Below are positions 1-44,489 of a stretch of 44,489 nt of DNA, piece after piece. The stretch covers positions 1-44,489 of the forward strand of contig JAGIQG010000271.1 of NCBI GenBank assembly GCA_024679065.1. Direction: 5' to 3'. The position numbers and the translations under genes were made by a program. Within the stretch, counting starts at the first letter, position 1. Each line of letters opens with the position of its first letter. This DNA is from Sphyrna mokarran. Its lineage: Eukaryota. The notes under the pieces are model-generated. The model searched no databases, was not told the origin of the DNA, and saw only the letters and a list, made by a program, of their open reading frames with translations.

Positions 1-588
1 AATGCACAGCCTGGAACATTGATTTAAGCTAAAGAGCTTGAAGTTTACAGCAGATGGGATGAAAATGATTTCCACTCAGATGGTAGTAAGAACATGGAAG
101 TCATTGCCTGAATGGGGTAACGTTGGAAAATCTCACGACATTTAAGAAGCATTGAGATGAACTCTTCAAACGCCTGAGCATGAAAGACTATTGAGTTTGT
201 GGCATGTGAGTTTCTGGATTAATACCAATTTATATAAATCAGGACAGAGCTGGCGACGAAATGACAAGGATTGATAAGAAGATCCAGACGCTGCAGAGCG
301 CAAATCGAAATTCATTACTTCTTCCATAACATTTCACTCATCCTATTACTTTGAAATATACAGTTTATGTTAAAAGCAAACGCTGTGTACAATTTCACTG
401 TGTACAATTGTAACAAACACTGGAAATTCCATGCATTACAATCTGGGCCCATCTCTCATTGAATTCCAATTTGACAAATATTCAAACTTCTCACACCTGA
501 AGCATTGGCAAACATCTGAATACTGGACTGAGTGAGTGTCAGTTCAATAGAAATTGCCGCATCAATAAATGTTACATTTAGTTATAAG

Positions 589-594
589 TTTATT
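589..594 (-). terminator. Candidate polyadenylation signal AATAAA for the IgSF gene
   Basis: tttatt on the + strand about 350 nt downstream of the predicted stop. Confidence 0.4.
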
Positions 595-946
595 ATTGAT
601 CAAGATCAAGACATCGTTGTAAAGTTAGAATCATTAATTGGTATTCACATGTTGACATTTACAACGAGAAGTGGTACAGCTTATGTGATCAACTTGAGTA
701 ATACGATCAGCAGAAAATTTTAAGAGAAACTCAGGAAAGTCTCTCAGCATTGCTCGAAGTTTTGTCTACAGCTGAAGGACACCATTCAGCTGAAATATCC
801 TAAAATCAATTTCCAAGCATTTACAGTAAATGTCAATGATTGGCGGATCCGCGGAGAAAGTATAACTGTTTGAAGGGAATCTCATTGGTTCCATGGTTAC
901 CTCCATGAGACTGCGAAATTTCGGGAAATTCTGCCCCCTTCATAAA

Positions 947-1036
947 TCATGGTTTGGATTCTTTTTTTCGATCCGACTTCTTTTTTGATTTCTTTTCCAA
1001 GGCGGCCAAATCCAGGGAGGCGTAGGTAGGTCCACT
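947..1036 (-). CDS. Last coding exon with ITIM-like TYASL and Lys-rich C-terminus
   Basis: Acceptor aatgtttcag|, phase 0; [29 protein letters not shown]. Confidence 0.7.
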   Translation of the reverse strand, partial: SGPTYASLDLAALEKKSKKKSDRKKESKP

Positions 1037-4000
1037 CTGAAACATTCACAAATCAGAGAATGATCAAGGAGAGCAATAGATTCCCGAAAGTGCAGAAGGA
1101 GGCGTTCGGCCCATAAATAATTAAGATGATACCAAAACTCAAAAGCGGTACATAAAATCATAAAATGCTACTGTTTAGATGGAAACTATTCGGCCCAATG
1201 AATCCATGTTGGATCTTTGAAAGAGCAATCCACTTTTAATTCATCCGTGGGACGTGGGCATCGTTAGCTTTGCGCATTCTTAGTTGTCCTTATTTAGCCA
1301 CAACCATAATGTTGTGGCTCTGAAGTTGCGTGTCGTCCAGACTAGATATGAATGACATATTTACATCCTGAAGAACAATAATGTACCACGTGATTTTCTG
1401 ATACTTGTTTCTCGTTCATCAGTGGATTCTTAAGATAAGTTTATGGACGAAAAGGGAATGATCTAGGTTAGAAGTTCATTGCTTTTTCCTAATTGGTCGG
1501 CGCAACATTGAAGGCCGAAGGGTCTGTTCTGCGCTGTCATGTTCTATGTTCTATGTTCTATAAATTCCGCCCTCTGTTGTTGCTAGATTGGAACAGAATC
1601 CTCAAAACATTCAGCTGAATAATCTGCTAACGATGAGACCGCAAGGCCATCGCATCCCATTTAATCCAAACTTCACTTCAGTTTTCTTCATAATTCTCGG
1701 CAATGTTCTTTCAAACAAAAACAGTTTTCCAATTTCTTTTCAATGTGTTTGTTTAGACACTTCTGGTGGCCTCTAAATCAATTGCAAAATTAATGGCTTA
1801 ATGCATCTGTGGAAGAATTAGCCCATAATGTGCCCATCGTGCGTGGCACTGTTGCATAGGGGGTAGCACTGCTATTTCAAGCTCCAGGGACCTGGGGTCG
1901 ATTCCCACTCTGGTCACTGTCTGTGTGGAGTTTGCACATTCTCCCCGAGTCTGCGTGTGTTTCCTCTAGCTGTTCCCGTTTCCTCTGACAGACTAAAGAT
2001 ATGCGGGTGAGGTGAGAAGGATTGGCGGGTAAATATGTAGACATACTGGGATATGGCCCGGGCAGGATTGTTGTCAGTGCAAACTCTATGGGCCGAATGG
2101 CCTCTTTCTGCACTGTTGGATTTCTATGGTTTACCATAAGACACAGAAGCAGAAGTTGGCCGTTCTGCCCATCAAGTCTGTTCCACTATTCAATGAGCTC
2201 ATGAGTGCTCCGATATGACAGCTGTCTACTCCACTTTCTGACGTTATGTGCATAACGCTTGATTTCCTTATTTATTAAGAACCTATCTCAGCCTTGACCA
2301 TTCTTAACGACCCAGCGTCAAAGACTGCAATTGACTGAAGGAACGTAATCATAGAGAAGCAGAATTTGGAATGCGACTTACACATAAAATGTTTATGACT
2401 ATCAATTGATTACTATTCAACAGCCAATCCGATTACTATATTTCGATATGTGTTATGTTCAAGATTCCCTGGTGAGCGTCTCAGAATCTATCGCATCAAG
2501 CCCTTCGAGAATCATACATCGTATCACTATCTACTGTGTTAAGCCCCTTCAGAATCATACATCTTTTGGCTGTCAAGTCTGCACCAATGCTCGGACGGTG
2601 TATCTGAACCAGGCCTCGCCCCATCCTTTGCCTGTATCCCCACATATTTACCATGGCTAACTTAACTAAGCTGTAAATCTTCGCACTGTGGGAAGCCGGA
2701 GCACCCAGAGGAGATCCGTGCAGACATGGTGAAAACTTGTAAACTCCACATAGACAGCCACCCGAGGAATCGAGCTTCGGCCCCTGGTGTTGCGAGGCAG
2801 TAGCACTAACCACTGTGCCACCGTGACGCCCTCAATCTTTGAGTTTTGGGAAGTCCCCGACATTTAAACACAACCAGCCGCAGCATTGAACAACCAAACA
2901 GGAACCACGTGGAAAGAGGCCATTACACCATCATATCTTTGCTGGCCAGACAACTGGCAGTCTCTTCTAATTCCAGTGTCAGCGCCAAATTTCAGGGTAC
3001 AACAGTTCACAAATATATTCTGGTTCCCTTTAAATAACTAAAACTTCCTCCATCAAACCAGACAATGAATTCAAAATACCAGTTACTGTACAATAACTGT
3101 GTAATTCCTGAGCTTCTTCAAAGCCTAATCATTGATTGCCACTTGTTGAAGTTGTATTTACCCATCGAAAGTAGTAAATTTGGCAGCGCCTTTGCCAACA
3201 GTATGATTAAATTAAGGAATAATTCAATAATGAGACAGATGAATTGTCATATTTTTAAATGTTTGTTGAGTGATTAAATACTGACGGGAACAAGAGACCG
3301 AAAACTGAACTACATGAACAGAAGCACTTTCACTCCCATACACTCAGGCACTCTTATAAGTACATACACCAGGACTCACCTGATGAACCAGCAGCACTCC
3401 AAAAGTTCACGATTGCAAATACATCTATAGGACTTTAATGTGATGCCCACCGAAGTCCAAAGCCGATTATGCTATCTCATGATATACAAACACACAGAGA
3501 CACAAACACACAGAAGCGATTTCGTTCACACACGCTCAGGCACACATGCATAGAAACACAGATGCACATACAAACACACACAGTCACACAAGTATTCATT
3601 CATTTATGTATCCCTCAAACACGTAGTGTCTCTCTCTCTCTCTCTGAGTCTCCCCCACAGGCACACACACATTCACCCGTTCCGCTCAACGGACACAATT
3701 TCTCACCGAGATACACAGAAAGAAAATCTAACAATCTCACAAACACAACCTCTCAAAAACACAGACAAAGAGATATGCACAGAATCTCTCAAACACACAG
3801 GCTCAAAACGACAATATGTAGAATCCTACGGTACAGCATGAAGTCATTCGGCCCATTCAGTGTGCACCACAATGACACCGAAGCCCTATCCCCATAATCT
3901 CATTCTCGCAAGTCCGCCTGGCATTAATGATAATTCAGCACAGCCAACCCACCTAATACGCACATCTTTGGGCGGTGAGAGGAAACTGAAGCACCCGGAG

Positions 4001-7000
4001 GAAATCCATGTAGGCCCGGGGAGAATGTGCAAACTTCACAGAGACAGTGACCCAAGCCGAGGATTGAACCCGTGTCCCTCACACTGTGAAGCAGCATTGT
4101 TAACCATTATCTCACTGTGAAGATAATCCCAGCAATTAGTACAATTCCAACTGGGTGCGGGTGGGAGGAAACCTGGAACTGACGGGGGGAGAACTAGATC
4201 CACCGCAAAAATAAATAGAGTCAAACGAAACAAAAATCTGGCAATCAACAATGAAAACTGCTGGAAACCGACAGCAACGTCTGTCTGATATATTGTAACT
4301 GGAACATTAACTCAATCGCTGCACGAACATTTGGAAGAGCCGCAGAGATATGTGTTCTGATTCCAAAGTGTGGGCGAATGTGGTTTCGTTCACAATTAGA
4401 TGCTTCAGACCGTGAGCTGCATGCTGATAGCCGCATGAAGTATCCCGGATGGGACATCCTGCAACTTATTCTAAAATCCAATTTCCTCAATGGTATTAAA
4501 TTATTCGTAAAGCGCTTACCTGAACTGCACAGTCTTGTGTTCCATTTCCATATGTTTGGCGATAGTCACCTGTGTAACGAAGTGGAAGATGTCAATTTAG
4601 GAAAGCAGTTAGGAATACAGAGAACGGATATCAGAAAGTTCTGTCTGGCAAAAGTAGGGAAAATCCTAGCATAATCGATTTGTATATCAAACAGGAAAAG
4701 AATAGGGCCCATTAGGCGCGAAGGCGATAAACTGTGGGTGGAGCCAGAGGACATGGGGCCAGGTGCTAAATGAAAACATCACATCCTTTTCCACCCAAGA
4801 AAATGAGGACTCTGATCCAGAATTCAGGGACTGTGTGGTTCTGGAGCAAATTGACATTGGGTAAGATAAGCTATTGGAGGTGTTGGCAGTCTCAAAATTG
4901 GATATATCTCCAAGTCCAGCTGATTTACGCCCCCAGCAACATTGGAAGGCAAGAGGGGAGATTGCAGAGGCACTGGCTCATATTTTTCAATTCCTCACTG
5001 GCCATGGGAACTCCCAGAAGAACGACAAATATGGTTGGGTTATTTAGGAAAATGTTTTAGAGATGAACCAGGGAACTACAGACAAGTGAGTCTCACATCA
5101 GTGGTAGGAAAACAATGAAAGAAGAATCTGAAGGAGAAAAATCTATCGACACTTGGAGAGACAAAGCTTGTGCAGATATAGTGAGCATGGCTTCGCCAGA
5201 GGGAAGTCATGCCTAACACATCTGATTGAATTTTGTGCGGCTGACCAGGCGTGCAGACGAAGGTAGTGTAGCCGTTGTAGTTTAGATGCATTTCAGCAAA
5301 GCCTTTGACATGGTTCCAAATAGGAGACTTGCAAATATTCAAGGTAATTTGATAAAGTGCATCCAGAATCGGATCAGTTGCTGGAAACAGCAAGTGACGA
5401 CAGGAGGATGCTTAGTACCTGGAAGCCAGTGTCCCTTGGTGTACCACAAGGTTCTGTTTCCTACCCAACCCCCACTTCCCCCCACCACCACCATATTCCG
5501 TCATTTATATAAATGTCACTGGTGTCTATGTGGCGGGTAGAGTTAGTTTACAGAAGTCCAAAGATGTGTAGATTAGGTGGATGGACCGTGCTCATTTATG
5601 CTCACTGCCAGGGGCATTCGCTCTGTAAATGTGCGGCACAACAGGGATAGAGCATGGATGGGATTGGTGTCAAAGCAGGTTTGATGCGCTGACTGGCCTT
5701 CTGCACTGATGAAATATCATAGAACCGTACAGTGCAGAAAGAGGCCCTTCTGCCCATCAAGTCTGCACCGACCATAAACCCACCCAGGCCCCACCCCCAT
5801 ATCCCTACATATTTTACCTACTAATGCTTCTAACCTAAGCTTCTTAAGACACTAATGGGCAATTTTAACATGGCCATTCAACCTAACCCGCATATCTTCG
5901 GACTGTGGGAGGAAACCGGAGCACCTAAAGGAAACCCAAGTAGATACGAGGAGCATGTGTAAACTCCACACAGAAGTGACCCGAGCCGGGGAATCAAACA
6001 CAGGTTTCGAGCTGTGAGGCAGCTGTGTTAAGTACTGTGCCATCGTGTCGCCCACTGCAAAGTCCCTATGATTTATCTGTTCAACGATATTGAATATTTG
6101 CCTTCATTTGGATGTAACTTACCCGTTTGTCTCTCTTTCCGCTGTCCTCTGCGCAATTTTTGTCTCAAGCTAAAACTACTTGAGAAAATAAACAAAATGA
6201 AACAGGTATTATATCCTGCAAAACCTGGCCGGAAATATTTGAGAGAAAGGGTACTTAATTTTAAAACATGGAAAATCTCAGTATGTGCCATAGGAATAAA
6301 TATTGGTTTTGAACTGCGTTTATTATGATATATATAGAGAGATGAACTTTGAAAATGGCTCAATTATTCACCTTTCAATACCGGTTCCCTCTGCTCGCTC
6401 TCCTGAAACAAGACACTGTGATCAGCAATTTAAAACTACAAGGGGAATTACATGAGATGAACAATAATAATGATATCCCTACTTAAAATTATTCCTCACC
6501 TGATCTGCTGCTCTTCCAAATACAAATGGAAAGAAGGACAAAGAGGAGAATCGGGACCAACAGGATAATTATGACAATGGAATGTTCCAGATTGCACCAT
6601 CCTATAGAGAGAAAACTATTTCAAATTGCTGCTGGGTCAAATAAATCGTTCCGCGTTTCTAGGACGGGAAGCTGAACTCAGACACTCTAATTGTTGCCTC
6701 TCGTCATGCTATATTATAACCATAACTGAACAACCAATGGCATTTTTTTCAGATTATCATTGATCAAAACTCAACTGGAATCCCCAGTTAAACAGAGTAG
6801 GTACAAAAGCAGGTCAGAGGCTGGAAATCCTGAGGAAATTTACCAGGATGTTGCCTGGTATGGAGGGCAGGTCTTTTGAAGAGAGGCTGAGGGATTTGAG
6901 GTTGTTTTCGTTAGAAAGGAGGCGGCTAAGAGGGGACCTAATCGAAACATGATGATTAGAGGTTTAGATAGGGTGGACAGTGATAGCCTTTTTCCTAGGA

Positions 7001-10000
7001 TGGAAAAAGCTAGCACGAGGGGACACAGTTTTAAATTAAGGGGTGATAGTTATAGGACGGATATCAGAGGTAGGTTCTTTACCCAAAGGGTGGTCGGGAG
7101 TGGAATGCCCTGCCTGCAGCGGTTGTAGATGCGCCAAGTTTGGTGGCGTTTAAGAGGTTAGTTGATAAGTATATGGAAGAGAAGGGAATGGTTTAGTTTG
7201 GAGGGGCATTGCTTTTTATATTGCTCGGCACAACATCGAAGGCCGAAGGGCCTGTTCTGTGCTGTAATGTTCTATGTTCTATGTTCTATGAAATTAACTC
7301 ACCTTCTGACTCCTCAAAACCTGTTCGCCATCTGTAAAGCACAAGTCAGAAGTATGATGGATTACCCCCCACGTGCCTAGTTGGGTGCAACTCCAACAAC
7401 GCGAAAGAAACCTGACATCGTCAAAGGCAAATCAGCCCGCTCGATTGGCAACACATTCACTCCCTCCATCAGCCGATGCTCAGAAGCAGCAGCGCGTACA
7501 CTCACTCAGCAATTCACCAATGATCCTTAGACAGCATCTTTCAAACCTATAACAGTTTCATCCAGAAGGACAAGGACAGCGAATACAAGGGAACACCGCC
7601 ACTGCGTTTCCTTCTACAAGCCACTTAGTATCCCGACTTGGAAACATACTGGCATTCTGTCCCAGTTGCTGGGTCAAAATCCTAGAACTGCATCCCTAAT
7701 GTCATTATGGGTCAACCCACAGCACGTAGACTGCACCCCATCTTTGAAATAGCTATTGAAATACTGTCACTCTATTTAAATTTCCCCCACAGTTTTGCAC
7801 ATTTCTCACTACGAGTCCAAATACAATTCCAGTTGTGAAATGTATTGTAATAGATTCCATTGGCCATGCAGACATTCTCTGAATCACAATACCAAATAGC
7901 ATAAAATAGTCGAAAATGTAATTTATGTGTTGTTTTTCATCTTGATTTTAATGCGATTAGAGTCCAGGTATTAGGAATTTATACGAAAACAGATGCCAAA
8001 CGGAACCTAAAAATTCTGGAGTGTTATTATAGAAAATTGAACTAATACCTCAAGGGAAACTAGAAAAGACAGATTTCGAAAATAGTTAAACATAGAACAT
8101 AGAACATAGAAGAATACAACACAAACAGGCCCTTCAGCCCACGAGTTGCGCTGATCACATCTACCAATCCACAGACCTATCTATAACCCCCTATCCTACT
8201 CTTTTCCATATACTCATCCAGAAGTCTCTTAAAAGACCCCAGTGAGTTTGCCTCAACAGCCTCCGACGGCAGTCGGTTCCATTCACTCACCACCCTCTGA
8301 GTGAAAAACCTACCCCTGACATCTCCTTTGTATTTGCTTCCCTGCACCTTAAATCTGTGTCCTCTCGTAGTGACCATTTCAGCTCGGGGAAATAGTCTCT
8401 GACAGTCCACCCTATCTATTCCTCTCAACATTTCATAAACCTCTATCAGGTCGCCTCTCAACCTCCGTTTCTCCAGTGAGAAGAGTCCCAGCTCCCTCAA
8501 CCTATCTTCATAAGGCCTGCCTCTCAATCCAGGCAGCATCCTTGTAAATCTCCTCTGAACCCTTTCAATAGCCTCTACATCCTTCCTATAATGAGGCGAT
8601 CAGAACTGCGCACAATACTCCAACTGGGGCCTGACAAGAGTCTTATAGAGCTGTATCATTACCTCCTGACTCCTAAATTCTATTCCTCGATTAATGAAGG
8701 CCAGTACACCGTACGCCTACTTGACCACTTCCTCCATCTGCGAGGCCGATTTAAGAGTCCTATGGACCCGGACCCCGACATCCTTCTGCTCTACAACACA
8801 GCTAAGGCTCCTACCCCTTATATTGTATTCCTTCATCCCATTATTCCTGCCAAAATGGGCCACTACACATTTATCTGTATTGAAGTCCAATGCTTCCGTT
8901 TCTCGATTGCAAAGCGCATCCAGTGTTGCACTGACTTCAAATGGGTTGGAAAATCCAATGTCTGAAAAGGACGATGGAAGCAGATTCAATAAAAACTTTC
9001 AGCTGGGAAACGGAGTCTACCTTGAAGGGGAGAAGTGACAGGATTCCAGGTGGCACATTGATTACTATTGCCGCCATATAGTTCCAGAGAACATGGTTTG
9101 ATTCGCGGCTTGATTCACTGTCTGTGCAGGTTGGCACCGTCTCCTGCAGGCGATCTAGTTTCCTCCAACTCTCTGAAGCCATGCTGGTTCGCGGGAATTG
9201 GGCAGACTGAATTTTCTGCAGTGCACTCCAATGGGCGCAGGAGTACGGCGAATAGGCATATTTCACAGCAATTTATTTGTAGCTTTAACGTAAGCATACG
9301 TGTGCCACAAATAAATAATGCAGGTACAATTGGAGATCTCTCTGTGTACGTAACAGACGTCAGTTTCTGAATATTTGGAATATTACTGCAACTGATTACA
9401 AGTTGAATTCAAACCATCATTGTGGAGGTTGACAACTCACCTGAATTGGGGGAGGATACACTTTTCGTCCAATATTTGCCTGGAATCCCCATTTGAACAA
9501 TGCAAGTACAGACACCGCCATTTCTCCAGACTTGCCCCGACACCATGACATGACTTCTGATGCTGTAGGTCCCGTCCTCCCCAGTTATCCCGGGATCACT
9601 CGATCCCTCAGTGACCAAGCCGGAAATATTCCAGAAAACAGCAATCTGCTTGGAAGAAACTCCACTGACCAAACAGACTAAAGGCACATTATCATTCACA
9701 TCCAGATCAGCTGGCGGGACAAATACTTGCACAACCGTCTTGTTGGTGGAACTGTCTGGACAGAAATTGGGACACAGTTAATGATTAATTTACGCACATA
9801 AAAAAAGGATAATGTGCATACTCTGAGTGAATTCACTTTCTCCCTTACCTCCAACCAGGAGTGTGGTTGCATACCGGAACAGTAAAGACCGATCTATGTA
9901 TATATACATACAGTAGTAGGAACCAGAGTCATTCATCTGGACATTGCGAATTTTCAGAATCAACACGTTCCCTGGATCGCCTTTTTCAGAAATAAACTTA

Positions 10001-10770
10001 CAGTCGGGCCCAGTACAGGATGTAGTGGTTATTAGAATCGGGGCTTCACCTAGCCGCTGTTTGTACCAAGCATAGTTGGACACCAAATCCACTTCTTGAG
10101 TGTCATGACAGAATAATTCCACCGTTTGGCCTCTCGCAGCTGTCAATGTGAAAGGGATCTGATACAGAGAGGACTCGGATTCTGTAACTAGAGAGATTAT
10201 TGTGAGATAAGCAATGATTATTGAAATACCAGAAGCTAACTCTAAAAATCAAATCGTCTCGAATGAAAGTTTATTTTATTAATGTCAGAAGTAAGCTTAC
10301 ATTAACACTGCAATGAAGTTACGGCGAAATTCCCCTAACTTCCACACTGCGAGCCTGTCCAGATACACTGAGGGATATTTTTTAGCACCGTCAATGCATC
10401 AACTAGCACCTCTTTTGGACTGTGGGAGCAAACTGGGGCGATCGGAGGAAACCCACGCAGTCTCCACAGTCCACACAAAGCTTTGTGACGCTTTGAGGCA
10501 GCAGTGTTATCCTCTGCATAATCTCCTCATTCATTTAAATCATTGTTTGTCATTTTTTTTCTTAACTTCATGAGTAAAACCAATAAATTAACTTATATGA
10601 TTAGTGCAAATGTCTTCACCCGAACACTGGCTCACTCACGCTTTCAGCTTAGAAAACGCTCATTCGAGTTTATAAAATCGATTCCGCTTGAAATTCCCAC
10701 CCGCCTCTTACTCACAGTGAAACCTCAGTATTTGGAAAATGAGTATCAGAGATAGAGATTCTTCGGCCAT
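947..10770 (-). CDS. Spliced non-rearranging IgSF receptor, L-V(J)-C1-stalk/TM-cytoplasmic (342 aa), join(complement 10716-10770, 9849-10187, 9441-9755, 6500-6601, 6372-6402, 6123-6169, 4520-4569, 947-1036)
   Basis: Manual exon assembly: all introns are GT-AG, phases are 1,1,1,1,2,1,0, and the total is 1029 nt with no internal stop. Protein: [45 protein letters not shown]...WYKQ...DSGSYYC...[25 protein letters not shown]...LVCLVSG...VFWN...GTYSIRSHV...W..GGVCTCIV...[110 protein letters not shown]. Confidence 0.8.
1435..1562 (+). mobile_element. CR1-A 3' terminal fragment
   Basis: aagggaatg...ggccgaagggtctgttctg...(TTCTATG)n. Confidence 0.8.
1840..2135 (+). mobile_element. tRNA-derived SINE (HE1/V-SINE-like)
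   Basis: A/B-box-like head (ggtagcactgct...gggtcgattccc), core gtgtggagtttgcacattctcccc, CR1-like tail gggccgaatggcct. Confidence 0.8.
2570..2826 (-). mobile_element. HE1/V-SINE-like SINE
   Basis: Reverse-complement head cacggtggcacagtggttagtgctactgcc and core. Confidence 0.75.
3485..3800 (+). repeat. Degenerate (CA)/(CT)-rich low-complexity tract
   Basis: Runs of acacacagagacac and tctctctctc. Confidence 0.8.
3820..4120 (-). mobile_element. HE1/V-SINE-like SINE
   Basis: ggagaatgtgcaaacttcacagagacagtgacccaagccg core. Confidence 0.75.
4520..4569 (-). CDS. Cytoplasmic exon (50 nt, [17 protein letters not shown])
   Basis: Acceptor cttcgttacacag|, donor CAG|GTAAGC; phase 1 to 0. Confidence 0.65.
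4845..5460 (+). pseudogene. Decayed CR1 RT fragment
   Basis: HFSKAFD and [12 protein letters not shown]-like remnants. Confidence 0.7.
5718..6052 (-). mobile_element. HE1/V-SINE-like SINE (tail-to-tail with a partial + strand copy at about 5520-5710)
   Basis: ggaggaaaccggagcacc core, tRNA-like head, CATAGAA tail. Confidence 0.8.
6123..6169 (-). CDS. Cytoplasmic exon (47 nt, [16 protein letters not shown])
   Basis: Acceptor agttttag|, donor G|GTAAGT; phase 2 to 1. Confidence 0.72.
6372..6402 (-). CDS. Cytoplasmic micro-exon (31 nt, [10 protein letters not shown])
   Basis: Acceptor tcttgtttcag|, donor AG|GTGAAT; phase 1 to 2 fits the neighbouring exons. Confidence 0.7.
6500..6601 (-). CDS. 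Exon: Cys-containing stalk plus transmembrane helix
   Basis: [34 protein letters not shown]; acceptor ttttctctctatag|, donor G|GTGAGG; phase 1/1. Confidence 0.88.
6760..7735 (+). mobile_element. Older degenerate non-LTR (CR1/L2-group) RT 3' fragment interrupted by the CR1-A copy
   Basis: Flanks join (..ATCCTGAGGAAATT/AACTCACC..) and translate to [12 protein letters not shown]-like RT C-terminal motifs. Confidence 0.6.
6841..7290 (+). mobile_element. 5'-truncated CR1-A copy inside the C1-TM intron
   Basis: ORF2 C-terminus, tail, TSD GAAATT (6835-6840 and 7290-7295). Confidence 0.92.
8088..8890 (-). mobile_element. 5'-truncated CR1 copy, subfamily C
   Basis: ORF 8177..8539 ([26 protein letters not shown]); CATAGAA tail. 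Confidence 0.92.
9441..9755 (-). CDS. Exon: C1-set Ig constant domain
   Basis: [27 protein letters not shown]..CxC motifs; acceptor tttctgtccag|, donor G|GTGAGT; 93-bp intron after the V exon; overlaps ORF 9409..9732. Confidence 0.93.
9849..10187 (-). CDS. Exon: V-set Ig domain including J-like G strand
   Basis: B-strand Cys (ELFC), WYKQ, DSGSYYC and J-like [10 protein letters not shown] in one exon; acceptor tctctctag|, donor G|GTAAGG; overlaps ORF 9790..10146. Confidence 0.93.
10716..10770 (-). CDS. Exon: signal peptide ([18 protein letters not shown])
   Basis: ATG in a good Kozak context (aagATGg), a hydrophobic core, and a phase-1 donor T|GTGAGT typical of IgSF leader exons. Confidence 0.75.
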
Positions 10771-10833
10771 CTTGATAGAAATTTCAATGTGTCGTGTCTC
10801 ACGGGCTCGCTTCTACAGAAACTGTGGACACAC

Positions 10834-10915
10834 TGACGTGGCCTGCGTCCCATTCAGTTGGGCCTTTACAGATTCGATGAAAACTATGACGACCTCCGTT
10901 GTGGAGATTACGTCA
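10834..10915 (-). promoter_or_regulatory. CRE/ATF-like motifs upstream of the leader ATG
   Basis: TGACGTAA (10908-10915, minus strand) and TGACGTGG (10834-10841), 65-145 nt upstream of the ATG. Confidence 0.3.
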
Positions 10916-11099
10916 CCATTGTAGGACATTGTTGGGTGAACACAATATTCGTTTGACATTCCTCAGTTTGTGAGCCATAACACCCAACTGGTAGAGTACA
11001 AATTAACTATTCTCCATTGTAGTTCTGAGTGTTCTATTGAATAGATGCAGGCTGAAAGTTCGGGTGAACTTTTTTTTAGTTTAAATATCTACGGTTTCA

Positions 11100-11475
11100 A
11101 ACATTTGTGGGACATGGGCGTGCTGGTTGGCCGACATTTACTGTCGATGAATTGTTGCACGTGGACGGCATTTCAGACTCATTGAGACTTCAGCACTACA
11201 TTACTGTGGCTGTAAAGTCGCAGGTAGGCCAGGTCGGATAAGGACGGCAGATTTATTTCGGAAAGGATTTGAGCGAACCAGTTCCGTTCATTTCTGAGAG
11301 TGAACAATGGTTTCATGTTCATTAGTAGATCCTTAATTCCAGATTTTCTGGATTTTCATGTTGAACCCAAATTTAATTAGCACCAGTGTCAGGATTCTAA
11401 CCGTGTCCCCAGAGCATTAACTGTGTTTCTCGATTAATAGTCTAGCGATAATACCAGGAGGCCATCGCCTCCCCA
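11100..11475 (-). mobile_element. Second tRNA-SINE family copy
   Basis: Reverse complement of the 24899-25250 head (aggccatcgcctccc) and body. Confidence 0.7.
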
Positions 11476-11572
11476 TAAACCGGAAACTGTCACTGAGTAC
11501 GTGCTAATGGTCGAATTTTCTGGACATCTATTCTGTTACCCCTCGGCATTACGTTCTTAAATTAAAAAAAAA

Positions 11573-12483
11573 ATAGAACATAGAACATAGAACAATACAG
11601 CACAGAACAGGCCCTTCGGCCTTCGATGTTGTGCCGACCAAAATAAAAAGCAATGCCCCTCCTAACTAACCATTCCCTTCTCTTCCATATACTTATCAAT
11701 TAACCTCTTAAACGCCACCAAACTTGGGCATCTACAACAGCTGCAGGCAGGGCATTCCACTCCCTAATCTCTCTTTGAGTAAAGAACCTACCTCTGATAT
11801 CCGTCCTATAACTCATACCCCTTAATTTAAAGTTGTGTCCCATCGTGCTAGCTTTCTCCATCCTAGGAAAAAGTCTATCACTGTCCACCCTATCTAAACC
11901 TCTAATTATCTTATATGCTTCAATAAGATCCCCCTTAGCCGCCTCCTTTCTAACGAAAACAACCTCAAATCCTTCAACCTCTCTTCATAGGACCTGCCCT
12001 CCATACCAGGCAACATCCTGGTAAACCTCCTCTGTACCCTCTCCAATGCCTCCACATCTTTCTTTAATGTGGGGACCAGAACTGCACACAATACTCCAAG
12101 TGCGGCCGCACTAGAGTTTTGTACAGTTGCAACATGATGTTGCGGCTCCTAAATTCAATCCCCCTAACAATAAAAGCTAAGACTCCATATGCCTTCTTAA
12201 CAACTTTATCGACTTGACTGCCTACTTTCAGGGATCTATTGACATATACACCAAGATCCTTCTGTTCATCAACACTATTAAGAGTCCTACCATTAGCCCT
12301 ATACTTTACACATTTATTGTTCCTGCCAAAGTGCATTACCTCACACTTTTCACATTAAACTCCATTTGCCACCTCTCGGCCCAGCTCTGCAACTTGTCCA
12401 AGTCACTCTGTAAACTAAAACACCCCTCTTCACTATCTACCACACCACCAACTTTAGTATCATCTGCAAATTTACTGATCCCA
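11573..12483 (-). mobile_element. 5'-truncated CR1-A copy
   Basis: ORFs 12064..12336, 11906..12091 and 11700..11888; TAGAACA tail. Confidence 0.93.
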
Positions 12484-12719
12484 TTCTGCTTTACCTTTCA
12501 TGTTACTAATGGTAGTTCCATTCTGCAATTCTTCTGAGACACTGCGCTAATTCCAGTGTCAGAATTTCCTCTTTGTACGATGGAGGGGCACAAATGGAGA
12601 CAGTTCGTCCAAATTGGAAGTAAAGTCTTCTGTACAAAAGTCAACTTATGGGTGTTATAGATGTATGCCCTTGCCGTTGGGTTTTGCATTTTCCTAGTGA
12701 ATTGCACAAGCAACTTCAT

Positions 12720-13010
12720 CAAAAGGAGTCGAGAAACAAAAAATGAGGAGCGTAGCTCGAAGTTGAGAGGGCAACGTATAGAAGGGTATCGGGGTAAACT
12801 GTTTCATACAGAGCGTGGTGCGCATATGGAATGAGATTTCAGAGGGTGTGTTAGTGACAGGTGTAATTGCAACATTAAAAAAAAACATTTGTACAAGTAC
12901 ATGGATGGATAAGTTCGAAAGGATATGGTCAAGCTCAGGAAAGTGAGATTAGTTCAGTTTAGGAAACCTGATCAACAAGGACGAGTTCGGCAGAAGAATC
13001 TGCTCCATGC
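12720..13010 (+). pseudogene. Decayed CR1 3' end
   Basis: cagagcgtggtgcgcatatggaatgag (QSVVRIWNE) followed by a degenerate 3' UTR. Confidence 0.55.
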
Positions 13011-13088
13011 TGCATTTCTCTCTCTCTAATCATACACAAGCTTATTTTCTGTTTACTCCTAGCCACCCCCGGCGGGTAACATTCATAA

Positions 13089-14605
13089 ATCTGCAGTTTA
13101 ACACTTAGTTCCAGTGTTTGACCACCTTATGCGGTTCTGTACATGAAGCGCCTCAACTGTAAAAAAAACAGGAAAGGCATTGACAACTTCTGGCAAGAAC
13201 ATCATTTTTTTTTCCATCTCAAGCATCAGATGATGAAGTGATCAGAATCTTGGCCAACCGTCTCCAGTTCATGTTGCAGAGCCCCAATTGGGCTGTGGGT
13301 AAGAGTATTTTGAGACTCACAGCGAACAGCCGCAGTCACAGGAAATGTGCCTCGTTGCTACCGGAGCTGGTTCTCAGCTACTGCCTCTGCTGACTCCCTT
13401 CATCATTATTCAAGATCAAACATTTCTGTAAATAGTTCAGACCCTCAGTAAGGCCCAACATTGTCTGCTCATTTCAGAACCCATTATAACAGTAATCCTT
13501 TACACGAGGTCTTCACATTCCTATTAGGACAACTCATTAATGTAAGGGACCAATCCCTTCACCAGCAGCTCACTGGGGTCACACTGTGTAATATCTACAA
13601 AAGTGCACTGTAACAATTCAGCAAAATTGCTATCTGTTGGAAATTGGTGGGAGGAGCACAGGGCACATGGGAATTCGACAATCTCGGCCCTCCCGGCTGT
13701 ATCCTGCATTGACTGTATTATTCTGGTTTCCATTGCTGTCTCATAGTTTCAAGGACGCTGGTTCAATTCCCGATTTGGGTCGTTGTCTGTATGGAGTCTG
13801 CACCTTCCTCCCGCATCTGCACCGTTTTTTAGGTGTCAATACTCCAGGATAAGAGAGTCTAAAACTAAGGACCATAGCTTGAATTTGAGCGGCGAATTGT
13901 TAAAAGGATTTTGAGGAGAGACCTTTTGCAGATATCTAGAATGAACTTCCAGAGGAGGTGGCAGATGCGTACAATTACAATATTTAAAAGACACTTGAAC
14001 AGGTATACGGGTGGAAAAGGCAAATAGGATTACTTCCGATTTGGAAACTTAGTTGGCATGGAGGAATTGATGGAGTTTCCGCAGGATTTCTCTCTGTCAA
14101 ATTGTATACGAGCCTGTTGTCTGTTTGATCTAATATACCATAGTGCGGACGCACTCGACAATCTGCATTCTAACACTTAGTCCCAGCGTTTGACTACTGC
14201 AGGCTGTTCTGAGCCTAAAGCACGACAATTATTGAAACAGGAAATGCACTGATAGCTACAGCTCGAACATCATTTTCCATCTCTAGCATCAGGTGGTGAA
14301 GTGGTCAGAATCTTGGTCAGCGTTCTCCTCCCCTCAGTGCGTTTTGCACAGCACCCAATGGGCTGTTAATAAGAGTGTTCTGACACTCACAGCAAACAGA
14401 TGCGATCATAGGCAATGAGCCTCTTTGCTGCCGAGCCCCGCTCTCTGCGGCTGCCTATACCGCCTCAAGCATGTCTGCAGTTCAGACCCTCAGTGAGGCT
14501 CAACATTCACTGCTCATTTCAGAACCATTTTGTCAGTATTTTTTTCTACCAGGCTCTTCACACTCAGATTAATGTAGCTCATTAATGTTGGGAATAGTCC
14601 CTTCA
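13089..14605. repeat. Diverged direct duplication (about 13089-13561 vs about 14161-14605)
   Basis: Shared blocks taacacttagt.ccag.gtttgac, tcagaatcttgg, actcacagc.aacag, gttcagaccctcagt, tgctcatttcagaacc. Confidence 0.85.
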
Positions 14606-14642
14606 TGATGTAGAGATGCCAGCGTTGGACAGGGGTAAACAC

Positions 14643-15405
14643 AAATAACAAAGAATAAAGAATAAAACAGCAAGGGAAACAGGCCCTTCGGCCCAACGAG
14701 CCCGTGCTACCCCGATGTTCCCACCTACACCCGCAATCCCTGTCCATGTTTATAGGTCTATGGATTAAAAACCAAATTTGAGACAATTTAGGGAGAATTT
14801 GTTTGCCAATTAGCCTAAAAGCACATCTTTGGGATGTGGGAGGAAACCGGAGCACCCGGAGAAAACCCACTCAAGCACGGGGAGAATGCACAAACTCCCA
14901 CAGACACAGGCCCAAATCCATGTATCTGCACAGCATAGCAATAGTCACTGAGCTGCCGTGTTGCCCATCAAATGGTCCAGGTCAAGCGTAAACTAACGAC
15001 CTGAAGCATTAGGATACTCTCGAAAAGAAATCCAAGTGCCACACTCTCACGACCCATCGCATGTATGCCCCTCATTAGACAACAAGGTGGACCAAAGCAC
15101 CTGTAGGATAAAAACAAGTACATCAATACCATTATCTATTTACACACTTCCCAGGGACTCCCAAGGCTCACGATCCCTATTTTAAATCAGTTTTCTATAT
15201 CCCTCCATTCCCATTCTGTTCATGTGCCTATCTAAGTATTTCTTAAATAACTCCAGAGCACCTGTCTCCACCACTTGGCAGCGCATTCCATACCCCCACC
15301 ATCCTCTGTGTGAAAAAACTCCTTCTAGCATCCAAATTATACCTTACCCCCCTCACCCTAAGCCCGTGACCCCATGTGCTATTCGAGTCCATTCTAGGAA
15401 AAAGC
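14643..15405 (-). mobile_element. CR1 subfamily B 3' end with long 3' UTR
   Basis: ORF2 end (GHGLRVRGVRYNLDARRSFFTQR) + about 500-nt 3' UTR + TTCTTT(G/A) tail; homologous to 25566-26390 and 41151-41964. Confidence 0.88.
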
Positions 15406-17016
15406 TTAACCCTGTTAAAGATCGAGTATGCGAATATTAAGAAAGAGGAGGTATTGGAACTGTTAAATTCCATCAAGGTAGATAAGTCGCCAGATCCAGA
15501 TGGGATGTACCCCAGGTTACTGTGGGAGGTGAGGGAAGTGATCGCTGAGCCTCTGGCCATGATCTTCGCGTCGTCGATAGAGACAGGAGAGGTTCTGGAA
15601 GATTGAGGATTGCGATGTGGTGCCTATTTTCAAGACGGGGAATAGGGATAGCCAGGGCAATTACCGACCAGTGAGTCTGACCTCAGTGGTCGGTAAGTTG
15701 ATGGAGGGGATTCTGAGAGATAGGATTTATGATCATTTAGAGAAATTCAATTTGATCAGGAATAGTCAACACGGTTTTGGTATGGCAGATCGTACCTTAT
15801 GAGCCGAGTTGAATTCTTCGAAAATGTGACTGAACACATTGACAAAGGAAGAGCAGTGGACGTGGTTTACATGGATTTCAGCAAGGTGTTTCACAAGGTC
15901 CCCCATGCAAGACTTCTTCAGAAGGTGAGAAGGCATAGGATCCAAAGGGATTTGGCCTTGTGGATCCAGAACTGGCTTGCCTGCAGAAGGCAGAGAGTAG
16001 TTGTGGATGGGTCATCTTCTGCATGGAAGTCAGTCACCAGTGGAGTGTCCCAGGGATATGTTCTAGGACCCTTGCTGTTTGTCATTTTCATAAATGACGT
16101 AGATGAGGAAGTGGAGAGATGGATTAGTAAGTTTGCCGATGATACGAATGTTGGTGGTGTTGTGGATAGTCTGGAGGGATGTCAGAAGTTGCAGTGAGAC
16201 ACAGACAGGATGCAAGACTGGGTGGAGAAGTGGCAGATGGACTTCAACGCGGATACATGTGTGGTGGTCCGTTTTGGTAGGACCAATGGAATGAAGGAGT
16301 ATAATATCAGGGGTAGGAGTCTTTGCAGCGTTGAAGAGCAGAAGGATCTTGGGGTCCGGGTCCATAGGGCTCTTAAATCTCCCCTGCAAGTGGAGGATGT
16401 GGTCAAGAAGGCATATGGTGTACTAGTCTTCATTAATAGAGGAATTGAGTTTAGGAGTCGGGAGGTAATGCTGCAACTTTGGAGTATTGTGTTCAGTTCT
16501 GGTCGCCTCAGTATAGGAAGGATTTTGGAAGGTTTTGAGAGGGTGCAGATGAGATTTACAAGAATGTTGCCTGGATTGGGGGCATGACTTATGAAGATAG
16601 GTTGAGAGAGCTAGGTCTCTTCTCTCTGGGGAGACGAAGTTTGAGATGCGACCTGATAGAGGTTTATAAGATGTTGAGAGGAATAGTAGGGCGGATTCTC
16701 AGAGGCTATTTCCCAGGGCTGAAATGGTCGCTTCGAGAGGACACAGGTTCAAAGTGCTGGGGGGCAAGTACAGAGGAGATGTTAGAGGTAAGTTTTTCAC
16801 TCAGAGGGTAGTGAGTGAATGGAATCGGTTGCCATCAGTGGTGCTAGAGGCGAACCCGCTGGGGTCTTTTAAGAGACTTCTGGACGAGTACATGGGATGT
16901 AATGGGATTGGGAGTTACAGATAATTCTATGGCCTGGTAGGTATAGATATGATCGACACAACTTGTGGGCCGAAGGGCCTGTTTGTGCTGTAGTGTTCCA
17001 TGTGCTATGTTCTATA
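15405..17016 (+). mobile_element. 5'-truncated, decayed CR1 copy, subfamily C-like
   Basis: Series of RT ORF fragments 15376..16924 (DKSPDPDG, NYRPVSLTS, FADD); 3' stem-loop and tail. Confidence 0.92.
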
Positions 17017-17949
17017 TGTAAGTAAAAAGAAAATATTTCACATGTGATTGACATGCTCATTTGAGCAGACGGCTGTATTTCTAAACAATTACATTCAAGA
17101 GTGTAATGTTTCCATTCACAGCCAATATAACTATAAGTAGTTGTGGCAATAAAAAGAATGTGATTGCGATCATGTTATTTAGTAGCTTTTTCAAGCAGCT
17201 CCTAGTATTGTGTTGGCCATGCTTTGGTCACAGAGACCATCGTCCTCCAATTGCAACTGAAGCAATATAATTGCCATCTGGTTCATTTTTAACCTGGACT
17301 AATGCAGAATCCTCCGGTGATATGATCCTTTTGAAAGGACGGGGTGGAGTGTGATTCTTAAGTCAGCTGGTGCCTGGGGACTTTTTTTTTCTTTCGCAGA
17401 GAAGTGCAAGTTTTTACTTTTTTTGTTCAGCAGTATCCTGAGGTGGGAAGCAGTTGCCCTTGCTCTGGAGTTTCAAGTTATGCTGTCTGTGAATTACTGT
17501 TAGCAGCTGATGGAGGCTGGCATGTCCCGGTCCATTTCTCTCTCCAGAGGTGTTTTGGAAATTTCTGGGACTCGGAAGCCTCAGTGATTTAATCCAAAAT
17601 TCAAAGGATCAGTTCACGATAGGAGTTAAACAGCTGAAAACTCAGCACCACGTGAATATGTTTACGGTTGTTCTAAGGCTAGAAAGGGATATGTTGTTTG
17701 AATTGGAACTTCATAGACAGCTGGCTGGTAAAGTCTATTCTATATCATATTCGAATCGTGTAATTGGGAAACGTTATGCAAATTATTTCGATTTAAATTC
17801 AGCCATATTCTAAAATAAACTTTGTTTGATACAAGCTTTCATGTTGGTTCTTTGAATCATACACAGAGTGAAACACCTTATGCTCAACTGTGCCATAGGA
17901 TTTAGTGTACTGAATTGTCATCGCTGTTCGCCACATGTTCCTCCACTGA

Positions 17950-19440
17950 AAGTTTGATGACCTGACCGGCCTCATTAACCATTTATCAGTCCAGTAAATC
18001 ATCCTCTCTAGTAGAGCTATCAACGTGTTGTTCCAAAGAAACTTCCTGGGCACATTTCACAAATTCTTTCTCGTCCAGACCTCCAGTCCTAACGGAATTC
18101 AGTCTGTATGAGGGAAATTAAAGTCTTCCACTGCAACCGCCCTATTTTTTCTACACCTATCCAGAATTTTCTTACGTATCCGTTCCACAACTTTCCGTGG
18201 GCTGTCGGGAGACCTTGTAGTATAACCCCAGAAAAGTGACTGCGTCGTCCCTGGTTCTGAGCTCTACCCAAAGTGTTTCATTACATGATCCTACCAAATT
18301 GTCCACCCTCTGTACCGCTGCAATATACTCCCTAACCAGTATTACTATTCTCCCACCTCTACTATCTCTTCTTCTATCACGCCTAAAGCACTTGTACACG
18401 GAATATTCGGCTGTCAGTCCTGTCCTTCTTTCAAGTTCCTCTCACTGCAACCACATTGAAGTTTACCACCTGTCTTAAAGCTCCAAGTTCATCTGCCTTG
18501 CGCATTCGCTCCTTAATTTAAGCAGATGCACTACAGAACTCCAGGCTGACTGAGTTTATCCTTCCCGAGATTGCTGTTCCTCTTGGGTAGCCTTGACTTG
18601 GCCCCGTGCTCGCCCCCCCCCCCCCCCCCCCCACCCCCGAGTCTCTTCTCTTGCTGACCTGTTCTGATTCCCACCCCATTGCCACATTAGTTTAAATTTA
18701 CTCGAAACACAATAGTAAACCTCCCAGCCAGGATATCGATGCCTCTCCAGTTCAGGTGTAATCCTTCCTTCTTGTACAGGTCCCATCTTCTCTGAAAGAC
18801 ATTCCAGTTATCCACAAATCTGAAACCCTCCTTCCTGCAGCAGTTCTTTATCCATGTGTTCAGCGGCACTATCTCCCTATTCTCAGCCTCACTAGTATTT
18901 GGCACGGGGAACAATCCAGAGATTTCTACACGTGAAGTCTTGTTTTTTAGCCTTTTACCTAAAGCCCTAAATTGTCCTTGCTGGATTTCCCTATTTTCTG
19001 TCTATGTCATTTGTAGCAAGGTAGACAATGACAATGACCCCTTTTAGGGTGCTCTCTACTCGTTCAGAGACAACCAGGATCGTAGCACCAAGGAAACAGT
19101 CGACCATCCTGGAGTCTCGTTCACGCTCACAGAACCACATGTCTCTGCCTCTAACGACTGAGTCCCCCACTACTATGACTCTCATATTCTCCCCCTATTC
19201 CTTCTGACCCATAGAGTCCAACTCGGCACCAGAGACCTGGTCACTAAGACATACCCCTGGAAGGTCATCCTCCCCTGCAGTATCCAAAAAGGTATACTTA
19301 TTTTGGAGAGAATAATCACAAGGGATTCCTGCACTGATTGCCTCCTCTCCTCCGTTCTCCTGACTGTCACACAGCTAGCTTCATTTTTAGGTGTTACCGC
19401 TTCTCAATAACTACTATCCATCACCCGCTCTTCCTCCTGG
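17950..19440 (-). pseudogene. Decayed CR1 5' half (ORF1 esterase + APE fragments), older family
   Basis: ORF fragments VVGDSVVRG, ATNDI, GLHLNWRG..LN* and YKCFRRDR..GG, LWVELR. Confidence 0.85.
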
Positions 19441-19624
19441 ATGCTCTGTGAGCTGATAGTTGTTTAAGATTCGGCTACTCGAGTCTGATGAAACATGAAT
19501 GAAACTCATCGGCAATCGTTCACTTCTCTTCGTAACACCTTCACTTCCTTCCTCCAAGTTATACTATACTTTGAAAAGATGTCCTCCCTCGTGGACAATC
19601 CAGAACGAGAGGCCATATATATAT

Positions 19625-20430
19625 ATAGAACAATACAGCACAAACAGGCCCTTCGGCCCAGGTGTTGCGCCGATCGCATCTACCAATCCACAGACCTATC
19701 TATAATCCCCTATCCTATTCGTTTCCATATACTTATCCAGATGTCTTTTAAAAGGCCCCAGTGAGTTTACCTCAACGTCTCCGACGGCATTCGGTTCCAT
19801 TCACTCACCACCCTCTGAGTGAAAAACCTACCCCTGACATCTCCTTTGTATTTGCTTCCCTGCACCTTAAATCTGTGTCCTCTCGTAGTGACCATTTCAG
19901 CTCGGGGAAATAGTCTCTGACAGTCCACCCTACCTATTCCTCTCAACATTTTATAAACCTCTATCAGGTCGCCTCTCAACCTACGTCTCTCCATTGAGAA
20001 GAGTCCCAGCTCCCTCAACGTATCTTCAAAAGGCCTGCCGCCCAATCCAGGCAGCATCCTTGTAAATCTCCTCTGCACTCTCTACATCCTTCCTATAGTG
20101 AGGCGACCAGAACTGCTCACAATACTCCAAGTGGGGTCTGACACGAGTCTTATAGAGCTGCATCATTACCTCCTGACTCCTAAACTCTATTCTTCGATTA
20201 ATGAAGGCCAGTACACCGTACGCCTTCTTGACCACTTCCTCCACGTGCGAGGCCGATTTAAGAGTCCTATGGACCTGGACCTCGAGATCGTTCTGCTCTA
20301 CAACACAGCTAAGACTCCTACCCCTTAGATTGTACTCCTTCATCCCACTATTCCTGCCAAAATGGACCACTAGTCATTTATCCGTTTTGAAGTTCATCTG
20401 CCACTTCTCCGCCCAGTCTTGCATCCTATC
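19625..20430 (-). mobile_element. 5'-truncated CR1 copy, subfamily C
   Basis: ORFs 20026..20370 and 19767..20078; near-identical to 8088-8890. Confidence 0.92.
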
Positions 20431-20899
20431 TATATATATAGTGGAGTGATAAGTTCAAAACAGCGAGAAAAAGAAACTGCTTCTCTCAGAGGATTGTGAA
20501 TCAGTGGAACCCACTGTCCCGAAGTGCAGTGGAGATAGAATCAGTGAATTCAGTTACACAACATAAATTGACGGTTATTTTTCATTCGATCATTGAATCA
20601 TTGATAGGTCATGAACAAACCTAATCGTCAATTTTCGAATCAAGTTCAGTTCCCATTGGGATCTTACATATCCTGTTTATTTTTGTCTATCAATCCATTT
20701 GATTGATTGAGCATCTACAGTGTCTCTGGGATATAGATAGCAAATAGAATAAAAAATACAGTGATTTAAATTGAGTAAAATTGAGACATCTGCAGTAGCT
20801 ACTGATTAACAGGGACACACATAGAAAAGGGATCCCTTGTAATTTGATAAATTGGTCCACTTTAACAAATGTCACACCTCACTATTCCATAAATTGGGA

Positions 20900-21560
20900 A
20901 ACGGTCACTAGCAATACCTCGCCCTCTGTAATGGAAAATGAATCTTGACATTTATTGCAAAAGGTCTAGATTGTGATACATAGAAGTGTTTTTTTTTAGA
21001 ATTGAATAAGGCGTTGGAAGTCCTCGCATGGAGCATTCTGTCCAATTTTGTCCTCCCAGCTTGACGAAGGATGTGGTGACGCCGGAGGAAGTTCACAGGA
21101 AGTCCACAAGATTGATTTCGGGGACGAAGTGTCCATCATACGAGAGACAGTTGCGTTGCTTGGGCTTATGGATTTAGAAGAATCGGGGCGGGGTGGGGGG
21201 CGTGGGTGATCAGATCGGGTATATAACATGCTGAAGGAATTGATATGGTGAACGTTCAACAGATGACCCCCAAATGGGACAGTCTAGGACAAAAGCTCAG
21301 AGATATAGCGAGAGAGGGGATAGATTCGAAACTACGATGAGGAGAAACTATTTCTCTCAAAGGGTTGTGTATCTGTGCTCCAGCTGGCAGTGAAGGCAGA
21401 ATCAGTCAACAAGATCAAGAAAGAAATTAATACTTGGCTAATGAAAAGCCGGATAAAGAACTATGGGTAACAGACAGGTCAGTGGAGTTGAGGTCAGAAA
21501 AAACACAGCCATGGTCATGTAGAATTCGGAGCGTCCTCGAAGGTCTGAATTGTGTACTCC
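20900..21560 (+). pseudogene. Decayed CR1 ORF2 C-terminus and 3' UTR
   Basis: Degenerate HxEHSVQFCPP...RRNYFSQRVV-type homology. Confidence 0.6.
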
Positions 21561-21837
21561 CCGTCAAACTATTATGTTGCTTTCTAATAGACACTTCCAT
21601 TCATAAGACTTCCACGGGAGTTAATTTCAACAGTGGAAGTATAGAGAGTGTCATTGAACCAAACTTCCATAGAGAGGCCGATGTCGAAGTTTCTGCCTGA
21701 CTCGCTGGACCTGAAATCGATCCGCTAATAGATATCCCAGGGTATATTCGAGGTGACGGGAATGCAATCAATTGAAAAAAAAAGTCTGATCAAATATATC
21801 AAAAATAGAGCCCCTGCAGTCCAGTAAGGAGCAATAC

Positions 21838-21930
21838 GATGGTGGTGGTGAGTGAGTGGGGGTGGAGGGTGGGTGGGTGGGGGGGAGGGCGGGGTGGCAG
21901 AAGTGGCCGGGAGGGAGGGGGGAGGGCAGT
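21838..21930 (+). repeat. G-rich low-complexity tract (G-quadruplex-prone)
   Basis: Many G3-G7 runs with short loops. Confidence 0.7.
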
Positions 21931-23199
21931 GGAGCAGGCTAAACCCCGAGAATCAAACCGAAGCTCCAGTATTAGTCAAAACAACGAAAACACGTTTTGA
22001 TTGATGTAGAATAGAATAATAATGTTTTTTTTTCAGTATTTTCACAGTTATGGATGCATTTCCGAATAGTAGGCAATTGTTTTGCCTTCAGCGAAACCTC
22101 TTCGAATAGTTTCTCGCTTAGAGTAAGCACGGATGTACAGTAGACAATAAAGAACGGAAATGATACCTTGGCCTTCAGAGCGAGAGGGTTTGAGTATCGA
22201 AATAGGGATGCTTTGGTGTAATGTTATCGGTCTTGGTGAGATCACGCCTGGAGTATTCTTGTAAAGAATGATTTGTCGCCATGAATCAATGACAGACACC
22301 CCTCCCAGAATGAAGACGTGGCCAACGTTTGACAAAGAAAGCGAAAGGGGGAGAAGGAAAGGCAGCAGACAATATTTCACTGCAGGAGGACTGGGTAATA
22401 GGGAAATACAAGGGTAGAGTTTGAGCGGCACGGTGGGGCCAGGACGAGAAATTGCAACAACCACAGTGAGTTTAACATACTGAAACATGTTAAATAAAGA
22501 CTTCATTCGATCTCCATTAGGCGTTTAGATCCTGACTGTACATTAATTCCACATTGCCTTGGTTCCTCGCAGAATCGGTCTGTCTCTTCAATGATCATCC
22601 AGAGCTCTTATTGCAGAATATCTCAAAAGCTCACAAATCTATCAATGAAGGATTACCCGCTCATCTCAGTATGTACTCTGAGACTATGAACGCGATGTTC
22701 TGGACTCACCAGCAAGGCACAAACAAGTTCTCAATCCTAATACTGAAATCGTAGCCCGAATCTTCTCATTTACACACATTAAGTTTCCGAACTCCAGCTA
22801 ACGTTGATCCAAACTAATGAATGTGCCCGGACAGGACAAACCTTTCCTACCAGGCATGAAGCTTCAGGATCTTACCCAAAAGGCAAATGCAGCTTTCTGC
22901 TGTAAAAAAAAAACAACTAAACGGCAATCAATATTCTTGGCACAGTCTCACTGACATGAGGCTTGCTTGCAGTAGCATTCCTTACTCATCGATCACCACA
23001 AATACTTCATCCATTGCAATAAATCTCAACCAAGGAATGTTTTTATTTCCAAATTGTTTGGGTACTTTCTGGTAAATGTATGTTCTGCACAAGAATATGA
23101 AAGCTATCTGAATCGTAAAATCATAGAACTTGTGCATATGGCTCATTGAGCCTGCAATAGCAGCAGATCCCTCCAGGCCCATTTCCCGTAAACCCAGGT

Positions 23200-23462
23200 A
23201 TTCACGGCGCTAATCTCCCTGAACATAGGGGGAAATTAGCAGGGCAATTCAATCTAACCTGCCCATCTGTGGACACTAAAGGGCAAATAGCATGGCCAAT
23301 CCGCCCAATAAGCACCCGTTTGGTTTGTGGGAGGAAACTGAAGCACCAGTGGAAACCCGCGTAGACACAGGGAGAGGTGCAAACTCCACGCAGATGGTCA
23401 CCCAAGGGTGTAACCAGACAGGGTCCTTGGCGCTGTGAGGCAGCAGTGCTGACCGTGCCGCT
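23200..23462 (-). mobile_element. HE1/V-SINE-like SINE
   Basis: gtgaggcagcagtgctgaccgtgccg head and core. Confidence 0.75.
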
Positions 23463-24269
23463 CAAACTGGAATATCAGAATGTCCTAATCCTTCAGGCTT
23501 TTAAAGAATCCTCATTTTTAGATTTTCCATTCGAGCGGGTTGTTTCACATGTTTCAATATCATACACCACCTGCCAGTAATTAGTCAATTAATTAAGGTT
23601 ACAGTTAGAACGGGAAGTGAAGCCAGGTATCCTCAAGCATGTGACAACAACTGTGGAGAGTTCATTGTGATCTGCTGCCATACCTAATATGAGCAAATAT
23701 TGCACCGAAATGAACTGAGTAGGGAGTGCAATGATAGTTTCAACAAAGGGAATCCTGTCCGATGAATGTGCTTAGGAGTTTACGAACCAGTGAGATAGTA
23801 AATTCTCTCTGAATCATAAGTGCATGATTTTCCCACAAGGTGACCAATAACTCATCCGCACTGGATGAGTTAAAACTTTCAGATTGTGATTGCCAATTGA
23901 TTGAGAGGTTGGGAGCAGAGAGTGGAGATTAAATCATTGATGGGTGGTGGTACATTTGATCAAATGTACCTCAAATCAAGTGAAGAATTGAGGTACATTT
24001 GCTCTTTGATCATATTTAATGATGCTTCTGATGAAAGAATTGAAAGCTGCATATTTGTGATTTTGTGTAATCAGTTCAAAGGGAACGTGAACACGTGGCG
24101 GGTGGGAACGGTAAGTTCCAAACAGACTCGTAAAAGTGGTGAGCAAGCTGAATTTTAATGGGGTGTAGATGGACTAGGCAAACCGACATTACAAATTTTC
24201 CTGTTCCCATGGTCCTGGAGTAGGTGGCAAAAGTTCCAATATGAAATAATTATGTTTGTCAACTTGTCA

Positions 24270-24810
24270 TAGAAATATAGAGACAAAAAAAAACATGAGT
24301 AGGTCATTCGGCCCCTCTAGCCTGCCCCACCATTCATCTTGATAGTGGCTTATCAACGCATAAAATATCCTGATTCCCCCCCCCTCCTTTCCCGCAAGTC
24401 GTTTCATCCCTTTAACTACAAAGCTAAATCTTATTTATTCTTGAAATCACGCATCGCTTTGGCCTCAGCTATCTTCTGAGGGAGTGAATTCTGCGCATTC
24501 ACACTCTCTGGGTGAAGAAACTTCCCCTCATTCCATTTCTGAATGGTTTACCCCCTTCTACCTAAACTCTGACTTCTAGTTCTTGACTCCCCCACCACTG
24601 GGGATATTTTTGTTTCCTGAATCAACCCTGTCTACACCTACTGGAATTTAATTTGATTCTATAAGATCCCCTCTCACTTTTCTAAACTTTAGTTATATGA
24701 TTCCCTCTCACTCTTCTAAACTTTAGTGAATACAGCACGAACGGATTTAGTCTCTTTTCATAGGACGGATCCAGGAATCAGCTTGGCAAACCTTTGTTGT
24801 ATTCCCCTTT
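24270..24810 (-). pseudogene. Decayed CR1 3' region
   Basis: ggtcattcggccc terminus and actctctgggtgaagaa (FFTQRV on the minus strand). Confidence 0.6.
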
Positions 24811-24898
24811 TCGCAAGGTCATCATACAATAGACAAATACTGCCATCACTGAGGATGTACAGGATTGTTTCTTTTTTGGAATATAGGGAGTAAATATG

Positions 24899-25250
24899 GG
24901 AGGCGATGGCCGAGTGGTATTCTCGCTAGTAATCGAGAAACTCAGCTAGTGTTCTGGGGACCCGCGTTCGAATTCCGTCATGGCCGATGATGGAATTAGA
25001 ATTCAAGAAAAAAAATAAAGAAGTGCAATTAAGAATTTTCTGACGATCATGAAATTACAGTCATCTATTGAAAAAAAAATCCCATATGGTTCACTAATGT
25101 CCTTTATGGAAAGGAATCTGCTGTCTTTACCAGGTCTGTCCTGCATGTAACTCCAGAGCCACGGAGGTAGGTTAGTCTCAACTGCTCTCGGGCAACTAAT
25201 GATCTACAATAAATGCTGAACACCTAGAAATGCCCATATCCAAAGATGAA
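24899..25250 (+). mobile_element. Second tRNA-derived SINE family (related copies at about 11100-11475 minus, 1245-1430 minus, 31545-31800 and 40990-42030)
   Basis: A box TGGCCGAGTGG, B box GTTCGAATTCC, shared body ggttcactaatgtccttt...ggaatctgc...ctggcct. Confidence 0.75.
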
Positions 25251-25565
25251 CAAAAAGAAAGTAGATGCATATCTGCAGATTAATCATGTGTGGTAATAAT
25301 ATGATAACAACCATGTGGGCAAACCAGAATAACCCAGGAACTTCAATTTAAATGGTATTGTCTATGCAATAAATAGATGTGCTTGCTTTCCAGAACCGCC
25401 TTGATAAATAACGACCATGACTCTATTTACTAGTTCGTCTTAAAGGGAAGGTTCTGGATCATTCTGAGAACAATTATTTCTTTGAATTTTGAATTGAGAA
25501 CCTTCCTGGATCTGTGCTTTACCTGCCTGGCTTACTTATAGTAGTGAGAAATCTCACAACACCAG

Positions 25566-26390
25566 CTTAGAAAGACATAGACTTAGAGGAGATCTAATAG
25601 AGGTGTGCAAGATTATGAGGGTTATAGAGTAAACAGTGTTAAGCTTTTTCTTAGGATGGACTCGAGTAAGATGAGGGGTCACGGGCTTAGGGTGAGAGGG
25701 GTAAGGTATAGTTTGGATGCTCGAGGGAGTTTTTTTCACAAGAGGGTGGTGGGGGTACGGAATGCGCTGCCAAGCAAAGTGGTGGAGGCAGGTACTCTGG
25801 AGTAATTTAAGAAATACTTAGATGGGCACATGAACAGAATGGGAATGGAGGGATATAGAAAACTGATTTAAAATAGGGATCATAAGCCTTGGGAGTTCCT
25901 AGGAAATGTGTTAATAGATGATGATATTGATGTACTTGTTTTTATCCTACAGATGCTTTGGTCCACCTTGTTGTCTAACAAGAGGCATACACGCGATGGG
26001 TCGTGAGAGGGCTGCTCTTGGATTTTTTTCGAGAGTATCCTAGTGCTTCACGTCGTTAGTGTACGCTTGACCTGGACCATTTGATCGGCAACACGACAAC
26101 TCAGTGACTATCTGCTGTGCAGATACATGGATTTGGGCCTGTGTCTGTGGGAGTTTGCACATTGTCCCCGTACTTGCGTGGGTTTTCTCCAGGTGCTCCG
26201 GTTTCCTCTTAGGCTAATTGGCAAAACAAATTCTCCCTAAATTGCCTCAAATTTGGTTTTTAATCCATAGATCTATAAACGTAGACAGGGATCACGGGTA
26301 GAGGTGGGATCATCGGGGTGGCGGCGCAGGCTCGTTGGGCCGAAGGGCCTGTTTCCCTTGCTGTTTTGTTCTTTGTTCTTTATTCTTTGT
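25566..26390 (+). mobile_element. CR1 subfamily B 3' end with long 3' UTR
   Basis: ORF 25605..25805 and the shared long 3' UTR. Confidence 0.88.
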
Positions 26391-27539
26391 TAATCCAAAA
26401 CCGGCATCTCCACATCATTACTTATAATAGACTACAAGTAGGCCAACATGTATTTGTGAAAAAAGATATTAAAAACTGCAGGTGATTTAAAAAAAAAGTC
26501 AACCATTCTATCCCACATAGACAATGTTTAAGTTTTGGATTATGCTGTCTCAGAGCGATGGAGTACTATTGACTCAAAATTATTGAGATTAGAATTGGAT
26601 GCTTTTCTGACGTTAAGTAAATGCAGGGCTCTGGGAAAAGCCATTGGAGTTCCAGGAAAGGCGCAGGAAACAAAGACATCGGAGTCGAAAAACAGGAAGT
26701 GAAATTTCAACCCGTCGAGATGGTCCTGACGTTCCGTTAGGTGAGAGGTGATGACTGACCTTATCTGCATTTCCCAACAGGATCACTATTTCACTTAATG
26801 CCATCCGTCTCTAGGGATCCAGAGACTTTTGCCTTCAACCTTCCTAATGACCCGTTTTGTCAGCTCTCTAGAGTAGACAATTCAAAGATTCATCACTTTG
26901 ATTGGATAATTTCTCCACCTTCTTTGTTCAAAATGCCCACTCCACCTCCTGAAATTAGCCACCCCAGCCGCAGGTATTTCATTAATCAAGCACGGGGAAC
27001 CTTATCTAGTCCACCCCTTTGCAATCTGTCACACCATATGCAGAATTAAGCGTTCGCCTCATTCTTCAAAGCTGTTGGAAATATGGATTATGTGTCATCA
27101 ATCTCTCCTCAGACAAATCCCTATACAAAGCATTGATCTGCTAACCATGCATTGCACTACATCTCTGGGATGTATGTCACAGCTGGGAGAAGGGGAATAA
27201 ATTGGATGCAAAACTCCAGGCGAGGTCTCATTAGGATCTTATACAAGTATAGCAAGAAATCCTTATAAGGGTACATAAATCTCCTCGTGATGACGTTTAC
27301 CAAACCTTCAAAGGCTTCTGACTTGCTTATACATTCACATGCTATAGCTGAAAACAAAGATACCTAGGTTCCGTTGTCTAGTCACAATTGCCAATTTCCC
27401 ATTTAAGGAACAATCTGCCTTTGGTATTATTTGTCAAAGTGAAAGTTGACGTTCAGACAATGGCCAACAGAGCATTATGCCACTCTGTACGCATGACATG
27501 ATTCTAAAGAGGAATTTCAACATGGTTACATAGTAGTAT

Positions 27540-28350
27540 TGAACACAGAAGTAAGTGTCGGCCATTCAGCCCTTCGAACACGGTCTGCCATTTATTTTGG
27601 TCATGGGTAATCATCAAATTCATGCCTTGATTCGCCTGAACTCCATATCCTTTATTTCCTTAAGCACTGAAAGTTATATCTAATTTCTTCGAGAAATCAC
27701 ACAATGTTTTGTCGTCAACTATTTTTCTGTGGTAGTAAATTCGACACATTCACCGCTCTCTGAATGAATAAATTTCTCCTCACCTCAGTACTATTAGGTA
27801 AACATTTATCCTCAAAATATGACCACTAGTTCTGGACTCCCCTACCATGGGTAAATTCCTTTCTGCACCCATCATCTCAAACCCATTAAAAGATTGATAC
27901 GTTTCCATGAGATTCCTTTTCAGTCTTCCCAACTCCAGTGAATATAATCCCATATAACATATCTTCTCATGTGACAGACATGCCATCTCAGGAATCAGCC
28001 TGGTGAACTTTTGCTGTACTCTCTCTACATCTTTCCTCAGACAAGGATATCAGAAGTGCACAAAATGCTCCAGCTGCGGTATACCAACGCGCAATGCAAT
28101 TGCCTCAAAACATCCTTATCCGTATATTCAAATCCTGTCGCTATGAAGGCCAGCATACCATTTTCCTTTTTAAATTCCCGCTCTATTTACGCACTTACTT
28201 TCTGCCACTGATTCCCGAGGACACCAAGGTCTTGCTGAGTAACTACTTCTGTCAAGTTAGACCTATACAATAATATTCTGCCTTCCTATTTTTGCTATCA
28301 AAGTGGATGACCTCACGTACATCCAGATTATTAAGCATCTGCATCCATAT
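27540..28350 (-). pseudogene. Decayed CR1 3' region
   Basis: ORF 27780..27986 (GLYSLELGRLKRNLMETY); ggccattcagccc terminus. Confidence 0.7.
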
Positions 28351-28549
28351 GCCCACACCTCCCGATCCCTCACTCCAAAGTGTACCGGTGCACCTTGACT
28401 CAAAATGTTTAAATGTTATGAGATTTTTGACTAATATTCACCTCTGTTAAGTAGGAAACATTGGCCTCGTTATAATTTCCTGGACCCTTAATCCCGAAAT
28501 TTAGCTAATGTTCTTGGGATCCGGATTCGTTCCTTATCTCGCAAGTTCT

Positions 28550-31000
28550 GTCGTTACATCCGTGCATTGCTGAGGGAGCACTGCATTGTGGCAGGGGGCA
28601 GATATAAAAGTAGAAAATGAAATTATGTCAGAAGAACGTAAAGACCGGTTTCTGGTCTAATGTTCACATCTTATCAAAGAGGAACATAGAACACAGAACA
28701 TAGAACATTACAGCGCAGAACAGGCCCTTCGGCCTTCGATGTTGCGCTGACCAATATAAAAAGCAATGACCCTCCATACTAAACCATTCCCTTCTCTTCC
28801 ACAAACTTATCAACTAACCTCTTAAACGCCACCAAACTTGGCGCATCTACAACTGCCGCAGGCAGGGCATTCCACTCCCTAACCAACCTCTGGGTAAAGA
28901 ACCTACCTCTGATATCCATCCTATGACTATCACCCCTTAATTTAAAGCTGTGTCCCCTCGTGCTAGCTTTCTCCATCCTAGGAAAAAGGCTATCACTGTC
29001 CACCCTATCTAAACCTCTAATCATCTTATATGTTTCAATAAGGTCTCCTCTTAGCCGCCTTCTTTCTAACGAAAACAACCTCAAATCCCTCTGCCTCTCT
29101 TCATAAGACCTGCCCTCCATACCAGGCAACATCCTGGTAAACCTCCTCTGTACCCTCTCCAATGCTCCACATCTTTCTTATAATGTGGGGACCAGAACTG
29201 CACACAATACTCCAAGTGCGGCCGCACTAGAGTTTTGTACAGTTGCAACACGACGTTGTGGCTCCGAAATTCAATCCCCGTACCAATGAAAGCTAAGACT
29301 CCGTATGCCTTCTTAACAACATTATCGACTTGTCTGCCTACTTTCAGGGATCTATGCACAAATACACCAAGATCCCTCTGTTCATCAACACCATTAAGAA
29401 TCCTACCATTAGCCCTATACTCTACACATTTATTATTCCTGCCACAGTGCATTACCTCACACTTTTCCACATTAAACTCCATTTGCCACCTCTCGGCCCA
29501 GCTCTGCAACTTGTCCAAGTCTCTCTGCAAACTATAACTCCCTTCTTCACTATCTACCACTCCACCGACTTTGGTGTCATACGCAAATTTACTAATCCAT
29601 CCTTCAATACCCTCATCCAGATCGTTTATAAAAATTACAAACAGCAAGGGCCCCAAAACAGACCCCTGAGGCACACCACTTGTCACCGAACTCTACGATG
29701 AATATCTCCCATCAACCACCACCCTCTGTCTTCTATCTGCTAGCCAATTCCTAATCCAATTAGCTAAATCATCCTCAATCCCATAGATCTGCATTTTCTG
29801 CAGAAGCCTTCCATGGGCCACCTTATCGAACGTATTACTAAAGTCCATATATACCACATCAACTGCCTTACCCCCATCCACCTCTTTGGTCACTTTTTCA
29901 AAAAACTCAATAAGGTTGGTAAGGCACGACCTACCCTTCACAAAACCATGCTGACTATCCCCAATCAATTCATTTCTCTCTAAATAGCTATAAATCCTAC
30001 CCCTAATAATTCTCTCCAGGAGAATTATCTGGATGTACAGGAGGCGGTTGTCTCATGGTATTTTCGCTGGACTGTGTGAAACTTCGTTTAGGCCGCATTC
30101 GGAGTATGGCATTCAATTCTGGTCGCCGCACTATAAGCGGAGGGAGGGGTGGCATGCTTTGGAAAAAGTGCAGGAGAAGTTGACCAGGAATGCTGCCTAG
30201 ATTAGGACGCTCAAGCAAAACGTTTTGATAAACTGTTAAGTTTAAGGATTGTTTTAAACATGGATAGAGGCAGAGCGATTTAAGGTGAGAGCCCAATACC
30301 TGAGGTCCGAGTCAGCTTACTATAAATCAGGAATGTTGGAGTGATGGAAATTGTTGGATGTGCAAGACACCAAAATCACTTTCAATCCCTTTTCCCGGAG
30401 TCCACTTTCAAGATTAATTTAGGCATTGCTCTTAGGGTTAAATAAATCAAGGGATATGGTGGGGGGAGGTGATATGGAGAATAGAGAGGTGGGAAGAGGG
30501 GGGCAGGTAGTTGGAAGAGAGGACAAGGATATTGAATAGGATAATGACCAATAATCAAAATGAATGGCGAAGCAGTTTCAAAGTTCCGAATGATCTACTC
30601 TTATTCTAGTTTGTGAGTTTCTAAATCATAACACCCTGGCTTTCGAATTATCAATTCGATTCTTGAAACTTTGGCAGTTGATCCATGTCGTTACATCCGT
30701 GCATTGCCGAGGGAGTGCTGCACTATTGATGAGATGCTGTCTTTAGCAGAAGGCAGATGTAAATGTGGAAAATGAAATTGTCAGAAGAAAATAAAGACAG
30801 GATTCTGGACTAATACTTACCTCTTATCAAAGAGGAGTTGATGGTGTCGCGGTATTTTCGCTGGAAGTTTGATCCAGAAATGTTAATCAATACTCTGGTG
30901 GCCCATGTCCGATTCCTCCCTCGACAGATACTGGAATTTCCAAGTATTTCAAACTGGATTAGACCGCTTTTGGAGTATTGACTTTAATTCTGATCGCCAT
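28550..31000. repeat. Diverged direct duplication (28550-28683 + 30039 onward vs 30687 onward); first copy split by CR1-A
   Basis: Shared gtcgttacatccgtgcattgc.gagggag, gaaaatgaaatt.tgtcagaagaa, tcttatcaaagagga, ggtattttcgctgga. Confidence 0.85.
28683..30017 (-). mobile_element. 5'-truncated CR1-A copy
   Basis: RT ORFs 29693..29968, 29081..29686 and 28779..29162, with stop and frameshift; tail at 28683. Confidence 0.93.
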
Positions 31001-31916
31001 ATTTCACGAAGGATGTGAATGCTTTGGAAAGGGTACAGAAGATTTTATTTGGGATGTTGCCCACATTCGAACATGGAAGCTGTAAGTGAGGAGCGGGGGT
31101 GGGGGGGGTGGTGTGGTGGGATGGCTGGAGAAATTGTGTACTTGCACTGGCGAAGGCTGCTGAGAGACTTGATAGAAGTCTATAAAAATTTTGAGACGCT
31201 CACATAGTGTTGACAGCTCGAGTATTTTCCCCAGAGTTGAAATATATAGTTGAGTGCAGGTCACTTAGACATGGAATTTCAATGGCGATGAGAGGTGCAA
31301 GTTTTTTTTTACACAGTGGTATGTGTCTGAAACTCACTGATAGGGTTGGTGGCAGAGGAAAATACGACTGGAGTGTTTATGGAGCTTTTTTTTCGATGAG
31401 AACATCGATATGCACGGAATAGATGGAAGTGGAAGAAGGGAAGACAGAAAAGTTTAGTTTAACTTGGTGTGACGTTCCGCACAACAGCCTGAGCGGAATG
31501 GCCTACATCTGTGTTGCACTTTTTCCATGTTCTAATAAAAACAGTCAGGAATTAAGACTTTACTGATGACCATGAAACCAATCTCGATCGTAATGAAAAC
31601 TCGTTTTGTTTATTAATGCCCTTTAAGGAAGGAAATCTGGCGTCCTGACCTGGAACGCCTGACATACGGCTCCAAATGCGCAGCTTTGTTTCTCAAATGC
31701 CTGTCAAATTGATTATCAAATGCCTTCCAAGAGTAACGAAGGATAGGCTTAAAATACTGGCTAACTAGCGTCGCTCATGTGCTACAATTCAATAAAAATA
31801 AGAGTTCAAAGTTAGCTTATCAAGTCATTAGCAAATTTCTGTTCCAAAGATGTTGTATTGGAAAGTCTATTATTGAGTACAGAAGTACAAACGTCACTGC
31901 CGTTCCAAATATGCTT

Positions 31917-32123
31917 CATAGAACATAGAACATAGAACATTACAGCACAGAACAGGCCCTTCGGCCTTTGATGTTGTGCCGACCAAAATAAAAAGCAATG
32001 CCCCTCCAACTAAAACATTCCCTTCTCTTCCATATACTTATAATTAACCTCTTAAACGCCCCAAACTTGGCGGCATCTCAACTGCGCAGGCAGGGTCATT
32101 TCCACTCCCTAATCACTCTTTGA
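31917..32123 (-). mobile_element. 3' part of an antisense CR1-A copy split by the full-length element
   Basis: (CATAGAA)n tail and 3' UTR, ending at aatcactctttga. Confidence 0.9.
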
Positions 32124-33630
32124 TTGTTCCATTGGAGCAGCACGGAGAGGCAGCGATTTGGGAGAGCGAGAAGTTCGATTGATAAGTAGCTTTTTAACTT
32201 TTCTCTTTGTTTAAAACAGCGAGCGGGAGTAGTTTTTGCCGTTTTTATTTTAAACTAACTTGTAACCGGAAGTCGTCACTAGGAGGCTGCCGGTAGTTGT
32301 AGTTTTTAAGCTATATAAGTACTAACCTCTGGGTATCGGCCTCATTGTTCCATTGGAGCAGCACGGAGAGGCAGCGATTTGGGAGAGCGAGAAGTTCGAT
32401 TGATAAGTAGCTTTTTAACTTTTCTCTTTGTTTAAAACAGCGAGCGGGAGTAGTTTTTGCCGTTTTTATTTTAAACTAACTTGTAACCGGAAGTCGTCAC
32501 TAGGAGGCTGCCGGTAGTTGTAGTTTTTAAGCTATATAAGTACTAACCTCTGGGTATCGGCCTCATTGTTCCATTGGAGCAGCACGGAGAGGCAGCGATT
32601 TGGGAGAGCGAGAAGTTCGATTGATAAGTAGCTTTTTAACTTTTCTCTTTGTTTAAAACAGCGAGCGGGAGTAGTTTTTGCCGTTTTTATTTTAAACTAA
32701 CTTGTAACCGGAAGTCGTCACTAGGAGGCTGCCGGTAGTTGTAGTTTTTAAGCTATATAAGTACTAACCTCTGGGTATCGGCCTCATTGTTCCATTGGAG
32801 CAGCACGGAGAGGCAGCGATTTGGGAGAGCGAGAAGTTCGATTGATAAGTAGCTTTTTAACTTTTCTCTTTGTTTAAAACAGCGAGCGGGAGTAGTTTTT
32901 GCCGTTTTTATTTAAACTAACTTGTAACCGGAAGTCGTCACTAGGAGGCTGCCGGTAGTTGTAGTTTTTAAGCTATATAAGTACTAACCTCTGGGTATCG
33001 GCCTCATTGTTCCATTGGAGCAGCACGGAGAGGCAGCGATTTGGGAGAGCGAGAAGTTCGATTGATAAGTAGCTTTTTAACTTTTCTCTTTGTTTAAAAC
33101 AGCGAGCGGGAGTAGTTTTTGCCGTTTTTATTTAAACTAACTTGTAACCGGAAGTCGTCACTAGGAGGCTGCCGGTAGTTGTAGTTTTTAAGCTATATAA
33201 GTACTAACCTCTGGGTATCGGCCTCATTGTTCCATTGGAGCAGCACGGAGAGGCAGCGATTTGGGAGAGCGAGAAGTTCGATTGATAAGTAGCTTTTTAA
33301 CTTTTCTCTTTGTTTAAAACAGCGAGCGGGAGTAGTTTTTGCCGTTTTTATTTTAAACTAACTTGTAACCGGAAGTCGTCACTAGGAGGCTGCCGGTAGT
33401 TGTAGTTTTTAAGCTATATAAGTACTAACCTCTGGGTATCGGCCTCATTGTTCCATTGGAGCAGCACGGAGAGGCAGCGATTTGGGAGAGCGAGAAGTTC
33501 GATTGATAAGTAGCTTTTTAACTTTTCTCTTTGTTTAAAACAGCGAGCGGGAGTAGTTTTTGCCGTTTTTATTTTAAACTAACTTGTAACCGGAAGTCGT
33601 CACTAGGAGGCTGCCGGTAGTTGTAGTTTT
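32123..33630 (+). repeat. Tandem array of about 6.8 near-identical 220-221-bp monomers in the CR1 5' UTR
   Basis: Units start ATTGTTCCATTGG at 32123, 32344, 32565, 32786, 33006, 33226 and 33447; by eye they differ only in one T-run length. Confidence 0.97.
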
Positions 33631-33775
33631 TCTCTCTGACTCTATAAATTCTTACAGAGAGGTAACCCGATACTCTACACAGGTAGAGTATCCCACCCTC
33701 CCCCCTCCTCTAACCTAATAATAATAGTGTGTGTGTAGGTTTTTTTTTTCTCTCCTGCAAATTAAAGTAACAGTG

Positions 33776-34699
33776 ATGGCAGTGCAGGTAGTACATTGCA
33801 CCTCCTGCGGTATGTATGAGGTAAGGGACACCAGTGGTGTTCCTGCTGATTATACCTGCAGGAAGTGTGCACATTTGCAGCTCCTTGAGGATCGTGTTAA
33901 GGAGCTGGAGCTGGAATTAGAGGAGCTCAGAGTAATTCGAGAGGTTGAGGAGGATATAGGCAGGAGTAACAAAGAGATTGTAACTCCTATAAGTGATAAT
34001 TGGGTAACTATTAGGAGGAGGGGTAAGAAGCAATCGGGGAGACAATCCCCTGGGGCTGTTCCCCTCCAAAATAAATTTTCTGTCTTGGAGGCTACAGTTG
34101 AGGAAGAATCAACTGGAGCTGACCAAAGGGAGCAGGTCTCTGGGGGTGAGACTGCTGAGAATGCTCAGGTGGGTGGGGGGAATAAGAGATTAGGCCTAGT
34201 TATAGGAGACTCCATAGTTAGAGGGACAGATAGGAGGGTAAATAGTAATAAACAGGACTCAGGGCTGGTGTGTTGCCTCCCAGGGGCTGGGGTCCAGGAT
34301 GTTGCAGATCGGGTTTTTAGGATTCTTAAGGGTGAGGGGAGTCAGCCCCAAGTCATTGTTCATGTGGGGACACATGATGTAGGTAGGACAAGGGAAGGGG
34401 ATATTAAACAGAAATTTATGGAGTTAGGGTGGAAGCTTAGGTCCATAACAGGCAGAGTGGTTATCTCTGGACTCTTGCCTGTGCCAAGGGATAGTTTAGA
34501 GATGAACAGAGAAAGGGATAGTTTGAACTCATGGCTGCGTGGATGGTGCAGGAGGGAGGGGTTCAGGTTCCTTAACAATTGGGACTCATTCTGGGATAGG
34601 TGGGACCTCTTCAAGAGAGATGGTCTACACCTGAACCAGAGGGGGACTAATATCTTGGGGGGAAAATTTGCTAAGGCTATGATGGGGGCTTTAAACTGA
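33776..34699 (+). CDS. CR1 ORF1p: CxxC...CxxC zinc finger + coiled coil + SGNH/GDSL esterase domain (307 aa from first ATG)
   Basis: CTSC/CRKC; LLEDRVKELELELEEL; GDSIVRG, VHVGTHD and DGLHLN blocks; ends ALN*. Confidence 0.93.
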   Translation: MAVQVVHCTSCGMYEVRDTSGVPADYTCRKCAHLQLLEDRVKELELELEELRVIREVEEDIGRSNKEIVTPISDNWVTIRRRGKKQSGRQSPGAVPLQNKFSVLEATVEEESTGADQREQVSGGETAENAQVGGGNKRLGLVIGDSIVRGTDRRVNSNKQDSGLVCCLPGAGVQDVADRVFRILKGEGSQPQVIVHVGTHDVGRTREGDIKQKFMELGWKLRSITGRVVISGLLPVPRDSLEMNRERDSLNSWLRGWCRREGFRFLNNWDSFWDRWDLFKRDGLHLNQRGTNILGGKFAKAMMGALN

Positions 34700-37582
34700 T
34701 TCGGGGGGGGGGTGGGATCCTAAGTAGTTGGGGTGCTGAGAGGGATGAGAGTAAGGGGGTTATAGAAGAGAGTTGTAAAACACAGCGGCGTACGGGTGGG
34801 GTGGGGCATGGTTTGAAATGCGTATACTTTAATGCAAGGAGTATTCGCAATAAGGGGGAGGAACTTGCAGCTTGGACCAGTACCTGGAACTTCGATGTTG
34901 TGGCCATTTCAGAGACTTGGGTAGAGCAGGGACAGGAATGGATGTTGCAGGTTCCGGGGTACAAATGCTTTAGTCGGAGTAGAGAAGGAGGTAGAAGGGG
35001 GGGAGGAGTGGCGTTATTGGTCAAAGACTGTATCACGGTGATAGAAAAGAAGTTTGATGAGGACTTGTCTGTTGAGGTAGTATGGGCTGAGATTAGAAAC
35101 AGGAGAGGAGAGGTCACCCTGTTGGGAGTCTTTTACAGACCTCCTAATAGTTCTAGAGAGGTTGAGGAAAGGATTGCGAAGTCAATTCTGATTAGGAGTG
35201 AAAGTAGTAGGGTAATTGTGATGGGGGACTTTAACTTTGCTAATATTGATTGGAATAGCTATAGCTCTAGCTCGTTAGAGGGGTCAGTTTTCGTACAGAG
35301 TGTGCAGGAAGGTTTTTTGACTCAGTATGTAGATAGGCCAACTAGAGGTGAGGCTACATTGGATTTGGTGCTGGGCAATGAGCCAGACCAGGTGTTAGGC
35401 TTGGAAGTTAGTGAACATTTTGGTGATAGTGACCACAATTCGGTTACGTTCACCTTAGTGATGGACAGGGATAGGCATGAAGCTGGGGGCTGTAGTTATA
35501 GCTGGGGGAAGGGTAATTATGAGGCCATCAGGAGAGAATTAGGGTGCGTAGATTGGACTAGGGAACTACAGGGACTGGGAACATCTGGAATGTGGTGCTT
35601 ATTCAAGGAGCAGCTGCTGAGAGTCCTTGATAAGTATGTCCCTGTCAGGCAGGGAGGAAATGGTACGAGTAAGAGAGCCTTGGTGTACGAAAAGAGTTGA
35701 TTTGCTGGTTAAGAAGAAAAAGGAGGCTTATGTCAGGATGAGGCTTGAAGGCTCAGGTAGTGCAATGGATAGCTATAGATTAGCTAGGAAGGAGGTAAAA
35801 AGTGAATTGAGGAGAGCTAAGAGGGGACACGAGAAGATGTTGGCTGATAGGATTAAGGAGAATCCTAAAGCTTTCTTTCGATATGTTAAGAATAGAAGAT
35901 TGGTTAGGGCAAGATTAGGGCCAGTCATAGATAGCAGTGGGAAGTTGTGCGTGGAGCCTGAAGAGATTGGCGAGGCACTGAATAAATATTTCTCTTCGGT
36001 ATTCACGCAGAGTGCTGGAAATGTAGCTGTGGAGAGCACTGAGGTACAGGGTTGCAAATTGGGGAGTATTGTAGTAGATAGGGAGGATGTGTTAGAAATT
36101 CTCGAGGGTTTGAAGTTGGATAAGTCCCCTGGGCCGGACGGGATTTACCCTAGGATTCTCTGGGAGGCAAGAGAGGAGATTGCAGAGCCTCTGGCTCTGA
36201 TCTTCAGGTCCTCGTTGGTTACGGGTGTGGTTCCGGAGGACTGGAGGATGGCGAATGTGGTCCCATTGTTTAAGAAGGGGAAGAGAGACCTTCCTGGGAA
36301 TTATAGGCCAGTGAGTCTTACTTCTGTTGTGGGCAAGGTATTGGAGAGAATTATTAGGGATAGGATTTATAGTTATTTAGAGAGAAATGAATTGATTGGG
36401 GATAGTCAGCATGGTTTCGTGAAGGGTAGGTCATGCCTTACTAACCTCATTGAGTTTTTTGAGAAAGTGACCAGAGAGGTGGATGGGGGTAAGGCGGTTG
36501 ATGTAGTATATATGGACTTTAGTAAGGCTTTTGATAAGGTGGCCCATGGAAGACTTCTACAGAAAATGCAGATGTGTGGAATAGAGGGTGATTTAGCTAA
36601 TTGGATTAGAAATTGGCTGGCAGATAGAAGACAGAGGGTGGTGGTTGATGGGAGATATTCATCGTGGAGTTCGGTGACGAGTGGTGTGCCTCAGGGGTCT
36701 GTTTTGGGGCCCCTGCTGTTTGTAATTTTTATAAATGATCTGGATGAGGGTATTGAGGGATGGATCAGTAAATTTGCAGATGATACTAAAGTTGGTGGAG
36801 TGGTAGATAGTGAAGAGGGGTGTTTTAGTTTACAGAGTGACTTGGACAAGTTGCAGAGCTGGGCCGAGAGGTGGCAAATGGAGTTTAATGTGGAAAAGTG
36901 TGAGGTAATGCACTTTGGCAGGAACAATAAATGTGTAGAGTATAGGGCTAATGGTAGGGCTCTTAATAGTGTTGAGGAACAGAAGGATCTTGGTGTATGT
37001 GTCAATAGATCCCTGAAAGTAGGCAGTCAAGTGGATAAAGTTGTTAAGAAGGCATATGGAGTCTTAGCTTTTATTGGTAGGGGGATTGAATTTAGGAGCC
37101 GCAGCATCATGTTGCAACTGTACAAAACTCTAGTGCGGCCGCACTTGGAGTATTGTGTGCAGTTCTGGTGCCCACATTATAAGAAAGATGTGGAGGCATT
37201 GGAGAGGGTACAGAGGAGGTTTACCAGGATGTTGCCTGGTATGGAGGGCAGGTCTTATGAAGAGAGGTTGAAGGATTTGAGGTTGTTTTCGTTAGAAAGG
37301 AGGCGGCTAAGAGGGGATCTTATTGAAACATATAAGATGATTAGAGGTTTAGATAGGGTGGACAGTGATAGCCTTTTTCCTAGGATGGAGAAAGCTAGCA
37401 CGAGGGGACACAGCTTTAAATTAAGGGGTATGAGTTATAGGACGGATATCAGAGGTAGGTTCTTTACTCAAAGAGTGATTAGGGAGTGGAATGCCCTGCC
37501 TGCAGCTGTTGTAGATGCGCCAAGTTTGGTGGCGTTTAAGAGGTTAGTTGATAAGTATATGGATAGGAAGGGAATGGTTTAG
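34690..37582 (+). CDS. CR1 ORF2p: APE endonuclease + reverse transcriptase, with one extra base (frameshift) near 35665
   Basis: NARS, ETW, GDFN, LDL and SDH (APE) in ORF 34801..35700; QHGF, DFSKAFD, GVPQGSVLGP and FADD (RT) in ORF 35627..37582. Confidence 0.93.
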
Positions 37583-37678
37583 TTAGGAGGGGCATTGCTT
37601 TTTATTTTGGTCGGCACAACATCGAAGGCCGAAGGGCCTGTTCTGTGCTGTATTGTTCTATGTTTCTATGTTCTATGT

Positions 37679-38137
37679 TCTTTGAGTAAAGAACCTACCT
37701 CTGATATCCGTCCTATAACTCATACCCCTTAATTTAAAGCTGTGTCCCCTCGTGCTAGCTTTCTCCATCCTAGGAAAAAGGCTATCACTGTCCACCCTAT
37801 CTAAACCTCTAATCATCTTATATGCTTCAATAAGATCCCCTCTTAGCCGCCTCCTTTCTAACGAAAACAACCTCAAATCCTTCAACCTCTCTTCATAGGA
37901 CCTGCCCTCCATACCAGGCAACCTCCTGGTAAACCTCCTCTGTACCCTCTCCAATGCCTCCACATCTTTCTTATAATGTGGCGACCAGAACTGCACACAA
38001 TACTCCAAGTGCGGCCGCACTAGAGTTTTGTAAAGCTGCAACATGATGCTGCGGCTCCTAAATTCAATCCCCCTACCAATAAAAGCTAAGACTCCATATG
38101 CCTTCTTAACAACTTTATCCACTTGACTGCCTACTTT
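37679..38137 (-). mobile_element. 5' part of the same split antisense CR1-A copy
   Basis: Resumes exactly at tctttgagtaaagaacc; ORF 37673..38122 encodes the ORF2 C-terminus. Confidence 0.92.
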
Positions 38138-38614
38138 TCAATTACTATAAAGAACCATGAAACATCCTGTGGGCGGGATTGTTTCTATCTGAAGCAGGAC
38201 GCTTACCATCTTACGGAAACAATGACAAATATGCCCAGTTGAAGACCATACAAAGAAAAGAGGCAGTGCTAACTGCTTGCATGTTAGCCCTTCAATGCTT
38301 TTGATCAGCACAACTTTCAATGCATATTTTTTGTTACACAATTGTATAAAATGTAGAGCGCAAATTGGGATCATTCGGCCCATCTGCTCTGTGCTGTTTT
38401 TATTGTCCACCTTTGCCTCATCGTATTTCCTCATCATATCACCTCATCAACTATTCTTCTATTCATTTCTCTCTGCTCCCTCTCTCCAACTCATTCATTA
38501 CATTCCCTTCTGCTATTCATCTCAAATATTTCCTGTCATAGTGTGTTCTACACACTTCCACTTTTTGTTCACTTTGGTTTGCCGGGTTAAAAAAAAAGGT
38601 AAAGTCTACGAACA

Positions 38615-39270
38615 GGTAAGAAGCGACTCGAGAATAGCTCTTTCTCTGCCGCCATCGGACTTTTGAATGGCCGGACCTTATATTTGTATGATCTTTCTCA
38701 GCAACCTAATTGTGACTGTGGCGTTATGATCTGCACCCTCCCCTTTCAAAGAACAAAGAAAAACAAAAAACAAGACAGCACGGAAACAGGCACTTCGGCC
38801 CCACAAGCCCGCGCCGCCATTTTAACATTGTGAGTCCCCTCCTCTACCTATGACCTTTGTCTACGTCTTTTGAACTCCACAATAAAGGAACCATAACCAG
38901 ATTCAAGGAAGAGTAATTTAGGGACAATTTGTTAACACCAATCAATCTAAGAGCAAGTTTTGGGGTATGGGAGGGAACTGGAGCACCCGGAGAAAACCCA
39001 CGCAAGCACAGGGAGAATGTGCAAACTCCTACAACTTTCCATCTCCCCATGTACTCTATGTTCGGTATGCTTTGTCACTGTAGCACACAAAAAAAAAACA
39101 ATACTTTTCATTGCATATCAATACATGTAAAAGTATTGAATCAAATCTATGCACATCATGAACGGTATGATTTGTCTGTATAGCGCGTGAAATGATACTT
39201 TTCACTGTGCGCCAAGAATACATATTAACTGTGGCAATAATCGATTGCATCAATTCGAATCAAATCCAAT
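38615..39270 (+). mobile_element. Possible Rex/Babar-type LINE 3' remnant interrupted at 38748-39030
   Basis: RLENSSFSAAIGLLN-like coding end and tandem 3' UTR motifs; recognition from memory only. Confidence 0.4.
38748..39030 (-). mobile_element. V-SINE-like/CR1-B-related 3' fragment
   Basis: CAAAGAA tail, ggcacttcggccc stem-loop, ggagcacccggagaaaaccca core. Confidence 0.65.
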
Positions 39271-40479
39271 CAAATTCTCCCGAGTGTCTCGAATTTCCTA
39301 TTTAATTTACTAGTGACTAGCTTAAACTGTTGACCCATTCATTAGAAATCCTGCGTCAGCATTTTAAACATTTCTGTATTCGTAATTGTCTCTTTCCTTA
39401 CAATCCTCAGTAGTCATTTGTTTTAGAGAGAAGAGCTCCTGCCTATTCAATGCTGTCAGATAGTTAGGGCCTATCAATTCTGCTGTCAATCTTGTGAAGT
39501 ATTTAGAACACTGTTCCATTGACATCTTTATCATTATCAGATTAAGAGCCTCCGTGCTCTGTTTTCAAACTCTGGTCCACCTGATATGGGTAGGTATTTT
39601 GGAAAATGTGCTCAGTGCGTTGCCACACTTGGGCCTGTAGTAAACAGGAAAACCACAGAGAACTTTCTACATCAGTTTTATTTTCCAAAACCAATTGTGT
39701 ATGTATTAATAAGCACAGAGCACAGCATTCACACTGCATATTTCACACCTCCTTCACAGAGAGGACAAGAGCAATTTCGCAGTGAGATTCGGATTGAGAT
39801 TCACACTCCCACCGATCGGGTCAAGGACAATGCGTTTGTTTGGCGTTTGTGTATTGTTCCATCTCTTCCAGGGTGAGATATCCTTGCCAAATTAAGGTAG
39901 AGTGCATACGGATTTGTATGTTGTAAATATGGAGATACTATTTTAATTGTGGGTCTGTGATCAGAGAGAAGCAGTTTGAAGTAAATCGGGACAAGTAACA
40001 TATTATTGCCAAATGAAACCGTTGTTAAAACGGGAGGTGTAAGCAGATCAAAGAGCAGATTTGGATCAAAAATGTGTCATGAACAAAAATTGCAGAGATA
40101 TGGGGGAAACAAGAAAAGTCGGAGCTAGAACTAATTAGATAAATCTATCAAAGGTGCAGCAGAGTTACTGGTGGCGGAATGGTCTCCAACTGTGCTCTGC
40201 GGTGATGTGATTATGCAGTTTGGCATGCACATTTAATATGAAACAAAACAAATATTAACGAAGGGGAAAATGTTGTGTATTAATCAATAACAATTAATGA
40301 AAATGATATAAAGCGAATCATCAAATGCCTCCAGTAGAGGAATAGGATATTCGATCCATTGAACAATCACCATCAATAATCTCAAATGGGTATATTTATC
40401 CAACTAATCTCGCTGATATTGGGAATAGTTGAGCATGTCCAATCGACATTACCTGCGTATCTTTGGACACGAAAGCGCG

Positions 40480-40755
40480 ATTTTGTTTGGCCAATCCCCC
40501 TAACCCGCACATTTGTGGAAAATAAGGGGTAATTTTGCATGGCAAATGCTCCTATCCTACTCATCCTTGGCCTTTAAAGGGCAATTTAGCATGGCCAACC
40601 CACATCGCCGACATGTTCTGGGACACCAAGACAGGATTTTGCATGGCCAATCCATGCATTTTGCGTATGGGAGGGAACCAGAGCACTCAGAGGAAACCCA
40701 CAAAGACACGGGGAGAACGTTCAAACTCCACGCAGGAAATCGCTCAAGGCCAGAA
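40480..40755 (-). mobile_element. Degenerate HE1/V-SINE-like SINE
   Basis: gggcaatttagcatggccaa and gaggaaacccacaaagacacggggagaa. Confidence 0.65.
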
Positions 40756-41150
40756 TAAAACACGAGGCTCGGGTTCATTGTTAAGTGTACCCGGGATTAA
40801 AGCTGTAAATTTTATCCAGTGAAAATATAGGCATCTGTGGAGAAGGGATCTATTCAAGTAGAACGTTCGACTAAATTACCTACTTTGCCCAAAGATAGTG
40901 CATAAGAAGCAAAGAGTATAGATGACAGAATATATTCTCTGAGAAGTGTTGCTTTGTTGAAGTTCTTTAATTTATTACATTCACAAATATCTGGAATTAA
41001 GAATTTACTGATGACCATGAAAACATTCTCAATTGTTAGAAACCTCCCCCCCCCTCCCCCGTGGTTCACTGATGTCCTTAGGCAAAGAAATCTGCCGTCC
41101 TTATCTGATCTGGCCTGCATGTGACATCCGAGCCATTCCATTGTGGTTGA

Positions 41151-41964
41151 GGAGATCTGCTAGATGTGTACAAAATTTTGATGGGAATTGATAGAGTAAA
41201 CAGGCCCAAGCTTTTTCCTAGATGGACTCAAATACCACGAGGGGTCACGGGCTTAGGGTGAGGGGGTAAGGTATAATTTGGATGCTAGAGGGAGTTTTTT
41301 AACACAGAGGGTGGTGGGGTATGGAATACGCTGCCAAGTAAAGTGGTGGAGGCAGGTACTTTGGAGTTATTTAAGAAATATTAGATGGGCACACGAACAG
41401 AATGGGAATGGAGGGGTATAGAAAACTGATTTAAAGTAGGGATCATGAGCCTTGGGAATCCCTGGGAAGTGTGTAAATAGATGATGATATTGGTGTATTT
41501 TATCCTACAGGTGCTTTGGTCCACCTTGTTGTCTAATGAGGGGCATACACGCGATGGGTCGTGAGAGGACTGCTCTTGGATCTTTTTCGAGAGTATCCTA
41601 CTACTTCACGTTGTTAGTGTATGCTTGACCTGGACCATCTGATGGTAACACGACAGCTCAGTGACTATCGCTGTGCTGTGCAGATACATGGATTTGGGCT
41701 TGTGTCTGTGGGAGTTTGCGCATTCTCCCCGTGTTTGCGTGGGTTTTCTCGGGAGCTCCGGCTTCCTCCCACATCCCAAAGATGTGCTCTTAGGCTAATT
41801 GGCAAAACAAATTCTCCCTAAATTGTCTCAAATTTGGTTTTTAATCCATAGATCTGTAAACATGAACAGGAATCGCGAGTAGAGATGGGAATATCGGGGT
41901 TGCGGGGCGGGGTCGTTGGGCCGAAGGGCCTGTTTCCCGTGCTGTTTTGTTCTTTGTTTTTTGT
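41151..41964 (+). mobile_element. CR1 subfamily B 3' end with long 3' UTR, nested in a SINE
   Basis: Same sequence as the two other B copies; SINE halves at about 40990-41150 and 41965-42030. Confidence 0.88.
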
Positions 41965-42149
41965 ACTCTCCAACGGCAGACAGGGATGGGCAATAAAAGC
42001 TAACCAGCCATCGACGCCCAAGTCCCATGAATAAATAATAATAAAAAAATATATAATTCCCATGTAACCACTCCGGTGTTTCAACGAAACTTGTGGGAGA
42101 ATTGAGTCAGATTCCGCCTTTAGAATGTGACACGAAAACGGTGCAATCA

Positions 42150-42800
42150 TAACACTGCAAGACCATAAGACAAAAGAGCAGAATAGAGCAATCGACCCAT
42201 TGAGCCTATTCTACCATTCAATAATGGTTATTTCTTTCTCTCATCCCCATTCTCCTATCTTTTCCCATAAGCCCTAATGCCCTATTAATCAATAATCTAT
42301 TTATCTCTGTCTTAAACGCACTTAATGACATGGTTTCCACAGTCTTCCGTGGCAGAGCTCCACGGATTATCTGGCTAAAGAAATTCCTCCTCATTTCAGT
42401 TTTAAGGGATTGTCCCTTCAGCGTGTGGTTGTGCCCCCTGTTTCTAATTTTTCCTGCTAGTGGAAACACCCTTTCCACATCCACTCTATCCAGGCCTCAC
42501 AGTGTTGTGCAATTTTCAATAAGTTCTCGCCTCATCCTTCTAAACGCCACCCAGTATAGACCTAGAGTCCTCAATCTTTCCTCATACGACAAGCTCTTCA
42601 TTACAGGGATCATTCTTGTGAAACTTTTCTGGATGTCTTCCAAACGAGCACATCTTTCCTTTGATATGGGGCCCCAGACTGCTCGCAATGCTCCAAATGG
42701 GTCTGACGAGAACTTCATGCAGACTCCCAATTACAATCCTGTGCTTGTATTCCAGCCCTCTCGACATGAATGTGAACATTGATTTTTTTTTCTTCCAAAT
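42150..42800 (-). pseudogene. Decayed CR1 3' region
   Basis: ORFs 42218..42484 and 42497..42730 (LSYEERL, EMRRNFFSQ). Confidence 0.75.
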
Positions 42801-42832
42801 TGCCGACGAACCCCTGCACGTGAACTTTAGGA

Positions 42833-44489
42833 GAACATAGAACATAGAACATAGAACAATACAGCACAGAACAGGCCCTTCGGCCTTCGATGTTGTGCCG
42901 ACCAAAATAAAAGCAATGCCCCTCCTAACTAAACCATTCCCTTCTCTTCCATATACTTATCAACTAACCTCTTAAACGCCACCAAACTTGGCGCATCTAC
43001 AACAGCTGCAGGCAGAGCATTCCACTCCCTAATCACTCTTTGAGTAAAGAACTACCTCTGATATCCGTCCTATAACTCATACCCCTTAATTTAAAGCTGT
43101 GTCCCCTCGTGCTAGCTTTCTCCATCCTAGGAAAAAGGCTATCACTGTCCACCCTATCTAACCTCTAATCATCTTATATGCTTCAATAAGATCCCCTCTT
43201 AGCCGCCTCCTTTCTAACGAAAACAACCTCAAATCCTTCAACCTCTCGTCATAGGACCTGCCCTCCATACCAGGCAACATCCTGGTAAACCTCCTCTGTA
43301 CCCTCTCCAATGCCTCCACATCTTTCTTATAATGTGGCGACCAGAACTGCACACAATACTCCAAGTGCGGCCGCACTAGAGTTGTGTACAGCTGCAACAT
43401 GATGCTGCGGCTCCTAAATTCAATCCCCCTACCAATAAAAGCTAAGACTCCATAAGCCTTCTTAACAACTTTATCCACTTGACTGCCTACTTTCAGGGAT
43501 CTATTGACCCATACGCCAAGATCCTTCTGTTCCTCAACACTATTAAGAGCCCTACCATTAGCCCTATACTCTACACATTTATTGTTCCTGCCAAAGTGCA
43601 TTACCTCACACTTTTCCACATTAAACTCCATTTGCCACATCTCGGCCCAGCTCTGCAACTTGTCCAAGTCACTCTGTAAACTATAACACCCCTCTTCACT
43701 ATCTACCACTCCACCGACTTTAGTGTCATCTGCAAATTTACTGATCCATCCCTCAATACCCTCATCCAGATCATTTATAAAAATTACAAACAGCAGGGGC
43801 CCCAAAACAGACCCCTGAGGCACACCACTTGTCACCCAACTCCACGATGAATATCTCCCATCAACCACCACCCTCTGTCTTCTATCTGCCAGCCCATTTC
43901 TAATCCAATTAGCTAAATCACCCTCTATTCCACACATCTGCATTTTCTGTAGAAGTCTTCCATGGGCCACCTTATCAAACGCCTTACTAAAGTCCATATA
44001 TACGACATCAACCGCCTTACCCCCATCCACCTCTCTGGTCACTTTCTCAAAAAACTCAATGAGGTTAGTAAGGCATGACCTACCCTTCACGAAACCATGC
44101 TGACTATCCCCAATCAATTCATTTCTCTCTAAATAACAATAAATCCTATCCCTAATAATCCTCTCCAATACCTTGCCCACAACAGAAGTAAGACTCACTG
44201 GCCTATAATTCCCTGGAAGGTCTCTCTTCCCCTTCTTAAACAATGGGACCAGATTCGCTATCCTCCAGTCCTCCGGAACCACACCCGTAACCAACGAGGG
44301 CCTGAAGATCAGAGCCAGAGGCTCTGCAATCTCCTCTCTTGCCTCCCAGAGAATCCTAGGGTAAATCCCGTCCGGCCCCGGGGACTTATCCAACTTCAAA
44401 CCCTCGAGAATTTCTAACACATCCTCCCTATCTACTACAATACTTCCCAATTTGCAACCCTGTACCTCAGTGCTCTCCATAGCTACATT
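42833..44489 (-). mobile_element. CR1-A copy (RT region to 3' tail), running off the window end
   Basis: ORF 43158..44480 is nearly identical to the ORF2 at 35627..37582; (CATAGAA)n tail at about 42833. Confidence 0.95.

Follow-up and report, generated by a model that had tools for sequence, protein, structure and literature searches.

The element and its insertion site

The window analysed here, a 44,489-nt stretch of shark DNA, contains a full-length CR1 LINE at 32123-37681 on the plus strand, which consists of a 5' array of tandem units, a tether, ORF1, ORF2 and a 3' UTR (Table 1). In Pfam, ORF2 matches Exo_endo_phos (E 1.7e-20) and RVT_1 (E 2.4e-37), with no further family and no RNase H, and ORF1 matches Lipase_GDSL_2, as an esterase-type protein would. 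A profile made from the ORF1 alignment (A1) also matches the 'ORF1-encoded protein' of PDB 4c1b (E 4e-35), a zebrafish LINE esterase. Among the named relatives of ORF1, those from sharks, rays and skates come first (38-64% identity), and turtle and fish proteins follow. For the reverse transcriptase, the named top matches are bird, turtle and elasmobranch proteins at 40-71%, and these matches are not labelled CR1; the LINEs of birds are CR1 elements. A 7-bp 3' tail, a microsatellite and not poly(A), is present in 6/6 aligned fragments of the family. Judged by its sequence, the element is a CR1 LINE, in agreement with the first-pass annotation: the APE-RT ORF2, the esterase ORF1, the CR1-like reverse transcriptase relatives, the microsatellite tail and the short target site duplication (TSD) all uphold this identity.

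In the GTND motif of the ORF1 esterase, H is found where N is usual, and the same holds for the closest relatives P0001 and P0003. CR1-like proteins also appear in public records under bacterial names (P0010, P0079 and P0126), and LINE-like ORF1 matches lie on MAG contigs (L001-L003); both are likely to be host contamination. A GTDB scan with the ORF1 alignment returned 3 loci at 25-27% identity. TRF showed no array of monomers in L001 or L002; L003 is 531 bp long.

Table 1 Features of the CR1 element and of its insertion site, in window coordinates
Feature	Position	Strand	Remarks
Left TSD, TCTTTG	32117..32122	+	Empty site rebuilt from both flanks; the A at 32123 may belong to the TSD
Right TSD	37679..37684	+	From flank comparison
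Six complete monomers, predicted promoter units	32123..33446	+	221, 221, 221, 220, 220 and 221 bp
Seventh, partial monomer, 185 bp	33447..33631	+	ETS and half-CRE kept; stops 4 nt short of the TATA position
ETS site and adjacent half-CRE, unit 1	32265..32278	+	From about -79 to -66 relative to the start of the next unit; in all 7 units
TATA box TATATAAG, unit 1	32312..32319	+	Others at 32533, 32754, 32974, 33194 and 33415; each at -32
Initiator spanning the unit junction	32341..32346	+	Predicted
Predicted start sites	32344, 32565, 32786, 33006, 33226, 33447	+	From the initiator register
Non-repeated tether, 144 bp	33632..33775	+	TATAAAT at 33643, hairpin 33669-33692, pyrimidine tract ending CCTCTAACC, no ATG
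ORF1, 307 aa, intact	33776..34699	+	Cys-pair zinc-finger-like motif, leucine-zipper-like stretch, SGNH/GDSL esterase
ORF2 (APE endonuclease and reverse transcriptase)	34810..37582	+	Two frames, one frameshift near 35661-35665
3' UTR with 7-bp microsatellite tail at its end	37583..37681	+	3-nt microhomology to the target
Target copy, 3' part	31917..32122	-	5'-truncated copy of the same CR1 family; unusually many 1-bp indels
Target copy, 5' part	37679..38137	-	98.5% identical to the element; no indels

The element was inserted antisense into another member of its family that is 5'-truncated (31917-32122 and 37679-38137), and the rebuilt empty site is colinear with the 3' region of this family. 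Because the target copy is colinear across the insertion, a TSD of 6-7 bp and the 5' end of the element are fixed. The base that follows TCTTTG, an A, is common to the flank and to the first base of the element, so that the CR1 5' end lies at 32123 or 32124. The sister fragments in the window fall into two sets, B, C, D and D2 at 1.5-2.5% divergence from the element and E and F at 4-6.5%, which indicates that the family is young. If the frameshift in ORF2 is real, this copy is unable to mobilise itself. About nine one-base indels fall within 200 bp of 31917-32122 and none in the other half of the target, reflecting either assembly noise or damage associated with the junction.

Nested CR1s are frequent in the window. 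A second copy of the family, 97.8% identical, occupies 42833-44489 (-) and runs off the window end. An older CR1 of another family (17900-19450, -) retains remnants of ORF1 and of the endonuclease, having lost its ORF1 start and 5' UTR, and is adjoined by a younger, 5'-truncated CR1 that lies in a TA run (19617-20433, -). At 9409-10248 (-) we also observed an Ig V-set exon next to a C1-set exon, the former seeming to end in a J-like motif without rearrangement; this is possibly an antigen-receptor-like gene, with one relative only, at 63%.

The monomer array

The array covers 1509 bp (32123-33631), with units starting at 32123, 32344, 32565, 32786, 33006, 33226 and 33447. The first description, of about 6.8 near-identical units of 220-221 bp, is accurate: there are six complete units and a 185-bp partial one, with 0 substitutions and a single 1-bp deletion in a T run, common to units 4 and 5. 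The architecture can be written as A(BA)6-tether, with A denoting 185 bp and B the 36-bp segment that holds TATATAAG. The seventh unit ends 4 nt before its TATA box, and a different TATA-like box comes next.

The monomers are of the ~200-bp class, CpG-rich and tandem, and form the 5' end together with a tether. Their CpG observed/expected ratio is 1.15, compared to 0.13 in ORF1 and 0.13-0.41 across the ORFs. Complete monomers carry neither a sense ATG nor a sense AATAAA, the lack of ATG giving P 0.005 against mononucleotide shuffles and P 0.24 against dinucleotide shuffles, and the array contains no long ORF (maximum 54 codons). The unit folds no better than its shuffles (z -1.3); the last unit with the tether gives z -2.5. 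A search of Rfam with 31800-33900 (E up to 5) returned 0 matches, so that no known ribozyme or small-RNA origin is indicated. Plasmid and phage collections gave no match, and the 12 longer ORF1 relatives show no sign of translated tandem 5' repeats.

Within the 44,489-nt window there is no other copy of the array, and the unit has no match outside it, flank and 3' UTR included. The 36-bp TATA segment B is likewise confined to the array: the rest of the window, with the flank and the 3' UTR, has no copy of it. As the TATA segment is absent from the flank, it came with the element, and at least 1.8 units were therefore inserted: the tandem structure was inherited at insertion. This result speaks against a neutral minisatellite that expanded in place after a one- or two-unit insertion, with a unit number that has no role in the life cycle. 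Such an expansion would fit the difference between the array, with 0 substitutions in 1509 bp, and the body, where 1338 bp hold about 5 private events (Fisher P 0.02). It would also fit the indel common to the adjacent units 4 and 5, which is compatible with recent homogenisation in place. The last unit is also as identical as the others, with 0 substitutions where 2.8-3.7 differences are expected at family divergence (P0 0.03-0.06). However, the insertion may be younger than 3 of these private changes, which are synonymous; with the remainder only, P0 is 0.06-0.24 and thus unremarkable. Moreover, tandem 5' units are present in the consensuses of many families (PMC13343379, in the rows seen), and in-place expansion would at most explain the copy number and not the register described below. 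We consider it improbable as the origin of the array. The adjacent variant units 4 and 5 and the identity of the last unit make us lean weakly towards homogenisation at the DNA level, although polishing would look alike.

Array length and unit identity could also derive from collapsed or expanded repeats, or from polishing to the family consensus. The 200 bp to the left of the array show ~4.5 gaps per 100 bp versus sister copies, compared to 0-0.7 in the other half of the target, and this left flank is an outlier among all repeat pairs in the window. The sole unit variant lies in a homopolymer, and the ORF2 frameshift could be an error too. With such local noise at base level beside the array, unit identity and copy number are less certain. 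Nevertheless, the two junctions are exact, as is the TSD, the insertion leaves the target copy colinear, and 1.5 kb is short for long reads. Similar arrays are also found in published consensuses from the assemblies of other species, at least in the rows seen. An assembly or polishing artefact is very improbable.

TATA/initiator register

To describe the register, the unit was treated as circular, a spacing of 28-34 nt was taken as TATA-compatible, and 20,000 dinucleotide shuffles were used for comparison. The ETS, half-CRE and initiator motifs are named and defined in the usual way, the initiator being BBCABW with A as +1. Every junction presents, in this order, ETS (-78), half-CRE (-70), TATATAAG (-32) and initiator (+1). 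The box TATATAAG starts exactly 32 nt ahead of the next unit in 6/6 complete units, just as had been claimed, and CCGGAAGT, the ETS site, is found at -78 in 6/6 complete units and again in the partial one. The junction CTC-ATT fits the BBCABW initiator with A as +1. The circular unit has 221 positions, of which 7 are TATA-compatible and 3 carry an initiator A; position 1 alone belongs to both groups. The insertion begins at position 1 (+/-1), the sole position that combines TATA spacing and an initiator. The proposal that the 5' end of the insertion falls at the predicted start site is therefore borne out.

Shuffled units contain a strict TATA box in 1.7% of cases, a correctly spaced pair of TATA and initiator in 0.09%, CCGGAAGT in 0.7% and CCAAT/ATTGG in 18.6%. 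Elsewhere in the window, a spaced initiator accompanies 2/33 strict TATA boxes. The first-pass annotation had assigned both an ETS site and a reverse CCAAT box (ATTGG) to each unit. The former is present in all 7 units and above chance (0.2-0.7% of shuffles); the latter is at chance level, and the fuller NF-Y consensus is absent. CCAAT was accordingly rejected as a promoter element on the basis of its frequency in shuffles. A Pol III promoter was set aside on inspection, given the T runs within the unit and the lack of a good match to the PSE.

The arrangement suggests that starts set by TATA boxes very probably occur at the unit boundaries; the register evidence comes from one genomic copy of this array. 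The main rival is an internal promoter with an optional booster, which we consider unlikely. In that case the first 185 bp (initiator and downstream ETS/CRE) would start transcription at their own +1 anywhere, TATA would sharpen or strengthen these internal starts, and the array would amplify output and buffer 5' truncation, with no obligatory loss of units. An internal promoter would likewise place the 5' end at unit +1. Internal promoters are the rule among characterised LINEs (PMC2881922, PMC1636488, PMC2377424), and single mouse monomers retain some activity (PMC9022269). Furthermore, the ray consensuses HypSab_CR1-5, -6a, -17 and -18, in the rows seen, have one unit-like segment followed by a tether, and an ETS motif at the very 5' end of lizard L1 (PMC5381506) implies that ETS here could act from downstream.

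On the other hand, the unit contains no YY1 site (neither CCATNTT nor AANATGGC, on either strand), no DPE (+28) and no E-box (CANNTG, the type present in bird and turtle CR1 5' UTRs), and is thus devoid of a recognised internal core element. E-boxes are not required for CR1, since they are also absent from chicken CR1-F according to the accessible text of PMC2734521. The initiator spans the junction, so that an inserted first unit loses bases -3 to -1; here, the flank has no TATA upstream and a G at -1, meaning that the first unit has lost its upstream context. An internal promoter would need neither a perfect TATA at -32 nor the same register in unrelated families, and the one-unit consensuses are equally predicted, for most daughters, if units are lost at each cycle.

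Published CR1-group consensus 5' ends

We surveyed the vertebrate CR1-group consensuses of Supplementary Table 2 of PMC13343379, using the first 400 nt of each. The survey was carried out by eye on 8/46 table parts and on searched rows and was not blind; the ends of the consensuses are fuzzy, and units of greater length would be missed. It yielded 94 elasmobranch CR1 rows, of which ~60 extend beyond ORF1 on its 5' side. In 11 rows a 5' tandem repeat is clear, and these correspond by eye to 8 unrelated unit types; most of the ~60 in this sample show no tandem repeat in their first 400 nt.

By eye, 3/8 of these elasmobranch unit types have a TATA 28-35 nt upstream of the point where the consensus start is repeated: HypSab_CR1-12 (168-bp unit, TATA at -29), ScyCan_CR1-11b (289-bp unit, TATA at -34) and RhiTyp_CR1-2a from the whale shark (~100-bp unit, TATA at -32). 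The array of HypSab_CR1-12 ends in a different TATA segment, like the tether here, and the homologues of RhiTyp_CR1-2a (-7 and -11/-8) present TATA or TTTAAAA 32 nt before the initiator A. If each unit has one TATA and ends are random, at least 3 of 8 unit types in register would be expected with P ~0.015. The register was not seen by eye in the other five (ScyCan-6, -7a/b, -19, SquAca-7 and LeuEri-1), where a TATA-like box is found at another offset in 3 and none was seen in 2. Outside the count of 8, lungfish ProAnn_CR1-2 (~-28) and lizard HemCap_L2-1a/1b (~-33) show by eye the same register. As regards the position of the 5' end in the monomer, this copy fits unit +1 and 3/8 other unit types fit by eye. 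Since the monomers are unrelated and the register is the same, these rows, as far as they were covered, provide independent support for it, and we conclude that the TATA/initiator register is probably recurrent in the CR1 group.

In several of these shark CR1s, a splice-donor-like motif and its reverse complement (GGTAAG/GTGAG ... CTTACC/CTCAC) flank the TATA-like box. Such flanks were seen in ScyCan_CR1-6, -16 and -19, CarCar_CR1-14 and RhiTyp_CR1-2a and -7, and are not clear in the unit of the window.

Tether and region downstream of the array

The tether has its own TATA-like box (TATAAAT, 33643-33649) and a perfect 10-bp hairpin (33669-33692). Being located downstream of the ETS/CRE of the last unit, this box could start a short-leader RNA that is itself promoterless. 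Among the rows seen, SquAca_CR1-7 and ScyCan_CR1-11a have a TATA-like box in the corresponding position, and so does HypSab_CR1-12 after its array. The TATA segment and the first part of the tether show no significant homology (P 0.15).

A composite motif at 33664-33720 comprises AACCCGA, the hairpin and a C/T tract ending CCTCTAACC, and lies ~55-110 nt 5' of the ORF1 ATG. By eye, it recurs in 7 shark CR1 consensuses of the PMC13343379 supplement, behind unrelated 5' segments, and the hairpin stems of these 7 show apparent compensatory (covarying) changes. Its presence behind unrelated segments suggests that 5' units have been swapped with the tether kept, and the motif is a candidate structured RNA element.

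Proposed mechanism

Based on these observations, we propose that the array is the promoter of the element and repeats, head to tail, an ordinary RNA polymerase II promoter of the upstream type. Transcription would start at base 1 of unit k+1, driven by the ETS, half-CRE and TATA (at -32) with which unit k ends, and the resulting RNA would retain every downstream unit as an ATG-free leader and drop the unit that fired. After target-primed reverse transcription, the daughter would begin at a unit start with at least one unit fewer, and its own first unit would drive only the second. If the six TATA boxes were used equally, the mean loss would be 3.5 units per cycle. Genomic copies would regain units through unequal exchange or slippage, or units would be re-duplicated by in-register template switching in reverse transcription, or both; it is through this re-duplication that the lineage would persist, as it would otherwise end within six cycles. 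Each of the two routes has a parallel among the proposals made for mouse L1 (PMC6454616). We assign a probability of roughly 0.65 to this whole loss-and-regrowth cycle of external TATA monomers, in which start sites, obligatory loss and regrowth are what we infer. A TART-like jump to a 3' UTR repeat was rejected, because the unit has no copy in the 3' UTR.

Comparison with known systems

The closest likeness is to mouse L1Md (A, Gf and Tf), which, according to PMC6454616, PMC9022269 and PMC7778262, has ~200-bp CpG-rich tandem monomers in variable number, a tether to ORF1, and 5' ends that cluster at the start site within the monomer. Two monomers are required for significant activity of Tf L1 (PMC9022269), and for regrowth, second-strand priming and unequal crossing-over are the alternatives proposed in PMC6454616, which also places such repeats near the 5' end of L1 in mouse only. 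The idea that monomers preserve a promoter despite truncation is credited to Loeb et al. 1986 in PMC7778262. The mouse system differs from ours in several respects. Its starts are broad (30-40 nt) and tied to YY1/AP-1 sites, whereas the unit in the window has no YY1 match; the word TATA is absent from the accessible text of PMC6454616 and PMC9022269, whereas the shark unit has a TATA box; and its monomers vary by array position, whereas the 7 units here are identical save one base. In addition, mouse L1 has L1-clade ORFs, and the element in the window an esterase ORF1 and a CR1-like reverse transcriptase. The array thus appears to work like mouse L1 monomers in a different family, and to be built from an external TATA promoter.

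Within the CR1 group, some ORF1-less LINEs have 1-5 species-specific subunits, each 100-500 bp long and repeated close to the 5' UTR (Stuart et al. 2026, PMC13343379, Fig. 4 legend; also in a preprint). These are stated for ORF1-less elements only in the parts seen, whereas our element has an intact ORF1 of 307 aa; the 221-bp unit falls within the 100-500 bp range, and its 6.8 copies exceed the 1-5 reported. The accessible parts of that paper give no promoter reading of the subunits, and the main text is without 'promot', 'tandem' or 'monomer'. Bird, turtle and pufferfish CR1 are of the same clade, with 5' UTRs that vary between subfamilies, and 32-bp direct repeats are found in the turtle and pufferfish 5' UTRs (PMC2734521); what the sections seen of that paper describe is a ~240-bp UTR, E-boxes (chicken) and short repeats, with no monomer array or TATA.

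Other retroelements share parts of the design. In Drosophila HeT-A the promoter lies upstream of the transcribed copy and comes from a tandem neighbour, and for TART a template jump to a repeat has been proposed to rebuild the 5' sequence upstream of the start (PMC1636488). Both are confined to telomeres and carry the promoter or repeat in their 3' UTR, whereas our element has a dedicated 5' array and no 3' UTR copy. In Penelope, a partial-tandem pseudo-LTR arrangement supplies the transcription unit and needs regeneration; it differs in being of another retroelement class, with an internal TATA-less promoter with a DPE and a repeat from the element's 3' end (PMC2377424).

In the full-text literature we found no description of TATA/initiator-phased CR1 monomers, a scope that excludes most subscription papers, Repbase/Dfam notes, Zenodo consensuses and the supplement figures of PMC13343379. 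The first-pass annotation knew of no such array in CR1, and this stands for the TATA/initiator register within the texts searched; it does not stand for repeats as such, as 5' repeating subunits are in print (PMC13343379). Its idea of a 'sacrificial' array likewise agrees with the register and the 5' end, but the concept is not new, modular monomers and two models of regrowth being old for mouse L1 (PMC6454616, PMC7778262).

Significance

The design is known in concept from mouse L1 monomers, and the part for which we found no precedent is the TATA/initiator register in CR1. With a start site of a single base and identical units, loss and gain per cycle are countable, which makes the question of array regrowth directly testable here. 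It is a doubtful extension of our model that the CR1-group LINEs of sharks, rays, lungfish and lizards repeatedly captured external TATA promoters as expendable monomers, with the reverse transcriptase itself rebuilding the arrays by in-register template switching, which in a non-LTR element would serve the same function as LTR regeneration.

In most vertebrates, CR1-group elements dominate among the LINEs; to our knowledge, their promoters have barely been studied and are assumed to be internal. In shark and ray genomes these elements make up 22-34% of the sequence (PMC13343379). If the CR1 group runs on tandem external TATA promoters, the lifespan of a lineage would be set by its count of promoter units, and each full-length insertion would drop a string of strong, directional promoters into the genome.
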